Origin: an archaeon
GTDB taxonomy: Archaea > Micrarchaeota > Micrarchaeia > Anstonellales > Bilamarchaeaceae
DNA length: 64,000 nucleotides
Reading direction: 5' to 3'
Assembly: GCA_020053355.1 (NCBI GenBank)
Contig: JAGVNI010000007.1
Coordinates: forward strand, 5,557 to 69,556
Part shown: positions 1-64,000 of the stretch, one piece after another
How the letters are laid out: each line of letters opens with the position of its first letter
How positions within the stretch are numbered: position 1 is the stretch's first letter
The notes under the pieces: generated by a model
Seen by the model: only the letters and a program-made list of their open reading frames with translations
Databases searched by the model: none
What the model was told of the DNA's origin: nothing
Position numbers and translations under genes: made by a program

Positions 1-212
1 GGTCATCGCCGATTCTGGACAATGTAGCCAGGAGCGACTTGCCGTCGTCAGCGCCTACTAGGGGCTGGATTGCCCGGAAAGGCGGCACTTCGCGTCTCTT
101 CGACGCATCGTTGCGCTGATTTACGACGGCTAATTGCGCCATTTTCCCACCTCAGTTATTACCCATCCCGCCTTAATATACTTTCTGCAGGCATGCTCTC
201 AAGTGGTCGTTC

Positions 213-1580
213 CTATAGCTTCGTGAATTTCGTGCCGCTTTCACCCGCAGATGCCGCGTTTTCGTCGAATGACGCAACGACAATGCCGTTCCTGCCAAGC
301 TCCTTGGCCTGATAAAGCGCAGCGTCCGCCATGCCCATGACGGCCTTCCTTATCCGCGTGGCCTTATCGGCAAGGTCATCCCATCCACTGCCTGCCGCCA
401 CCGCCGTCTCGGCAACTGAGAGTGATGCGATGCCCATGCTGATTGTGATGGTTATGATTTCGCCATTCGGCCCCTCGACCATCCGCGATGACACCGCGTC
501 CTTGCATCTCCTTGCCGCAATCGAGGCGCCGTCATTGCCAACGCCCGGCAGCAGGATGGCGAACTCCTCGCCGCCGTACCTGGCCATCTCCCTCCCGTTC
601 TGCACCCCGTCCTGGGGCGCGCTCGATATCCTTCCAAGGAGGTCCGAAGACCTCATCGTCGCGCTCGCAGTGGCAGCGCACATCGCGAGCACCGAATCGC
701 CCGTAGGGTGCCCGTACTTGTCGTTCACGCGCTTGAAGTGGTCGACATCGAGCATCACAATCGCGAGGTCGCTTCCGCCCCTTGCAAATTCCTCGCAGAA
801 GAACGAAAGCAGGTAATCGAACGCCCTCCTGTTATAAAGCCCGGTCAGGCCGTCGATTTCAGCCGCATACTTGAGTGAAAGAATTTTCGAGAAATCGAGC
901 GCGGCCGAGACGGCCGCCTCATGCCTGCTAATCAGGTTCCCGAATGTCAGGTCGCTGCCGACGACCTCGACCAGGCCGAAATGGTCATCCAGGGGGATGA
1001 CCAGCCGGGACGGCAGCAGGCCGCTCGGCCTCCGCTCCTCATCGATCCTTCCCCGGATGTCCCGGCGGTCGACGCTGTACAATCTTCCGCTCGTGAAATA
1101 CAATATCCGATTATCGCCGAGGGCGCCGCTTATGACCCCGTCCTGCCCGGGCTCGATTACCGCGGTCTCAGGCGCTAGGCGTATGGACTTGCCCTTGCGC
1201 TCCACGCAGATATGCCCCCGCAGGACCATGTCCCTGGCTGAGCGGAAAGTCCGAAGCCTTTCAGGGTCGACCATCGCCCCGTAATAATAGCGGTACGCCT
1301 CAGGCAGGCCGAGGGGGGTCTCGCCCGCAAGGAGCCGGATAAGGTTCTGTGTCACTTCCGCTTCCTTGAAAAGCGCGGCCCGGACCGTCCTTGCCGCCGT
1401 GCCAACTATTCCCTGCCTTCCCTCTTCCATGAGCTTTGTCAGCACCGCCGGCATCGGCCTGTTGCCGACCGCCTGCTTCATGGCCCGCAGAAGCGGCCTC
1501 GCTCCGAATGCGCCCTCCGGTGGCGGCGTTAGCGAGTCGGTTCTCCGTCTGTACTCCGGTTTGTTCCCCATAATCATCAC
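213..1580 (-). CDS. GGDEF-domain diguanylate cyclase-like protein with N-terminal sensor region
   Basis: C-terminal domain carries the signature motifs DGLTGLYNRRAF...MLDVDHFKRVND...GD...RYGGEEFAILLP...ALYQAK (GGDEF family, GGEEF active-site variant); about 200 aa N-terminal region of unknown fold; starts GTG/ATG at 1580/1577. Confidence 0.75.
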   Translation of the reverse strand: MMIMGNKPEYRRRTDSLTPPPEGAFGARPLLRAMKQAVGNRPMPAVLTKLMEEGRQGIVGTAARTVRAALFKEAEVTQNLIRLLAGETPLGLPEAYRYYYGAMVDPERLRTFRSARDMVLRGHICVERKGKSIRLAPETAVIEPGQDGVISGALGDNRILYFTSGRLYSVDRRDIRGRIDEERRPSGLLPSRLVIPLDDHFGLVEVVGSDLTFGNLISRHEAAVSAALDFSKILSLKYAAEIDGLTGLYNRRAFDYLLSFFCEEFARGGSDLAIVMLDVDHFKRVNDKYGHPTGDSVLAMCAATASATMRSSDLLGRISSAPQDGVQNGREMARYGGEEFAILLPGVGNDGASIAARRCKDAVSSRMVEGPNGEIITITISMGIASLSVAETAVAAGSGWDDLADKATRIRKAVMGMADAALYQAKELGRNGIVVASFDENAASAGESGTKFTKL

Positions 1581-1687
1581 GATGATGCGGCGCTGAACCT
1601 GGGGGTTCAGATACCCTAGGGTGATGGATTAGCTCCCTTAAGAATAAATACGCTCCCACCTGCCGGGCGCGGGCATCCCGTCCTTAA

Positions 1688-2209
1688 TTATTTTTTACCC
1701 GCAGTTTCCGTTTTCCCTAAAAACGCCGGTGCAAGAAACTGGGCGACAAGAAGGGCGTTCGTCAAGATGGAAGGCAGGGACATATCCGTATTGATAATGG
1801 CATCGTACGTCACTACGCTGTCCAGGTACATGATGCCCAGGAAAGAGAGCAGCCACACCATGAATACTGTATTCAGCAATATCCGCACTGGCAAGAAACC
1901 GGGGGCTGGTATCTTGGTTCCAAGATAATGCGCCACCTCGTCAGCCTTGTTATACGTGGGGCCTGTCTTGAATCCTTTCGTGAAAGTGAGGATAAGGCTG
2001 GAAAACAGGAATGCGAAAACTACGGCAAGGTATTCCGCCGGTTCCATCCACCCCCCATCCAGGAAATTACGCGCCTGGACGAGCAGCATGCCGGAAATAA
2101 ATACCGAGAATATGGCGCCGTATCTGGCCCAGCCGTACCTATACCTGCCCATATACGAGATTATTATCTCATCGATGGCATCTCGCGCCTTTCCGCCGCT
2201 TTTACTCAT
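1688..2209 (-). CDS. hypothetical integral membrane protein
   Basis: ORF with several hydrophobic helices; 8-bp overlap with downstream trpS; no recognisable motif. Confidence 0.4.
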   Translation of the reverse strand: MSKSGGKARDAIDEIIISYMGRYRYGWARYGAIFSVFISGMLLVQARNFLDGGWMEPAEYLAVVFAFLFSSLILTFTKGFKTGPTYNKADEVAHYLGTKIPAPGFLPVRILLNTVFMVWLLSFLGIMYLDSVVTYDAIINTDMSLPSILTNALLVAQFLAPAFLGKTETAGKK

Positions 2210-3401
2210 AAACCCGCTCCCACATCGAAGCCGCGAGCTTCCCGGTCTTCATGTACTTGTCGACGTCCCGCTCGGCAATCTTGCGCCTTTCGCGGTGCCC
2301 CTTCAGGAACGCGTTGATGCGCTCAATCAGGATGCCTTTCATCTCGCCGGTCAGCATCTTGCCCGCACGGTAGTCATCATGGATGGTTTTGAGTTTCGAG
2401 TCGTCGGGTTCGAAAAGGATGCTCAGCCATTGGAACGGCACGTCTATATCCGTGTTGCCGCCCAGTTTCCTGTGCTCCTCAAGCGTCGCCTGCCCGCCTG
2501 AAAACGCGTACTTGTTTATCTTGTTCTTCACCGTCTTCTCGTCATCGGTGAGGAGAATCGCCGTCTCGGCCCCAGCGCTCGAACTCATCTTGCCTGAGAT
2601 TCCCTGCAGCGGCGGGAGGAACTTGCAGTGGATGGCCGAAGTCTTGTAGTATCCAAGCCCTTCGGCGATGTCGCGCTGGATTCTCCAGTACGGGTCCTGG
2701 TCGATTGCGGCAGGAATCAGGCACCTTTTCTTCTCGAAGAACGTCGGGATGACCTGGTATGCCGGATAGAACTGCATGCCGATATTCGTCGAATCGTCGA
2801 ACCCGAATACCGCCTTCGCGGTCGAGCCGGTGATTTTCCTCGCGGTCTTCAGGAGCAGCGGGTAGACGTTCCGCACGTACTCGCTGTCCTTGAAGATGAA
2901 CGTGCGTTCGGGGTCGAATCCTACCGCGGCGATGTCGAGTATGTTGTCGTCCGCGTTTTTCTGGATGTCCGACCATTCGTAATCGCGCCTGTGGAGGAAC
3001 TTCTCATCGTCAGTAATCTCGATGTACAGATTGCACTTGAACCTGTCCTGGAGCCATTTGGTGAATATCAGCGGAACGAGATGCCCTATGTGCATGGCCT
3101 TGCTCGGGCCGCGGCCGGTGTAGAGGAAGAACCCCTTCCCCTTCTCGTAATCGTCGAGCACCGGGCCCAAATCCCTGTGCGAGAAGAAGAAGTCGCGCCG
3201 GAGCATGTGGTGCGGCTCGTCCCCGCCGGAAAGCCGTATCAGCTTCTCGCGCAGCGCCCTGTCCAGCCTGCTCGTTCCGAACTGCTTGATGAGCTTGTCA
3301 TAGTCGATTTCCCCGCTGACTTCCCATGGGGTGACCTTGTATTCGTCCATAAGACCAGAACTCAGATAATTGATTAAATCCTGCGCATGGCCTCTAGTCA
3401 T
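2202..3401 (-). CDS. trpS: tryptophanyl-tRNA synthetase (archaeal/eukaryotic type)
   Basis: HIGH motif (AMHIGHLVPL) and KMSSS motif; length and conservation pattern match class I TrpRS of the archaeal type. Confidence 0.9.
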   Translation of the reverse strand: MTRGHAQDLINYLSSGLMDEYKVTPWEVSGEIDYDKLIKQFGTSRLDRALREKLIRLSGGDEPHHMLRRDFFFSHRDLGPVLDDYEKGKGFFLYTGRGPSKAMHIGHLVPLIFTKWLQDRFKCNLYIEITDDEKFLHRRDYEWSDIQKNADDNILDIAAVGFDPERTFIFKDSEYVRNVYPLLLKTARKITGSTAKAVFGFDDSTNIGMQFYPAYQVIPTFFEKKRCLIPAAIDQDPYWRIQRDIAEGLGYYKTSAIHCKFLPPLQGISGKMSSSAGAETAILLTDDEKTVKNKINKYAFSGGQATLEEHRKLGGNTDIDVPFQWLSILFEPDDSKLKTIHDDYRAGKMLTGEMKGILIERINAFLKGHRERRKIAERDVDKYMKTGKLAASMWERVYE

Positions 3402-3873
3402 CCGATATTTCCTCTTGGACGGCCGAGTTTCCGTCCTTGCCTATCGCTTCAAGGACCTTGTCCCTGCAATCCGGCGCTTCATAGGCGCCTCCCACCGCGA
3501 ATTCAAGGTTGGAGTTGAGGAAGACGATTAGCTTCGTACTGGCAAAGTCCGCCTTGGTTTGGTACGCCGGGCGGTAGTCTGACTTGCTGACCCCGTTGAT
3601 GTAGTAGTCCTGATGCATGTCCATGTCCATGGACGTGTGCGCGACGCCTACCTCGATTTCCGGTCCGATATGTTTTCTGCCATTGTTTTTCAGCTCCTCC
3701 AAAACCGTGTACCTGAAGCTGACTTTCCTAAATGGCGGGCAGCCGGACCCAGCCCCCCCTAAGGGCACCATCTCGATTTTTTCAAAAGGCGTTCGCTTCT
3801 CCACGACGAGGATGTAGCACGACTCCTGCACAAGCTCATCCAAACCAATCTCCACCGGGATATCCTGTGACAT
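3394..3873 (-). CDS. hypothetical protein
   Basis: 159-aa ORF co-directional with trpS and overlapping its start by 8 bp; no motif recognised. Confidence 0.35.
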   Translation of the reverse strand: MSQDIPVEIGLDELVQESCYILVVEKRTPFEKIEMVPLGGAGSGCPPFRKVSFRYTVLEELKNNGRKHIGPEIEVGVAHTSMDMDMHQDYYINGVSKSDYRPAYQTKADFASTKLIVFLNSNLEFAVGGAYEAPDCRDKVLEAIGKDGNSAVQEEISDD

Positions 3874-3930
3874 GGCATATGCATATGCAGCATTGTTTTT
3901 CTTCCATTCGTTTGCGCCTGCCCCACGTTT

Positions 3931-4254
3931 TCAGCCAATGGCGAGGCCGATGACAAACGATGCCCAGTTGCACAGCACGCTCGCGAGGATTGCATCCTTC
4001 GGCCTGATGCCCCGGAATGCAACCGCATAGACGCCAGCCTCGGCAAAGGCGGCGAACACCTCTGCGGCTGCGGTCTGCGCTCCCCATCCCAGATGGAGGG
4101 CGGGGAACGCGAACCAGACGAACGGCAAGGTGAGCGAGCTGGCGATGATTGCGTTCCGTGCAATCAGCCCCGCCCCATATTCTTTGCGGAGAAGAAGGAA
4201 GAGCACGGCGGCCTCTATGGAAACCGTGAGCGCGTATGCCCCTGCGAAGTCCAA
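3931..4254 (-). CDS. small hypothetical membrane protein
   Basis: 107 aa, three hydrophobic segments; immediately downstream (2-bp gap) of the secreted protein gene in the same orientation. Confidence 0.35.
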   Translation of the reverse strand: MDFAGAYALTVSIEAAVLFLLLRKEYGAGLIARNAIIASSLTLPFVWFAFPALHLGWGAQTAAAEVFAAFAEAGVYAVAFRGIRPKDAILASVLCNWASFVIGLAIG

Positions 4255-4255
4255 G

Positions 4256-4762
4256 CTATCCCCTTTTCCAGAATCCGCAAGCGAGGATTGCAGGCAGCAG
4301 TATCATCGTAAGCGGGCAACTTCCGTCATCCGAAACGCTTCCTGACTTTAACTGCCCGGTCGAGGCCTCGATTTCGACATAATAAGTGTTCTTCCGTTCG
4401 CTGCCGCCAAACAGGGCGCTCAGGTCCTCGGTTCGCACCTCGCTGCCCCCATATTGGTAAGTGAAGTATCCGTCAGGGAAGCCGAAGCAGGGATTGAACT
4501 TGTAGTACCATTGCTGGTCGTTGGTGCAGGTCCCTCCGCTGCAGGAGAAATTGACCGGATATGGCGTTACCGCACCGCTTTCATTCCTCTCATCAGTGCC
4601 AAGGCAGTGGTATGTCAACTGCGTTATTGACGTCGCAAACTGCCCGCCTTCTGTCAGGTGCACAGTTACCTTCGGCGGCGCAGGTGACGGGCCCACATCC
4701 GCATGTGCAAGCGGGAGGACTAGCAAAGCCAGGAGCAGGATTGCGCGCATTATCGATGCCAT
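4256..4762 (-). CDS. secreted Cys-containing protein with C-terminal hydrophobic anchor
   Basis: Signal-peptide-like MASIMRAILLLALLVLPLAHA when started at the internal ATG (4762); several Cys and N-x-S/T sequons; C-terminal hydrophobic stretch followed by WKRG. Confidence 0.4.
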   Translation of the reverse strand: MASIMRAILLLALLVLPLAHADVGPSPAPPKVTVHLTEGGQFATSITQLTYHCLGTDERNESGAVTPYPVNFSCSGGTCTNDQQWYYKFNPCFGFPDGYFTYQYGGSEVRTEDLSALFGGSERKNTYYVEIEASTGQLKSGSVSDDGSCPLTMILLPAILACGFWKRG

Positions 4763-4864
4763 GGAAAATAGCTCGTCGGAACGGTTAATACTGCTTTCGT
4801 TTTGTTGCTGGGAGGCTGCTGCCGCGGCCATTGGCTGCGGCCAAGGATGCGCCGCCGCCTGGCT

Positions 4865-6835
4865 TCAGATGAAGTTGGTTATGTCGCGCCTCTTGAAGAC
4901 GATGAATGCCATCAGCACAGCAAGGAGCACGAAATACGAGAGGAGCGCCGCGATGTCCCCGGCCGGGTCGCCGTTCGTCACCAGCACGACCTTGAATATG
5001 CTGGTCACATGCGAAAGCGGCAGCAATTGCTGGAGAATCTGCGTGTACGCCGGGAGCAGGTCGGGCGAGAATATGATGTTGCCCAAAAACAGCATCGGGA
5101 TGGCGAGAAGGAGGCAGCTTTGGATGGCCGCGGACTCGCTCCTTGCATAGAACCCGACAAGCACCCCGATGGACGAGAGCACGAGCGAAGATATCGCAGT
5201 CCCCCAGAGCAGCATCAAGATGCTTTCAGGAGGCTTTACCCCGAAAAGCACCAGCGCGACGACAAGAATCAGCGCAATCTGCACAAAAGACATCAGCATC
5301 AGCGCGGCTATCTTGCCGATTACGATGTCCGTCAGCGCGCCGGGGGCGAGAAGCGCCCGGATTATCGTCTTGTGAGTCTTCTCGCGGACCAGGCTTATCG
5401 AGCCCAGGAGGAAGCATGAGAAGAGCAATGAGACCGCAATCACCTGCGGCATTATGAAATCCACGAAGCTGGACCGCTCGTACTGGTTCTCCACAGTGAC
5501 CGAAAGCGGCGATGCGATTGTGTCCGGGTCCTTGCCAGTCTGCTCCGCGACTGTCGCCTGGAGCGAGCCTATCAGCGCGTCAACCGATGCAGTCTGGGCG
5601 AGCGCATCGTCAAGGGTGCTGTCTATCTCCGATGTGGCCGACTTGATGTCGCCAAGCAGCCCCTTCAGCTTTGCGACCTCAATCCTCGCGGAGCCGAAAG
5701 ACGCGTTCAATTGGGTGAGTCTCTTGGAGACGTTGTCCAAGGCGGCGCCAAGCTGCGCGGTTTTCCCGGCATTCAACCTGGCTGTTTCGAGTTCCGACGA
5801 AAAGTCCGCAAGCGAATCCCCGAACGAATCCAGCGTCGCATTCAATGCCCGAAGTTCGGCCATCTCTTCCTTTGCGTCGATTATCTGGCCCTGCGTCATC
5901 GTCCGCAAGGACTGCAGGGAGCCTATATTGAGGTCGAGCGCGGCAATCACGACCGGGTCCGATGACCCGGCTTTAATTGCTTCCAGCCCCGCAATCGATG
6001 CGCTCAAGCTCGAAACGGTGCTGTTCATCTGCATCATCTGCGCGCCCAGCTTGTCGTGCGTGCTCTGCACGGTGTCTTCGGACTGGTTCAGCGCGTAGCT
6101 GGCGTTGAACAAGAAAGCATCGGTCTGGTCAAGAAGCTCATCGTTCCCCGCCGACACGTCCGCGAATTCCTCCTTCTGGGACTCCAGCTGAGCCTGGAGG
6201 GCCGCGATGTTCATCGACGCCGAATCCAGGGAAGTCGCCAGCGAATCGATTTCAATGCCGTCTATGCCCTGCCTTATCTGGGCTAGCGATGCCTTGGTCT
6301 GGTTCATATTGGTGCGCGTCTGCTCTATGCCCGATGCGAGGGAGGCGGTCGAGGCGTTCAGGTCCCGCAGCTCCCCCCAGGCGGAAGTCACGTAGCTTTT
6401 CGTGATGTCTGTCGACGACGCCTCAATCACTGAGGACATCGCGGCAAGGACTGACTGCTCGAGCGCCAAATCCGAGTTGTCCACGACCACGCGGACGCTC
6501 GAGCCGTTGCCCTTCCGGAGCGATTCCTCGAAATCCTGGGGCACGATGATGACGGCCCTCAGCCTGCCGTTCCGGAAAGCCGTCATCGCATCCTCCTCGC
6601 TTCCGAACTCCTGGAGCTTGAATGCCTGCGATTCGTTCAGCCCGGAAAAAAGCGGGCTGGAGCTGATGTTCTCAGGGCCGGCAAGGCCGATTGGAAGCCC
6701 GTTGATTTCCATCGAGCGGAACGATGTGCCCATGAAAAGCATGACAAAGACGGGGAAGGCGAGCAGCACCGCGAGCATCGTGCGGTCGTGCAACACTTCG
6801 AGCATCTCCTTCCGGATTGCGCTGAGGATTTTCAT
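4865..6835 (-). CDS. ABC-2 type transporter permease with large extracellular coiled-coil domain (YhgE/Pip-like architecture)
   Basis: Start MKILSAIRKEMLEVL overlaps the ATPase stop (ATGA); one N-terminal TM, about 450 aa Ala/Ser/Leu/Gln-rich extracellular coiled-coil region, C-terminal bundle of 5-6 TM helices typical of ABC-2 permeases. Confidence 0.7.
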   Translation of the reverse strand: MKILSAIRKEMLEVLHDRTMLAVLLAFPVFVMLFMGTSFRSMEINGLPIGLAGPENISSSPLFSGLNESQAFKLQEFGSEEDAMTAFRNGRLRAVIIVPQDFEESLRKGNGSSVRVVVDNSDLALEQSVLAAMSSVIEASSTDITKSYVTSAWGELRDLNASTASLASGIEQTRTNMNQTKASLAQIRQGIDGIEIDSLATSLDSASMNIAALQAQLESQKEEFADVSAGNDELLDQTDAFLFNASYALNQSEDTVQSTHDKLGAQMMQMNSTVSSLSASIAGLEAIKAGSSDPVVIAALDLNIGSLQSLRTMTQGQIIDAKEEMAELRALNATLDSFGDSLADFSSELETARLNAGKTAQLGAALDNVSKRLTQLNASFGSARIEVAKLKGLLGDIKSATSEIDSTLDDALAQTASVDALIGSLQATVAEQTGKDPDTIASPLSVTVENQYERSSFVDFIMPQVIAVSLLFSCFLLGSISLVREKTHKTIIRALLAPGALTDIVIGKIAALMLMSFVQIALILVVALVLFGVKPPESILMLLWGTAISSLVLSSIGVLVGFYARSESAAIQSCLLLAIPMLFLGNIIFSPDLLPAYTQILQQLLPLSHVTSIFKVVLVTNGDPAGDIAALLSYFVLLAVLMAFIVFKRRDITNFI

Positions 6836-7578
6836 TGGACCACCGGCTTCACGAGGTATGCAAATACATCCTCCATCTGCTTGAGCTTGTATTTTTTCTT
6901 CAGGTCCGCCGGAGTTCCGCTGTCCACGATGCGCCCGGCGAACATGATGGCGACGCGCCCGCAGAGGTGCTCGATCTCCTCCATATAATGCGACGTGATG
7001 ATTATTGTCTTCTTCGTCCTGTGCAATTCCTCTATGACGGCCCATATCTCCCGCCGGACAACCGGGTCGAGGCCGACAGTCGGCTCGTCGAGATACAGGA
7101 CTTTCGGGTCATGGACGAGCGAGCAGGCGATGTTCAGCCTCTTCTTCATGCCGCCGGAGAGCTTGGAAGCGAGCACCCCTCCCTTGTCAGAAAGCTTCAT
7201 CTGCGACAGCAGGCTTTTCACCCTCTCGCCGGCCACGCGTCCCGGCACCCCGAACTGCGACGCGAAGAACTCCAGGTTCTCGCGCACTGTCAGCGTCTCG
7301 TAGAAGGAATCCTCCTGGGTCACGAAGCCGATTTCCATCTTAAGTTTCGCAAGCTCCTTGATGTTCTTGCCGAGAATCATCACCGAGCCGGAAGATGGCG
7401 CAAGCAGCCCGGAGAGCATGTTGAAAGTGGTGGTCTTCCCGGAGCCGTTCGCGCCGAGAAGGCCGAAAACCTCGCCCTCCTCGACGGTGAAGGAAATCCT
7501 GTCCACTATTATCTTTTCGTTTATCACTTTCGCGAGTTCGCTGACGATGACTGCCGGAGGCATGACGATTTCTCTCAT
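6832..7578 (-). CDS. ABC transporter ATP-binding protein
   Basis: Walker A GANGSGKTT, signature LSGGMKKRL, Walker B LYLDEPT, H-loop; translationally coupled to the permease. Confidence 0.9.
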   Translation of the reverse strand: MREIVMPPAVIVSELAKVINEKIIVDRISFTVEEGEVFGLLGANGSGKTTTFNMLSGLLAPSSGSVMILGKNIKELAKLKMEIGFVTQEDSFYETLTVRENLEFFASQFGVPGRVAGERVKSLLSQMKLSDKGGVLASKLSGGMKKRLNIACSLVHDPKVLYLDEPTVGLDPVVRREIWAVIEELHRTKKTIIITSHYMEEIEHLCGRVAIMFAGRIVDSGTPADLKKKYKLKQMEDVFAYLVKPVVQ

Positions 7579-7662
7579 CGGCTGTTTTTAACATCTTCGC
7601 AGGGGCAGGCTTTCCCGCGCATTCCGGGGGAATTTAAACATCCTTGGCCGACATATGGTGTT

Positions 7663-8511
7663 ATGCGCCGGGGGAACCTGACAAATCTCGAATCCTTCCT
7701 GTCAGATTTTGCAGGCGGGCTCACATCCGCATTCCCCGGGAAGGTGCATGTGATAGGCGTTGCAGGAAGCGCGGCCCGCGGCGATTTTCAGCCAGGGCAG
7801 AGCGACATCGACATGCTGATTGAAGTGAAAGACGCGCAGGATGTCGATGCGGTCGGCGATGCGGCGCAAGCGCTGTTCTGGCGGCTGGACGAATTGCACG
7901 GCCTAAAACTCCAAGAGGCTTACGCGAAAAAAGGCGGCGCATGCCCAAGCCTGCCGGCTGCCGGGTCCAGCCGCAAGCCCTTCATCATTCGGGCCCGCCA
8001 CTCTAAGAGAGCGGGCGGCGGGAAGCTCACGCCACTCCGGATTCCCTTCCTCTACCGCCTCTTCATGCTTGAACTGACGCGGAACTCCCTCCGCTCCGGC
8101 CGTTTGCTGTACAAAAGCCCCGAAGCGATGGCAGAAAAATCCCATTATCCAGGCGAGACCCTGCCGGAAAAATTGGCTACATACAGCTTCATCGTATCCC
8201 TGGCGATGCTCCCCATCTCAATCATCCAGCCTGACAAGGCTCTTAGGCGCTCAGCCCGTGCCGTCCTTTTCACATACGAGGACGAGCCGGATTTGTTCCG
8301 CAGCGTCCGCAATCCCTCGTCCCTTCCTTATGCGCCTGCCCCGCCCGCTATGCTCCGCTTCGGATTTGAAGCGCTCCATATCAAGAAACACGGGACAGAG
8401 CATTTCTCGTACCCGGGCAAGGTCGCATTCTGCCTCATCGCCCCGCTTGTGATATGGTATAAGAACCTGGCGACAGTCCTGGCGGAGGGCTCCTCTAAGA
8501 ACGGCAGATGA
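7663..8511 (+). CDS. nucleotidyltransferase-domain protein (Pol-beta superfamily)
   Basis: GSAARGDFQPGQSDIDMLIEV = GS-x9-DxD minimal nucleotidyltransferase motif near the N-terminus; first in-frame ATG at 7663. The upstream part of the long 6835..8511 ORF is antisense to the ABC ATPase and is rejected. Confidence 0.55.
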   Translation: MRRGNLTNLESFLSDFAGGLTSAFPGKVHVIGVAGSAARGDFQPGQSDIDMLIEVKDAQDVDAVGDAAQALFWRLDELHGLKLQEAYAKKGGACPSLPAAGSSRKPFIIRARHSKRAGGGKLTPLRIPFLYRLFMLELTRNSLRSGRLLYKSPEAMAEKSHYPGETLPEKLATYSFIVSLAMLPISIIQPDKALRRSARAVLFTYEDEPDLFRSVRNPSSLPYAPAPPAMLRFGFEALHIKKHGTEHFSYPGKVAFCLIAPLVIWYKNLATVLAEGSSKNGR

Positions 8512-8633
8512 CGATATAAATCTTTCCAGCCCTATAATATACTGTCTGAGGTGGGAAGCTGAACGTAGATTATCGGTTTGCCGAGAACTCGATTAGCAAG
8601 GGTTCAAAGTCATTCTATTTCGCATCGAAATTC

Positions 8634-9437
8634 ATGGGGCGTGAGCGGCGCAACGCCTACTACGCGATTTACGCATTCTGCAGGCACACCGACGACCTTA
8701 TTGACGATAACGAGGGCAACCCGCGGCTCCAGCGCATAATGATTCGGAACTGGAAAAAGCGCTTCCTCGAAGCCTACAAGACGGGCGGCTCTGAAGACCC
8801 GGTCCTCAACCCTTTCATCCATGTCATGAAGAAATACCGCATCCCGCTGCGCTATCCGCTCGAATTAATCCGCGGAGTGAGCATGGACATCTCGAAAAAG
8901 GAATATGGGACTTTCACCGAACTGCGCAGGTACTGTTTCCGTGTCGCTTCAGTTGTGGGCCTGATGCTCATGCGCACCCTTGGCATCGAGAACGCCAGGA
9001 AATCCAAGCACTGCGCAATCAGCCTCGGCATTGCGATGCAGCTTACCAACATCCTGCGCGATGTCGGCGAGGACGCCCGCATGGGGCGCGTGTATTTCCC
9101 CAAGGACGAATTGGCGCGGTTCGGGCTGACCATAGACGATATCCTGTCCCACCGCAAGACCGAGCGTCTCATGAGATTTTTAAAATTCCAGGTGGAACGC
9201 GCCCGCAGCTATTATCGGGAAGCGATGCAGAGCATCGCGACCATCCATTCGGAAGTGCGGATGGTGATTGCGCTCGCCTCGACGCTCTACCGGGAGATAC
9301 TCACTGTCATAGAGGAGAACGAATACGAGGTATTCGCAAAGCGCGCCTACGTGAACACCTATCGGAAGATGCTCCTGTACGCCCGACTTGTGCTATTCGG
9401 ATACCCCCAACCACAGCCTTGCCAGAGCGGCGCTTGA
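8634..9437 (+). CDS. phytoene/squalene synthase family protein (trans-isoprenyl diphosphate head-to-head condensing enzyme)
   Basis: YAFCRHTDDLID (first Asp-rich motif) and LTNILRDVGEDARMGRVYFP (second motif). The conserved N-terminal block SKSFYFAS is encoded in-frame upstream of the annotated ATG (see findings). Confidence 0.8.
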   Translation: MGRERRNAYYAIYAFCRHTDDLIDDNEGNPRLQRIMIRNWKKRFLEAYKTGGSEDPVLNPFIHVMKKYRIPLRYPLELIRGVSMDISKKEYGTFTELRRYCFRVASVVGLMLMRTLGIENARKSKHCAISLGIAMQLTNILRDVGEDARMGRVYFPKDELARFGLTIDDILSHRKTERLMRFLKFQVERARSYYREAMQSIATIHSEVRMVIALASTLYREILTVIEENEYEVFAKRAYVNTYRKMLLYARLVLFGYPQPQPCQSGA

Positions 9438-9438
9438 C

Positions 9439-10698
9439 ATGCTTGGCACTGCACTGGCCCTATTTGAGATGAAGCGCAACCAGTGGCGAAGCCCACACGA
9501 CCTGCGCGAAATCTCGGAAAAGAAGATGCTCGCCCTGCTTGCGCATGCCAAAGGCACGACCTCGTTCTACAAAACGCGCCTTTCCCTCCCTGCAGCCGCG
9601 GTGCGGAGCCTGGATGACCTCCCTTCCGTTCCGACGACCAGCAAGGCGGACGTCCGGGACCAGCCTGCCTCTTTCATCAGTTCCGCATTTCCCCAATCAT
9701 CGCTCCGCCAGACGCACACCTCCGGTTCCACCGGGGTCCAGGTCCCGCTCTATTTCACGGAATCCGAATCCTCATACGGAATCGCGCTCGAGACGCATCA
9801 ATTGACAGAGTGCGGGGCCGGGCCATTCGACCTCCAGGCAAGGATAACCCATTACGAGTCGGCGCCGAACCTCCTCCAGCGTTTTGGGGTTTTCCGGTGC
9901 AGTTACCTGCCGGTGCAAGGCGAAGAATCCGACAACCTGCGCGCTCTCTCGCTTATGCGCCCAGGCATCGTAATCTCATACCCGTCCATTCTCCTGCCGC
10001 TCGCGCGCATCAACCAGTCGGAGAAGCGGAACCTGAAATTCAAGATGGCATTGGCCGGCGGAGAACTGCTCGCGCCATCTGCAAGGCAGGCCATATCCAG
10101 CTCGTTTAGCTGCCCAATCTATGACCGCTACGGTTCCATGGAAAGCTCATGGGCCGCATGGGAATGCAAGGACGGTTCCCTCCATATCCAGGACGACTGG
10201 GTTTACCTGGAAATCCTTGATAAGCAGGGCGTCCCGGTCAAGGATGGCAGGGAGGGCAGCATCGCCCTCACCCCCCTCTGGCGCAAGGCGATGCCGCTGA
10301 TTAGGTACCAAAGCGGCGACATCGGCGCAATTGGCGGGCGCTGCCGCTGCGGGCGCGGGCTCCGCACGCTTAAACTAAGGGCGGGGCGCGAAGACGATGT
10401 CATCGTGCTTCCAAGCGGGCGCATCCGCTCAGCGCGCTCGATAAACCTCATGGACGACATCCGGGGCATACTCGCCTACCAGATTGTCCAGGAAAGCCCG
10501 GGGCTCTTCATATTCCGCTACGTCCCAGGGACCGGTTTGGGCGAGCAGGGGAAGTCAGAAATCCAAAGAAGAATCGGGCATGGCTGCCTCGGCGAAAAAG
10601 TCCAGGTGGAGTTCGTTTCCCTGGATTCCATCCCAAGGGGCCGGACCGGAAAACTCCGGACGGTCATATCCAAAGTGCGGCCGGATGCGCGCGTTTGA
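9439..10698 (+). CDS. PaaK / coenzyme F390 synthetase-like adenylate-forming enzyme (paralog A)
   Basis: TSGSTG phosphate-binding motif, YGSME, RYQSGD, CRCGRG...DDVIVLPSG and terminal GKLRTV-type Lys motif; ATG at 9439 lies 1 nt after the stop of the upstream gene. Confidence 0.75.
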   Translation: MLGTALALFEMKRNQWRSPHDLREISEKKMLALLAHAKGTTSFYKTRLSLPAAAVRSLDDLPSVPTTSKADVRDQPASFISSAFPQSSLRQTHTSGSTGVQVPLYFTESESSYGIALETHQLTECGAGPFDLQARITHYESAPNLLQRFGVFRCSYLPVQGEESDNLRALSLMRPGIVISYPSILLPLARINQSEKRNLKFKMALAGGELLAPSARQAISSSFSCPIYDRYGSMESSWAAWECKDGSLHIQDDWVYLEILDKQGVPVKDGREGSIALTPLWRKAMPLIRYQSGDIGAIGGRCRCGRGLRTLKLRAGREDDVIVLPSGRIRSARSINLMDDIRGILAYQIVQESPGLFIFRYVPGTGLGEQGKSEIQRRIGHGCLGEKVQVEFVSLDSIPRGRTGKLRTVISKVRPDARV

Positions 10699-10752
10699 AT
10701 CTGTGCGCTTGAGCGGCATGCGTTTGCAAAAAGGGGAAAACCGGCGATTGAC

Positions 10753-11373
10753 ATGGAGATTGACATCAGAAAAGCCCGGCACGGGGATTTCCCGGCGCTC
10801 CCCTCGATTTTCCGGAATGCCAATGACACCCTGAGAAAGAGCCGCGGAGGCACCCACCCCGATGCGGATGTGGAACTGCTGAACCGGATGTCGGATTCAG
10901 GATTGCTGGGAATCCTCCGCAGGGGCGCAGTCATTTTCGTAGCCGAGGTGAAGGGCACCAATCAATTGGTTGGGATGGGGGCAATCACCGATAACCTCCC
11001 TGCGCGCCTGATGGGTTCCACCTACAGCCGCAGCCACTACGTCCTTGAATCATTCCAGAAGGGGAAATCCGGGGTCAGTGTGGGCCGGCTTCTTCGTGAA
11101 GCGACGCTGGCCGAGGCCAGGAGGCTCGGCTTCCGGAAGATGTACGGCTACTCGACCCCTGAGGCGGCCGGCTACCATAAGAAATTCGGGGCGGTGTTCT
11201 ATCCGCGCTACAACGCCTGCCTGGTGGGCACGGTGGTCCTGCAATATTACGAGATAGAACTGCGCAAAAGCATCCTGAACGGCCTGCATGTCGAGCCGTA
11301 TGCGTACCGGGCCGGGATGCTTCTGGGGTCTGCCCTCGGGTTCATCCGAAGGCGCATGCGTTCCGGGCGCTAA
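10753..11373 (+). CDS. GNAT-family acyltransferase-like protein (paralog A)
   Basis: About 200 aa with Q-K-G-K-S-G-V-S-V-G loop resembling the GNAT acyl-CoA binding motif; clear paralog of the 18232..18867 protein (shared LRKSRGG.HPDA and YYEI.LRKS...EPY...AGM blocks). Confidence 0.55.
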   Translation: MEIDIRKARHGDFPALPSIFRNANDTLRKSRGGTHPDADVELLNRMSDSGLLGILRRGAVIFVAEVKGTNQLVGMGAITDNLPARLMGSTYSRSHYVLESFQKGKSGVSVGRLLREATLAEARRLGFRKMYGYSTPEAAGYHKKFGAVFYPRYNACLVGTVVLQYYEIELRKSILNGLHVEPYAYRAGMLLGSALGFIRRRMRSGR

Positions 11374-11470
11374 ACTGCGGAATCCGCTTTTCGTCATCTT
11401 TTCGTCATATGACGACTTGCCCGGCGGCAGCCGCATAGGTTTAAAATTTCGTTCCGGCTGCTAACACAAT

Positions 11471-12556
11471 ATGCGCATTGTCCTCAAGCTAGGCAGCTCC
11501 CTGCTCAATGGCGGGCGGGGGGTGAATACGATATTCATCGACCAGCTTGCGAGCCAGATACTCGGGATGGAAGGCCACGAATTCGCGATTGTCACATCTG
11601 GCGCCATCTCGACCGGGATGAAGAAGCTGAACCTCGCGCAGAAACCCAAGGACGTGGCCATGCTGCAGGCGCTTGCGGCAATCGGCCAGAGCGACCTCAT
11701 GAACGCATACGAGAACGCGTTCGAAGACCGGAGGACGCTCGCGCAGGTGCTTCTCACAAACTACGATTTCTCGAACCGCATGAAATACATGAACATCCGG
11801 AACACCCTCAATACGCTGCTTTCCCACAAGGTGATACCGGTGATAAACGAGAACGATACGGTGACGGTGCTCGACATCAAGAAATCCGCGTTCGGCGACA
11901 ACGACGCCCTCGCGGCGCATGTGGCTGTCGCGATTGACGCCGACCTCCTGCTGATTTTCACGGATGTGGAGGGCCTCTACGACCGCAATCCCACGGATGC
12001 CGGCGCGACGCTGATACGCGAGGTCAAGAGCGTGACGGATACTGAGCTGGGGATGTGCTCCGGCGAAAGCGCGCTCGGCCGGGGCGGCATGGCCGCGAAG
12101 CTGCGCGCGGCCAAGATAGCGACCGAAGCCTCGGTGAAAGTCATCGTGGCGAATGGCACGGCCAAAGACGCCCTTCGCAAGGCCGTTGCGGGGGAAATCG
12201 GGACGTCGTTCGTCCCGGCGCAGACGCCGAAATTGTCCGAAGGGAAGCACTGGCTCGCCTTCGCATCCGAACCTAAGGGCCGCATCATCATAAAGGAAAG
12301 CGCCATGTCGTGCGCGATAGGCAAAAGCTGCGGAATCGCCCCGGGCGATGTCACCGGAGTCAGCGGCAATTTCGACAAGGGTGATGTAATCGAGCTGGCG
12401 TCTTCGGACGGGAGAGTGCTCTGCAAGGGCATCACGAATTATTTCTCGCATGAACTGGAGCGCATCAAGGGCAAGGACCTTGAGTCGATATGCCGGGAAC
12501 TGGGCTTCGTATATACGGAAGTCGTGGGAAGCTCGGACATGGCGGTCATAGGTTGA
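11471..12556 (+). CDS. proB: glutamate 5-kinase with C-terminal PUA domain
   Basis: Amino-acid kinase family N-terminal domain (VLKLGSS...VTSGAI) and C-terminal PUA; length 361 aa typical of ProB. Confidence 0.9.
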   Translation: MRIVLKLGSSLLNGGRGVNTIFIDQLASQILGMEGHEFAIVTSGAISTGMKKLNLAQKPKDVAMLQALAAIGQSDLMNAYENAFEDRRTLAQVLLTNYDFSNRMKYMNIRNTLNTLLSHKVIPVINENDTVTVLDIKKSAFGDNDALAAHVAVAIDADLLLIFTDVEGLYDRNPTDAGATLIREVKSVTDTELGMCSGESALGRGGMAAKLRAAKIATEASVKVIVANGTAKDALRKAVAGEIGTSFVPAQTPKLSEGKHWLAFASEPKGRIIIKESAMSCAIGKSCGIAPGDVTGVSGNFDKGDVIELASSDGRVLCKGITNYFSHELERIKGKDLESICRELGFVYTEVVGSSDMAVIG

Positions 12557-13821
12557 TTCCAAGGGGTGGTGGAGTGGACGCGGAAAAATACGTTTATGGC
12601 CTTCTGGAGGATGCCAGGATTGCCGGGCAGAATCTCGCATCGATGGATGATGCGGGCAGGAATATCCTGCTTGTGCGGATGGCGGCGAAACTGGAAGCGG
12701 ACGCGCAGGAAATCGTCAAGGCGAATGCCTTGGATGTGGATGCCGCAAGGGCAAAGATGACCAAAAGCGAGCTGGACCGCCTCGCACTTAGTCCCGAGCG
12801 AATCAAGGCCATCGCTTCCGACATCCTGGCCGTGGCGAAACTGCCCGACCCATTGAAGGGCGAAGAGAGCTGGGCAGTGCCAAGCGGCCTCCGAATCCGG
12901 AAGGTCCGGGTCCCCTTCGGCGTCATCGGAGTCATTTACGAGAACCGCCCGAACGTGACAATCGACATAGCATCCCTATGCCTGAAAAGCGGGAACGCAT
13001 GCTTGCTGAGAGGGAGTGCCAGCGCATTGAATTCCAACCGCGCCCTGATAAAGGCGATCTCGCCTGTTCTGGAAGCCGCAGGCCTAAAAGGCGCGGTCTC
13101 CTTCGTGGATACGCCGGACCGGAAAGCTGTGGACGTCATGATGAAGGCCCGGGGCCGCCTTGACCTTCTGATACCCAGAGGCGGGGCGGGCCTGATAGCC
13201 CACACGATAGAGAACTCGCGCGTCCCTGTGATAGAGACGGGAACCGGCAACTGCCACGTGTTCGTGGATGAGAGCGCGGATTTGGAGATGGCAAAAAGGA
13301 TTGTCATCAACGCGAAGACGCAGAGGCCGAGCGTGTGCAACGCCGAAGAGAAGCTGCTGGTTCATAGGAACGTGGCAAATGCGTTCATTCCGATGATGGC
13401 AAAAGCCCTCCGGGAAAAAGGCGTGGAAATCCGCGGCTGCTCCGAGACGCTCAAGCTCGTCCCGGACGCGGTCCCAGCCAAGGAAGGCGACTGGCCGAAG
13501 GAATATCTCGACCTGATTATAGCAATCAAGGTCGTCTCCGGAGTGGATGAGGCAATCGCGCACATCAACAAATACAACTCGAAGCACACCGAGGCGATAA
13601 TCACGGAAAACCGCCGGAACGCGGAACTCTTCACCCGCAACGTCGACGCGGCGGCAGTGATGGTGAACGCATCCACACGCTTCACGGATGGAGGTCAGTT
13701 TGGTTTCGGGGCCGAAGTCGGCATCTCCACGCAAAAACTCCATGCAAGGGGGCCGATGGGCGTCCGCGAGCTGACAACCTACAAGTACATAGTCGAAGGG
13801 AACGGGCAGGTCCGCGGGTAG
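12553..13821 (+). CDS. proA: gamma-glutamyl phosphate reductase
   Basis: Aldehyde-dehydrogenase-fold ProA with conserved catalytic Cys (RPSVCNAEEKLLVH); TTG at 12553 overlaps the proB stop (alternative GTG at 12574). Confidence 0.88.
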   Translation: MIPRGGGVDAEKYVYGLLEDARIAGQNLASMDDAGRNILLVRMAAKLEADAQEIVKANALDVDAARAKMTKSELDRLALSPERIKAIASDILAVAKLPDPLKGEESWAVPSGLRIRKVRVPFGVIGVIYENRPNVTIDIASLCLKSGNACLLRGSASALNSNRALIKAISPVLEAAGLKGAVSFVDTPDRKAVDVMMKARGRLDLLIPRGGAGLIAHTIENSRVPVIETGTGNCHVFVDESADLEMAKRIVINAKTQRPSVCNAEEKLLVHRNVANAFIPMMAKALREKGVEIRGCSETLKLVPDAVPAKEGDWPKEYLDLIIAIKVVSGVDEAIAHINKYNSKHTEAIITENRRNAELFTRNVDAAAVMVNASTRFTDGGQFGFGAEVGISTQKLHARGPMGVRELTTYKYIVEGNGQVRG

Positions 13822-13895
13822 CCTATCCGCGCGGGCCGGGCGGGCGTTCGATTGGCTATTAATTGTGTTTGCGCCTAAAACGGCTTGGTGTTCTC

Positions 13896-14654
13896 ATGAG
13901 AATCGCGATTATAGGAATCGGAAGGCTCGGAAGCGTCTTCGCGCGCGTATTGTCCAGGGGCCACGAGCTCCTACTTATCGACCGGGATTTCGAAGCCGCC
14001 AGGGTCGTGGCATCCGAAATCGGCGCGCAGCCCATCAAGGACATTGCGGAAGCGAGGACGTGCGACATGGCGATAATCACCGTCAAGCCCGCGCATGTGG
14101 AAGAAGTCGTCCGGCAAATCAAGGACGCGCAGCTAATCGTATCGTGCGCTGCCGGGGTTCCAATCCGGAAGCTCGAATCCTTCGGCGCGGAGAGGGTAAT
14201 CCGCGTCATGCCGAATATCTGCGCGGAAGTCGGCGAGGCGGTGATAGCCTACGCTCTCCATCCCGAAGTCGAGAAGAAGGAAAAGGTTTTCATGACCGCG
14301 TTTTCCTCGCTTGGAATGTGCATCAAGACCGACGAGAGCCATCTCGACACCATCACCGGGGCATCAGGCTCGGGCCCTGCGTTCGTCGCCTTCTTCGCCG
14401 AAGCGATGATTGAGGAAGCCGTGAAAAACGGGCTTGCCCGCGAGACCGCGGAAAAATGCGTCGCGCAGACGTTCCTTGGCACGGGGAAGCTCATGCGCAG
14501 CGGCTGGAGCGCGCAAAAAATAATCGAGACGGTCGCAAGCCCCGGGGGGACGACCGAAGCCGGCCTCAAGATGCTCGAATCGAAAGGCGCGAACAAAGCC
14601 ATCCACGAGGCTGTCCGCTACGCAGCGCACAAGGCCCGGGAGCTTGGAAAATAG
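13896..14654 (+). CDS. proC: pyrroline-5-carboxylate reductase
   Basis: N-terminal Rossmann motif IAIIGIGRLG and the conserved C-terminal P5CR dimerisation region (PGGTTEAGL). Confidence 0.85.
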   Translation: MRIAIIGIGRLGSVFARVLSRGHELLLIDRDFEAARVVASEIGAQPIKDIAEARTCDMAIITVKPAHVEEVVRQIKDAQLIVSCAAGVPIRKLESFGAERVIRVMPNICAEVGEAVIAYALHPEVEKKEKVFMTAFSSLGMCIKTDESHLDTITGASGSGPAFVAFFAEAMIEEAVKNGLARETAEKCVAQTFLGTGKLMRSGWSAQKIIETVASPGGTTEAGLKMLESKGANKAIHEAVRYAAHKARELGK

Positions 14655-14685
14655 CATTAAAATATCAGGCTCGCGATAATCCTTC

Positions 14686-15954
14686 GTGGGATTCCCTGAT
14701 TTTCTGGCCGAGGGCCTTGCTTTAGCGTCGCACAGGCGCAACCAGTGGAAAAGCCCGGGCAGCATCGAAGAAATGCAGGGCGAAAAACTCCAAACGCTGG
14801 CCGCCCATGCATTTACGCGCGTCCCATTCTATAAAAATCGGTTCCAGGGCTCCGGCATCAGCGGCATGCGGTCGCTGGAAGACCTCCGGTCGCTGCCAAT
14901 CACGGCAAAGGATGATGTGCGGCGGCATGCAGATGCCATGATTTGCTCAGGGCTTTCCAAGGATTCCCTTTACCGGTTCAGCACGACTGGCACAACCGGA
15001 AGCCCGACCGTCCATTACATGGACCATAGCGACGCCATACGTGGCGCAGCGCTGCGCCAGTTCACATTCATGGAATGCGGTTTTGCGCCCGGCGACATCC
15101 TTGCGAACCTGGCTTTCAGCCGGATGCCCCGCTTCCCCATGCAGCCCCTTCTCTACCGGGTAAAAAGCATCCATCCGGCTGAAGATTTGGAGAAAAGTTA
15201 TCGGGCGCTCAAGGCTGCAGCGCCTTCCATCGTTTTCGCGTACCCCTCCGTGCTCGCCATAATGGCCGACATGAACCTCCGCTCAACCTTTCCGCTGCAT
15301 TTTTCGAAAGCGGTGTCCGTATCGGAGATGTTACAGCCCGGGGCGCGGAAAATCATCCAGGAATCATTCGGGTGCAGCATCCGCAACTATTACGGCTCGA
15401 GCGAATGCTGGGCCATGGCATGGGAATGCGAGAATGGCAGCCTGCACATCAACTCCGATTCAGTTATCTTAGAAGCGGTGGACAGTGCCGGCCTTCCTGT
15501 GAAGGACGGGGAGGTTGGCGACCTGCTGATAACGCTTCTATGGAAGTATTCCATGCCGTTCCTCAGGTATCAAATCGGGGACCGGGGCCGGCTTGGCTCT
15601 CATTGTCCCTGCGGCCGCGGTTTGCAGGTCCTGAAATCTTTGGAGGGGCGGACCACCGACTACATCACCCTGCCCAGCGGCAAGCGCTTCCCGTGGATGT
15701 TCACCGAGACGCCCTTTGGCCAGACGGACGGCATCATCTCTTACCAGGTCGTGCAGGAAACCCGGGGGTCGCTCAATATGAAACTCATCGTGGCGCCGGG
15801 GGCCCCGCCCGGCATAAGGGGCGTTGTGAAATCCAGGCTGCTCTCGTACCTTCCGGAGAAGATGGACATGCAGGTTGAAATCGTGGACAGCATCCAGCGC
15901 TCGGGGCGCGGAAAGGCGCGCGATTTCATATCGAAGATAAAACCCCCGAACTGA
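14686..15954 (+). CDS. PaaK / F390 synthetase-like adenylate-forming enzyme (paralog B)
   Basis: TTGTTGSPT, YGSSE, RYQIGD, CPCGRG...TDYITLPSG, terminal GKARDF; GTG start keeps the conserved N-terminal NQWKSP block in frame. Confidence 0.75.
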   Translation: MGFPDFLAEGLALASHRRNQWKSPGSIEEMQGEKLQTLAAHAFTRVPFYKNRFQGSGISGMRSLEDLRSLPITAKDDVRRHADAMICSGLSKDSLYRFSTTGTTGSPTVHYMDHSDAIRGAALRQFTFMECGFAPGDILANLAFSRMPRFPMQPLLYRVKSIHPAEDLEKSYRALKAAAPSIVFAYPSVLAIMADMNLRSTFPLHFSKAVSVSEMLQPGARKIIQESFGCSIRNYYGSSECWAMAWECENGSLHINSDSVILEAVDSAGLPVKDGEVGDLLITLLWKYSMPFLRYQIGDRGRLGSHCPCGRGLQVLKSLEGRTTDYITLPSGKRFPWMFTETPFGQTDGIISYQVVQETRGSLNMKLIVAPGAPPGIRGVVKSRLLSYLPEKMDMQVEIVDSIQRSGRGKARDFISKIKPPN

Positions 15955-16016
15955 GCATGCCGCGACGGGATGCGGGCATTTAAATTTCGTTCCCCCAATC
16001 ATAACTGGCGGGTACT

Positions 16017-16913
16017 ATGGAAGATGGCGAGAACGAGATTTATGGCATGCCCGGAAGCTCCGAGCTGCCGCTTGCGAGAAAACTCATTATCAATGCGGCG
16101 CTGACAGGCAACTTCTCATCGAAAGCGGCCAACCCGGACGTCCCATGCACCCCGGACGAGATTGCCAATGACGCGCACCGGTGCTACGGGGCCGGCGCGA
16201 CTTTCTTCCACATCCATGCCCGCGAAGACGATGGGAAACCGTCCTGCAGGAAGGAACTGTACGAAGAAATAATATCGAAAGTCCGGAAAAAATGCCCGCT
16301 CGGCATCATATGCGCGACGACAAGCGGCCGGGTGTTCAAGACGCTCGAGCAGCGCTCGGCCGTGCTTGATTTGGAAGGCGATGCGAGGCCTGATTTCGCC
16401 TCCCTTTCCATGGGCTCGATGAATTTTCCGACTGAACCCAGCGTCAATTCTCCTGAGATGATAGAGCGCCTTGCCAGGCGCATGATGGAGCGGGATATCC
16501 GGCCCGAACTGGAGGTTTTCGAGACCGGGATGATTAATTATGCCGCGTACCTCAGGCGCAAGGGGTTCTTCAAGGCACCCCTGTATGTCAACCTTTTCTT
16601 CGGCCTTCTTGGCACCATGCCCGGGCGCTTCGTGGACATCGTCCACCAGGTCAGCAGCCTCCCTCCGGATTCGGTATGGGGGGCGGCCGGTGGCGGGCGT
16701 TTCCAGCTTCCGGTGAACATGTCCGCGATGGTCATGGGCGGGCATGTCCGCGTCGGCCTTGAGGACAACCTCTACTATGACTATGGCAAGACCGTCCCGG
16801 CCACCAACGTGATGCTCATCAAGAGGATCGCCCGTATCGCGGGCGAGCTTGGAAGGCCCATCGCAACTCCTAACGAGGCAAGGGAAATCCTCGGGATGAC
16901 GGAGAGGAGATGA
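16017..16913 (+). CDS. BKACE-family (DUF849) beta-keto-acid cleavage enzyme, 3-keto-5-aminohexanoate cleavage enzyme-like
   Basis: TIM-barrel Kce-like signature: INAALTG, HIHARE, conserved Glu/His metal ligands; about 290 aa. Confidence 0.7.
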   Translation: MEDGENEIYGMPGSSELPLARKLIINAALTGNFSSKAANPDVPCTPDEIANDAHRCYGAGATFFHIHAREDDGKPSCRKELYEEIISKVRKKCPLGIICATTSGRVFKTLEQRSAVLDLEGDARPDFASLSMGSMNFPTEPSVNSPEMIERLARRMMERDIRPELEVFETGMINYAAYLRRKGFFKAPLYVNLFFGLLGTMPGRFVDIVHQVSSLPPDSVWGAAGGGRFQLPVNMSAMVMGGHVRVGLEDNLYYDYGKTVPATNVMLIKRIARIAGELGRPIATPNEAREILGMTERR

Positions 16914-18235
16914 CCTGGCTCGGGGGAAAAATCATGGGAACATTGGATGGCGCCTGGAATCTCGCGCGTTTCCTTTCAGAGCAATGGAAGGGGCCGGACG
17001 AACTGCGGAAGCTGCAGGGGCGGCGCCTGGAAAAAGCCCTTGAGCTGTCTTATTCCGCCCCGTTCTACCGGAAAAAGATGGACGCCGCGCACCTTCGCCC
17101 ATCCGGAGGCATGGAAACCCTTCAGGAGCTTCCGGTGACGACCAAGGATGACATCCAGCGCGACCCGGATTCATTCCTGTCTTCTCTCCGCCAAGAAACG
17201 CATGTCAGTCATGAGACGACCGGCTCCACCGGCAAGCCCCTTAGGGTATTGATGGACCGCAAATCCGCGACCCTGCGCACCTCCCTCCTCTTCTCGAACC
17301 TGTTTTCCTGCGGAATAAAGCCGTTCAGCCTGACTGCCAAGCTTGTTTTCAAGGGCAACTCCGGGCAATACGGGGCGCTCCGTTCCTATGGGATACTGCC
17401 CATCCTATCCCTGGACATCCTGGATGACGAGAGGAAAAACCTGGAAATCATCCGTCGCGCCAAGGCAGAGGCGCTTTGCTACTACCCTTCCGCGACCACG
17501 CTCCTTGCCCGGGCGAATTTGGAATCAGCTAAGCCGCTGCGGCTCAAGCGCGTCCTTTCCGGTTCCGAGCTGCTGACGCCGGACTGGCGCAAGCTTCTTG
17601 AGGAATCATTCTCCTGCCCTGTATTCGACCTCTATGGATGCTGGGAGTTCGGCTCGATAGCCTTTGAATGCCCGGAAGAGCACGGCTTGCATGTGAATAC
17701 GGGCACATTCTTCATGGAAATCCTGGACTCCCGCGGGCGCCCGTGCGGGAACCGGCCCGGCAGGGTCGTCATGACCTCGCTAAGCAACATGGCGATGCCG
17801 CTCGTGCGTTACGATTTGGGGGACATCGCAACATGGGGCGGGCAATGCCCCTGCGGCCGCGGCCTTCCCCTCATAAAATCGCTTGAAGGCAGGGCTGATG
17901 ACATGGTCGTCCTGCCAAGCGGCACGCTCCGCTCCCCTCTTACGTTTCGGTTCACGGATTTGGAATGCGTCGCCAAGGGAATCCTCATGTACCAGCTTGT
18001 CCAGGAAAAAGAGGGCCTCTTCGTGTTCCGATACGTGCCTTCGGCCATAGGCCTTCCGGAGGGCTCAAAAAAATACATCGAGAAGCGGATAGTGATTGCC
18101 TGTCTCGGGGAGCCCGTAGTGGTGGAATTCGAGGAGGTGGAGGAAATAAAACGCAACCGCAGGGGGAAACTGGACCGGCTGATTTCCAGAGTGTCGCGGC
18201 GGCGCTCAATCCGGGCAGGCGGGGGCCCATCATGA
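16910..18235 (+). CDS. PaaK / F390 synthetase-like adenylate-forming enzyme (paralog C)
   Basis: TTGSTGKP, YGCWE, RYDLGD, CPCGRG...DDMVVLPSG, terminal GKLDRL; ATG overlaps the BKACE stop (ATGA). Confidence 0.75.
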   Translation: MTWLGGKIMGTLDGAWNLARFLSEQWKGPDELRKLQGRRLEKALELSYSAPFYRKKMDAAHLRPSGGMETLQELPVTTKDDIQRDPDSFLSSLRQETHVSHETTGSTGKPLRVLMDRKSATLRTSLLFSNLFSCGIKPFSLTAKLVFKGNSGQYGALRSYGILPILSLDILDDERKNLEIIRRAKAEALCYYPSATTLLARANLESAKPLRLKRVLSGSELLTPDWRKLLEESFSCPVFDLYGCWEFGSIAFECPEEHGLHVNTGTFFMEILDSRGRPCGNRPGRVVMTSLSNMAMPLVRYDLGDIATWGGQCPCGRGLPLIKSLEGRADDMVVLPSGTLRSPLTFRFTDLECVAKGILMYQLVQEKEGLFVFRYVPSAIGLPEGSKKYIEKRIVIACLGEPVVVEFEEVEEIKRNRRGKLDRLISRVSRRRSIRAGGGPS

Positions 18236-18867
18236 GCGTGGTCCTCCGCGAATACAAATCCACCGACCTTCCGGAGGTCGCGCAGGTCGTCAGGGACGGC
18301 TTCAACACGCTCCGTGAAAGCCGCGGCGGCCAGCACCCGGATGCCGAACTCGACAAATGGCTTTCAATGGGCGATTCTAAAATCGTCGCTTACGTCCTTT
18401 GCAGTGCGCAAGTATTCGTAGCCTATGATGAGGATACGGGAGAAATAGCCGGGATAGGCGCATTCACCGACCGTCGAATTGACCGAATTCTCGGAAGCGC
18501 CTACGTAAAAGGCCTCTATGTGCGTGAAAAATACCAAAGGGGCAAGGGCGGGGTCAAGGTCGGGAGCATGCTGAAGGACGAACGCATCAGGCGAGCCCGG
18601 GAGCGCGGCCTACGGAAAGTCTACGGTTTCTCTGTTCCGGAATCCAAGGGCTTCCATGAGAAGGCCGGGGCGACATTCTATCCGGAGCACGACTTCCATT
18701 ACATGAATGGCACGGTCCGCCTCGGCTACTACGAAATAATACTGAGAAAAAGCCCGTTGAACCCAGTCCGGATAGAGCCTTATCTCCACAAGGCCGGCAT
18801 GAAGCTCAACTATCTGAAGTGGGGGCTGCGCCGCTTATTGCATATCCCGCAGCTTGAACTTCAGTAA
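18232..18867 (+). CDS. GNAT-family acyltransferase-like protein (paralog C)
   Basis: Paralog of 10753..11373 (blocks LRESRGGQHPDAEL, YQRGKGGVKVG, YYEIILRKSPLNPVRIEPYLHKAGM); ATG overlaps the stop of ligase C (ATGA). Confidence 0.55.
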   Translation: MSVVLREYKSTDLPEVAQVVRDGFNTLRESRGGQHPDAELDKWLSMGDSKIVAYVLCSAQVFVAYDEDTGEIAGIGAFTDRRIDRILGSAYVKGLYVREKYQRGKGGVKVGSMLKDERIRRARERGLRKVYGFSVPESKGFHEKAGATFYPEHDFHYMNGTVRLGYYEIILRKSPLNPVRIEPYLHKAGMKLNYLKWGLRRLLHIPQLELQ

Positions 18868-19914
18868 TGCGGCAATCTTGCCGAGCCCCTTCAGCTTAAT
18901 CCCGGCATCGCCTTCTGAAGAGAAGATGACTATCTCAGCTTTCGCCTGGTCCGCAAGTTCTACTACCGCCTCGGCATCCTTGTCGGCGCGCAGATACTCG
19001 TCCAGCACAAGCAGCTTCTTCACAGCGTATGCCTCGACCGCCTTCTTGACCTCCGAAATCCCGTATGCCGCCCGTCCGGTGTCCTTGTGCACCTCGATGA
19101 GAAGCTCCTCGACCAGCTTCATCTCCTTCTCGAAGCGCTCCTCGCCCATGATTTTCTCGATTACGCCCCGGTTGAACAGTTCGTTCACGCCACTCCGTTC
19201 GGCATAACTGACATTCTCGAAGATTATTCGCTTCAATAGCTCGGGCTTGCGCTTCTCGATGAACTTCTTCAGGTTCTCCTTCGCGAATCCCGGCCCGGCC
19301 ACCACGTATTTTTCCGGGTGGCGTTCAATCTCCGCGGCGATGTCGCCAAAATACTCGCCCTCGGACTTCTCGTAATTGTCGCCCTTCTTGCTCCCAGAGC
19401 TGTAGAACTCCGCCCCGTATTCCACGCCGAACGCCCTCAGCATGGCAGTCAGGGCCTTCTCCTCGTCCATGACGATTATGCGTATCCGCGGCCTCTTGGA
19501 TTCCTTTTCAGCTTCCTGAAGGCGCTTCAATTCGTGCCCTTTCCACACCTTTGTAATCTTGATGCGGTCCCCCGCTTCTACGTCTATCGTATGGTACTTG
19601 CCGAGCTGGATGTATTCCTCCGGCTCCCCCCAGACTATGGGGCCAAGGATGCGCAGGCGGTTCGCGTTCTTCGCGAACTCCACCCTCTCCACATTCACCC
19701 GGATGGTGACCGGCTTCTTCTCTTCCTTGGTGCCGACCTTGTAAGTGCGCATGCTGTGCGACTCGACCATGTCCCCCGGGGCAAGGACCTTGTCCAGGTG
19801 CCACATGTCGTCAAGCGTATCGACCTGGAGCTTCATCTCCCCGGTCTTCCTATCCAGATGCACCACTTTCATGCCATTACCTGCCAATTCAAGCTGCGAA
19901 TATTCCCTGTCCAA
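18835..19914 (-). CDS. pelA: Pelota (Dom34) mRNA-surveillance / ribosome-rescue factor
   Basis: 359 aa eRF1-like three-domain protein lacking a GGQ motif; matches archaeal Pelota throughout. The 3' end overlaps the convergent GNAT gene by 33 bp. Confidence 0.85.
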   Translation of the reverse strand: MDREYSQLELAGNGMKVVHLDRKTGEMKLQVDTLDDMWHLDKVLAPGDMVESHSMRTYKVGTKEEKKPVTIRVNVERVEFAKNANRLRILGPIVWGEPEEYIQLGKYHTIDVEAGDRIKITKVWKGHELKRLQEAEKESKRPRIRIIVMDEEKALTAMLRAFGVEYGAEFYSSGSKKGDNYEKSEGEYFGDIAAEIERHPEKYVVAGPGFAKENLKKFIEKRKPELLKRIIFENVSYAERSGVNELFNRGVIEKIMGEERFEKEMKLVEELLIEVHKDTGRAAYGISEVKKAVEAYAVKKLLVLDEYLRADKDAEAVVELADQAKAEIVIFSSEGDAGIKLKGLGKIAALLKFKLRDMQ

Positions 19915-19949
19915 CCGGATTTATTATCCCTTAGCATAAATACTGTTTT

Positions 19950-20714
19950 ATGGCCAAGTCGCAAAAAAAGCGGGTTAGCCGCCCTGGGAAATTGTCTGCA
20001 AAGAGAAAGCCCAGTTCACGCAGCCCAGTTCCTGATGCAAAACCGCTTCCAAGAAAGGAATTGCCGGTAGTGAGACCGACACCCATCGCCGTTCCCATTC
20101 AAATTCCCGACCCGGCGAAATCCACCTCCCCGCCGCCGGAAGGCCTCAAGATGTGCCAGGGCTGCCAGGCCGCCTGCTGCGACCTGAGGGTAGACCTCAC
20201 GCCCTTCGATATCGCCCGCATCGTCCACCAGGAGAACAGGAATCCCAACGAATTCGTCGAATTATTCCAGGCGCAGAATAACGACTCGTTCGGCTTCCGC
20301 ACCAAGCACGGCCGCGTGAAGATGATACTGAAGCGAGAGGGCGGCACATGCGTTTTCAAAAGCAGCGGCGACCTGAAATGTGTCATAGAGAAATCAAAGC
20401 CGGCCGTATGCCTCGTATACCCGTTCAGCGTGAATTACGGCATCCCGTACATACGGCGCGATGTCATCTGCCCAAAGGAGAACCGGGACCGGGCCGACCG
20501 TTCCAAGATGTCCCGGCAGACGATAAACGACAGCGGCTGGGAAGCCCGCCGCTACGAGGAAACCATATTCCTCTGGAACAAGCATGCCAAAGGCACGGAA
20601 GACCTAAGCCGTTTCCTTGCGTTCGCTGCCACTGAACTTGATGCCGACCGCTCCCCAATTAGCGGCCTGAAAAAGAATCTCGGGCGCTTCATGCTCAGGA
20701 TTGGCCTGCGCTGA
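19950..20714 (+). CDS. YkgJ-family CxxCxxCC putative Zn/Fe-binding protein with basic Pro-rich N-terminal tail
   Basis: CQGCQAACCDL motif (UPF0153/YkgJ family); about 65-aa Lys/Arg/Pro-rich low-complexity N-terminus; paralog at 61322..61879. Confidence 0.55.
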   Translation: MAKSQKKRVSRPGKLSAKRKPSSRSPVPDAKPLPRKELPVVRPTPIAVPIQIPDPAKSTSPPPEGLKMCQGCQAACCDLRVDLTPFDIARIVHQENRNPNEFVELFQAQNNDSFGFRTKHGRVKMILKREGGTCVFKSSGDLKCVIEKSKPAVCLVYPFSVNYGIPYIRRDVICPKENRDRADRSKMSRQTINDSGWEARRYEETIFLWNKHAKGTEDLSRFLAFAATELDADRSPISGLKKNLGRFMLRIGLR

Positions 20715-21252
20715 ATGCGCTGATTATGCCCTCAAGGCTCCCGTTGATGCCGAACCTGTCTGTTATTATCGTGCCGTTAACCAGGACCTGCGGCACAAGC
20801 CTCTGGCTCTGGCTGAGGTTCGATTCGTTCGCGAACTGCTGGTAAGCCCAGGTGCCGTTTTGCGTCGTGATGTCGAATTCCCTCCATTCGACATCCCCGT
20901 ATCTCTCCTCAAGCCGGGTCATGTCCGGCCGGAGCGCCTTGCATGCCGAGCAGTATGTTGAATAGAAGTAATTGACGATGAGCCTGCCATCCGGCGTGGT
21001 GGTGTTGGTGAAGTCGAAGCGGGGCGGCACGAACGGCTTGGTATCGGTGTTCATGACGTCGCTGGCGTTCCGCGAGAACGAGAGGTTCAAGGTGCTAGGT
21101 AATGACGGCGTTTGTTCGGGCTGAACCTGCGGTTCCGATGGCGATGCGTCGGCGGTGGTATTCGCGCCGGTTGCGGGGCTTTTCGCCGCGCATCCGAGAA
21201 GGAGCAGTATTATCGCGGTGAAAGTGACGGTGATTGCGATGGCGCTTCTCAT
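20695..21252 (-). CDS. secreted/membrane-anchored thioredoxin-fold protein
   Basis: Signal/anchor MRSAIAITVTFTAIILLLLGC when started at the internal ATG (21252); thioredoxin-like YFYSTYCSACKAL (CxxC) followed by a ...VPQVLVNG block; 9 N-x-S/T sequons. Confidence 0.55.
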   Translation of the reverse strand: MRSAIAITVTFTAIILLLLGCAAKSPATGANTTADASPSEPQVQPEQTPSLPSTLNLSFSRNASDVMNTDTKPFVPPRFDFTNTTTPDGRLIVNYFYSTYCSACKALRPDMTRLEERYGDVEWREFDITTQNGTWAYQQFANESNLSQSQRLVPQVLVNGTIITDRFGINGSLEGIISAFSAGQS

Positions 21253-21414
21253 AATTCCATATCCGCGTGCAGGATTATAACTGTTATCGCAAGCCGGCGG
21301 GCGTTCGATTCCCATATGGGGCCCCACAAAATCCGGCATGATTTTTGTGGTTTGGAAGCACATTATCGGATTAATCTATTTATTGCCAACACACTCCGGC
21401 TTTTTGGGGATGAT

Positions 21415-24400
21415 ATGCGTTTAACGCTTGTTTTGGCTCTGCTCGCATTGCTTCCAATATCGGCAGCGGAATTTTCGCGCCCGTGGGAAAACGAATCATG
21501 GGTTTCATCGAATCCGAACATCTGGACATTCGGGAAATCGTACTGGTGGAATCTCCCAGAATTCCAAAAAACGCTTGATGGCGCCAGGCTGGTGGAAACG
21601 TCCAGGCTTGAACTCGGGGACACGGCCGCAAGCCATGTCTTTGCGGCGAAAACAAGTTATGAAAAGGCAGAAAAAGACCTGGATATCTGCACCGCGACAA
21701 TCCTGCTTTCCCTGGGGTACTTTCCTATCAACCCTTGCATGGCATTTGTCTCGGTCTTCGCTAATTCATCGGGCTGCTTGTCATACCGTTCGGACTGGAT
21801 ATCCACTGCAGACTCGATGCTGTTAGCCACCGAATATAGCATAGAGTCCGCGGATGAGGAAGTGTCGGTTGCACGGGCGGATTTCGAGCGGATGCGCTTT
21901 GCCGGCCTATGCGATGATAACTACACCGGACCGGGAAGCGGGAGCTGCGCCGAATTGATTGGGGCATTTCGCAGCGTCGACAACAACATCATGGAAGGCG
22001 ACTACGGGAAATACGCGCTGATGACGGACTATTCCCAGGCTCTTGAACAGGGGCTCCAATCCCAAATTCCGGACATCTCGGCTTCCGCATCGATTCTCGG
22101 GCTCGTCTGGGGCGAAGACGGGGTGATGGATTCATTCCGGCATGCCCAGAACCTCACCCGCAAAGCTGTCTCTGAAGCAGAAACCGGATACCTGCAGGGT
22201 TTGGCAAGCGCCCAATCCCGGAAACAGCTTGCCGAGAAAGGCATGGTGAAATTGGAAGATGACGGAGTCGTGGACATAACCCGCGCCTCCTCCGGATTCA
22301 CATCGGGCGGAACGGGGTCGATAACGGACAGGTACGCCTCGTTAAAGGAAGAATCCCGGCGCTTGGACTCATCCCTTGCCGAATCGAAAGTGGCCCATTC
22401 AAGAAGCCTGGACCGCGGGTATCTGGCTGGCGCCATTTCTGGGATTGAAGCGGCAGAAGACGGCTATTCGTCTCTTCTTCAGGGCATCGAAGGCCTGGGG
22501 CAGGATGCCCGGGCTGCCGTGGAAGAGCAGAAGGAAGAAGCGGAAACCGAATTGTCAAGGGCAGAAAAATGCCTTGCCTCGGGCGGGGTAGGCCGGGAGG
22601 GATATGCGCTGTACGATGAAGCGGCCGCTTCATTCGATTCTGCCGGGAGCGCGGGCACCCTCGGCGGCCGTTTCGAGCGGTATTCGAAAGCTGCTGCGCT
22701 TGCCCGCTCAGCCTGCGATGCAAAAAGCTATGATGATGAGTTGGACGACCTCGCATCCCTCGCGTACCTGAAGACTCTCATTGAACTCGCTGAAAAAGAC
22801 CAGATAAACGTGGCAAGCGAGAAAGAAAGCATAAAACTCATCCCCTCACTCCCCCCATCCATGCGTGGCGACGCGGCCCGTGATTCTGTCGACAGCATAA
22901 CCTCCAAAGCGCGTCTTAGGTACGAAGAAGGGCTGCTAAGCAGCCGGAAAAGGATACTCGATAAATTGTCGCTGGCAGGCCCTGGCCCCGCTGACCTTTT
23001 CACCGACCTTGCAGATTGCGAGGCCGGGCTGATTGGCGAAGACGGCCTGGCGCTCCCGGATTCAATCGGACATCTGAAAAAACTGGGCGCGGACTACGCC
23101 CAGCTGGAAGAGACAATCGATGCGTATATGAATGACATCGTAGGCAACGCGATGTCGACCCATGCCGACCCCCTCATAACCTCGGTGCGTCTCGATATGC
23201 CCGCAGAAATAATGCTTGATGCGGTGATGAGCAACCCGCGCCCATACAATGCAACTTCGGTGAACGCATTCATTTCGATGGATTCTCCCGCGCAGTTCGT
23301 CTATAATGACATCTCGGAGGGGAAGGACGGAGTGGAAAGCGTCAGGTCCGCAGACGGGGGGAGGAGCATCGTGCTTGTTCTGGCTTCCGTAGGCCCGTTT
23401 GAAACGAAGCGTGTCGTCTTCCGCAAGGAAAGCGTGCTTGCCCATACGATTTCATCATCATCTAGTGCAGCAGGCCTTGGCGACGGGAAGGCCAGCGTGG
23501 ATGGGCGGATTGATTTCGAACTTGAGATGGACGTCAATTCCCTCGAACTTCCGGAGGATTTTGAAGGAGGCCAAATTGACGGAATGCCTCCCAACCGTCT
23601 TCTATCGGCAGGAAAACATGCGGTGGTTTACGGGAAGGTCGTCTTGGACGCGTACAACGAGACGGTTGAAAACATCAAGGTGAACCGCATCGGAACGAAC
23701 AGCAAAGTCGAATATGACGTCCGCATCGCACCCGCGATGGACCTTGACAGCGTTCCGGTTTTCCTTAGCAGCGTCAATGATTCGCGCATCACGGCATTCA
23801 GCGTCGTTTGCATCAGCGGCGAGCCTGTCCGGGAAAAGGCGCGCATATCCGACACCCAGTACTCGGCCAAGGTCGCCGGGCTGAAACAAGGCAAGGATGC
23901 AGTCCTCAGGGTTAGCTACAGCATAGAAGATACGGAATCCTTCGTAAGGGAGCGGCTAAGCAGTATGGAAGGATTGGACATGGGCCCTTCCGCCAATGAA
24001 CTGCTCGGGCAGGCAAAGCTGCAGGCTGCCGCCGGGAATTTCAGCGAAGCGCTCACATTCATCGAAAAAGCGGTCGCAGCCGCCCAGCAGCAGGAAAAAG
24101 AGGACGCAAAAATGAAGGAACGCAGCGACACGCTCGAAAAGAGCATCCGTGACGAGCTTGGCCTCCTTGACGCCGCGCTTTCATCAACGAATTCCTCATC
24201 CCCCCTTATGCAGAAGCTTTCCACGCGAAGAGCGGAGCTCCAACGCATCCTGGCCGAGGCAGGCGGCCTGAACCAGGGCGAAAAAACCGAAGCGCTTGGG
24301 AAGGCAGACCTGAACTGGCTTGCCAAGGAGCTGACCGCGTTCAAGAAGGAATCGTATACTGCGTATAACGACCTGAAAGAGCGCTTCTATCTGGCAGGCA

Positions 24401-25254
24401 ACACGACAACCCCGGCCGAATTCCTGCTTTTCGAGGACGCGTTCCGGAAGCTGGAGAGCGGCGGCCGGCTGGAATACGCCGTCGGGGTCCTTACCGCGCT
24501 GGATGGTGCGCGAGCGCTCGTGGTCTTGCAGGAATCAGCATCATCAGCGCAGAAAAACGGTTTCAAGTCGCTTCTTGAGAACGTCAAAGCGGATGCGCAG
24601 GATGCCCTTGAAAGATACCTGAAGCAGGCGGCAGCGGCAAAAGGCACGGATTATAGCAGTTTCTTCACCGAGAGCGAGAAAAAGGTGGAAACGCAAATTG
24701 AAGACGCGGAAGATGCCGCCGACGGCGAGCCGCGCGTGTTTCTCCCAAAGCTTGACGCGCTCAATAGGAGCCGCGGAAGGATGGAGATGATTCTGGCTTC
24801 GCTAAAAAACGAGAGCGAAGCGCGGCTTTCCATGCTTGAGTCAATAATCGCCTCGAAAGAAATTCCCGCCGAACGCAGGGCCGCTTTGGAATCCAAGGCA
24901 GACTCCATGCGCGGCATGATTTCCCAAGGCGATTATGTCAATGCCCTGCGCGCAGGAAGCGCGATATCCAAGGAGCTAGATTCGCAGGAGCAGGGCGGAG
25001 GGAACGGGGTGCTTGTGCTGGGCGTGACTGCGATGGCGGTTCTGGCCGCTGTCGGCGTCTATATCTCGAGGCAGCCGAGACAGAAGAAAGAATTGAAGAA
25101 GCTCACTTCTTTTTCTGGGCTGGGGCCGCAGTCGAAGCTGCATCATCAGGCCGCACAAGGACCGCAGGGTCATTCGCCTCGAAGCTCACCCGCGCCCGAC
25201 CGCCATCAGCACTCTCCACGCGGAGATTCCACACCGGAAGCCCCCTCAGCTTGA
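21415..25254 (+). CDS. very large secreted coiled-coil-rich surface protein with C-terminal TM anchor
   Basis: Signal peptide MRLTLVLALLALLPISAAEF; about 1280 aa rich in Ala/Glu/Leu/Ser with many sequons; hydrophobic helix VLVLGVTAMAVLAAVGVYI near the C-terminus followed by a basic tail. The upstream part of ORF 21112..25254 overlaps the divergent Trx-like gene and is rejected. Confidence 0.5.
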   Translation: MRLTLVLALLALLPISAAEFSRPWENESWVSSNPNIWTFGKSYWWNLPEFQKTLDGARLVETSRLELGDTAASHVFAAKTSYEKAEKDLDICTATILLSLGYFPINPCMAFVSVFANSSGCLSYRSDWISTADSMLLATEYSIESADEEVSVARADFERMRFAGLCDDNYTGPGSGSCAELIGAFRSVDNNIMEGDYGKYALMTDYSQALEQGLQSQIPDISASASILGLVWGEDGVMDSFRHAQNLTRKAVSEAETGYLQGLASAQSRKQLAEKGMVKLEDDGVVDITRASSGFTSGGTGSITDRYASLKEESRRLDSSLAESKVAHSRSLDRGYLAGAISGIEAAEDGYSSLLQGIEGLGQDARAAVEEQKEEAETELSRAEKCLASGGVGREGYALYDEAAASFDSAGSAGTLGGRFERYSKAAALARSACDAKSYDDELDDLASLAYLKTLIELAEKDQINVASEKESIKLIPSLPPSMRGDAARDSVDSITSKARLRYEEGLLSSRKRILDKLSLAGPGPADLFTDLADCEAGLIGEDGLALPDSIGHLKKLGADYAQLEETIDAYMNDIVGNAMSTHADPLITSVRLDMPAEIMLDAVMSNPRPYNATSVNAFISMDSPAQFVYNDISEGKDGVESVRSADGGRSIVLVLASVGPFETKRVVFRKESVLAHTISSSSSAAGLGDGKASVDGRIDFELEMDVNSLELPEDFEGGQIDGMPPNRLLSAGKHAVVYGKVVLDAYNETVENIKVNRIGTNSKVEYDVRIAPAMDLDSVPVFLSSVNDSRITAFSVVCISGEPVREKARISDTQYSAKVAGLKQGKDAVLRVSYSIEDTESFVRERLSSMEGLDMGPSANELLGQAKLQAAAGNFSEALTFIEKAVAAAQQQEKEDAKMKERSDTLEKSIRDELGLLDAALSSTNSSSPLMQKLSTRRAELQRILAEAGGLNQGEKTEALGKADLNWLAKELTAFKKESYTAYNDLKERFYLAGNTTTPAEFLLFEDAFRKLESGGRLEYAVGVLTALDGARALVVLQESASSAQKNGFKSLLENVKADAQDALERYLKQAAAAKGTDYSSFFTESEKKVETQIEDAEDAADGEPRVFLPKLDALNRSRGRMEMILASLKNESEARLSMLESIIASKEIPAERRAALESKADSMRGMISQGDYVNALRAGSAISKELDSQEQGGGNGVLVLGVTAMAVLAAVGVYISRQPRQKKELKKLTSFSGLGPQSKLHHQAAQGPQGHSPRSSPAPDRHQHSPRGDSTPEAPSA

Positions 25255-25792
25255 ACATGTCGCCTTCGGATGTTCCGTCAAAGTTGAACCTCACGGTCGC
25301 AAGGTCGACGCGGGTCCGCTCAGCCGGGACTGCGGTCACAATCCTCTCTATCTCATAGACCATCGCAACGCCCCGCTCGTCAATCTGCGCGACTTCCAGG
25401 CGTGCGGCGTCCATCACAACCGCCCTGCCGGTCCGCATCGAAAGGATTTCATCCCCAAAGGACACGGTTATGCTGTATTGCTTAGTCGGGTTGGCGGTCA
25501 GCGTCTGCGGCGCGACCAGGCCATCCGAAACGCAGGAATAGAACGCATCCTCGTTGAGGGCGTTGCTCTCCCGGCACGTTGTAACTATGCTTTCGATTAT
25601 GCAGTTCTGGACGCGGGTCCTCTGCTCCCTCTGGCATCTTTCCGTCGGGGTCTGCGGCCTCTGCGCGGCGGCTGTCTGGGTGGCTGCCGGCCTTGCGGCA
25701 GTTGCCGGAGCCTGCGTCGTCGCGCATCCTGCGAGCATGCCGACTGCCATCCCTGTGATTGCGAGATTCCTCATCCTGGAGTTGAACGTCAT
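25103..25792 (-). CDS. putative secreted lipoprotein
   Basis: N-terminal MTFNSRMRNLAITGMAVGMLAGC (lipobox-like LAGC); TATA-like ttttaaatag about 21 bp upstream; the 3' end overlaps the convergent large surface-protein ORF by 152 bp. Confidence 0.45.
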   Translation of the reverse strand: MTFNSRMRNLAITGMAVGMLAGCATTQAPATAARPAATQTAAAQRPQTPTERCQREQRTRVQNCIIESIVTTCRESNALNEDAFYSCVSDGLVAPQTLTANPTKQYSITVSFGDEILSMRTGRAVVMDAARLEVAQIDERGVAMVYEIERIVTAVPAERTRVDLATVRFNFDGTSEGDMFKLRGLPVWNLRVESADGGRARVSFEANDPAVLVRPDDAASTAAPAQKKK

Positions 25793-25872
25793 GGAATAAC
25801 TAGTGCCTGGAACTATTTAAAACACTTTTGGCCAGCAAAAAACACAAATAAAAAGGGAAAAAGAAGAAAATC

Positions 25873-26178
25873 CTATTTCTTCGTGACCTTCTCCTCCTTC
25901 ATCACTATCTTCGCAACCATGAATATCACGAAGGCGATGATGACGAAGTTGATGAATGAGGCGAGGAAAGCGCCGAGAAGGAGCTTGAACGGGCCCACAT
26001 CTATCGCGGTCGTCTGCCAGTCCCCGGCCGGCATCAGCGGGGCGATTAGCGGCATGATTATGTTGCTTACGAGCGACTTGACCAAATCCGTCGCCGCCGC
26101 GCCCATGATGAACGCGATTGCGAGCCCGACCACCTTGTATTCGTTCAGGAAATCCTTGAATTCGCTGATTATTCCCAT
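25873..26178 (-). CDS. mscL: large-conductance mechanosensitive channel
   Basis: MGIISEFKDFLNEYKVVGLAIAFIMGAA...LVSNIIMP matches the conserved MscL TM1/periplasmic loop; short 101-aa form. Confidence 0.8.
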   Translation of the reverse strand: MGIISEFKDFLNEYKVVGLAIAFIMGAAATDLVKSLVSNIIMPLIAPLMPAGDWQTTAIDVGPFKLLLGAFLASFINFVIIAFVIFMVAKIVMKEEKVTKK

Positions 26179-26219
26179 AAATACACCATCCGAATGCTTG
26201 CCTATCCTCCATGATTATT

Positions 26220-26936
26220 TTAACCCTGCCTGTACCGGCCAAGGTGCGTGTAAACGTCAGCTGCGGTCTTGATTCCCACAAAAAGCGCTAGAACGATGAA
26301 CTTCCCCAGCCACTGTGCCGCCGCCAAGCCCGGCCCCTGGAAAAGCGCCTCGGCAATCATCCCGAGGAACTCAAGCGGTATCATCAGGAATCCGGAGATT
26401 ATGATGGTCAGGTGCATCGGTATTATCCGCGAATAAGGGGCGGTCATCACGCGCTTGAGGTTCTCCTCTGTCCGGGCGAGCTCAGATGGTTTTCCGAGCA
26501 CGTTCGTCACGAACGAGTATCCATGGCTAAGGGCCAGGATGAGCGCAGTGACTCCCATCCCCAGCAAATTCGGATTGTCAATCACGAACCAGGGCATCAC
26601 CGAAAGGAAGAGCGCGTACGCCCCGTGGAACATGCCGTAATGGATGCAGAAGAATATCGCATAGCCGTAGGCGCCGGCCGGTGAACCCTCCTTTGGGACC
26701 GAAACCGGGCGGCGCGCCATCACGAAGAAAGCGAGGACGGTATATGCGCCGATGACGATGCTCTCGAGCCAGTATACCCAGATGATTTCCGCCGGGTCCA
26801 GGCCGAATGCCGCCGCTGTAATAAGCGTGAGGGCGTTGCTTGCAAGGAGGACCTGCGCTGAAGGCGGAATCCTGTTCCACCTGAATCCTCTCACATCCTC
26901 AGCTATTGCATCCAAGTTCACGCTTGGGAAATCCAC
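26220..26936 (-). CDS. hypothetical polytopic membrane protein
   Basis: 238 aa, about 7 predicted hydrophobic helices, no motif recognised. Confidence 0.4.
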   Translation of the reverse strand: MDFPSVNLDAIAEDVRGFRWNRIPPSAQVLLASNALTLITAAAFGLDPAEIIWVYWLESIVIGAYTVLAFFVMARRPVSVPKEGSPAGAYGYAIFFCIHYGMFHGAYALFLSVMPWFVIDNPNLLGMGVTALILALSHGYSFVTNVLGKPSELARTEENLKRVMTAPYSRIIPMHLTIIISGFLMIPLEFLGMIAEALFQGPGLAAAQWLGKFIVLALFVGIKTAADVYTHLGRYRQG

Positions 26937-26982
26937 GGAAAAAAATTAAAATGGGGATATCCGGGGGGGGGGGGCTGGGCAG

Positions 26983-28569
26983 TCATCCGAGGTCAGCTGC
27001 GAACGCATCGACGGATTTAAGGAACGCTTCCGTCTCCTCCGTGTTCGTCAGGCCGGTCACCCTTATCAGGCTGGGGTGGTTCGACCACCGCTTTTGCGGC
27101 AGGAACGACTGCCCCGGCACGCAGTTGACCACCGGCACGCCCGGCGCATCGAGTGCGAATTCGCCGAATGCCACAGCCTGGTTGAAGCCGCTGCCATACC
27201 TTTCGCTGAGCCTCGAAAACCCGAAGAGCAGGTAGAACGACGAAAGCGTGTCCGGTTCAATCCCCCCGTTCTTTCCCGCATGGTCGTAGTATTTCGCGAG
27301 ATAGACGCCCTTGATTCCGCTTAATGCCTCCGCGACGCGCACGAGGTTCGTATTGATGAGTTCCCGTCGCCGATTGAAGAAGGCAATCGTTTCCTCCATC
27401 AACGCCGGGTCATTCTCGAGCTTGTCGAAGAAATTATTGAACGCCATCTGGAGCGGCAATCCCACGACGCCGAGGGTGGGCAGGAGCTTGTTCTCTATCG
27501 CCTTGAAATAATCCGCCCGATGGTCCGGAAAAAAGTCCTCCGGCCAGTGGATAGCAAGCTTGCCAAGCCTCCATCCGCATGTGCCATACCCCTTCGACGA
27601 CGTGTCAAGTACCACGACCGGCGCCCGGACCTTGTGCTCAATCGCGATTTGGATGGGGTCAAGCGGCTTCCCGTCCCTCCGGAACGCCTCGTATGCCACA
27701 TCCACAATCGCAAGTATCGGCCTTCCCGCCTTCAGGCCGGCATCGCCAATCATGTTCAGGTGCTCGAGGATGTCCGCCTGCGTCATCGCTGCTCCGACCG
27801 GGTTCCCGATGGGTGTGAAGACGACTGCCTGCACCTGATGGTCCATGCGGCGCTCATCTGATAAAATGCGCCTCAGGCTCTCGCCGTCAGGCCTTCCGTC
27901 GTCGCGGCACTCGTAGCTCTCGATATGCGCCCCCCGGTAATACGCCGCGCCAAGGTGGATGATGTACGTCCAGTCATGGACGACCGCGGTATCTTCAGGT
28001 GCGAGAATCGCCGGGCCCATCGCCAGTTCGGCCGCATAGCTCCCGCCCGCGGTCACATAAACGCGGACATCCTTGAACCTGTCGGGGTCGTTGTGTGCGC
28101 TTTTCGGGTCAGAGAAACCCATCCGTTTAAGCTTTTCAAGAAGCGGCGGATAGCCGAACGAGTGCGTATATCCTGCGCTTTCCCTGACTATCGACTCGTC
28201 TTCCATCGCAAGCTGGCCCTTGCATTCAATCACCCGCCGGTTCGGGGGGTAGTCGCTGTATGCGCTCGGGTTGCCTAGTGACATTCCGAGTATCTCCTTG
28301 GAGCCGTCACCCGCAAGCCCGCGCTTCTTCACTTCCCTCCAGACGCCTTCAGGCCCGAACTTGCCCCGGAAGCGGCGGAATTCGGCAGCGCCCATGCTGG
28401 TTTCCAATACAGCAAGGTTCCTTTCTGTGGCCTTGCGCAGGACGTCCTCGAGGCCGGTCCTCCGCAACGTGGTCAGCCCCATCCTCCCGTACGTCCTTGC
28501 CGCGTGGTCCCTGAACCTTTCAGTCCGAAAGTAATCCCCGTTTCCCATATGGCTTCGCCTCCCAACCAT
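26983..28569 (-). CDS. PLP-dependent aminotransferase (class I/II fold), long form
   Basis: SSKGYGTCGWRLG (Schiff-base Lys in the SxSK..G..G.R.G context), GNP/D-Y motifs; 528 aa with extended N-terminus. Confidence 0.6.
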   Translation of the reverse strand: MVGRRSHMGNGDYFRTERFRDHAARTYGRMGLTTLRRTGLEDVLRKATERNLAVLETSMGAAEFRRFRGKFGPEGVWREVKKRGLAGDGSKEILGMSLGNPSAYSDYPPNRRVIECKGQLAMEDESIVRESAGYTHSFGYPPLLEKLKRMGFSDPKSAHNDPDRFKDVRVYVTAGGSYAAELAMGPAILAPEDTAVVHDWTYIIHLGAAYYRGAHIESYECRDDGRPDGESLRRILSDERRMDHQVQAVVFTPIGNPVGAAMTQADILEHLNMIGDAGLKAGRPILAIVDVAYEAFRRDGKPLDPIQIAIEHKVRAPVVVLDTSSKGYGTCGWRLGKLAIHWPEDFFPDHRADYFKAIENKLLPTLGVVGLPLQMAFNNFFDKLENDPALMEETIAFFNRRRELINTNLVRVAEALSGIKGVYLAKYYDHAGKNGGIEPDTLSSFYLLFGFSRLSERYGSGFNQAVAFGEFALDAPGVPVVNCVPGQSFLPQKRWSNHPSLIRVTGLTNTEETEAFLKSVDAFAADLG

Positions 28570-28649
28570 GGATATATGTGATAATTAGGCAACCAACTTG
28601 GGTGGAAGCTTTTTATGCCCTTCTGGGATTTCCGGGACGGTTGTCGTAA

Positions 28650-28706
28650 TTCGTAAAGGAATAGTTATGTAAAAAAACCTAAAAAAAGAAAAGAAGATAA
28701 ACAAAC
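28650..28706 (-). terminator. oligo-T terminator region downstream of radA
   Basis: On the radA mRNA strand the sequence after the stop is T-rich (…tttatcttcttttctttttttaggttttttt…), the usual archaeal intrinsic terminator signal. Confidence 0.5.
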
Positions 28707-29687
28707 TCAGTCGGTAAGCCCGCCCGGAGTCACCCTGAAGACCGCCTCGCCTTCTGGCATGTTCGGCGAGTCGACCAGCCTCGCAATCCTCTTGTCGTCC
28801 TTGCTTTTGCGGACATAGAGCCGGTAAGTCGACATGTGCGCGAGCACGTGGCCGCCAATCGGGGTCGTCGGGTCGCCGAAGAGGATTCCCGGGTTGTCCA
28901 TGACCTGGTTGGTCACGTACACCGCGAGGTTGTACTTCTCGGACAGTTTCTGAAGCATGTGGACGTGCTTGTTCAATTTCTGCTGCCTCTCGCTTAGAGC
29001 CCCGCGTCCGATGTAATCCGACCTGAAATGCGAGGTGAGCGAGTCGATGACGATGAGCTTGATGTTGTTCTTCTCTATCGTCTCCTCGGATTTCTCGAGC
29101 AGGATTATCTGGTGGTCGCTGTTTTCAGCCCTTGCGACGTGGATGCCCCTTAGCACTGCTTGCGGGTCCATGCCCTGCGCCTCTGCCAGCTGCGCTATCC
29201 TGTCCGGCCTGAAGGTGGCTTCAGAATCAACGAAAAGCACGCTCCCCCCAAGCCCGCCCTGCTCCACCGGCCTCTGCACGTTCACGACGAGCTGGAACCC
29301 GAGCTGGCTTTTTCCGCTCGAGAACTTGCCGTACATCTCGGTGATTGCCATCGTTTCGATGCCGCCCCCCAGGAGGTCGTCAAGCGCTTGGGACCCGGTC
29401 TTGATTCTCACGATATTTTTGCGCCTCTCATAGACGACATCAGCCGTCTCGAACCCGATTTCGACCATGCTCTTTGCGGCTTCAATCGCCTTCTTGGCCG
29501 ATTCGACGCCCATCCCGCCCGCCTCAGCCAGTTCGTGCGGATTAGCTGTCGCAAGGGAGGCGAACTCGCCGAATCCCGCGGCCCGGAGCTTCTCGGCCGT
29601 CACTTCGCCTATTCCCGGAAGGTCTTCCAGGTCTTTGTAGTATTTCTTCTTATTCTTGTCCTTATCCTTGTCTTTTTCTTCTGCCAT
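28707..29687 (-). CDS. radA: DNA repair and recombination protein RadA
   Basis: N-terminal HhH (LEDLPGIGEVTAEKL), Walker A GKFSSGKSQL, Walker B LIVIDS, archaeal RadA length (326 aa). Confidence 0.95.
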   Translation of the reverse strand: MAEEKDKDKDKNKKKYYKDLEDLPGIGEVTAEKLRAAGFGEFASLATANPHELAEAGGMGVESAKKAIEAAKSMVEIGFETADVVYERRKNIVRIKTGSQALDDLLGGGIETMAITEMYGKFSSGKSQLGFQLVVNVQRPVEQGGLGGSVLFVDSEATFRPDRIAQLAEAQGMDPQAVLRGIHVARAENSDHQIILLEKSEETIEKNNIKLIVIDSLTSHFRSDYIGRGALSERQQKLNKHVHMLQKLSEKYNLAVYVTNQVMDNPGILFGDPTTPIGGHVLAHMSTYRLYVRKSKDDKRIARLVDSPNMPEGEAVFRVTPGGLTD

Positions 29688-29761
29688 ATGAATCCCCTGT
29701 ATAATTCATCATCATTCTGTTTCCAGCATCATGCTTCCTGCCCCGGTCTTTCACCCAATAT

Positions 29762-30064
29762 TCATTTCCGATCATTGGGGAAAACGAGCAGCTTCAGTTG
29801 CCCGATTCTGAGGGTGTAGAACACGTTCCCGTTCTTGGAGACGTTCTTCCACATGCCGCCCACGTTCGAATAAACGACATTCCCGTCCTTGTCGCGGTCG
29901 GTCTGGACAACGCGCAAATCCGGCCGGTTCGCTCCTGAGCTTATCGCGCCCGGTGTGTTGCTTCCGCTTCCAGTTCCCTGCCCCCCGCTTCCTGTTTCGG
30001 GTTTCGGATCAGTTGGTATCTCCTCGAAGCCTTCATCATCCAATTTTTCTTCCGTGTCTTTCAT
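29762..30064 (-). CDS. small hypothetical protein (weak resemblance to DUF736 half-repeat)
   Basis: 100 aa; Gly/Ser/Thr-rich N-terminal half, C-terminal GGMWKNVSKNGNVFYTLRIG block. GGAGG about 12 nt upstream; a palindrome-flanked TATA-like element lies further upstream. Confidence 0.35.
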   Translation of the reverse strand: MKDTEEKLDDEGFEEIPTDPKPETGSGGQGTGSGSNTPGAISSGANRPDLRVVQTDRDKDGNVVYSNVGGMWKNVSKNGNVFYTLRIGQLKLLVFPNDRK

Positions 30065-30121
30065 TTATTCCACCTCAACTTTTCCTCCTTTTTTCATGTT
30101 GGTGAAAAGTCCAATCAAAGT

Positions 30122-30312
30122 CCATTAGTATAAACATATAGTTATACGTATATACTAATGGGATTATGGGCGGGGCTATATATAAACACAATCCGGCAGT
30201 TCATTTCCGCAGAAATCGACATCTCGATTTCTGGGCCCAATGAACACGTCGTTGTCATGAACGTCGCTACGTTCATGAGCATGCTCATGGTCGATGCGTC
30301 GACCATGACATC
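30122..30312. repeat. cluster of five consecutive inverted repeats (hairpins) in noncoding DNA
   Basis: IR1 CCATTAGTATA-N18-TATACTAATGG (30122-30161) around TATA-like sequences; IR2 AGAAATCGA-catc-TCGATTTCT (30211-30232); IR3 TCATGAACG-tcgcta-CGTTCATGA; IR4 perfect 16-bp palindrome CATGAGCATGCTCATG; IR5 GGTCGA-tgcg-TCGACC (IR3-5 within 30254-30312). Confidence 0.8.
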
Positions 30313-30405
30313 ATTAGGGCCGCGGAAGAAGAAGCCCCAAGATATCCTTTGCCCCTCTATTTGTTGGATATGGCTCACGCTAAAAGAAAAGGATATTGAG
30401 GCCCT

Positions 30406-30660
30406 TCAGGTCGGCTTCAGCAGGTTGGCGGACTGCTCGGTGATGAAGCTCGCAGCCCCGGTTATGGCCATGACGATTATCCCGCCAACGACCATCCCGA
30501 TTGCGACCGTCTGCCACTTGCCGCGCGTCTCGCCCGGCTGTGTCTGGGCGATGCCGTAAGTGATTCCGCCCGCCGTGACCAGGATAATCGCGATAGTCGG
30601 CGCAAGGGCCGAAAGCAAAGAAGCGATGTTCGATGCAGCTACTTCCAATCCGGTTGCCAT
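30406..30660 (-). CDS. small hypothetical membrane protein (two hydrophobic helices; pilin-like?)
   Basis: 84 aa with two long hydrophobic segments separated by QTQPGETRGK; the architecture resembles VirB2/TrbC-type small pilins, but that is not established. Confidence 0.3.
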   Translation of the reverse strand: MATGLEVAASNIASLLSALAPTIAIILVTAGGITYGIAQTQPGETRGKWQTVAIGMVVGGIIVMAITGAASFITEQSANLLKPT

Positions 30661-30719
30661 CGTAAAAAATAGGCCAAAACACCTTTAAATATCTTTCTGG
30701 GCGGCCGCCTTGCGTCATC

Positions 30720-31730
30720 TCAAAGGCGGGCCAGCTTTTTCACAAAATCCACAAGGCGGTTGGAATACCCGTATTCGTTGTCGTACCAGGCGGAAACCTT
30801 CACCAGGCGGCCCTTCGACTTCGTGAGTTTCCCGTCCACCAGGGACGAGAGCGGCACGCCGACCACATCCTGCGAGACTATCTCGTCTTCCGTATAGCCC
30901 AGCACCCCTTTCAATTCCTCGTTCGACGCCCGCTTTAACTCGGCGTTTATCTCGTCTTTCGTCGCATCCCGCCCTAGCAGGAGCGTCATGTCGTTAATCG
31001 AGCCGCAGGCGACCGGAACCCGGAATGCCACGCCATCCATCTTCCCGGCGAGCCCCGGGAGCACCTCGCCAATCGCCTTCGCCGCGCCGGTGCTGGTGGG
31101 GATTATGTTCATCGCGCCCGCGCGCGCCCTGCGCAAGTCGCTGTGGCTGCCATCCACGATGTTCTGGTCGTTCGTATAAGCATGCACGGTGCTCAGGAAT
31201 CCGCTTTCTATGCCGAATTTCTCGTCCATCACTTTGAGGATTGGCGCAAGGCAGTTCGTGGTGCAGGAAGCAAGCGAGAATATGCTCATGCCCTTGTTCA
31301 CGATGTGGTCGTTGACACCCGGAACTATCGTGGCGTCGACTTCCTTCGCGTCTTTTGCAGGGGCGGAAATGAGCACCATCTTCGCGCCTGCCTTTATGTG
31401 CTTCTCGGCGTCCGCTTTGGAGCGGAACGCGCCCGTGCTTTCAAGGACGAGGTCAACCCCCAGCTCCTTCCACGGGAGTTTCAGCGGGTCTGTCTCGGTA
31501 ATCCATTTGATTTGGTATCCATTGATGATGAGGTTGCCGTCCTTGGCTTCCACCTTGCCGTCGAACCTTCCATAGACCGAGTCGTATTTGAAAAGGTGGG
31601 CATGCTGCTCGACAGGGCTCCTGGTGTTGATTGCGACGACATCGAAGTCCTTTCCGAGCGCGCCCTGCTTGATTGCTGCCTTAAGGAACGATTTTCCAAT
31701 CCTGCCGAATCCGCTTATGGCAATCTTCAT
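30720..31730 (-). CDS. gap: glyceraldehyde-3-phosphate dehydrogenase, type I (bacterial/eukaryotic type)
   Basis: NGFGRIG Rossmann motif and the class-I active-site signature ASCTTNCLAP; 336 aa. Confidence 0.9.
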   Translation of the reverse strand: MKIAISGFGRIGKSFLKAAIKQGALGKDFDVVAINTRSPVEQHAHLFKYDSVYGRFDGKVEAKDGNLIINGYQIKWITETDPLKLPWKELGVDLVLESTGAFRSKADAEKHIKAGAKMVLISAPAKDAKEVDATIVPGVNDHIVNKGMSIFSLASCTTNCLAPILKVMDEKFGIESGFLSTVHAYTNDQNIVDGSHSDLRRARAGAMNIIPTSTGAAKAIGEVLPGLAGKMDGVAFRVPVACGSINDMTLLLGRDATKDEINAELKRASNEELKGVLGYTEDEIVSQDVVGVPLSSLVDGKLTKSKGRLVKVSAWYDNEYGYSNRLVDFVKKLARL

Positions 31731-31787
31731 ACGCTCACCTACAAGTAGTGCTAATACCCATAGTAGCGGAGGTTACGCTAATAATCC

Positions 31788-33158
31788 TTACTGCTGCCGC
31801 TTATCGCCTGCTGCGATAAGCGATGCCTCGCGAATCAGTTCGTTAACCACTTCCTTGACGAAACCCTCCTTCGCCCTGATTGCGCCAGCTTTCGCGTGCC
31901 CCCCGCCGCCTTCGACAAAATCCGCCATGCTTTTTTTCACGCGCTCGGCAAGTTCGTTCGCGGAGAGGCCGAGGGACACCGCGCCATCATCCAGCCTCAG
32001 GATGATTGAGCGCTCGGTATATCCGATGCACAGGAGCGGCTTCTCAGCGCCCGCCGCTTTCGCCTCGTCCCTTAGCGTGTCGAAAACGCGCGTAGTTATC
32101 TTGCTTGAGGGGGGCCATTCGCCCTTCACGACAATCCCTTCAAGAGGGAATGTTATGATTGTAAGCTGCCCGGTTTCGCTTTTTTTCATCCTCGCCATCG
32201 CCTTGGCGGCCGCATCCCGGATGGAATCGTCCGCCTGCTGGGCAATCGAAGAGAACAGCTCGTCCTTCTCCATCACCTTCTTGTAGAAGTCCAGGTTATT
32301 GCCGAAAGAGACATGGGATGCCAAAAAATCCAGCACCATCGCCTTCTTCGCGTCGTCCGGCCCGCTTTGGAGGATGTCGCTCTTGTCTCCTGAGCAGGCG
32401 ATTTTCGCAAGCGCAAGTGCCCTTTCTTTCTCCAGTCCGCATGCAGCCGCAATCTCGCATGCAAGGTAGCCTGCGGTATATTTCGAAGCGTTGTCGTCTT
32501 GGGAAAAAGGATTGATGATGCGCGCGTCGTCCTTCCTCGAATACGGGTGGTGGTCAATCACCAGGCAGTCTATGCCGGCAGCGCGAAGGAGCTCCAGCCC
32601 TTCAGCGCAGCCATCGGCGGAGCCGAAATCCAGGAGTATCACGAGCGGACGGCTTTCCTGCCCTATCGCGGCTATGTCCCGGAGGGCTTCCTTCACGCTG
32701 TAAATCGCCGAATTCTGCTGGAACGCCTTGCACGGGAGGACCGCAGTCAGCGCGAACGCCCCGCATATGCCATCGGCATCACCGTGGAACCTGAGCATGA
32801 CTGAACGGCCGAGCTTTTTTGCCAGCATCGCTTCCAAGGCTCCCCTAATCAACGCAGGCCACAACCTGCCCGTGAGGCCGTCATTGAAAAGCACCGGCGC
32901 GCCAGGAAGGTTCGCAGCCTCAGCCACATTGGCCGTCACCCGCGCAAAAACCCGCCCTTCCGTTTCCCCGCTTAGCGTATCTATGCGCGTGGCCCTTATG
33001 CCGCCGACAGCCATCTCGCCCTCGATGAGGATGCATGAGCCCTGCGGGATGATGTCGTCCGTGAAGAACTGGTGCTCGGTTTTGCCGTCGGTAAGCACGT
33101 AGTCTCGCTTGCCCCGGAAAAACCTCACCCTGCTGACTATTCCTTCAACGGCAATCAT
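31788..33158 (-). CDS. DHH-family phosphoesterase (archaeal RecJ/GAN-like)
   Basis: DHH motifs HGDADGICG, VIDHHP and DHHA1 GGGH; N-terminal OB-like extension; 4-bp overlap with upstream rbkR. Confidence 0.7.
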   Translation of the reverse strand: MIAVEGIVSRVRFFRGKRDYVLTDGKTEHQFFTDDIIPQGSCILIEGEMAVGGIRATRIDTLSGETEGRVFARVTANVAEAANLPGAPVLFNDGLTGRLWPALIRGALEAMLAKKLGRSVMLRFHGDADGICGAFALTAVLPCKAFQQNSAIYSVKEALRDIAAIGQESRPLVILLDFGSADGCAEGLELLRAAGIDCLVIDHHPYSRKDDARIINPFSQDDNASKYTAGYLACEIAAACGLEKERALALAKIACSGDKSDILQSGPDDAKKAMVLDFLASHVSFGNNLDFYKKVMEKDELFSSIAQQADDSIRDAAAKAMARMKKSETGQLTIITFPLEGIVVKGEWPPSSKITTRVFDTLRDEAKAAGAEKPLLCIGYTERSIILRLDDGAVSLGLSANELAERVKKSMADFVEGGGGHAKAGAIRAKEGFVKEVVNELIREASLIAAGDKRQQ

Positions 33159-33781
33159 ACGATGACCTTCACCCTATCGCCATCCTTCTTTCCGAACTCC
33201 TTCTTGGCGTTGAAACTGAATATCGTTTCGAGGATGTCCGGCCCGTGGTGCGTCCGGAGCGGCACGATGATGGCGCCGTCTTTCCCCCCGAGCCTGCAGC
33301 GGTATGCGAAAAGGTCGCCGAACGTGCGGCCCTTGCCCCGGAATCCAGGAATGACTATCGGCTCGCTTTCAAGCAGCTGCTGCCTTTTCCATGCCAAATC
33401 ACCATCAAGCCTGATGTTCAGCGTTCCGGGGAACGGGTCGAAGCCGAGCTTCTCCTTTATCGCCTTCTTGTAACCGGGAAGCGACATGTAGAAGCTCCCC
33501 TCGCCCAAGCCACGGACAATCGTGCCTTCCATTTCGATGCGCCCGCCCTCGAAGATTGCCTTGAGGGAGGTGAATAATGCCGCTGATTCGTCATATGCCT
33601 TCTTCGTCAGCCGGATGCCGTCCTTTCCGCGCTCCAAATACCCGTCCTTGCCCAGCCTGGCGAGCTTCCTCGATGCGTTCTGCTGCGACATCCCTGCAAG
33701 AGTTCCAAGCTCTCCAGTGGTCAGCTTCAGCGGCCTTGAATACGCCCCTTTGCGAAGGAGCAGGATAAGCAACTCGTCCAT
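33155..33781 (-). CDS. rbkR: HTH-fused CTP-dependent riboflavin kinase (RbkR-like regulator/kinase)
   Basis: N-terminal winged-helix (LTTGELGTLAGMSQQNASRKLARL) plus C-terminal archaeal riboflavin kinase domain with GTLNIRLD and conserved Thr/Asn/Glu residues. Confidence 0.7.
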   Translation of the reverse strand: MDELLILLLRKGAYSRPLKLTTGELGTLAGMSQQNASRKLARLGKDGYLERGKDGIRLTKKAYDESAALFTSLKAIFEGGRIEMEGTIVRGLGEGSFYMSLPGYKKAIKEKLGFDPFPGTLNIRLDGDLAWKRQQLLESEPIVIPGFRGKGRTFGDLFAYRCRLGGKDGAIIVPLRTHHGPDILETIFSFNAKKEFGKKDGDRVKVIV

Positions 33782-33823
33782 AGACTCTCGGTTTTTTATA
33801 TTGCCCCCAACATATTAAATTGC

Positions 33824-34426
33824 ATGGAGTCCTACAAGGGCATTTCCATCCTCGTTCCGGACGACGTCTATCCGCCGTCCGACGATTCCGAGCTTCTCGC
33901 AGAGGCATCCTCGTTTCTCCGCGGCAGCATACTTGAAGTGGGATGCGGAAGCGGCCTGGCATCGCTCGCATGCGCGAAGGCCGACTCTGAGAATTTCGTC
34001 CTTGGAGTGGATATAAGCCTTTCAGCCGTGCGGTGCGCCCAGCAGAACGCCGACCGCAACCGCCTATCCAATGCGCTTTTCCTGGTTAGCGACCTGTTCT
34101 CGAAAGTCGGTGTCCAGAGGTTCGATGCGATTATTTTCAACCCGCCCTACCTGCCCACAGACGATGAGGACCGCGTCGAAGGCCCGCTCAACCATGCTTT
34201 CGACGGGGGTGCGGACGGCCGGAAGGTGCTCGACCGCTTCCTGAACGAATTCGACCCGTACCTGAAAGCCGGCGGCACGCTTCTCCTCATCCAGAGCAGC
34301 CTGAACGGCGTCGAGAAGACGCAGTCGAAACTGGAAAGCATGGGCTACAAAGTCAGGATGATGGACAGCGAGAATTTCTTCTTCGAAAGCATCTTCCTCC
34401 TGAAAGCCGAGAAACCACAGGTTTAA
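33824..34426 (+). CDS. HemK/Mtq2-like protein (glutamine) N5-methyltransferase
   Basis: SAM motif EVGCGSGLASL and catalytic NPPY (IIFNPPY). Confidence 0.75.
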   Translation: MESYKGISILVPDDVYPPSDDSELLAEASSFLRGSILEVGCGSGLASLACAKADSENFVLGVDISLSAVRCAQQNADRNRLSNALFLVSDLFSKVGVQRFDAIIFNPPYLPTDDEDRVEGPLNHAFDGGADGRKVLDRFLNEFDPYLKAGGTLLLIQSSLNGVEKTQSKLESMGYKVRMMDSENFFFESIFLLKAEKPQV

Positions 34427-34591
34427 ATCCGCCTTCGTGGTAATATGTTCCGGAATGATGACGTGAACAACCTCTGAGGGCATGGGTTCAATCGGCTTCC
34501 TACGCCGTCTGTGCCTATATGATGAAGTCAACAGCGTCTGACCGAAAATTTTCTCCGTATAGACGTCGGTCAAATTTTCATCAAACATCAG

Positions 34592-34708
34592 CCGGTCTGA
34601 CCCCGGCCTTTGTGAGACCTCATGGCTTTCCCGGGGGTTTGCCATTAGAGAAGCCTAAGACAAAGGCCCACATCCTGTCCGGCTTGACTCCGTCCTTTGT
34701 GAGACCTC
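34592..34708. repeat. two 30-bp imperfect direct repeats, each containing a short hairpin, in a 377-bp noncoding gap
   Basis: CCGGTCTGACCCCGGCCTTTGTGAGACCTC (34592-34621) and CCGGCTTGACTCCGTCCTTTGTGAGACCTC (34679-34708), 26/30 identical, 87 bp apart; no credible ORF (only short antisense/overlapping ORFs). Confidence 0.6.
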
Positions 34709-34803
34709 CGGATTTTTCCGCCAAAAAGCGGTAAAAACCTCGGAAATGGAAAAAGTATACCACATTATGAACCTTTTTATAACCTACAGGGCATATCATC
34801 GTC

Positions 34804-35247
34804 ATGGCATGCTACAAACTGAACCACCTAACCGCGAGGCAGAAGGCCGACATGGGCTATGTCGCGAAAGCCTGGGCGAAAAGCGGCCAGACGACGAAGG
34901 TGCTCGAAGACGGCCTCCGGGTGCTCGCATCCGGCAAGCGCCCGACCGCCGACGAAATCGCCCGGAGGGAGGACCCCTTCATGGCTGTCGCCTGCAAATA
35001 CGGCAAAGGGCAGCGCGACATGCTGACGCTCTCAAGGGAGGATGCGGCAATCATGCTCGATGCGGTCATATCGCTCCGCAGCGCCGCCCCTGACGAAAGC
35101 GGCGCGAAAAAAATAATCTGCTTGGCAGCCGGCGTCATTTTCGACGGCGTGGCAATCCCGAAAACAATCACCGACCCGTCATGGGGGCCGGTCCTCAGGC
35201 TCATCCGCGAAGTCGTGCCTTCAGCCGGCCAGAGCCGGATGTTCTAG
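34804..35247 (+). CDS. hypothetical protein
   Basis: 147-aa ORF after the long noncoding gap; no motif recognised. Confidence 0.35.
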   Translation: MACYKLNHLTARQKADMGYVAKAWAKSGQTTKVLEDGLRVLASGKRPTADEIARREDPFMAVACKYGKGQRDMLTLSREDAAIMLDAVISLRSAAPDESGAKKIICLAAGVIFDGVAIPKTITDPSWGPVLRLIREVVPSAGQSRMF

Positions 35248-35297
35248 CCCAATCGGTATGCTCTGTAATTTAAACCTTTTTTCCCAAATGCCTTACT

Positions 35298-35552
35298 ATG
35301 GCAGACAGGTCAGAAGCGATAATCGCCGAGCTCGTGGGCGTCGGCATCACCGATCACGATGCTCTAATCATTGCAGACTGCATCATCACACGCAAGTCCT
35401 GCTCCTGGGTCAACACGGACCCGATTGACGATAAGATGCTCGCAGACCTGAACGTCCTCATCCGAAACAACAACTACGGCATCAGCGTGAAAGTGGATGC
35501 CGTTCCGACAAGGAGCAAATTCATCTGGGATGTCAAGGTTTTGCGCCCATAA
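35298..35552 (+). CDS. small hypothetical protein
   Basis: 84-aa ORF, co-directional, no motif recognised. Confidence 0.3.
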   Translation: MADRSEAIIAELVGVGITDHDALIIADCIITRKSCSWVNTDPIDDKMLADLNVLIRNNNYGISVKVDAVPTRSKFIWDVKVLRP

Positions 35553-35589
35553 TCCTATTCTTAATCCAATCCTAGCTTCTCTTTCTTAG

Positions 35590-35994
35590 GTGGCAGACAT
35601 GAGGCCTTTCGCCTGTGACATGGTTCTAATTGAAGACGGGAAGATACTGCTAATCAAGCGCGGCCGCGAGCCGTTTCTGGGACAATGGGCCACCCCAGGC
35701 GGACGGATTGAGGAAGGCGAGACCGCGGAAGAGTGCGCCAGGCGCGAGATGAAGGAGGAGACCGGTCTGGACGTCGAAATCATCAAGCTTACTGGCATTT
35801 ATTCAGACCCAAAGCGCGACCCTAGGGGCATTATTGCCGCGGCCTATCTTGTCCGGAGGGTGGGCGGCGCCGTAAAAGGCGGCGACGATGCGGCCGAGGC
35901 TAAATGGTTCGAATTGGGAAAACTGCCGCCGCTATGCGCCGACCACGGGAAAATCGTCGCGGACGCGCTCGCACAGCTGGGCCAAATGAAATAA
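35590..35994 (+). CDS. NUDIX hydrolase
   Basis: Nudix box GGRIEEGETAEECARREMKEETGL. Confidence 0.8.
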   Translation: MADMRPFACDMVLIEDGKILLIKRGREPFLGQWATPGGRIEEGETAEECARREMKEETGLDVEIIKLTGIYSDPKRDPRGIIAAAYLVRRVGGAVKGGDDAAEAKWFELGKLPPLCADHGKIVADALAQLGQMK

Positions 35995-36006
35995 TCCGAA
36001 AAAAAG

Positions 36007-36531
36007 TCACTCTTCCTTCTCGAGTATTGCCAGGTCGCCGAGCGCAACGAGGTCCTCATCGGCCCTTGCCGCGGCGGCTGCCTGCTTCCTAGCAGTTATG
36101 CGGAAGCCTTTCATCTCGTCGTAGAGCTTGCGCAATTCGTCGCGGATGACCTTGAGTTCGGTCTCTATTTTGCCGATTTCGGTCTCGCCGTCGAGTATGT
36201 CCTGCTCCACGTACCTGATTTTACGCCGTGCGCGCTCGACCTCTTTCACCTTGTCGAGCTCCTCGTCTATCTTCCGAAGCTGCTTGATGAGCTCCTTTTC
36301 CATCTTCGGAGTGTAAGCGGCTGTTGCAATCCTGAATTCGAGGGCCCTCTTCTGCTTCCGGTAAGGGGCTATCTGGACCTCTTTGGTCTTCTCCAGGAAC
36401 GGCTCAAGCGCCTTCTGCTCGAACTTCTTGTACCTGATGCGGCGGTTCAGCTGCTTGATGCGGTCAATGAGCTCTCCCTTCTTCGCTTCGAGCTCCTCAA
36501 TCTTGGTCTTCAGGGTATCCTCGTCCGTCAT
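36007..36531 (-). CDS. hypothetical coiled-coil protein
   Basis: 174 aa dominated by heptad-like charged repeats (KIEELEAKKGELIDRIKQL...); no motif recognised. Confidence 0.35.
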   Translation of the reverse strand: MTDEDTLKTKIEELEAKKGELIDRIKQLNRRIRYKKFEQKALEPFLEKTKEVQIAPYRKQKRALEFRIATAAYTPKMEKELIKQLRKIDEELDKVKEVERARRKIRYVEQDILDGETEIGKIETELKVIRDELRKLYDEMKGFRITARKQAAAAARADEDLVALGDLAILEKEE

Positions 36532-36625
36532 GTCATCACAGGAAATAAAATGAGCGGTTGGTTGTTTCCATTTATGATAGGTATCATTTTAAAAATATCG
36601 GTGCGGCGATTTTACCGCTGATGCT

Positions 36626-37783
36626 ATGGAATTCTACCTCAAGGCCATCCTCTGGCTCGTCATGGGCACACTCTTCGGGTTCGCAATCTACTTCGTTTTC
36701 CTGACTCCCGCCCAGCCTTCGCTGCCAATGCCCCCAACCAATGCGCCGCAGCAGAACGACACTATGCCCCAGATTCTCGAAACGGGCGCGGTGAATATCA
36801 CGATGGTGGATGCGCCGGGCTGCGACATTTGCAATGCCGAAGGGCTCATGCTGGAGCAGGTCAAGACGGTATTGCTTAAATCCGAGTTCCTCAGCGTAGG
36901 GACGTCGAAGCGGCTTCCGGGCGCATCAAGCGAGGCGCAGGCGCTGATATCCAGATACAATATCACCACGCTCCCGGCGGTAATCATCGAGGGTGAAGTG
37001 GCGCGCGATTCGGAATTCGTGGCGGCGTGGAAGGAGAGCGTCGGGTCGCTTGAGGGCGGGAAAGCGCTGGTGACACGGTTCGAATACCCGCCATATTATG
37101 ATCTGAAGAACAAGACAGTCGTCGGGCTCACCCAGGCAATCGGCATCAAGGCCTCAGGCTGCCTCGAATGCGGGGACCCGGGCCTTTTCATCTCGTCTTT
37201 GGAAAGCCAGCCCATATCCATGGCATTCACGGATTCGACGGTATACGAGGAGAACGACAGCCGGGCGCAGGCCCTGATAGCGCAATACAACATAACGAAG
37301 CTCCCGGTCCTCTTCCTCAGCGAGGGGGGCGCATCGGCATACCCTGTGTTCGCCCAGATAAAACCCATGGGCACAATCGAGGACGGCTGGTTCATACTGC
37401 GCGACGTCGTCCCGCCCTATGTGGACCTTGCAGACAACCGCTCAATCCGCGGCCTTGTCAAGGCGACGTACCTGGTCAATTCCTCGTGCGCCGACTGCTT
37501 CAACATAAGCTCGCTTTCCACTTACCTCTCGCAGACAAGCGGGGTCGTGATTGTGGACGAGAAGACGTACGAACTGGGTTCTGCCGAGGGCGCTGCACTT
37601 AGGGAGAAATACAACATCACGATGGTTCCCACGCTGATTTTCTCCCCAGATGTCAGGTACTACTACGAATTCGAGGAGGTCTGGAAGAACCAGAGCAACA
37701 CCGTGGAGCCTGACGGCTCGTTCGTTTTCCGCGCGCACGGGCTCCTTGGCAGCGTGGGGTACCAGAACGTCAGCAGCGGCTAG
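36626..37783 (+). CDS. membrane-anchored extracellular protein with three tandem thioredoxin-fold repeats
   Basis: N-terminal TM anchor; three ~110-aa repeats, each with CxxC (GCDIC, GCLEC, SCADC) followed ~37 aa later by a thioredoxin cis-Pro-loop-like block (ALISRYNITTLPAVII / ALIAQYNITKLPVLFL / ALREKYNITMVPTLIF); NIT sequon conserved in every repeat. Confidence 0.6.
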   Translation: MEFYLKAILWLVMGTLFGFAIYFVFLTPAQPSLPMPPTNAPQQNDTMPQILETGAVNITMVDAPGCDICNAEGLMLEQVKTVLLKSEFLSVGTSKRLPGASSEAQALISRYNITTLPAVIIEGEVARDSEFVAAWKESVGSLEGGKALVTRFEYPPYYDLKNKTVVGLTQAIGIKASGCLECGDPGLFISSLESQPISMAFTDSTVYEENDSRAQALIAQYNITKLPVLFLSEGGASAYPVFAQIKPMGTIEDGWFILRDVVPPYVDLADNRSIRGLVKATYLVNSSCADCFNISSLSTYLSQTSGVVIVDEKTYELGSAEGAALREKYNITMVPTLIFSPDVRYYYEFEEVWKNQSNTVEPDGSFVFRAHGLLGSVGYQNVSSG

Positions 37784-38802
37784 GCCACGCCCTGCCTTTC
37801 CCTAACCCGCCCCGCCCTGGGTTGCTGCTGGGTCTCCTGCGGCGGCGGCCCTTGCACGAGAATCGGCCTCCGTGACGGGACCACCGTCGGGGGCCGTGTT
37901 CGATACAGCGTGTCGATGTCCATCCTGGTTCCGCTAAGGACGCGGTAATAGTCGCGGTGGTTCAGCAGGTCCCGCATGGACATGGTCTCGGTATGCCCGC
38001 TGCCGTCGCGCTCTGTGATGACCAGATTCACGTCCCCCAGCACGAATCTGATGCCGTGGCTGTAATCATGGAACGTCTCCTCGTGCGGGATGGCTGCCGG
38101 CTGCGTTCCGGGAAGGTAAATCGCAACCCCCCTGTCCGCGACCTTGCGCCGGACGCCTTCCCGGTCGCTCACATACGCCCCAAGATTCGTCCCCGGGTCG
38201 TATATCACATCCTTCTTGTGCCCCGAGCGGATGATCCTCCTGGGCAGCGCACCGGAGTTCCCTTCTATCATGATGTTCTGCATCTGCGCAAATTCCGGAG
38301 ACCGGGTCAAGAATCCATCGACGTTGTTGACATCCCAGCGTATGCCCATCCTTGAAGCGATTGAAGGCGCGCCGAAGAACGGGACATACCCCCCAAGCCG
38401 TCTCGATTCGTCCCCGATTGTATCCACGAGCTGCATGGTGGGAAGGGCGAATCCGAAATGGTCCGCAATGCGCTGGGCCGTTATCGGGCTCATGGGAATC
38501 CGCGCGAAGTCCCCGTTGCTTCCGATGGCCAAATAATCCGGGCACACCCGCACCGTTGCCCTCACAGTCCGGTCCCCGATGGTCCGTGTTACTGTGATTT
38601 CCCTCCAGTTCTCGGGGCGCATGAAATCCGGGACGTTGCCGGCCATGAACTCGGCCTCTGCCCTCTCTTCGATGTACCTGCAGCGGGCGTCGAGCTCCTG
38701 CACGGACAACCTGTGAGGGTCGCCCATATAAGCCCGGGCGTTCTCCATGAACATGCTTCCTGTCACTGACCCAGGATTCCTTGGCGGTATCGGCGGTGCC
38801 AT
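37780..38802 (-). CDS. hypothetical protein with Pro/Gln-rich C-terminus
   Basis: 340-aa ORF, convergent with a 4-bp overlap to the Trx-repeat gene; no motif recognised. Confidence 0.35.
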   Translation of the reverse strand: MAPPIPPRNPGSVTGSMFMENARAYMGDPHRLSVQELDARCRYIEERAEAEFMAGNVPDFMRPENWREITVTRTIGDRTVRATVRVCPDYLAIGSNGDFARIPMSPITAQRIADHFGFALPTMQLVDTIGDESRRLGGYVPFFGAPSIASRMGIRWDVNNVDGFLTRSPEFAQMQNIMIEGNSGALPRRIIRSGHKKDVIYDPGTNLGAYVSDREGVRRKVADRGVAIYLPGTQPAAIPHEETFHDYSHGIRFVLGDVNLVITERDGSGHTETMSMRDLLNHRDYYRVLSGTRMDIDTLYRTRPPTVVPSRRPILVQGPPPQETQQQPRAGRVRERQGVA

Positions 38803-38847
38803 AAGCAGATTATACGAATGAAGCCATTAAAACAAAATCGCCGCCCG

Positions 38848-39933
38848 TCATTTTCCGATTTTATACTCGAGAAGCACATCTTTCCCGATTTTCCGGACTC
38901 TCGGTTTCGAAAGTGCCACCGCGTTTTCCATCCTGCCGATGCCGACACCCCCGATTACCGGCTTCGCGTCCCTGCCGCCGATTACTTTCGGCGCGATGAA
39001 AAGATACAGCCGGTCCACGATCCCGGCTTTCATTGCAAGCGCGTTCAATTCGCTTCCGCCTTCGATGAGGATTTTCCGGATTCCCATCGCGCCGAGCGCA
39101 ATCATGAGCTTCTTCAAATCCACCGAATCCCGTCCGCAAACGAGCACGCGCGCGCCTTCCCGTTGGATTGCGAGCGCTTTCGCCCTCTGCGCCTTCTCGC
39201 ATGCGACCACGATGGTCAACCCATCCCCGTTCCGCACGACCCTGCTGTCTATGCCGATATGGAGGCTCCCGTCGATGATTATACGGTGCGGGTTTTGTCC
39301 CAAGCCATGGGTTGTCAGTTCCGGATCGTCTTTTTCGACGGTTCCGGCCCCCACCATCACAGCATCGAAATCCTTGCGCATCCTATGGACGAGCGCTCTG
39401 GACTCCGGCCCGCTTATCCAGCGCGAATCATTTGTTCGCGTCGCGGTCTTCCCGTCCGCGCTCATCGCCATCTTTATCGCGACAAACGGCTTTTTCGAGA
39501 GTAATGCGATGTAGCGGCGGTTGATTGCCGCGGCTTCCTTCTGGTTTGTCGGCCCGGCAACAAGTATCCCGGCCTGCGAAAGCTCCTTCGCCCCAGCCCC
39601 GCCCGCAAGCGGGTTCGGGTCCCTCATCGCATATACGACTTTCGCGATTCCTTCGCGGATAATCGCCTTTGTGCATGGCGGCGTGCGTTTTGCCGTGTGC
39701 GAGCATGGCTCCAGCGTCACATAAAGCGCCGCCCCCCGCGCCGCGTGCGGGTTTCCCATCCTGCGTTTCGCGTCCTCAATAGCTTCAATCTCGGCATGCG
39801 GCTTGCCGGCAGCCTTGTGCCAGCCGGAACCGATGGCAATCCCGCCTTTCACCAGCACCGCCCCGACCCTTGGGTTCGGATGCGGATTCGCCTTCTTTGC
39901 AAGGCGGAAAGCCAGCCTCATATGTTCGTCCAT
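38848..39933 (-). CDS. ribD: bifunctional riboflavin biosynthesis protein RibD (pyrimidine deaminase / reductase), bacterial-type fusion
   Basis: CMP/dCMP-type deaminase zinc motifs HAEIEAI and PCSHTAKRTPPC, followed by a RibD C-terminal reductase domain; started at MDEHMRLAF (39933). Confidence 0.85.
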   Translation of the reverse strand: MDEHMRLAFRLAKKANPHPNPRVGAVLVKGGIAIGSGWHKAAGKPHAEIEAIEDAKRRMGNPHAARGAALYVTLEPCSHTAKRTPPCTKAIIREGIAKVVYAMRDPNPLAGGAGAKELSQAGILVAGPTNQKEAAAINRRYIALLSKKPFVAIKMAMSADGKTATRTNDSRWISGPESRALVHRMRKDFDAVMVGAGTVEKDDPELTTHGLGQNPHRIIIDGSLHIGIDSRVVRNGDGLTIVVACEKAQRAKALAIQREGARVLVCGRDSVDLKKLMIALGAMGIRKILIEGGSELNALAMKAGIVDRLYLFIAPKVIGGRDAKPVIGGVGIGRMENAVALSKPRVRKIGKDVLLEYKIGK

Positions 39934-39986
39934 CGTATCCCTTTCCGAAACCAACCATTCTAAGCTTTCCGCTCGCATTCTCCAAT

Positions 39987-40967
39987 ATGCGCCGCTACAA
40001 ACCCCTCAAAGACGAGCCGAGCGTGTTCGAAGCGCTTCCCATACTCCTGCTTATTATGATTGCGGCGTTCATCCCGGTCATCATCGTCCTCGGCCCCGCG
40101 GCCATCGACTATATCCGCTCCGCGGACTTCCAAATCCCGTCCTGGCTTCCGGAGTTCCCCGTGTTCCCCGTAACGCAAGGCAATGAGAGCCCGCCGCAGG
40201 CGCAACCCCAGACGCTCTCGCAAGATGCACAGCACTATTACTCCCTGAAAAACCTCTCCTGCAAGACCCTCGGCGTCAACTTCATGATTGAGGCGAAGGA
40301 TGTCGCGGCCGGAAGCATGCAGGGGCTTTCCGGGGCTGAAGAAACCCTCGCCGCCTCGATGCTCAAGGAATACGAAATCGACCAGACGACCCGCACCTAC
40401 GTCCGCGGGAGCATGATGAAGAAGGTCCTCATCACCCCCGCCGGAAACCACACGACCATCTGGAAGGACGGCCGCATCTACCAGTGCAACCCGAACTGCA
40501 CGATGAACCTCCTTGGCGATGCGGGCTGGCAGGCGTTCCTTGACAGCCTTGCGGAAATCCGCTCGGGCTGCGCGCATTTCGGGAGGACCGAACTGCCGCT
40601 ATCAATCAACCAATCCCGGCTCCTGACTATCGAAGACGGCGGCAGGACTGAAAAGAACGGCTTCCGCTGCGAGCTATTCCTGATTCGCGGGAACGCTGCA
40701 TATGCAAAATCGCTTATGAATTCCAGCATCCCCATGGATGAGGATGAGCGCGCGCTACTTTGGCTGCTGTCGCACCAGGCCGCGCCAATCCAGGAGTGCC
40801 TTGATGACGGGACGGGCGTCCTGGTTTTCCGGAACGTCACGCTCGACTTGACCCCGTCCTACAATTTCGATTACGCGCCCGGAGGCTACATGCATGTGAG
40901 CCAGCAGACCGACGTCACGTACTACACCGCCTATGTGCCGGAAACGTTCCTGGCGCTGCCGAAATGA
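39987..40967 (+). CDS. hypothetical membrane-anchored extracellular protein
   Basis: Start MRRYKPLKDEPSVFEALPILLLIMIAAFIPVIIVLG (one TM), then a Cys-containing domain with several N-x-S/T sequons; no motif recognised. Confidence 0.4.
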   Translation: MRRYKPLKDEPSVFEALPILLLIMIAAFIPVIIVLGPAAIDYIRSADFQIPSWLPEFPVFPVTQGNESPPQAQPQTLSQDAQHYYSLKNLSCKTLGVNFMIEAKDVAAGSMQGLSGAEETLAASMLKEYEIDQTTRTYVRGSMMKKVLITPAGNHTTIWKDGRIYQCNPNCTMNLLGDAGWQAFLDSLAEIRSGCAHFGRTELPLSINQSRLLTIEDGGRTEKNGFRCELFLIRGNAAYAKSLMNSSIPMDEDERALLWLLSHQAAPIQECLDDGTGVLVFRNVTLDLTPSYNFDYAPGGYMHVSQQTDVTYYTAYVPETFLALPK

Positions 40968-40968
40968 T

Positions 40969-41988
40969 TTATGCCGAACCGCTGGCATCATCCAGTGCGC
41001 CCGGGGGAAAATAGTCTATCACATGGTCATGGAATATCGGGAACGTCTCATACTCTGATATCATCTCACCGAAGCGCGTACGGAGTTCTATCAGGAACTT
41101 TTGGAATTCCTCCCTGCTTCCAAACTCGGCTTCGAGCCCGATTCTCCATCGGCCCAGCTGCCTCACAACGAACGTTACGTTGGGATGGTTCAGGAACTCG
41201 TCGAGCTGCTTCTCAAGCCCTGCATCGTATGCGTTCGTGCCGAGAAAGAGCATGTAGGATTCATGGCCGAGCTTGTTGGGATTTATCATCGCCCTGTACC
41301 CCAGGAGAATCCGGTTTTCCATCATCGCTTCCATCCGGTTCTGCACAGTCTTGTAGCTGACCGACAGCTTTGATGCAATCTCCGAATATGAAAGCGAGGC
41401 GTTTTTTGAGAATTCCCGGATGATTCTCCTGTCGAGCGCATCGAGCGAAACCACACGATTGAACTTCATCTCATGGAACAAGGTGCTTCCGCCCGGTTCG
41501 TATTCAGGTAGGATGTATGCCCTCTGCTGGTCCCTGACATTGATGTATACGAGAATCTCGTATCTCTGTATGTACGCGCCCCATCTCTCCAAAATGCCGC
41601 TAAACAACCGGTCGAAACTGAACTGGTCATCGCTGACCATGTTGATGACGAAATCCCAGTTTCCCCCGACCTCGCCGAGCCAGACCACATGCGGATTGGA
41701 TTTGAAATAATCTATGAACGCCTTCTTCTCCGGAGCAGATATCCTCCGAAGCTGGACGACGACCCTGAACCATCTCTTGCCGACTGCGGCCGAATCGAAA
41801 ATGGCAAGGAAACCCGAGATTACGCCCTCTTTCATCATGCGCTCAATCCGGTATTGCGCGACCTGTCTGGACACCCCGACTTTTCTAGCAAGCTGCTTGA
41901 TTGGCATCCGTACGTCCATATCCAGTACGCGGAGGATTTTTCTGTCCTTGAGATCGACCCTGGGGAGTTGGCCATCTGTTTTTTGCAT
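40969..41988 (-). CDS. tandem-duplicated Lrp/AsnC-family transcriptional regulator (two HTH+RAM units in one polypeptide)
   Basis: Two HTH_AsnC-type segments (DLKDRKILRVLDMDVRMPIKQLARKVGVSRQVAQYRI and LDALDRRIIREFSKNASLSYSEIASKLSVSYKTVQNRM), each followed by a RAM-like domain; ATG at 41988 chosen. Confidence 0.65.
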   Translation of the reverse strand: MQKTDGQLPRVDLKDRKILRVLDMDVRMPIKQLARKVGVSRQVAQYRIERMMKEGVISGFLAIFDSAAVGKRWFRVVVQLRRISAPEKKAFIDYFKSNPHVVWLGEVGGNWDFVINMVSDDQFSFDRLFSGILERWGAYIQRYEILVYINVRDQQRAYILPEYEPGGSTLFHEMKFNRVVSLDALDRRIIREFSKNASLSYSEIASKLSVSYKTVQNRMEAMMENRILLGYRAMINPNKLGHESYMLFLGTNAYDAGLEKQLDEFLNHPNVTFVVRQLGRWRIGLEAEFGSREEFQKFLIELRTRFGEMISEYETFPIFHDHVIDYFPPGALDDASGSA

Positions 41989-42053
41989 ATTTATGCATTT
42001 CAGTACATTATTTCTTATTTTCTTTCTATTTTGCAAAAATTATCAGAATAAGT

Positions 42054-42061
42054 TATATATC
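42054..42061 (+). promoter_or_regulatory. TATA-box-like element in an unusually AT-rich upstream region
   Basis: ttatatat inside the AT-rich 42001-42071 stretch, about 25-30 bp upstream of the in-frame ATGs at 42090/42102, consistent with a leaderless transcript. Confidence 0.35.
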
Positions 42062-42071
42062 CTCTAATTGT

Positions 42072-43433
42072 GTGAATCAAAATAACAAGATGGTGATTAT
42101 TATGACTTTGAAGGCTTATGCGGAGTCGGAGCTGAAGAAGGTTCTTGATGGAAGCATGGACCGGGATGCCTGCTTAAAGAAGCTGACCTCCTTCATCGGA
42201 GGGTTCTGCGTTGATTGTATTATCGATATTGATGAGAATAGCTGCCGCTTCAGATGGGAGGGACTGGAGGAATTGGACGAAATTATCTCATCCGATGTCA
42301 TGCCGGAACCGGTTCGGGCAGCGGCGCTTGCAACAAAAGAGGGGTTCTTCCGAAAGGAGCTCGAGTTCTTTTCAGGTGAGAAAGAGCAGAAAAAGGACCC
42401 GATGTGCTGTTTCCTTGCATTGGTCGAAATCTATAAAGGCATCCGGACATCCCCTGCCCTCAAGGAGCCCGCAGGGCGGGCCGCGCTCAAGGTTGTTGAG
42501 GACAACATCGTACACGGGAGGGGGTATATCGCCAATCACTCATACATATTCGATGTCCTGAGAGCATTTTACGGGAGGATTGTCTCGAACGAATTCATTC
42601 TGAGGACGCTTCTGGGCATTGCGAAGGACCGGGATTCCCCAATCCAGACGGAGGCGCGGAAACTCCTGGCCGATATCGTCGTTGACGCTAAAAAAATCGG
42701 TTATGAGACCTCCAGCGCGCCCAAAGCGGTGGATTTCGTCAAAGAGGATGTCATCGCCCGATGCGTTTCCAGAAGCGATGCCAAAACCCTCGGTTATTAC
42801 GCCCGATACAAGCCGTACAATTCCAATTATTGCGTAATACCGGATTCCATCCGTACGGCGTTCGGCCTTGGCCTGGCCGAAGTTCTTCTACGGAAGCTGG
42901 ATCTTGAGGGCCTTAAAGCGGTTTCGGAGAGTGATGATTACACGAAAGATGTCCGGGAAGCCGCGGCCGCGAAACTGGACCCGGCGGTGATTGATGCGGA
43001 GAAGGCGAGGCAGAAGGAAGAGCGAATCAAGAGGCTGCAAGCGCAAGTGGACCAGGCTTGGGATTCCGGCACAATCGATGGGATGTACTGCTACTCTCTG
43101 GAGTTGGCTAAAGAAACGGGGGTGCGCAACCCTGAGCAGTGGGCGTTGCTGGAGTCCATCTCCTTGTGCAGGAAAAGGGGCGATATCAAAAAGCTCGCAT
43201 CCTTCCTCGGCCGCAATGATATGGATGATATGAGCGTCCTTTTGGAGCTCAAAAACCTCGTGCAGAAGAAATTGGAGATGAACCTGCCTCAGCGGAAAGA
43301 GGCCGTGCCCAAAACCCGAGATGCGAATGGCAGCCTTCCGCTTCCGAAGCAGTTCCGGTGCGCCCCATCCCGAACCGAAAAATGCGATGCTGCCAGGCAG
43401 GCCGCATGCATGTCCGGAACGATGCGGAGATAG
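42072..43433 (+). CDS. hypothetical protein, compositionally atypical (lower GC)
   Basis: 453-aa ORF with visibly more A/T-ending codons (aaa, gaa, att, gat) than neighbouring genes; no motif recognised; start may be 42090. Confidence 0.4.
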   Translation: MNQNNKMVIIMTLKAYAESELKKVLDGSMDRDACLKKLTSFIGGFCVDCIIDIDENSCRFRWEGLEELDEIISSDVMPEPVRAAALATKEGFFRKELEFFSGEKEQKKDPMCCFLALVEIYKGIRTSPALKEPAGRAALKVVEDNIVHGRGYIANHSYIFDVLRAFYGRIVSNEFILRTLLGIAKDRDSPIQTEARKLLADIVVDAKKIGYETSSAPKAVDFVKEDVIARCVSRSDAKTLGYYARYKPYNSNYCVIPDSIRTAFGLGLAEVLLRKLDLEGLKAVSESDDYTKDVREAAAAKLDPAVIDAEKARQKEERIKRLQAQVDQAWDSGTIDGMYCYSLELAKETGVRNPEQWALLESISLCRKRGDIKKLASFLGRNDMDDMSVLLELKNLVQKKLEMNLPQRKEAVPKTRDANGSLPLPKQFRCAPSRTEKCDAARQAACMSGTMRR

Positions 43434-43466
43434 CAGCTTCTTTTCTTTCTTCCCTCACCCGACGCC

Positions 43467-45037
<1,571 letters not shown>

Positions 45038-45721
45038 TCAGTCCGCTTTGTTTGCCGCTTCGATGATTTCCTTCCCTTCGAGAAACACGAGTCCGTGCCT
45101 GGCTGCGTACGCCAGCGCATCGGCTTTCGGCAATGCTTTCCCAACACCTAACATCTCGCATAGGACCATCATCCCGCTGATGCCCGCTTGCCTTGCAAGC
45201 TCAAGGGAAAGCTCGGTATGCCCATGGCGCTTTTCGATGCCCCGGCCGATTAAAAGGAAGATGTGCCCCGGCGCATAGAAATCCGCCAGGAAGCGCGCAC
45301 GTTTCTCTTCAGCGCCGGTGCGGGATTCGGCGATATCCGCCAGGCTTCTGATTGTGAGCGAGCGATCGTTGTCGGTTATTCCTGTGTATACCTTCCGGTG
45401 GTTAACCTGGATTGAGAACGCTGGCTTGTCGCCGTATGCTGTCCTGACGCATTCCATTGCGGCAATCGGCAGCCTGGATGCCGAAAGCACGTCCGAATAG
45501 AACGGGAGTCCCAGCACCTCGGCAATCCCGTCATCAACAGCAAGGCAAATCAGGCCTCCCGCGTCTTTGCGGAGCGTTCGGATGACCCCCGGGCTGGCGT
45601 TTTGGGCATGCACGACAATATCCGCCTCGCCTTCGCGTTCATCGCCATCGTAAATCAGGACCATGCCGCCGGATTTGAGCGCGGCTGCGGCCTTTTCCAA
45701 TTCAGTCATAGAACCATTCAA
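45038..45721 (-). CDS. ribB: 3,4-dihydroxy-2-butanone 4-phosphate synthase
   Basis: RibB signature DGDEREGEADIV and conserved C-terminal region; 227 aa. Confidence 0.9.
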   Translation of the reverse strand: MNGSMTELEKAAAALKSGGMVLIYDGDEREGEADIVVHAQNASPGVIRTLRKDAGGLICLAVDDGIAEVLGLPFYSDVLSASRLPIAAMECVRTAYGDKPAFSIQVNHRKVYTGITDNDRSLTIRSLADIAESRTGAEEKRARFLADFYAPGHIFLLIGRGIEKRHGHTELSLELARQAGISGMMVLCEMLGVGKALPKADALAYAARHGLVFLEGKEIIEAANKAD

Positions 45722-45800
45722 CCTGTGCCTGCTTCACCTATTTATTGGTAGCTACTCGTTTTTTGGTAGCACATAACAATTTAAATTTAAACACAGAATC

Positions 45801-47294
45801 ATGCTAGAGGCTGGACGCATGACACTTTCAGGCTACCGCAAGGACCGACCGATGGTGCTGGGGCAGCACACCCCTATTTCCCTCGCCCGCGAAGGCGGCC
45901 TTTGGAAGCGGATTCCATTCCTAAAAGACAACGATGGCATGCTCCCGCCATTCATGATTGTCGTGGGGGACCGCAGGCGGGTCCTTGCTGCGGCGGCGCC
46001 TCTTGCCGACCACCTCCTTCTGCACAAGGAAGTCACCAACGCCGGCTGGGACGATGAAGCCGTGTTCAAGGACCGCATCAACTACGTTCTCACCCAGCTC
46101 AAGGGCATTCAGCTCGTGGCCCAGTCCTCAGGCCTCTTCCTTAACCAGGCTCCATCCGAGCACCTCTGCATGAATGTCCAAAATCCGGACAGGCCCCTTC
46201 CAGCGGCCGCAATCCAGCTGAGCGTGGGCGAGCTTGTGGCGCGAAGATGGTATGTGGATATCGCGCAGCTAATCAGCGAGCTCGAATGGCTTTTCAGCCC
46301 GAATGGCAAGCCCGAGCATTTCTCGCATAGCCGCCTTGCGACCGCACTCTCATCCCTGATTATCGATTCCACCTGGAAAACTGGCTATGATAATGTCTAT
46401 CATGGGCGAATCGTCAGGAGGCTTCAATACCTTGTGGATTACCTCAGTGCGGATGCCGGCCGCGTGAACCTCGCAGTCGGCGTCTTTGAATACATGGGCA
46501 AACCCCTGCCGCTCACGATACTCGAGACGCAGATGGGTTGCTCCGCCCAGGACATAAATGCCTGGGAAGCGCTCGTCAATTCGCGCGAGGATGGCTACAA
46601 GCTTGGCAGCATAGAGGTTCCGGCAAAGGGGCTGGTCACGATACGCGCAGGGACATGCGGAGGAATCATCATCCCGGACGGGAAAGGCGGGCAGCTCGAA
46701 GAGCCATTCGTCAATATCGGCGATGTCGTGAACGCCGAATACAGCTTCGCGGACGGCGCGACGGTCAGGCAGAGGGCCGGGGCATGGAGCAGCCTGAACA
46801 TGCAGGACCTTGAACGGTTTCGGAACTCTTGGGGCGCACAGACGGCGACGCATGTCGAAGGAAAAGCCGGGGAAGAACTCAACGCGGGATTCACGCGCGA
46901 CGGGCAATGGCCGGTAGTGCATTCATCCAAGGAAGTCGTCCGGGCGCTTGGCGAATCCTCGCGGGATTTGGGCCTCACATGCCACGAAGGGGGGAATTTC
47001 ACGAAAGAGTCGCTCTACCTTGAAAGCGACGAGGGGCGCGTAACTCGCCTGCGCAGCGAGTACGGGGCTCTTTCGACTGAAATGGAGCATTTCGGCCTCG
47101 CGCATCTTACGGAAGAGCTGACGCGTGTGGGCATACCCGCATCCAACGGCCTGATTTCGACCGTTGTCGGCACGGTTCCGGGCGGCTCGTTCGCCATGCC
47201 CGGAAGCAAGGAGGAAGAGAAGGCGAACGAGAGCCAGGGGCGCATGCTCGAATCGGCGATGCGCGCACTATGGAAAATAGCCTACGGCCAATGA
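45801..47294 (+). CDS. nucleoside phosphorylase superfamily (PNP/UDP family 1)-like protein, extended
   Basis: FMIVVGDRRRV N-terminal motif, glycine-rich GTCGGIIIP and a TEMEH block resembling the family-1 phosphorylase E-M-E motif; 497 aa with insertions. Confidence 0.4.
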   Translation: MLEAGRMTLSGYRKDRPMVLGQHTPISLAREGGLWKRIPFLKDNDGMLPPFMIVVGDRRRVLAAAAPLADHLLLHKEVTNAGWDDEAVFKDRINYVLTQLKGIQLVAQSSGLFLNQAPSEHLCMNVQNPDRPLPAAAIQLSVGELVARRWYVDIAQLISELEWLFSPNGKPEHFSHSRLATALSSLIIDSTWKTGYDNVYHGRIVRRLQYLVDYLSADAGRVNLAVGVFEYMGKPLPLTILETQMGCSAQDINAWEALVNSREDGYKLGSIEVPAKGLVTIRAGTCGGIIIPDGKGGQLEEPFVNIGDVVNAEYSFADGATVRQRAGAWSSLNMQDLERFRNSWGAQTATHVEGKAGEELNAGFTRDGQWPVVHSSKEVVRALGESSRDLGLTCHEGGNFTKESLYLESDEGRVTRLRSEYGALSTEMEHFGLAHLTEELTRVGIPASNGLISTVVGTVPGGSFAMPGSKEEEKANESQGRMLESAMRALWKIAYGQ

Positions 47295-47316
47295 CGGCGC
47301 GTAGCAGCCGGGCGCC

Positions 47317-48237
47317 TTAAATCGGCTTCTCGAACTGCGCGAGCGCTTCTTTCGTCTCCTTTTCCATCTTTTCCATGACTGATTTCGTCTTCGCGTTGCA
47401 CTCCGCCTTCTTCATCTCATCGACGAATTCCAGAAACTCGCGGTAGTGCTTGATTGGGTTCTTGCAGCGCGTCCCCCAGTCGAAGACCGCGCATTTCATG
47501 TCTTTTCCAAGCTGCGGCCCATACTCTTTGAGCACGCGTTCGCGCGTCTCGTCCGGCATCGCCGCATCATCGTAAAGGAACCTCAAATCAGTCCCGTCCG
47601 GCATGAGGTGGAACAGTTCTTCCGCCACAATGAGGTAGACGTTAGCTTCCGGGAAATCCCTCTTCACCCGTTTTTCAACATCCTTCATGAGCCTCGCTCC
47701 GTTTACAGAGCACGCGAGCGAGCAGACGACGAGATTCTCGAGCCGATAGCCTTTCGTATCTAGCGAATCCAGGAGGTGGTAAATCCCCTGCTGGAGCGTT
47801 GCCCCTGTCGCAATCGTGTCCCCGATTATCACCGTGGCGTTATCGGGAAGGGATTCGAAGTTCTCATAGGTCGCGACGGCTGTGAATGCGCCCTCGCTTC
47901 CTTCGACCCTCTGCCGCTTTATCCCCAAAAAACACTGCGGGATAGCCGCGTTGAAGTTTTTCTTGAACCCGTGGTTCAACTGGTAGTACAGGCCGCCGGC
48001 AAGGAAAATCAATTCGGTGATGTTGCCCTTCTTCTTCCCCTTTAGGGCAAGGCGGCCGACCGCGTCCATGAATATTTCGGCGACTTTTTCCATCCGGTCC
48101 TGCAGCTCCTTTCCTGCGATGTGCGGCCTGAGCAGGATTCCGCTCCCTTCATCCGAGCAGATGATATACGTCTTATCCGGAAACCCGCCGTTTCCGGCCT
48201 TGTACATCCGATAACCTTCATTGTAGATTAGCTCCAT
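47317..48237 (-). CDS. phosphoribosyltransferase-like protein
   Basis: PRPP-binding-like VIIGDTIATGATL motif; otherwise unassigned. Confidence 0.4.
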   Translation of the reverse strand: MELIYNEGYRMYKAGNGGFPDKTYIICSDEGSGILLRPHIAGKELQDRMEKVAEIFMDAVGRLALKGKKKGNITELIFLAGGLYYQLNHGFKKNFNAAIPQCFLGIKRQRVEGSEGAFTAVATYENFESLPDNATVIIGDTIATGATLQQGIYHLLDSLDTKGYRLENLVVCSLACSVNGARLMKDVEKRVKRDFPEANVYLIVAEELFHLMPDGTDLRFLYDDAAMPDETRERVLKEYGPQLGKDMKCAVFDWGTRCKNPIKHYREFLEFVDEMKKAECNAKTKSVMEKMEKETKEALAQFEKPI

Positions 48238-48308
48238 AGAATCCCCATCCGTTCCAGTTCTCTACCTGCCAACATTTTTAAACACTTTTACCCAAAAATA
48301 TAAATATT

Positions 48309-48962
48309 ATGTCACAATCCTCCAAACCCCCACAAACCCTCAGGTCGAGGGATGTGGCATCCGCCGCCGCAGCGCCACGAGGGCTAAATGTCCCCCAGTC
48401 CGGAGGCGCCGCACCACGCGAAGCGGAAACCGGGCACCACCGGATTCCCGAATCATTCGTCAAGGACCCCAAATGGAACCGCATCCTTGAAGAATCCATA
48501 TTCTTCGACCGCTTTAACGAAGAATACGCCGACAAGACGTGCATGGTCGGGGTGGACGAAGTCACTGCCGTCAAATCCAGCAGCCCGCTTGCCTGCATCG
48601 GCACCTCCACGCTCACCACCTGCATGGGCATCGCCGCCTACGACCCTGACAATTGCGTCGGTTCGGTGGCGCACGTCATGCTCGCATCGGAAACGCAGGA
48701 TTTCGGGCACGTCGCGAAGATGATATCGCTGGTCATCGAGGTGGCGGGCATCATCGGCGGAAAACATTTCATCCTTTATTCGTTCAACGGCCGCAACGGC
48801 ACGCGCGAGTGGAACGACGCGCTCGCGGGTTTCCTTGATGCCCAGGCCGGCTCGCTGATATCCTCCGGCATCGTGTCGAGATTCGAGCAGCGGGAGGAGC
48901 ACAATTTCGTCCTGGACACCAGGGACGGAAGCATCTTCACCGCCAATGTCGTGTCCGATTGA
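48309..48962 (+). CDS. CheD-like (chemoreceptor glutamine deamidase family) protein with N-terminal extension
   Basis: CMVGVDEV...LACIGTSTLTTCMGIAAYDPDNCVGSVAHVMLA parallels the conserved CheD core (…GSCVAVCLYDP…GG.AH.MLP); no other che genes in the window. Confidence 0.4.
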   Translation: MSQSSKPPQTLRSRDVASAAAAPRGLNVPQSGGAAPREAETGHHRIPESFVKDPKWNRILEESIFFDRFNEEYADKTCMVGVDEVTAVKSSSPLACIGTSTLTTCMGIAAYDPDNCVGSVAHVMLASETQDFGHVAKMISLVIEVAGIIGGKHFILYSFNGRNGTREWNDALAGFLDAQAGSLISSGIVSRFEQREEHNFVLDTRDGSIFTANVVSD

Positions 48963-48973
48963 CACGCCGCCCC

Positions 48974-49765
48974 CTAAATCCTCCTTCCGCTCGCATCCCG
49001 ATGCGCCTTGCCGAATTCAGGGAACGATAACGCCTCTTGCGCGCTGAACACCGGCCCGTCGACGCAGCAGAGTTTCCCTCCAATCGCGCACGAGCCGCAG
49101 ACTCCGACGCCGCATTTCATGTACCTCTCGACGCTCACTTCGCAGGGAACATTGTGCTGCATGCATAATCTCGCCACAGCCTCCATCATCCTCTCAGGGC
49201 CGCAGGCATAGACCGAATCTATTTTCTTCCCCTCAATCAGGCGCTGGGCTTCAGCCAGGACATTGCCCTTCATCCCCCGGGTGCCGTCATCCGTGGTGAT
49301 GAAAACCTCCTTGCAGACAGTGAAAAGCTGCTTCTCCCATACGATGTCCTTTGCGGTCTTCGCTCCCACGACCGCCAGCGTGTCGATTTTGTTCTCGCGC
49401 GCGACTTTTGCCAGGAAATACATCGGCACGACGCCGTACCCGCCGCCGACGACCAATATGCATTTGGCGCGCTCGGGGATGTTGAACGGCTTGCCAAGGG
49501 GCCCCCGGAATGAAACCATGCCGCCGGGTTTCAGCTCGTGGAGCTCCCCGGAAACCTTCCCGACATTGGCAACTGAAATCGTGAGCGGGTTGGAGTTCCC
49601 GATGCTCATCGGCTTCTCCCCGGCCCCCGGAACCCACACCATCAGGAACTGCCCGGGAAGCGCCTTTGGCAAATCACACTCCAGTTCGATGGTCTTCACC
49701 CGGTAGTTCTCATCAACGACCTTGCGGACTATTGCAGTCCGGATTGGATTAGTCACCTTTTTCAT
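48974..49765 (-). CDS. pyrK: dihydroorotate dehydrogenase electron-transfer subunit
   Basis: FAD/NAD-binding ferredoxin-reductase-like fold plus C-terminal 2Fe-2S CGVGVCGSC motif; overlaps the pyrD stop by 4 bp. Confidence 0.85.
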   Translation of the reverse strand: MKKVTNPIRTAIVRKVVDENYRVKTIELECDLPKALPGQFLMVWVPGAGEKPMSIGNSNPLTISVANVGKVSGELHELKPGGMVSFRGPLGKPFNIPERAKCILVVGGGYGVVPMYFLAKVARENKIDTLAVVGAKTAKDIVWEKQLFTVCKEVFITTDDGTRGMKGNVLAEAQRLIEGKKIDSVYACGPERMMEAVARLCMQHNVPCEVSVERYMKCGVGVCGSCAIGGKLCCVDGPVFSAQEALSFPEFGKAHRDASGRRI

Positions 49766-50682
49766 GGGCAGCACCCCGTGATTTCCGGCAGGCTCTTCAC
49801 TCCGTTCCCTTCCATCCACGCCTTCATCTCTTTCGCGATTTCGCCAAACGCCTTCGGCCCCCTATAATATACGGCCGAACCGGCAGAGACCCATGAGGCG
49901 CCGGCCATCATCATCTCTATGGCATCCTCGCCGGTCGTTATCCCGCCGGTCCCGATAATCGGTATCTTCACGCTCCGGTAGATGTCATGCACCGCCCGGA
50001 CGATGATGGGCTTGATGGCAGGCCCTGTCAGCCCCCCGACCCCAAAACCAAGTATGGGCTTCCTTCTTGCCAAATCTATCTTCATTCCGGGCCCAAGCGA
50101 ATTCCCCATGTTAATGGCATCAGCCCCGGCATCTTCGGCCGCTTTCGCCGCCTTCCCCTCGCCTGGAATGGATGGCGAGAGCTTGATAATCAGCGGGAGC
50201 GAGCACTTGTCCTTGATGGCGCGGGTTATCTCCTTGATGGATTCAGGCGTCCCTTGGCCAGCCATCGTCCCGTATCCGGGGGTGTGCGGGCATGATATCG
50301 CGGCTTCGATTGCGCTTGCCCCGAGCGTCTTCTTCGCCTCCTCAACCCTTGCGGCAAGCTGCCCGAATTCCCCGGCATCCTTCCCCACGATGCTGATAAT
50401 GAGCGCTTCATCCCTGGCCCAGCCCCCGAATTCAGCAAGGCCCGATTCTATCCCAGGGTTCGGGTATCCCATCGCGTTCAGGAGGCCGCATTCGGTCTCG
50501 ACGATGTTCGGGCCGTCGTGCCCCTTGCGTGGCTCCAGCGTCAACGATTTCGCTATTACGCCTCCGCACCCGTTTTCGCATGCGGCCTCCAGGCTGCCCT
50601 TCGTCATGCCGAGCACTCCGGATGCGAGGATGATCGGGTTCTTGATTCTCTTTTTGAAGAATGCGCATTCAAGGCTTGCCAT
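49762..50682 (-). CDS. pyrD: dihydroorotate dehydrogenase catalytic subunit (class 1B)
   Basis: TIM-barrel PyrD motifs (NPIILASG, catalytic Cys region, GGITTGEDA); started at MASLECAFF (50682); the longer upstream ORF extension is rejected. Confidence 0.9.
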   Translation of the reverse strand: MASLECAFFKKRIKNPIILASGVLGMTKGSLEAACENGCGGVIAKSLTLEPRKGHDGPNIVETECGLLNAMGYPNPGIESGLAEFGGWARDEALIISIVGKDAGEFGQLAARVEEAKKTLGASAIEAAISCPHTPGYGTMAGQGTPESIKEITRAIKDKCSLPLIIKLSPSIPGEGKAAKAAEDAGADAINMGNSLGPGMKIDLARRKPILGFGVGGLTGPAIKPIIVRAVHDIYRSVKIPIIGTGGITTGEDAIEMMMAGASWVSAGSAVYYRGPKAFGEIAKEMKAWMEGNGVKSLPEITGCCP

Positions 50683-50799
50683 AAGCTCCCCCTGTTCGTT
50701 CGAAAAGAGATAATAAAATTCTTGTGATTGGGCATGGTGGCCGTTCGTGGCCAAATCCTGCGAGGTGGGGACTTGAACCTTTATAAATATTGGTAATGA

Positions 50800-51534
50800 T
50801 TGAAACGCATGAGAGGCGCAAACATAATCGTCATCCTGCTTGTTGTTGGACTGCTCATATTCGGTTGCACAGGTCCGACCCCCTCGGCACAACCGAACGG
50901 GGGCGGGAACAACCAATCAACCGGCGGCTCTGAAGGCACTTCCGGCTCATCCGGAGGCACAGGCACAACCGGCGCATCCGGTACAACCACTGGAACCGGC
51001 AGCACCGGCACAGGCGGAAATGAAGGCACGGGCGGAACAGGAACCTCCGGCAGCACCGGCGGCTCATCCGGAACCGGCGGCACGGCCGGCGATGATTTGA
51101 CCGGAAAGGGCTACGAAGCCCTTGTCGCGATGGGCATCCCGCTCCAGTGCGACATAACCGTGACGAATGACGGCAAGACGACCAATATGATGGTCTACAT
51201 GAAGGGGAGCGATGAAGTCCGCAGCGAAGTCGATGTTGAAGGCGCTGAGGCATGCACCCGCATGGTTTCCATCATGAAGGGCAAAACATTCTATACCGGC
51301 TGCGTCGACGATGAAATCATGCCGAACTGCAAATGGCTGCAGATGACCATCCAGGATTCCGGCACCACGACGACAGGAACATCGCAGCCTCCGGATTATG
51401 CCGATGTTCCCCCGGCCCAGATCAACTGCGTTCCCTGGGTGTATGACGCATCCAAGTTCTCGGTTTCAGGCACGGTCTGCAACCTGGACGACATGATGCA
51501 GGGATACCAGCAGGGCAACTATCCAAACGACTGA
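50800..51534 (+). CDS. putative secreted lipoprotein with long Gly/Thr/Ser low-complexity linker
   Basis: MKRMRGANIIVILLVVGLLIFGCTG (lipobox-like), then about 90 aa of G/T/S repeats, then a Cys-containing ~130-aa domain. Confidence 0.45.
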   Translation: MKRMRGANIIVILLVVGLLIFGCTGPTPSAQPNGGGNNQSTGGSEGTSGSSGGTGTTGASGTTTGTGSTGTGGNEGTGGTGTSGSTGGSSGTGGTAGDDLTGKGYEALVAMGIPLQCDITVTNDGKTTNMMVYMKGSDEVRSEVDVEGAEACTRMVSIMKGKTFYTGCVDDEIMPNCKWLQMTIQDSGTTTTGTSQPPDYADVPPAQINCVPWVYDASKFSVSGTVCNLDDMMQGYQQGNYPND

Positions 51535-51801
51535 CGCTTATGGCGGGGAACCACCATTCCACCCACCCATCCCTCCTTTTGGTTGGTGGCCAGCCCCCCA
51601 TTATTTTTTTAAACCTGTTTTTCATTTTCCCCAAGCGGCAATGGTTTCGCAATCCTGCCCGGTTTCCTCATCCGGTGCGGGGCCGCTTATAAAAGCCGAT
51701 ATGAATATGCCGAACCGGCCCAGGACAAGACTCGCGTTTATATTCTTTTCTTAGGTAATTGTATTCACTTATTATCGAATGAATATTGAGTGGTGGTACT
51801 G

Positions 51802-52884
51802 ATGTTCGATGACATCATCAAGGCTGCAAAGGAGGGGGGTGCGCAGCCGGCCCAGCAAGCTTCTCCGGCAAGCGAGATGGACAACGCGGCCATACGCATT
51901 TCAGTGATAGGCGTCGGCGGCGCAGGCTGCAACTGCGTGAACAGGCTTTACCAGAACGGCCTGAAAAGCGCGCGCACCGTCGCAATCAACACGGATGGCA
52001 AGCACCTGAACATGATAGGCGCGCAGAAGAAAATCCTTCTCGGAAAAACAATCACCCGCGGCCTGGGGGCAGGAGGGGACCTGAACGTCGCTAAAAAATG
52101 CGCTGAAATCGACCGCGACATGCTGAGAAAAGAGATTGGCGAGAACGAACTGGTGTTCTTAGTCGCCGGCATGGGCGGCGGCACCGGAAGCGGCGCATCG
52201 CCGGCGATTGCCCAGATGGCGCGCGAGCAGGGCGCGATTGTCGTCGCAATGGTCACGTACCCGTTCGCCCTTGAAAGGGTGAGGCTCAAAAAGGCCCAAA
52301 CCGCGCTGACAGAGCTGGTCAAGGTCTGCGACACCGTCGTCGTCATCGACAACAACAGGCTTGCGTCTTACGTCCCCAACCTGCCTGTGAACAAGGCGTT
52401 CGAGCTTGCTGATTCGATTACCACCCGGGCGGTGACCGGCATATCTGACACAATCATGTTCCCGAGCCTTATCAACGTGGATTATGCCGATGTCAAGACG
52501 GTGATGCAGGGCGGGGGGCTGTCCATGATTTCCCTCGGCTCCGGCAACGGCCACAACAAGGTGGACGATGTCGTGAAAGACACGCTCCAGCACCCGCTCC
52601 TCGATGTCAACTACGAGGGCGCCAAAGGCTGTCTCATCCACCTGGAAGGCGGGCCCGACCTGTCCCTCGGGGACGCGATAAAGGCCGGGGAGCGCCTCAC
52701 TGAAAGCTTCGATGAGAGCGCGAACGTGAAGATGGGCGCGCGCATAAACCCGCAATTGAAAGACGGGATGCGCATAACCGCGATAATCACCGGGGTTAAA
52801 TCCCCGTACATCCTGGGCAAGGGCGCCGAAACCGGCTCCCGCCCCGGAACCGAAGCCCAAGGCGGCGATTTGGACTACCTCTGA
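51802..52884 (+). CDS. ftsZ: cell division GTPase FtsZ
   Basis: Tubulin/FtsZ signature GGGTGSG, T7 loop, Ala/Gln-rich C-terminal tail; ATG at 51802 preceded by TATA-like tttatattc at 51727-51735. Confidence 0.9.
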   Translation: MFDDIIKAAKEGGAQPAQQASPASEMDNAAIRISVIGVGGAGCNCVNRLYQNGLKSARTVAINTDGKHLNMIGAQKKILLGKTITRGLGAGGDLNVAKKCAEIDRDMLRKEIGENELVFLVAGMGGGTGSGASPAIAQMAREQGAIVVAMVTYPFALERVRLKKAQTALTELVKVCDTVVVIDNNRLASYVPNLPVNKAFELADSITTRAVTGISDTIMFPSLINVDYADVKTVMQGGGLSMISLGSGNGHNKVDDVVKDTLQHPLLDVNYEGAKGCLIHLEGGPDLSLGDAIKAGERLTESFDESANVKMGARINPQLKDGMRITAIITGVKSPYILGKGAETGSRPGTEAQGGDLDYL

Positions 52885-52896
52885 TTTGGTGAACCT

Positions 52897-55800
52897 GTGT
52901 TTGTATCCTTCGACCCAGTTTTGTTCCTGGCATGGTTATTGTTGTCTAGCCTCATCCCCGGCGCAGCGCTTTCTCTCGCCCTTTTCCGGAAGCATGAGGG
53001 CTTCGGCCTCGTGGAGAAAATATGCATAGGCTTCGCCCTTGGGTTCGTGCTGCTCCCCCTGGTGCCATTCCTGCTTTACTTCCTGGCTGGAGTCAAATTC
53101 ACGCACGATATCGCCATGCTCGCCGTCGGCCTCCTTTACCTTGTTGCCCTCGCGGCGGTGTTCATCACCAAGACATACGAGGACTTCATGCCCAAGGAGA
53201 TGAAGGTCCGGCTTTCGCCTGAACTCCTGATTCCGGCCGCCCTGATAATCCTCCTCATCCTCACCTACCTGGTCCGCATCAGCTCCTACAGCCCGATTTT
53301 CCAGGAGCTCGACCCGTATTACTATACCTACGCCGCCACGCAGCTGCTCAGCTCCGGCGAGAACCCGTTCGGGGACTCGACCGCCTGGTATCCTGACCTT
53401 AACCTCAACCACAGGGCGGTGCCGATGCTCTCCTACCTGGAAGCGGAATGGTACACGCTCTACACGGGCGGCGGGGCATACGACAACATGCTCCTTGCCG
53501 ACATCGCTTCCATGTATCCGCCGGTCGCGGCGGTGCTTTCTGTCTTCTTCATCTACCTCCTCGTGTCCGTCGCGACGAAACGGGAATGGGGCCTCGCAGC
53601 GGCGGGAATCGCATCCTTCGTCCCGGTGTTCGTTTTCAAATTGGCCGCAGGAGAGCAGGAAATCCAGCCATACGCGTTCTTCGCGCTCATGTTCTTCTAC
53701 GCCATGTACCTCCTTTCGGTCAAGCGGAGGGATTTGCGCATGCCGACCGCCAAGGACATGAACATGGGCAAAGACGTCCTTTTCCCCATTCTCGCGGGGT
53801 TCGCGTTTGCCGCGCTTGCCATGGGGAGCGCATCACAGATACTCGCGGTCGTGTCCCTGATACTTTTCATACTCGTCCAGGCAATCCTGGTCTTTTTGCG
53901 CGACAAGGACGAAAGCGAGCTTAAGCACATCCTGCTGTCAAACAGCATCATCTTCATAATCGGCCCCCTGGTTGCAAGCGCGATAATCAAGCCGCTCTAC
54001 GGTGCCGGGGCAATCTCGCCCTCCATCGCGGTCGCATTCGCGATGCCAATCGCATTCGCCGCTGTGCTCTATGGCATCAAGAAGGCCGTGCCTGACCGGA
54101 TGACGGGCGTGGCTATCCTGGCCGCGATGATGATAATCGGGCTCGCCATATTCGTCGCGACCCCGCTCGGCGACTATGTGAAGAACCTGGGGAAGGCCGG
54201 TTTCGAGATAGCCAAGTACAACGCCCCCCTGGACCGGACAATCGCCGAGCAGGGCAATGCGGCGACCACATTCGGGGGCCAGATGGGATTCATCGCATCG
54301 AATTATTTCTTCCCTGCATCCATCGATTCCCCAAGCAATGCGATGAACATCATAATGTACGTATTGCTCCTGCCATTCACGTTCATCGTCAACGTGATAC
54401 TCGCGGCTTTCGTCGCGCTTGCCAACCTTTTCCTTGGAACCGACGTCGCCCTTGGCGAGAAGGACGTCAGCTTCATGCAGTTCTGGGTGTTCCTGTTCTT
54501 CATGGCCTGCGCGTATTCCGCCTTCAGGTTCATGAAGAAGGAGGACGAGGGGCTTTTCATATTTTTCCTGGCAATCGTGCTACCCCCGCTCGTCGTCGGG
54601 CTCATCAAGGCCAAATACACGATATACTCCGGCGTGCTTCTGGCAGTCGCCATCGGGTTCACCCTGGGCATGCTCGGGAGCATCATCGTGTCCATCTCGA
54701 AATTCCTCAAGCAGGAAGCCCTCGGTAAATTCGCATATTCCGTCCCGGTCGTCATCGCCGTGCTTCTGGTCCTGCTGCAGTTCGTGTACCAAGGGTTCGC
54801 CCCGTCTTTGATATGGGGCTCGACCCAGACGCTCTACCAGAACGACCCTGCAGCCCTGGCGCCGAAGTTCTCGCAGTTCTGCAACCAGAGCGGCGACCCT
54901 GAGGTGTGCGCCGCTGCCGCAGACCCGATGGGCTATGCGAACCGGGGCACGAACTACCAGTACAGCTCCAAACTGTGCATGCTCTCGCTTTTCTCGGACT
55001 ATTCCATCCTGACCTACATGTACGACAGCAATTCCTCGAACGACGCGCTCATCCCATCCTATGCGGCGACCTCGGCGTCATTCCGGTGCCAGAGGCTCTC
55101 CGACTACTGGATTGACTCGATGGAGTGGATAAAGAACAACACCGAACCCGGGGCGAGGATTACGTCCTGGTGGGACTACGGCCACTGGATAAACTACTTC
55201 GGGGAACGCAACGCCGTGATACGCAACGAGCACGCATCGCATGAGATGATTGGCGATGTTGCCCACGGATACCTCGACGCCACGCCGGAAGAATTGAAAG
55301 CCTGGATGGTCGCGCACGGAAGCAAATACGCGCTCTTCGACATGGAGCTCGTGTCCGGCGGGGGCTCGCTTGGCGGCAAGTACGGCGCCCTGAACTACCT
55401 CTCCTGCGCGAGGGACAACCTCACATCCGTGGCAAATTCACCCGGCGAATCCTCGTGCGAGGCGGACCACCTCTGGGAGACAGTTCTCGTATCAGGCAAC
55501 CCCTGCACTATATCGTCCCTGACGGGCAAGACCGGCCTGACAGCATACAAGGTTTACGCCGGCCAGACCTACCTGCCGTATTATCCGAACGACTGCATCG
55601 CGCCTACCGACGCCAGGATACTCTCATACTGCCGGGATTACATCCGCGTGGAGCCGGTATACTGCGTCGCCAACACGACCCTCGTCACCGGCGACACGAC
55701 GTTCACGACGTATTACCTGAACGAGACTTACCCGAACGGCGATTTGAAGCTCAATAAGGCCCTGCTCCAGCTTCCATTCCAGCTTCCGACAAGCGTGCAC

Positions 55801-56010
55801 CTGGGGCAGGCGACCGGGGTCACGCTTTTCTATACCGATGACACGGTATGGCTCGAGAACGGCCTTCCCGTTAGCGGCTATTCGGACCGCAAGGGCAAGT
55901 TCTACGACTCGGCCTTATATCGCGCGATTTTCCTGAACAACCTCCCCGGATTCACTGAGGTGTATTCGTCACCCAGCGGGGCGGTGAAGATTTACAAGAT
56001 AGCGGAATGA
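52897..56010 (+). CDS. aglB: archaeal oligosaccharyltransferase AglB (STT3 family)
   Basis: About 13 N-terminal TM helices and a C-terminal domain with the WWDYGHW motif; 1037 aa. Confidence 0.9.
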   Translation: MFVSFDPVLFLAWLLLSSLIPGAALSLALFRKHEGFGLVEKICIGFALGFVLLPLVPFLLYFLAGVKFTHDIAMLAVGLLYLVALAAVFITKTYEDFMPKEMKVRLSPELLIPAALIILLILTYLVRISSYSPIFQELDPYYYTYAATQLLSSGENPFGDSTAWYPDLNLNHRAVPMLSYLEAEWYTLYTGGGAYDNMLLADIASMYPPVAAVLSVFFIYLLVSVATKREWGLAAAGIASFVPVFVFKLAAGEQEIQPYAFFALMFFYAMYLLSVKRRDLRMPTAKDMNMGKDVLFPILAGFAFAALAMGSASQILAVVSLILFILVQAILVFLRDKDESELKHILLSNSIIFIIGPLVASAIIKPLYGAGAISPSIAVAFAMPIAFAAVLYGIKKAVPDRMTGVAILAAMMIIGLAIFVATPLGDYVKNLGKAGFEIAKYNAPLDRTIAEQGNAATTFGGQMGFIASNYFFPASIDSPSNAMNIIMYVLLLPFTFIVNVILAAFVALANLFLGTDVALGEKDVSFMQFWVFLFFMACAYSAFRFMKKEDEGLFIFFLAIVLPPLVVGLIKAKYTIYSGVLLAVAIGFTLGMLGSIIVSISKFLKQEALGKFAYSVPVVIAVLLVLLQFVYQGFAPSLIWGSTQTLYQNDPAALAPKFSQFCNQSGDPEVCAAAADPMGYANRGTNYQYSSKLCMLSLFSDYSILTYMYDSNSSNDALIPSYAATSASFRCQRLSDYWIDSMEWIKNNTEPGARITSWWDYGHWINYFGERNAVIRNEHASHEMIGDVAHGYLDATPEELKAWMVAHGSKYALFDMELVSGGGSLGGKYGALNYLSCARDNLTSVANSPGESSCEADHLWETVLVSGNPCTISSLTGKTGLTAYKVYAGQTYLPYYPNDCIAPTDARILSYCRDYIRVEPVYCVANTTLVTGDTTFTTYYLNETYPNGDLKLNKALLQLPFQLPTSVHLGQATGVTLFYTDDTVWLENGLPVSGYSDRKGKFYDSALYRAIFLNNLPGFTEVYSSPSGAVKIYKIAE

Positions 56011-56079
56011 GCCCCCGCCCCCTTCGGCACCCGGGCGCGTTGCGCGGCATGTGGTTTCCCAGCCCAACCTGTCGCGCTG

Positions 56080-56092
56080 GTTTAAAATAAAT
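56080..56092 (+). promoter_or_regulatory. TATA-box-like element upstream of gatD
   Basis: tttaaaataaatg about 26-30 bp upstream of the gatD ATG at 56118 (leaderless geometry). Confidence 0.4.
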
Positions 56093-56117
56093 GCCCCCAT
56101 TAATCGTGCGGGAGAAC

Positions 56118-57431
56118 ATGTACTCACGAAGGCTTCTAGAAGAATTCAGGAAAATGGGCATCGAGGCAGGCGACCGCATACGAATCCTCTGCGCCGGCAC
56201 CCCGTTCGAAGGGTTCCTGATGCCCCGCCCGGCCGGAGGGGATGAGGACATCATCGTCCTCAAGCTCGACAACGGCTATAACACGGGCATGAAGGCGGAT
56301 TCGGTCGAACTGGTAGGCAAGGCCCCGAAAAAGCCCCCCGCCGTGCAGGAAGATGCCGGATCATCAGCAAAGGGCGGCATCGCCATCCTCGGATGCGGCG
56401 GCACAATCGCTTCGAAAATCGAATACAAGACGGGCGCGGTATATCCCTCCATCACCCCCCGCGAATTGCGCATGGCGTTTCCCGCACTCAAGAAATGGGA
56501 TATACACTCCAGGCAGATTTTCTCGCTATTTTCAGAGGACATGAACGCGTTGCATTGGAGGATGCTGGCAGATGCGATTGAGGACGAAATCAAGGACGGG
56601 AGCGAAGGCATCGTCGTCATGCACGGCACGGATACGATGACCTACACCTCGGCGGCCATAAGCTACATGCTCCAGAACCTCCCCATCCCGATTGTCATCG
56701 TAGGCTCGCAGAGAAGCTCGGACCGCCCCTCAAGCGAGAACGAGATGAACATGCTGAACTCCGTATTCTCGGCCACGCAGGACGTTGGCGAAGTCACGGT
56801 GTGCATGCATGCCACGACCAATGACGATTTCTGCCACCTGCACCGCGGGACAAGGGTGCGGAAGATGCACACCTCGCGAAGGGACGCGTTCCATTCCATC
56901 AACTCCCATCCCCTTGCTGCCGTGGATTACCGGGTGAAACGCTTCGAGCGCCTTGCGGAATGGGTGCCCAGGCGGAGCGGCGGATTGATTGCGAAAAAGG
57001 AGCTGAACGACAATGTCGCCATGGTTTACGTCCACCCGAACATCAAGCCGGAGTTTCTTGCGAAACTGGACGATTATGACGGCATCGTGCTGATAGGGAC
57101 GGGCCTTGGCCACACCCCGGCGAATGCCTTCGACGACAAGTCGGTCAAAGGCGTGGTCAATCCCATCCGGGAACTCGTATCCTCAGGCATACCGGTCGCG
57201 ATGACCAGCCAGTGCATATCCGGCCGCGTCTGCATGCGCGTATATTCCACAGGGCGGCTTCTCATGGATGCCGGGGTCATAGGCGACGGCGCGGACTGGA
57301 CGCCGGAAGCCGCATACGTGAAAATGTGCTGGACGCTCGGGCAGACCAAGGACATGAAGGGGATAAGCCGTCTCATGATGGAGAACATCGCGGGCGAGAT
57401 AACCGGGCGCTCTGCAATCGAGGGGTATTGA
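56118..57431 (+). CDS. gatD: Glu-tRNA(Gln) amidotransferase subunit D
   Basis: Asparaginase-type motifs GCGGTIAS and HGTDTM; archaeal GatD N-terminal domain. Confidence 0.9.
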   Translation: MYSRRLLEEFRKMGIEAGDRIRILCAGTPFEGFLMPRPAGGDEDIIVLKLDNGYNTGMKADSVELVGKAPKKPPAVQEDAGSSAKGGIAILGCGGTIASKIEYKTGAVYPSITPRELRMAFPALKKWDIHSRQIFSLFSEDMNALHWRMLADAIEDEIKDGSEGIVVMHGTDTMTYTSAAISYMLQNLPIPIVIVGSQRSSDRPSSENEMNMLNSVFSATQDVGEVTVCMHATTNDDFCHLHRGTRVRKMHTSRRDAFHSINSHPLAAVDYRVKRFERLAEWVPRRSGGLIAKKELNDNVAMVYVHPNIKPEFLAKLDDYDGIVLIGTGLGHTPANAFDDKSVKGVVNPIRELVSSGIPVAMTSQCISGRVCMRVYSTGRLLMDAGVIGDGADWTPEAAYVKMCWTLGQTKDMKGISRLMMENIAGEITGRSAIEGY

Positions 57432-57519
57432 TGAAAATCGGGATTGAAATCCGTTTGGACCGCGGTCCAAATCTTTCAATTCCTCAGGTGATACTTCATG
57501 AAAATCGGAATTGAAATCC
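57431..57519 (+). repeat. 67-bp-spaced direct duplication of the gatE 5' end (22 bp, 21/22 identical) with an intervening 16-bp palindrome
   Basis: ATGAAAATCGGGATTGAAATCC at 57431 (overlapping the gatD TGA) and ATGAAAATCGGAATTGAAATCC at 57498; TTGGACCGCGGTCCAA palindrome between them, then GGTGA 8 nt before the second ATG. Confidence 0.8.
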
Positions 57520-59297
57520 ACCAGCGTCTGGACACGACCAAGCTTTTCTGCAACTGCCAGTCAGCCCTTGCCAATGAGGGGGAGGCCCCGAAATGCACAA
57601 TCACGCGCCGGCTGCATCCTGTCCTTAGCGAGATGGGCGAGGTGGACGAGGCATCGCAGGCCGAATTCGCGAAGGGGAGGGTGTTCGAATACCAGACGTT
57701 CGGGAACAACTGCCTTGTCGAGGCGGACGAGGAGCCCCCGTCGCTGCTGAATCCACAGGCGCTCGCAATCGCGCTCCAGGTAGCCCTGCAACTGAACGCC
57801 ACGCCGGTTGGCGAAATCCACATCATGAGGAAGATGGTCATAGACGGGAGCAACACCTCCGGTTTCCAGAGGACCGCCATCGTGGCGGTCAACGGGCATC
57901 TTGACAGCTCCAAGGGAACAATCCGGATCCCGCTTATCGCAATCGAGGAAGAAAGCGCCGGAATCGTATCCTCATCCGAAGGGAAGGCCACCTACCGCCT
58001 CGACCGGCTGGGAATCCCGCTAATCGAGATAACTACTGCTCCTGACATAAAGGACGGGGAGCACCTTATCGAAGTCGCCGAGAAAATCGGGATGATGCTG
58101 CGGGCGACCGGCAAAGTGGCGCGGGGCCTCGGGACCATCAGGCAGGACGTCAACATCTCGACCGAAGGCGGGGCGCGCGTCGAACTCAAAGGGGCGCAGG
58201 ACCTCAAGATGCTTCCGCAATACGTCGAAACCGAGGTGAACCGGCAGCTCCTCCTCCTCAAACTCCTCCTGGAACTGCGCTCGCGCAAAGTCCTCCCGAT
58301 AAAGGAGCACATAGTGGAATTCAGCGACATTTTCCGTGCCACGAAGCCGGGGCTGATTGCCGCCGGAATCAAGAACGGTTCTGCCGTCTTAGGGCAGAAA
58401 CTGCCCGAACACGAGGGCCTTCTGGGGATGGAGCTCCAGCCTGGCAAACGCTACGGAACGGAACTCAGCGATTATGCGAAAAAAGCAGGGGTGAAGGGCA
58501 TCATCCACAGCGACGAGGAATTAGACAAGTACGGCATCTCGGAAGAAGAGGAGAAGGCTGTGCGCGATGCCCTTGGAGCGTGGGAGAACGACGCATTCGT
58601 CCTGATTGTGGCGCCACTCGAGCAGGCGAAAAAGGCCATGGGGTTCGTCCTGGAGAGGGCGAACATGGATTTTGTCCCCGGCGAGACGCGCAAGGCGAAT
58701 CCTGATGGGACATCCTCCTTCATGAGGCCTCTTCCGGGCCGGGCGAGGCTCTACCCGGAGACCGACGTGCCGCCAATTCCCCTTGGAAAGGAGCTGCTGG
58801 CGGCGGTCGAGCTGATGGAATCGCTCGAAGACAAGAAATCCCGGCTGGAAAAGATGCTGAATAAGGAGATGGCCGGGCGGATGCTCAAATCCCGGTATCT
58901 CCACGTCTTCGAGAAGCTGGTGGAGGGCGGGGCCGACCCCATGCTGGTCGCAACGACGCTGGAAGACACGCTCGTCTCGCTCCGGCGCGAAGGGACAGAA
59001 TTCAGCGACATAGAAAAGGCGCTTTCCGAGCTTTTCAATGAATACAAGGGCGGCTCTTTCGTGAAAGCCGCCATTCCCGAAGTCCTAAAAGGCATGGCCA
59101 AGGGCGCCCGCGTCGATTCGGTCCTGAAAGTCTACCGCCTCCAGAAGATAACCGGGGAAGCCCTCGGGGCAATAGCCATGGAGCACGACTTCGACATGAA
59201 AATAATCATGCAGAAATACCGCCTCCAGGTTGACGCCAAGGAAGTCGCGGAAGTCATCAAGGAGGGCAAGAAGGAGCAGGGCAAGGACTTCATCTAG
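57498..59297 (+). CDS. gatE: Glu-tRNA(Gln) amidotransferase subunit E
   Basis: Typical GatE N-terminus MKIGIEIHQRLDT.KLFC.C and a GatB/YqeY-like C-terminal domain; 599 aa. Confidence 0.9.
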   Translation: MKIGIEIHQRLDTTKLFCNCQSALANEGEAPKCTITRRLHPVLSEMGEVDEASQAEFAKGRVFEYQTFGNNCLVEADEEPPSLLNPQALAIALQVALQLNATPVGEIHIMRKMVIDGSNTSGFQRTAIVAVNGHLDSSKGTIRIPLIAIEEESAGIVSSSEGKATYRLDRLGIPLIEITTAPDIKDGEHLIEVAEKIGMMLRATGKVARGLGTIRQDVNISTEGGARVELKGAQDLKMLPQYVETEVNRQLLLLKLLLELRSRKVLPIKEHIVEFSDIFRATKPGLIAAGIKNGSAVLGQKLPEHEGLLGMELQPGKRYGTELSDYAKKAGVKGIIHSDEELDKYGISEEEEKAVRDALGAWENDAFVLIVAPLEQAKKAMGFVLERANMDFVPGETRKANPDGTSSFMRPLPGRARLYPETDVPPIPLGKELLAAVELMESLEDKKSRLEKMLNKEMAGRMLKSRYLHVFEKLVEGGADPMLVATTLEDTLVSLRREGTEFSDIEKALSELFNEYKGGSFVKAAIPEVLKGMAKGARVDSVLKVYRLQKITGEALGAIAMEHDFDMKIIMQKYRLQVDAKEVAEVIKEGKKEQGKDFI

Positions 59298-59445
59298 GCC
59301 CGAAAGCCCACATCTTTTGTATGTCCCCATATTCCCGGCGGCGTTGCGTGGTGTTTTTTTTCGATTTTTCTTTAATTAATAAAAAATTTCCACATCAAAG
59401 GGCCAAATTTCGCTAATTGTGTATAAATGTGGAAGATATATAAAT

Positions 59446-59455
59446 CTTCGATGCG
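59446..59455 (+). promoter_or_regulatory. TATA-box-like element upstream of the glycosyltransferase gene
   Basis: atatataaat in an AT-rich gap, about 20 bp upstream of the ATG at 59470. Confidence 0.4.
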
Positions 59456-59469
59456 TAATATTATCCACT

Positions 59470-60897
59470 ATGCAAGGCTCCAGCCCCTCCCAAGTCCAGA
59501 TGCCGCAGAAGATGGCATACCTCCACTTCGGGAGCCGCTTCCCGTTCCCTGTCAATCCCATTTTCTTCGGGCAGACGTTCGTGATGGGAAACCTGACAGC
59601 CGCAACGAGATACGCAGATGAGCGCCGCAACTTCGTGCTTCTCCGTGAAATCAACGAGCCGCTTTCCGAGTCCCTTATGGGCAAGAAATCCCAGGAGCTT
59701 GCAAAAGCCCGCTTCAATACCGATGTCAGAATAGGATACAAAATCGAGGCTTTGGAGAATGTTACGGGGCTTATCCGGAGCCTCGCAGACGACGGTTACC
59801 ACAGCGCCCTCGTCTTCCATTTCCCGGTGAGCCCGGACACTCAATACGCTTACGCCCTCCGCAAGTCCCTCGAGGCCAGCGGCCTGATAGGCCATGCTTC
59901 AGTGCACTTCTACCTCCACACCAATGCCGACAGCCACTATCACAGGCCGGATGATGAGATGTTCTCGGTCTACCATGCGGCAATGAGCCGCGCGTCGGAT
60001 GGCATAATCGGCGTCAGCCAGGCTGTCCGCGATAATTTCGTTAAAATCCGCGTAAGGGACGGTGGCGAGGATCTGGGGCTGAACCCGGATAAGGCCTTTG
60101 TCGTCCGCAACGGCATCGACCCCCACATCTACGTCATCAAGGACGAGCGCGAGGTCAGGGAAGCCCGGCTGGATTTGGGTTTGGCGGATGGGCTGGAGAA
60201 GATTGTCTCGTTCGTTGGCAGGATGGACAGGCTGAAAGGCAGCGATTACCTCATCAAGGTCCTAGAATACTTTGAAGCGAGCAAAGAACCGAAAGATTCC
60301 AATACCGGGTTCATCATCGGCACATCGCACCTGCTCAATGTGGCCCAGGCATCCAAGCCTTTCAAAGGCCTGCTGAGGATGCAGAGGCTCATCCGCGAGG
60401 ATCGCCTGAAAGTAGTAATAGACATCTCCAAATACACGCGCGGCGACCCCAGGTTCAGGGAGAACGTGGAATACATGCTCTTCGATTATGCGCTTGCGCA
60501 CGGCCTCCAGAACGCGCTGAATGACACGCTCTTTTCGCAGATGTACGGAGGCACGACGAACGTCCCGGTGCAGACGATATCCGACATCTACCTCCACCCG
60601 TCCCGGAGCGAGGCATTCGGCCTGGCCATACTGGAGGCGGTGTTCGGGGGCGCATACGTCGTATCAACGCCTGTGGGCGGCATCCCGGAAATCATAGTGG
60701 ACGAGCGCCTTGGGACGCTTGTGCCAATAGATAGCGATAAAAACACATTCGTGAAAAAGCTGATTATGGCTATTTGTGGTTCAAAGAAGCCGGACCAATA
60801 CGACCGCGCCGGCCTTGAATCATATTTCGAGTCATATACTGACCGGGCCATGTTCGAGCAGTTCGAAAAGGCAATCCGCGGGGGGATGGAAAGATGA
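59470..60897 (+). CDS. GT4-family glycosyltransferase (GT-B fold)
   Basis: C-terminal EAFGLAILEA (E-x7-E) donor-binding motif and GG.PE; started at the ATG 20 bp after the TATA element (ORF-track GTG at 59419 lies inside the promoter). Confidence 0.7.
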   Translation: MQGSSPSQVQMPQKMAYLHFGSRFPFPVNPIFFGQTFVMGNLTAATRYADERRNFVLLREINEPLSESLMGKKSQELAKARFNTDVRIGYKIEALENVTGLIRSLADDGYHSALVFHFPVSPDTQYAYALRKSLEASGLIGHASVHFYLHTNADSHYHRPDDEMFSVYHAAMSRASDGIIGVSQAVRDNFVKIRVRDGGEDLGLNPDKAFVVRNGIDPHIYVIKDEREVREARLDLGLADGLEKIVSFVGRMDRLKGSDYLIKVLEYFEASKEPKDSNTGFIIGTSHLLNVAQASKPFKGLLRMQRLIREDRLKVVIDISKYTRGDPRFRENVEYMLFDYALAHGLQNALNDTLFSQMYGGTTNVPVQTISDIYLHPSRSEAFGLAILEAVFGGAYVVSTPVGGIPEIIVDERLGTLVPIDSDKNTFVKKLIMAICGSKKPDQYDRAGLESYFESYTDRAMFEQFEKAIRGGMER

Positions 60898-61277
60898 CAA
60901 CTCATCGGCCAAAGAATTTCGACCGCATTACCAGCGCCATGCTGCTGCGCCTTGAAGGCCACGGCCTGGAAACCGGCCAGAAGCTCACTCTCATACGTCT
61001 GGCAAAAGACTCCGAAATCGACCACGGGGTGTCCTGGGGCGGTTCGAAGAAGATGGTCACGGATGTCCTCCGAATCATCAACGATAAGCGCAAGAGGGAC
61101 GGAAGGCCGGCCATGGACGAAAACGAACTTCGGGATGCCGTGCGCGCCCTGCTTGGCGGGAAGAGGAAAGAGCCGCTTGTCGAGGAGCTTTCCGACGCGC
61201 TTTCAAACCTGCGCGAAGAGAAGCTGGGAATCCGGAAAGTCAAGCCGCTAACGGACGATTTAAAGAGAATCGCATAA
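60894..61277 (+). CDS. hypothetical protein
   Basis: 127-aa ORF whose ATG overlaps the glycosyltransferase stop (ATGA); preferred over the fully overlapping antisense ORF 60902..61282. Confidence 0.35.
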   Translation: MTTHRPKNFDRITSAMLLRLEGHGLETGQKLTLIRLAKDSEIDHGVSWGGSKKMVTDVLRIINDKRKRDGRPAMDENELRDAVRALLGGKRKEPLVEELSDALSNLREEKLGIRKVKPLTDDLKRIA

Positions 61278-61321
61278 CCCATAAGCCGCTTATTTTATCC
61301 TTTTCGAACCATATTGGGTTC

Positions 61322-61879
61322 GTGGTCAATCCCTGCTCCCTCTGCGATGCCAACTGCTGCAAGAGCTACCTGATTACCGCGACAGCGTTCGATGTCTTGC
61401 GCGTCGTGGAGCGCACAGGCCGGCCGGCATCTGATTTCGCCATGCTGCACCAGGCTCGCATACTCGCATTCGACCCGGACAGCACGCTCGATATGGAGGA
61501 CGAATCGTGGATTTATCTTCTGGGTTTCATTTCCCATCCCTGCGTTTTTTTGGAAAAAAACCGCTGCCAAATCCACGAATGCTCCCCGATGGCCTGCCGG
61601 CGTTTCCCATTCATGCTCGATGGCTTGTTGAACACGCGCTTCTGCCCCCTCTCATCCCAGCTCGTTTTCCGCCTGAAAGGCGCCAGCATCACGGCCGAAG
61701 AGCTTAAGCACGAGAACGAGGCGCATAAGCGGATTGTCAAGGAATGGAATGCGAAACCCGGGAAGCTGAAAGACTGCCTGTCATTCCTCCTGAAGCGGGC
61801 CGGGGAGATGCGAGACAGTGCGGATTCCGGCCTGCCTCAATTGGCAGAGAAGAAAAAAACAGGCGGAAAGAAGCGTTAA
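61322..61879 (+). CDS. YkgJ-family CxxCxxCC putative Zn/Fe-binding protein
   Basis: CSLCDANCCKSY motif; paralog of the 19950..20714 protein; Lys-rich C-terminal tail. Confidence 0.5.
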   Translation: MVNPCSLCDANCCKSYLITATAFDVLRVVERTGRPASDFAMLHQARILAFDPDSTLDMEDESWIYLLGFISHPCVFLEKNRCQIHECSPMACRRFPFMLDGLLNTRFCPLSSQLVFRLKGASITAEELKHENEAHKRIVKEWNAKPGKLKDCLSFLLKRAGEMRDSADSGLPQLAEKKKTGGKKR

Positions 61880-61912
61880 GCCGCTCAGGTTCATTCTCCT
61901 CCCCCGTCGTTT

Positions 61913-63061
61913 TCAGATGCTGCCTTTCGCCTTTTTGCCACCCTTGCGCCTAAGGAAGTACACCGCCACTCCTGCGAGCAGCAGGATGAGGAGCAGCAAT
62001 CCTGCGATGACGATGGGCGAACTAAACAGCGCAGTGCCCTTGCCTTCCTCACCGCCAGCAGCAGGAAGCGCGGTGATCGCCACGGTCTTTACGACAGTCC
62101 CATTTTTCACCAGCGATACGTTGTAGCTCCCCTTGATTCCCAGGGGCAGCCGGATTCTCCCGTTTTCATCAGTCCTACCGCCCTTGTCCGCTCCTGTCGG
62201 GTCGGTCACCACGTAATCGCATTGCCTGCACGGCCCGCCGCCGGATGTGGCATTGCAGGTTATCTCGATTCCGGCTGTCGCAGAGGGCGGGCAGTCGATA
62301 TCGTCCGGCACGCACTCGTTATTGATGCATGTGAACCCCAGGCTGCAGGACGGGCAGCCGGTCGCATTTCCGCACTGGTATAGTGCCAGAGTATGGTTCG
62401 ATACGCTGCCGCAGCCCTCGACGGGTATGCAGTGGCCTTTTGATGCGCCTACCGCTGCGAAGTAACAGAACTCCAAATCCGGGCAGTCCCCGTCCTTGCT
62501 GCATGAGCCCGTCTCAGGTTCCTGGGGGATGCCGACGCAAGTGTGGTTTTCGCACTGTTGGTTTTCGCCGCAATCGGAATCCGAGCAGCATTCATACGGG
62601 TTGCACTGGTGCGCCGTGACAACGCCGCAGTCGCAGGGCACCGGAAGGCACTCGCCCGCATTGCAGTACTGGTTGTCTGGGCAATCGTCATCTGAGATGC
62701 AGCCGGCGCACTCCTCGCATGCGATTAGCGTCACGACTGTGACATTCATCTCATAATCCGGATTTGTCGCCTTGATATCCACTTTAGCCCCGCATCCTTC
62801 GAAAGTGAACCTTCCCTGGGCATCGGTGTCACCATAAGCCACCGGGGTGGCGTCCGCGGTTTTTTTCACAGACAGGTGGACGTTCGGGATGGGTAAACCG
62901 TCCTTGTCAACCACGCTCACCAGATTGCCATCGCATGTCGAGTTGAGCGTGACAATCATGTGCGCGGTTTCATCATCATCGTCTCCTGGCCCAGACGGAA
63001 GGTACGGAAATGCAATCCCAACCGCCAGGGTCAATGCTATAAGCAGTGCAATCAGTCTCAT
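61913..63061 (-). CDS. Cys-rich secreted surface protein with C-terminal TM anchor
   Basis: Signal peptide MRLIALLIALTLAVGIA; repeated modules of type D-x-D-C-P-D/E-N-Q-Y/Q-C-x-x-G/H-x-C (about 40 Cys); sequons; C-terminal hydrophobic helix plus RRKGGKKAKG tail. Confidence 0.5.
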   Translation of the reverse strand: MRLIALLIALTLAVGIAFPYLPSGPGDDDDETAHMIVTLNSTCDGNLVSVVDKDGLPIPNVHLSVKKTADATPVAYGDTDAQGRFTFEGCGAKVDIKATNPDYEMNVTVVTLIACEECAGCISDDDCPDNQYCNAGECLPVPCDCGVVTAHQCNPYECCSDSDCGENQQCENHTCVGIPQEPETGSCSKDGDCPDLEFCYFAAVGASKGHCIPVEGCGSVSNHTLALYQCGNATGCPSCSLGFTCINNECVPDDIDCPPSATAGIEITCNATSGGGPCRQCDYVVTDPTGADKGGRTDENGRIRLPLGIKGSYNVSLVKNGTVVKTVAITALPAAGGEEGKGTALFSSPIVIAGLLLLILLLAGVAVYFLRRKGGKKAKGSI

Positions 63062-63165
63062 ACCTCCTGATTTACCCGTCAACTCTTATTAACGCATCCG
63101 GAAGGGGCAAGCCGCCGTTACACCGCTATTTAACCTTTCCAAACGCGATTACCCATCCGGTTTCC

Positions 63166-64000
63166 ATGCCAAAGAAAGCCATGCGGACATACCAGACACT
63201 GTCATTGCTCTATGCCGGAACCTTCGCCTTCACTGCCGGGCTTTTCCCGTTCATCCTGATGGCGAAGGGGATGGACTCGTCAGCGATAGCCCTGTATTTC
63301 GCGATATACTCGTTCTGCGCGTTGGTGCTTGAAGTGCCATCCGGCGCATTCGCAGACGCATACGGGAGGAGGAATGCGATAGCTCTCGGTTTCCTGCTCC
63401 AGATAATCTTCATCCCGGCATTCATCATCCTGCCAGGTGGGGCGCTTTTCACCATTTTCGCATTGGTTGTGGCGGCAGCCGATTCGATGATGTCCGGCGC
63501 CGCAGAGGCGTACTCAGTCGACATGCTGAAAGAAAGGGAACGGATGGATTACACCCACCGCCTGCTTTCAACAGGGCGGACCTACAAGTTCGCCCTCTTC
63601 CTGGTCGGCTCTTTGGTGGGGGGCGTTGCCGGGGGTGTCTCAATCGACCTCCCGATGGCCCTTTGCTTCCCATTCGCCCTGGGGGGTTTGCTCTATTCAT
63701 GGTTCAGTCTGGAGGATGACGCCCCGAAAACCAGCCTGGGCAAGGCTGAACGAAGCATCATGAAGAAAATGTCCCTTTCCCTCGCGGAATCCGTCCGGAG
63801 CCCGTCCATCGGGATAGTCTATCTCATCACCCTGCTGCTGGGCCTTGGGACGTTCGGCCTTTTCCTCTATTGGCAGATTACGCTGAATTCGATGGCCGGC
63901 TGGGGCCCGGATAAGATGGGCTTCTTCTTCGCAATGGTTAGCCTCTGCGTCATAATAGGCTCGAAGCTCTCCGCATCCATCCTGCCGGGCTGGAAGGAAG
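63166..64000 (+). CDS. MFS transporter (5' partial, runs off the window)
   Basis: Open frame to the window end with multiple TM helices and the MFS loop motif SGAFADAYGRRN between TM2 and TM3. Confidence 0.6.
   Translation, partial: MPKKAMRTYQTLSLLYAGTFAFTAGLFPFILMAKGMDSSAIALYFAIYSFCALVLEVPSGAFADAYGRRNAIALGFLLQIIFIPAFIILPGGALFTIFALVVAAADSMMSGAAEAYSVDMLKERERMDYTHRLLSTGRTYKFALFLVGSLVGGVAGGVSIDLPMALCFPFALGGLLYSWFSLEDDAPKTSLGKAERSIMKKMSLSLAESVRSPSIGIVYLITLLLGLGTFGLFLYWQITLNSMAGWGPDKMGFFFAMVSLCVIIGSKLSASILPGWKE

Follow-up and report, generated by a model that had tools for sequence, protein, structure and literature searches.

The 64-kb stretch of Micrarchaeota DNA analysed here (the window) carries, at positions 36626..37783 (stop codon included; all features given below lie on the + strand), a gene for a 385-residue ectoprotein predicted to be anchored in the membrane with three redox-active thioredoxin units facing outward. 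Its most likely role is reductive thiol-disulfide exchange on surface proteins, a reading to which a probability of roughly 0.5 was assigned. To our knowledge, the formation, checking and repair of disulfides outside the archaeal cytoplasm are largely unknown, and the question has not been addressed for DPANN archaea, which are attached to their hosts via surface proteins. The triple-thioredoxin ectoprotein represents a concrete and highly conserved candidate enzyme for such chemistry. Its family also occurs in CPR bacteria, where it lies within a CcdA-containing gene cluster, and the ectoprotein offers a case for archaeal N-glycosylation beside a putative catalytic site. The ectodomain is small, soluble and confidently predicted, which makes its redox potential, isomerase activity and structure accessible to direct tests.

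The first ATG downstream of a stop codon opens the reading frame. The upstream intergenic region is divergent, spans 94 nt and contains a TATA-like AT-rich element, TTTTAAAAATATCG (36587..36600, 26-39 nt 5' of the ATG), a putative promoter element. The gene is monocistronic in the window as well as in the Micrarchaeota-clade loci, being flanked by DUF7121 and RibD genes in the opposite orientation. The synteny with riboflavin genes (RibD, riboflavin kinase, GTP cyclohydrolase II) was considered as a link to flavin-dependent sulfhydryl oxidases and was set aside, since the neighbours are convergent or divergent and none is co-oriented.

The only hydrophobic helix of the ectoprotein is N-terminal, a putative signal anchor at residues 3-29 (36632..36712; hydropathy peak 2.3), modelled by AF2 as a helix over residues 2-25. 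It is followed by a disordered stalk rich in Pro, Gln and Asn (residues 30-51, 36713..36778; pLDDT below 55 for approximately residues 30-50), which carries the sequon N44. Three tandem units of about 110 amino acids make up the remainder. Unit 1 covers residues 52-162 (36779..37111) and ends in PPYYD, unit 2 covers residues 163-272 (37112..37441) and ends in PPYVD, and unit 3 covers residues 273-385 (37442..37780).

Each unit contains one CxxC motif: C66-D-I-C69 (36821..36832), C179-L-E-C182 (37160..37171) and C288-A-D-C291 (37487..37498), the last directly preceded by the sequon N285-S-S. These motifs account for all six cysteines of the ectoprotein. At a spacing of 47-51 residues from the CxxC, each unit has a loop with a proline preceded by L, I or V: Y-N-I-T-T-L-P117 in unit 1 (residues 111-117, 36956..36976; sequon N112, presumed cis-Pro), Y-N-I-T-K-L-P227 in unit 2 (residues 221-227, 37286..37306; sequon N222) and Y-N-I-T-M-V-P335 in unit 3 (residues 329-335, 37610..37630; sequon N330). 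A profile of repeat 2 matched repeats 1 and 3 over their full length (E=3e-22 and E=1e-29, respectively), and pairwise BLASTP between repeats yielded 27-32% identity with E values from 1e-9 to 1e-11. By these comparisons, the three repeats are real duplications. The preliminary description of this reading frame, which had reported three repeats with a CxxC each, was confirmed by the frame itself, the cysteine positions and the repeat profiles.

The fold was evaluated with AF2 models of the full-length protein (pLDDT 91.9, pTM 0.78) and of unit 2 as a single unit (pLDDT 93, pTM 0.86). In a Foldseek search with the unit 2 model, all of the top 50 matches were thioredoxin folds, including DsbD-gamma, and the best was PfPDO (1a8l, probability 1.0). 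Matches of the full-length model were multi-thioredoxin proteins, among them ERdj5, PDI, ERp44, QSOX, PfPDO and calsequestrin. In unit 1, AF2 placed strands at residues 54-61, 89-97 and 118-123 and helices at 67-84 and 102-111; in units 2 and 3, the DSSP helix begins three residues past the second cysteine. About 70 of the 110 residues per unit could be superposed on known thioredoxin folds, and in the models the C-terminal helix-hairpin-PPY portion of each unit appears to be family-specific. The predictions thus support a thioredoxin fold for all three units, as had been proposed beforehand, and a different fold was not predicted for any repeat.

Against Pfam and NCBIfam, direct searches with the window protein yielded sub-threshold thioredoxin matches only (Thioredoxin-clan Pfam scores of 18.5, 18.0 and 15.2 against gathering thresholds of 27, 24.8 and 23.5, respectively; the sub-threshold Pfam Thioredoxin matches fall in unit 3), and profiles of homologues were required. 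phmmer against PDB sequences returned zero matches, and no match to the ectoprotein was found in PHROGs. PF20207, listed in the precomputed Pfam column, was not reproduced by hmmscan. The homologues P0017, P0020, P0049, P0041, P0013 and P0030 exceeded the gathering threshold of Thioredoxin-clan Pfam families.

A total of 63 homologues was found, the best non-identical one sharing 93% identity. Conservation of the CxxC cysteines in orthologs, on which the original proposal had been made to depend, was evident: all six cysteines and the loop prolines (P117, P227, P335) occur without exception in 54 homologues with identities down to 26%, and nearly every homologue has exactly six cysteines. Y329 is also invariant, and Y111 is at least 90% conserved. 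Within the Micrarchaeota clade, S287 is invariant and N285, N222, I223 and T224 are each at least 90% conserved. The family comprises approximately 780-800 clusters (50% identity clustering, E<=1e-30), all annotated as "hypothetical", and occurs both in DPANN archaea and in CPR bacteria, among the latter in the complete WWE3 RAAC2 genome. Among 371 CxxC motifs taken family-wide, 57% have D or E directly before the second cysteine, and none is of the CPHC or CGHC type. A literature search returned nothing on the triple-thioredoxin family.

An outward orientation was indicated by several features. In 40 of 54 homologues, more K and R residues precede the transmembrane helix than follow it, and 4 of 54 show the reverse, in agreement with the positive-inside rule. 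The ectoprotein contains 12 N-x-S/T sequons, compared to 2.1 +/- 1.3 expected by composition, a number reached in none of 20000 shuffles, and within the window such an excess is confined to exported proteins. Homologues also occur in operons with exported redox proteins. Together, these observations support an N-in/C-out topology with a type-II membrane anchor and the domains outside, as previously suggested from the N-terminal helix. A cytoplasmic PDO paralogue was rejected on the grounds of topology and sequon evidence.

The sequons would be glycosylated by the AglB/STT3 oligosaccharyltransferase encoded at 52897..56010, which shows no operon linkage with the ectoprotein gene. The assignment of this gene, also made in the preliminary description, holds, with a Pfam STT3 score of 36 bits (cut-off 24.5), an AglB core score of 26.8 bits and the motif WWDYG at residues 758-762. 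The further suggestion that the NIT sequon in every repeat marks N-glycosylated units was sustained by the abundance of sequons and not by the motif as a conserved signal, since, among 54 homologues, NIT is kept in only 20 in repeat 1, 39 in repeat 2 and 37 in repeat 3. CPR bacterial homologues have YKITK[VIL]P in this loop, without a sequon, and the I-T-x-[LIV]-P part is therefore structural. The NIT motif is thus partly structural rather than a conserved glycosylation signal as such, and the location of 12 of the 15 Asn of the ectoprotein within sequons is the better evidence for glycosylation. With the sequon excess confined to exported proteins and AglB present, the ectoprotein probably is N-glycosylated on its outward face.

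Outside Micrarchaeota, relatives of the gene belong to a conserved cluster that also contains CcdA, BlaI/BlaR and DsbA-like genes and the genes for two Cys-tailed proteins. CcdA (DsbD_TM) was found within 7 kb of the gene in 28 of 59 non-Micrarchaeota loci, and in 15 of the 23 with at least 5 kb of flank on both sides. The linked CcdA gene is usually on the same strand as the triple-unit gene and often its immediate neighbour. DsbA-like genes are present in the same clusters at 13 loci, and genes for exported AhpC/TSA-Redoxin proteins lie near relatives; no Msr gene was found in these neighbourhoods. Two uncharacterised exported cluster proteins both terminate in a conserved ...VGGC sequence, and one has in addition a C-x2-CCGG...CGCxH centre. 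The neighbourhoods of these relatives further include an HMA-domain P-type ATPase at 10 loci, cupredoxins at 5 loci, a repressor of the BlaI/CopY family together with a BlaR-like protease, and unknown proteins rich in His or in Cys. The direct partner of CcdA in these clusters could be another thioredoxin-like gene (c20 or cluster 38) instead of the triple-unit one.

Homologues of CcdA, c1, c2, c5, c20, c24, the DsbA-like proteins, BlaI and BlaR were absent from the 64-kb window and likewise from 20 Micrarchaeota-clade loci (L001 and L008-L026, approximately 324 kb). No VKOR, DsbB or CcdA gene was found within the window, and no Erv-like protein among the window membrane proteins scanned. As VKOR/DsbB-like partners, the window proteins at 1688-2209 (no Cys), 4256-4831 (a C-terminally anchored, secreted Cys protein) and 26220-26936 (a DUF6498 domain) were rejected. 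A CcdA profile run against a set of 5.8 billion proteins gave only proteins of Woesearchaeota, Nanoarchaeota and Aenigmatarchaeota among the best 120 matches, a result uninformative for Micrarchaeota. With no CcdA-type partner close to the gene in Micrarchaeota, reductive electron flow stays a prediction for this organism.

Exported products of the window also include Cys-rich proteins, with 30 (at 61913-63082), 14, 6 and 6 cysteines. Such proteins need an oxidase, for which the single thioredoxin at 20695-21363 was the only other candidate seen. The 30-Cys protein and, in other lineages, the VGGC-tailed proteins are candidate substrates of the triple-thioredoxin proteins.

The retention of both the CxxC and the proline loop in each unit suggests that the ectoprotein carries out thiol-disulfide exchange with extracytoplasmic proteins. 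In each unit, a CxxC dithiol/disulfide would sit at the start of helix 1, with the proline loop lining a substrate groove. The most likely mode would be reductive, with the ectoprotein acting as a PDI/DsbC-like disulfide reductase or isomerase, or as an electron relay, for surface proteins. The reduced state would be maintained by a membrane thiol-electron transporter, CcdA in most lineages with the family. Both the genes around relatives and the acidity of the CxxC dipeptides (CDIC, CLEC, CADC) speak for a reductase or isomerase and against an oxidase of the DsbA type. By established thioredoxin-fold chemistry, the dipeptides of the family would disfavour a strongly oxidising site, and in the clusters of relatives separate DsbA-like genes would already provide the oxidase. 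The exported AhpC/TSA-Redoxin genes near relatives point in the reductive direction as well. The proposal of an oxidoreductase or isomerase was thereby narrowed to a candidate reductase or isomerase.

By sequence profile and single-unit fold search, the closest solved relatives were the protein disulfide oxidoreductases (PDO) of archaea and Aquifex (1a8l, 1j08, 2ayt/2ywm; TIGR02187). The family profile matched 1j08 with E=5e-9 and 1a8l with E=2e-8, and its alignment with Aquifex PDO (residues 17-199) covered two consecutive units; the ectoprotein scored 20.1 bits against TIGR02187 (PDO_seleno_TRX), below the cut-off of 185. It thus appears to be a remote homologue of the two-unit archaeal PDO proteins, sharing tandem units of about 110 residues with their own CxxC, three in the ectoprotein compared to two in PDO. 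In contrast to PDO, which is soluble and cytoplasmic and has sites of the CQYC/CPYC type, the ectoprotein has a membrane anchor, an outward orientation, dense sequons and acidic CxxC dipeptides, and the C-terminal third of each unit differs.

Bacillus ResA and StoA are CcdA-dependent surface thioredoxins. A working precedent for CcdA together with a surface-anchored thioredoxin in single-membrane cells is the CcdA-Etrx-MsrAB2 system of S. pneumoniae (PMC3914529), in which Etrx1 and Etrx2 are likewise tethered outside the only membrane. As in Etrx-type systems, the triple-unit relatives adjoin CcdA in organisms needing extracytoplasmic reducing power. However, proteins of the Etrx/TlpA/ResA type are single-domain lipoproteins or anchors, whereas the ectoprotein has three PDO-like units in one chain, CcdA is absent near the gene in the window and no Msr gene was found in the neighbourhoods.

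The joint action of several redox-active thioredoxin modules on one substrate would resemble DsbC/DsbG-DsbD as well as PDI, ERp72 and ERp46, and, as in the E. coli DsbC-DsbD pathway, genes for a separate DsbA-like oxidase and for an electron importer of the DsbD type accompany relatives. The ectoprotein lacks the dimerisation domain of DsbC and the inactive b/b' substrate-binding domains of PDI; instead of the a-b-b'-a' architecture with CGHC, all three units keep a CxxC, none of them CGHC. PDI-family proteins were the top full-length Foldseek matches, and for PDI (E=3e-6) a TM-score of only 0.14 indicates a different domain arrangement. Beyond the thioredoxin core, no sequence homology with DsbC or eukaryotic PDIs was detectable.

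A net disulfide oxidase, in which the three units put disulfides into newly exported surface proteins like DsbA, MdbA or ERp46 and are re-oxidised by a putative quinone- or flavin-linked partner, oxygen or small-molecule disulfides, is a doubtful alternative. It would suit the mostly even cysteine counts of the window's exported proteins, the absence of CcdA near the gene in every Micrarchaeota locus searched, the Foldseek matches to PDI, ERp44 and QSOX, and the ability of PDO and PDI relatives to oxidise in vitro. However, the window membrane proteins scanned include no VKOR, DsbB or Erv-like partner, the acidic dipeptides are unlike CPHC or CGHC, and other lineages link the gene to CcdA and carry separate DsbA-like genes. 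As regards the DsbA family itself, no DSBA/Thioredoxin_4 match was obtained at E<=10, and the CxxC-to-proline spacing leaves no room for the alpha-helical DsbA insertion.

Two further explanations were considered. Handling of thiophilic metals, with the CxxC pairs binding or buffering copper or another soft metal in an envelope metal-stress island, could be read from the ATPase, cupredoxin, repressor-protease and His-/Cys-rich genes near non-Micrarchaeota relatives, and is quite unlikely. None of these genes flanks the Micrarchaeota gene, no conserved His or Met ligands lie beside the CxxC, and the invariant proline loop, a hallmark of redox-active thioredoxin folds, disfavours metal binding. 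The same context fits reductive exchange equally well, as cells under copper stress themselves require disulfide isomerases (Scs-type systems). A surface scaffold or chaperone, in which the units are structural and the CxxC pairs form permanent stabilising disulfides under a glycan coat, was considered very unlikely. Glycans on N285, just before C288, or on N112, N222 and N330, before the proline loops, could obstruct substrates, and calsequestrin, found among the structural matches, is a non-catalytic triple-thioredoxin protein. Yet the six cysteines and three loop prolines are absolutely invariant at 26-30% identity, even in lineages almost without sequons, whereas non-catalytic thioredoxin domains (PDI b/b', calsequestrin) lost these residues.

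Within the reading of reductive exchange, a broader picture can be drawn tentatively. The family may form the core of an undescribed extracytoplasmic thiol-redox module specific to ultra-small symbiotic DPANN/CPR organisms, combining a three-site PDO-like ectoenzyme with CcdA and the two VGGC-tailed proteins and apparently exchanged between both domains of life; in Micrarchaeota it would be a stand-alone, heavily N-glycosylated counterpart of PDI. If true, disulfide isomerisation at the surface of archaeal cells would thereby gain its first candidate catalyst.

For CPR bacteria, Meheust et al. 2019 (PMC6744442) describe an enrichment of an MdbA-like thiol-disulfide oxidoreductase with VKOR, and the triple-unit family is not mentioned in that study. 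The MdbA-like protein is also an exported CxxC oxidoreductase typical of CPR, but it has just one domain, of the DsbA/Thioredoxin_4 kind, and VKOR as its partner. The DsbA-like genes beside the triple-unit relatives probably belong to this MdbA-like family.

The ORF at 36626..37783 (+) encodes 385 aa, and a TATA-like AT-rich element can be read 26–39 nt 5′ of its ATG. Exactly six cysteines are present, arranged as CDIC (residues 66–69), CLEC (179–182) and CADC (288–291), and each unit contains a Y-N-I-T-x-[LV]-P loop whose proline lies 47–51 residues past the first cysteine of the CxxC. The preliminary description of three ~110-aa repeats, each with a CxxC, behind a single N-terminal transmembrane helix was borne out: the sole hydrophobic helix covers residues ~3–29, and a repeat-2 profile from 48 homologues matched repeats 1 (E = 3e-22) and 3 (E = 1e-29), both over full length. 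Pairwise BLASTP identities between repeats were 27–32%, and the three segments are read as true duplications.

For the window protein alone, all Pfam and NCBIfam thioredoxin matches were sub-threshold, and a PDB sequence search gave no match. A set of 5.8 billion proteins yielded 63 homologues, those named all being "hypothetical protein" of Candidatus Micrarchaeota; several passed the Pfam thresholds for Thioredoxin, Thioredoxin_2 or Thioredoxin_3. PF20207 was listed in the precomputed Pfam column for many homologues (P0002, P0004 and others) and was never reported by hmmscan against local Pfam-A, even at E ≤ 10. In an alignment of 54 sequences reaching down to 26% identity, all six cysteines, on whose conservation in orthologs the earlier proposal depended, were invariant, as were P117, P227 and P335; nearly all members have exactly six cysteines. 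The thioredoxin fold proposed for each repeat was recovered with confidence by AlphaFold2 (pLDDT 91.9, pTM 0.78 for the full length, modelled with this alignment; 93.1 and 0.86 for a single unit). All 50 best Foldseek matches of the single unit were thioredoxin-fold, led by the Pyrococcus protein disulfide oxidoreductase (PDO) 1a8l (probability 1.0, 71 aligned columns) and followed by thioredoxins and DsbD-gamma. The full model matched multi-thioredoxin proteins (ERdj5, PDI, ERp44, calsequestrin, QSOX and Pyrococcus PDO) with E-values of 5e-7 to 1e-4 and low TM-scores, since the domain arrangement differs.

Lysine and arginine were more numerous in the 15 residues before the helix than in the 15 after it in 40/54 homologues, the reverse holding in 4/54, which indicates a predicted N-in/C-out topology. 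Twelve sequons take up 12 of the 15 asparagines, against 2.1 ± 1.3 predicted from composition (12 attained in 0/20000 shuffles), the most extreme excess in the window. Window proteins without a hydrophobic helix had 32/386 asparagines in sequons (expected 37), compared with 73/209 (expected 29.5) in helix-bearing or exported proteins. The clean restriction of the excess is read as the imprint of AglB-dependent glycosylation on this organism's exported proteins; AglB itself, with its STT3 domain and the catalytic motif WWDYG, is indeed encoded in the window (52897..56010). Given the charge bias, the sequon excess and AglB, outward location and N-glycosylation are well supported as predictions. 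The supposed conservation of an NIT sequon in every repeat held only in part: Micrarchaeota members have YNIT and 5–22 sequons, but NIT was kept in 20/54, 39/54 and 37/54 homologues for units 1, 2 and 3, and bacterial members from the CPR have YKITK[VIL]P, lacking the sequon there, with 1–5 sequons overall. Within the family, Y-x-I-T-x-[LIV]-P is thus a structural motif.

When 1.84 billion cluster representatives were searched with a profile, 779 clusters matched at E ≤ 1e-30, and relaxing the cut-off to E ≤ 1e-3 raised the number to just 1608, which marks a discrete family, unlike generic thioredoxin. Variants with two and with four units also occur. Among species-representative genomes, the family was found in Micrarchaeota, Woesearchaeota, Nanoarchaeota and Aenigmatarchaeota, and in the CPR in Levy-, Davies- and Roizmanbacteria, Peribacteria and WWE3 (complete genome CP006914.1). 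Micrarchaeota came out as one clade in a rough NJ tree rooted at the midpoint, and the CPR sequences as a tight clade (mean identity 63%) that fell within those of Woese-, Nano- and Aenigmatarchaeota, suggesting one inter-domain transfer.

Micrarchaeota synteny holds down to ~40% identity. Upstream lies a gene for a DUF7121 coiled-coil protein in the opposite orientation, NUDIX being next beyond it, and downstream a convergent RibD followed by other riboflavin genes; this orientation argues against co-transcription with the latter, and the gene is predicted to be effectively monocistronic. This riboflavin neighbourhood (38848–39978 (−) in the window; 11148–17868 in L001, a 54%-identical syntenic genome) has, besides RibD, genes for CTP-dependent riboflavin kinase, GTP cyclohydrolase II, DMRL synthase and DHBP synthase nearby. 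Between the thioredoxin gene and RibD, a 340-aa ORF at 37780–38802 (−), whose stop codon overlaps that of the thioredoxin gene, had no Pfam or PHROG match; it is absent from this place in L001 and may be a lineage-specific insertion.

At the other 59 loci, the gene lay within a conserved same-strand cluster of CPR/DPANN type, recorded among L027–L087 (examples: L077, CP006914.1 of WWE3 RAAC2; L044 2140–2922; L027 3483–3746). Its members include a ~260-aa exported protein with C-x2-CCGG...CGCxH and a C-terminal VGGC (c1, 43 loci), a ~87-aa exported protein ending in MVGGC (c2, 30), the membrane thiol-electron transporter CcdA/DsbD_TM (28; 15/23 with full flanks), a BlaI-type repressor (21) paired with a BlaR1/M56 protease (20), a ~199-aa His-rich protein (c5, 21), a membrane protein with CHxxC (c24, 13), a DsbA-like candidate oxidase (13), exported AhpC/TSA-Redoxin (12), HMA P-type ATPase (10), a further thioredoxin (9) and cupredoxins (5). 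None of the cluster's proteins of no assigned function, among them the VGGC-tailed pair, had a Pfam family. Directly upstream of the gene at 14 loci (L032, L045, L055, L059, L062, L064–L070, L076, L080; example L065 2098–2565), a ~155-aa anchored thioredoxin-like protein of putative VKOR type (c20) has CxxT in place of CxxC; it looks similar to the thioredoxin-like domain that bacterial VKOR carries as a fusion (YGA..WC...Q.K..FG....TPTW.ING). Neither the window nor ~324 kb of loci from the Micrarchaeota clade gave any match to profiles of CcdA, c1, c2, c5, c20, c24, BlaI, BlaR and DsbA-like proteins. MAGs labelled 'uncultured Gammaproteobacteria' (L039, L046, L048, L057) show CPR-type gene order and those labelled 'Methanosarcinales' (L041, L053, L060, L065–L068, L070, L074) DPANN-type order, and these labels look unreliable.

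The product is very probably a redox-active ecto-thioredoxin protein (probability about 0.85). The invariance of CxxC and proline loop in all three units and two domains of life argues for catalysis rather than structure, and makes a non-catalytic scaffold very improbable; metal handling is rated similarly low. The earlier proposal of a candidate oxidoreductase or isomerase agrees with these invariant residues and can be narrowed, at roughly even odds, to the reductive, isomerase direction: CcdA would keep the protein reduced, and it would work as a reductase or isomerase of disulfides or as an electron relay. In carrying three active sites, the single tethered chain is reminiscent of PDI and DsbC, in which multivalency serves isomerisation. 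A reductive role is favoured by linkage to CcdA in most lineages, by separate DsbA-like genes in the same clusters, by acidic CxxC dipeptides (D/E at X2 in 57% of 371 family motifs, none of CPHC or CGHC type) and by the working precedent of a CcdA-fed pathway, CcdA-Etrx-MsrAB2 of S. pneumoniae (PMC3914529).

Against the reductive role, no partner gene was found near the Micrarchaeota gene, and the window encodes exported Cys-rich proteins, which need an oxidase. The latter would suit a net oxidase, which the CcdA linkage and separate DsbA-like genes of relatives, together with the acidic dipeptides, make unlikely. Candidate substrates of extracellular disulfide chemistry, all exported and with sequon excess, are encoded at 61913–63082 (−; 30 Cys, CarboxypepD_reg domain), 4256–4831 (−; 6 Cys, signal peptide and C-terminal anchor), 21112–25254 (+; 14 Cys) and 39870–40967 (+; 6 Cys).

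PDO is a remote homologue: family profiles matched 1j08 (E = 5e-9) and 1a8l (E = 2e-8), spanning two consecutive units of Aquifex PDO. The window protein, however, failed the PDO family test (20 bits, cut-off 185) and differs in being membrane-anchored, outward-facing and three-unit. Lacking the helical insertion, it falls outside the DsbA-like proteins, and without b domains and a CGHC site, outside the PDI family. Literature searches found no description of the family; the sole CPR-related report found concerns an MdbA-like protein with VKOR, a different family (PMC6744442). It is best classed as an unannotated, DPANN/CPR-wide, predicted extracytoplasmic three-unit PDO-like oxidoreductase.

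A second exported thioredoxin-fold protein (222 aa) is encoded at 20695–21363 (−), with a lipobox-like LLLLGC, a CSAC active site, 9/13 asparagines in sequons and a Pfam Thioredoxin score of 24.4 bits (cut-off 23.5). This protein may serve the three-unit one as redox partner, or be an alternative to it.
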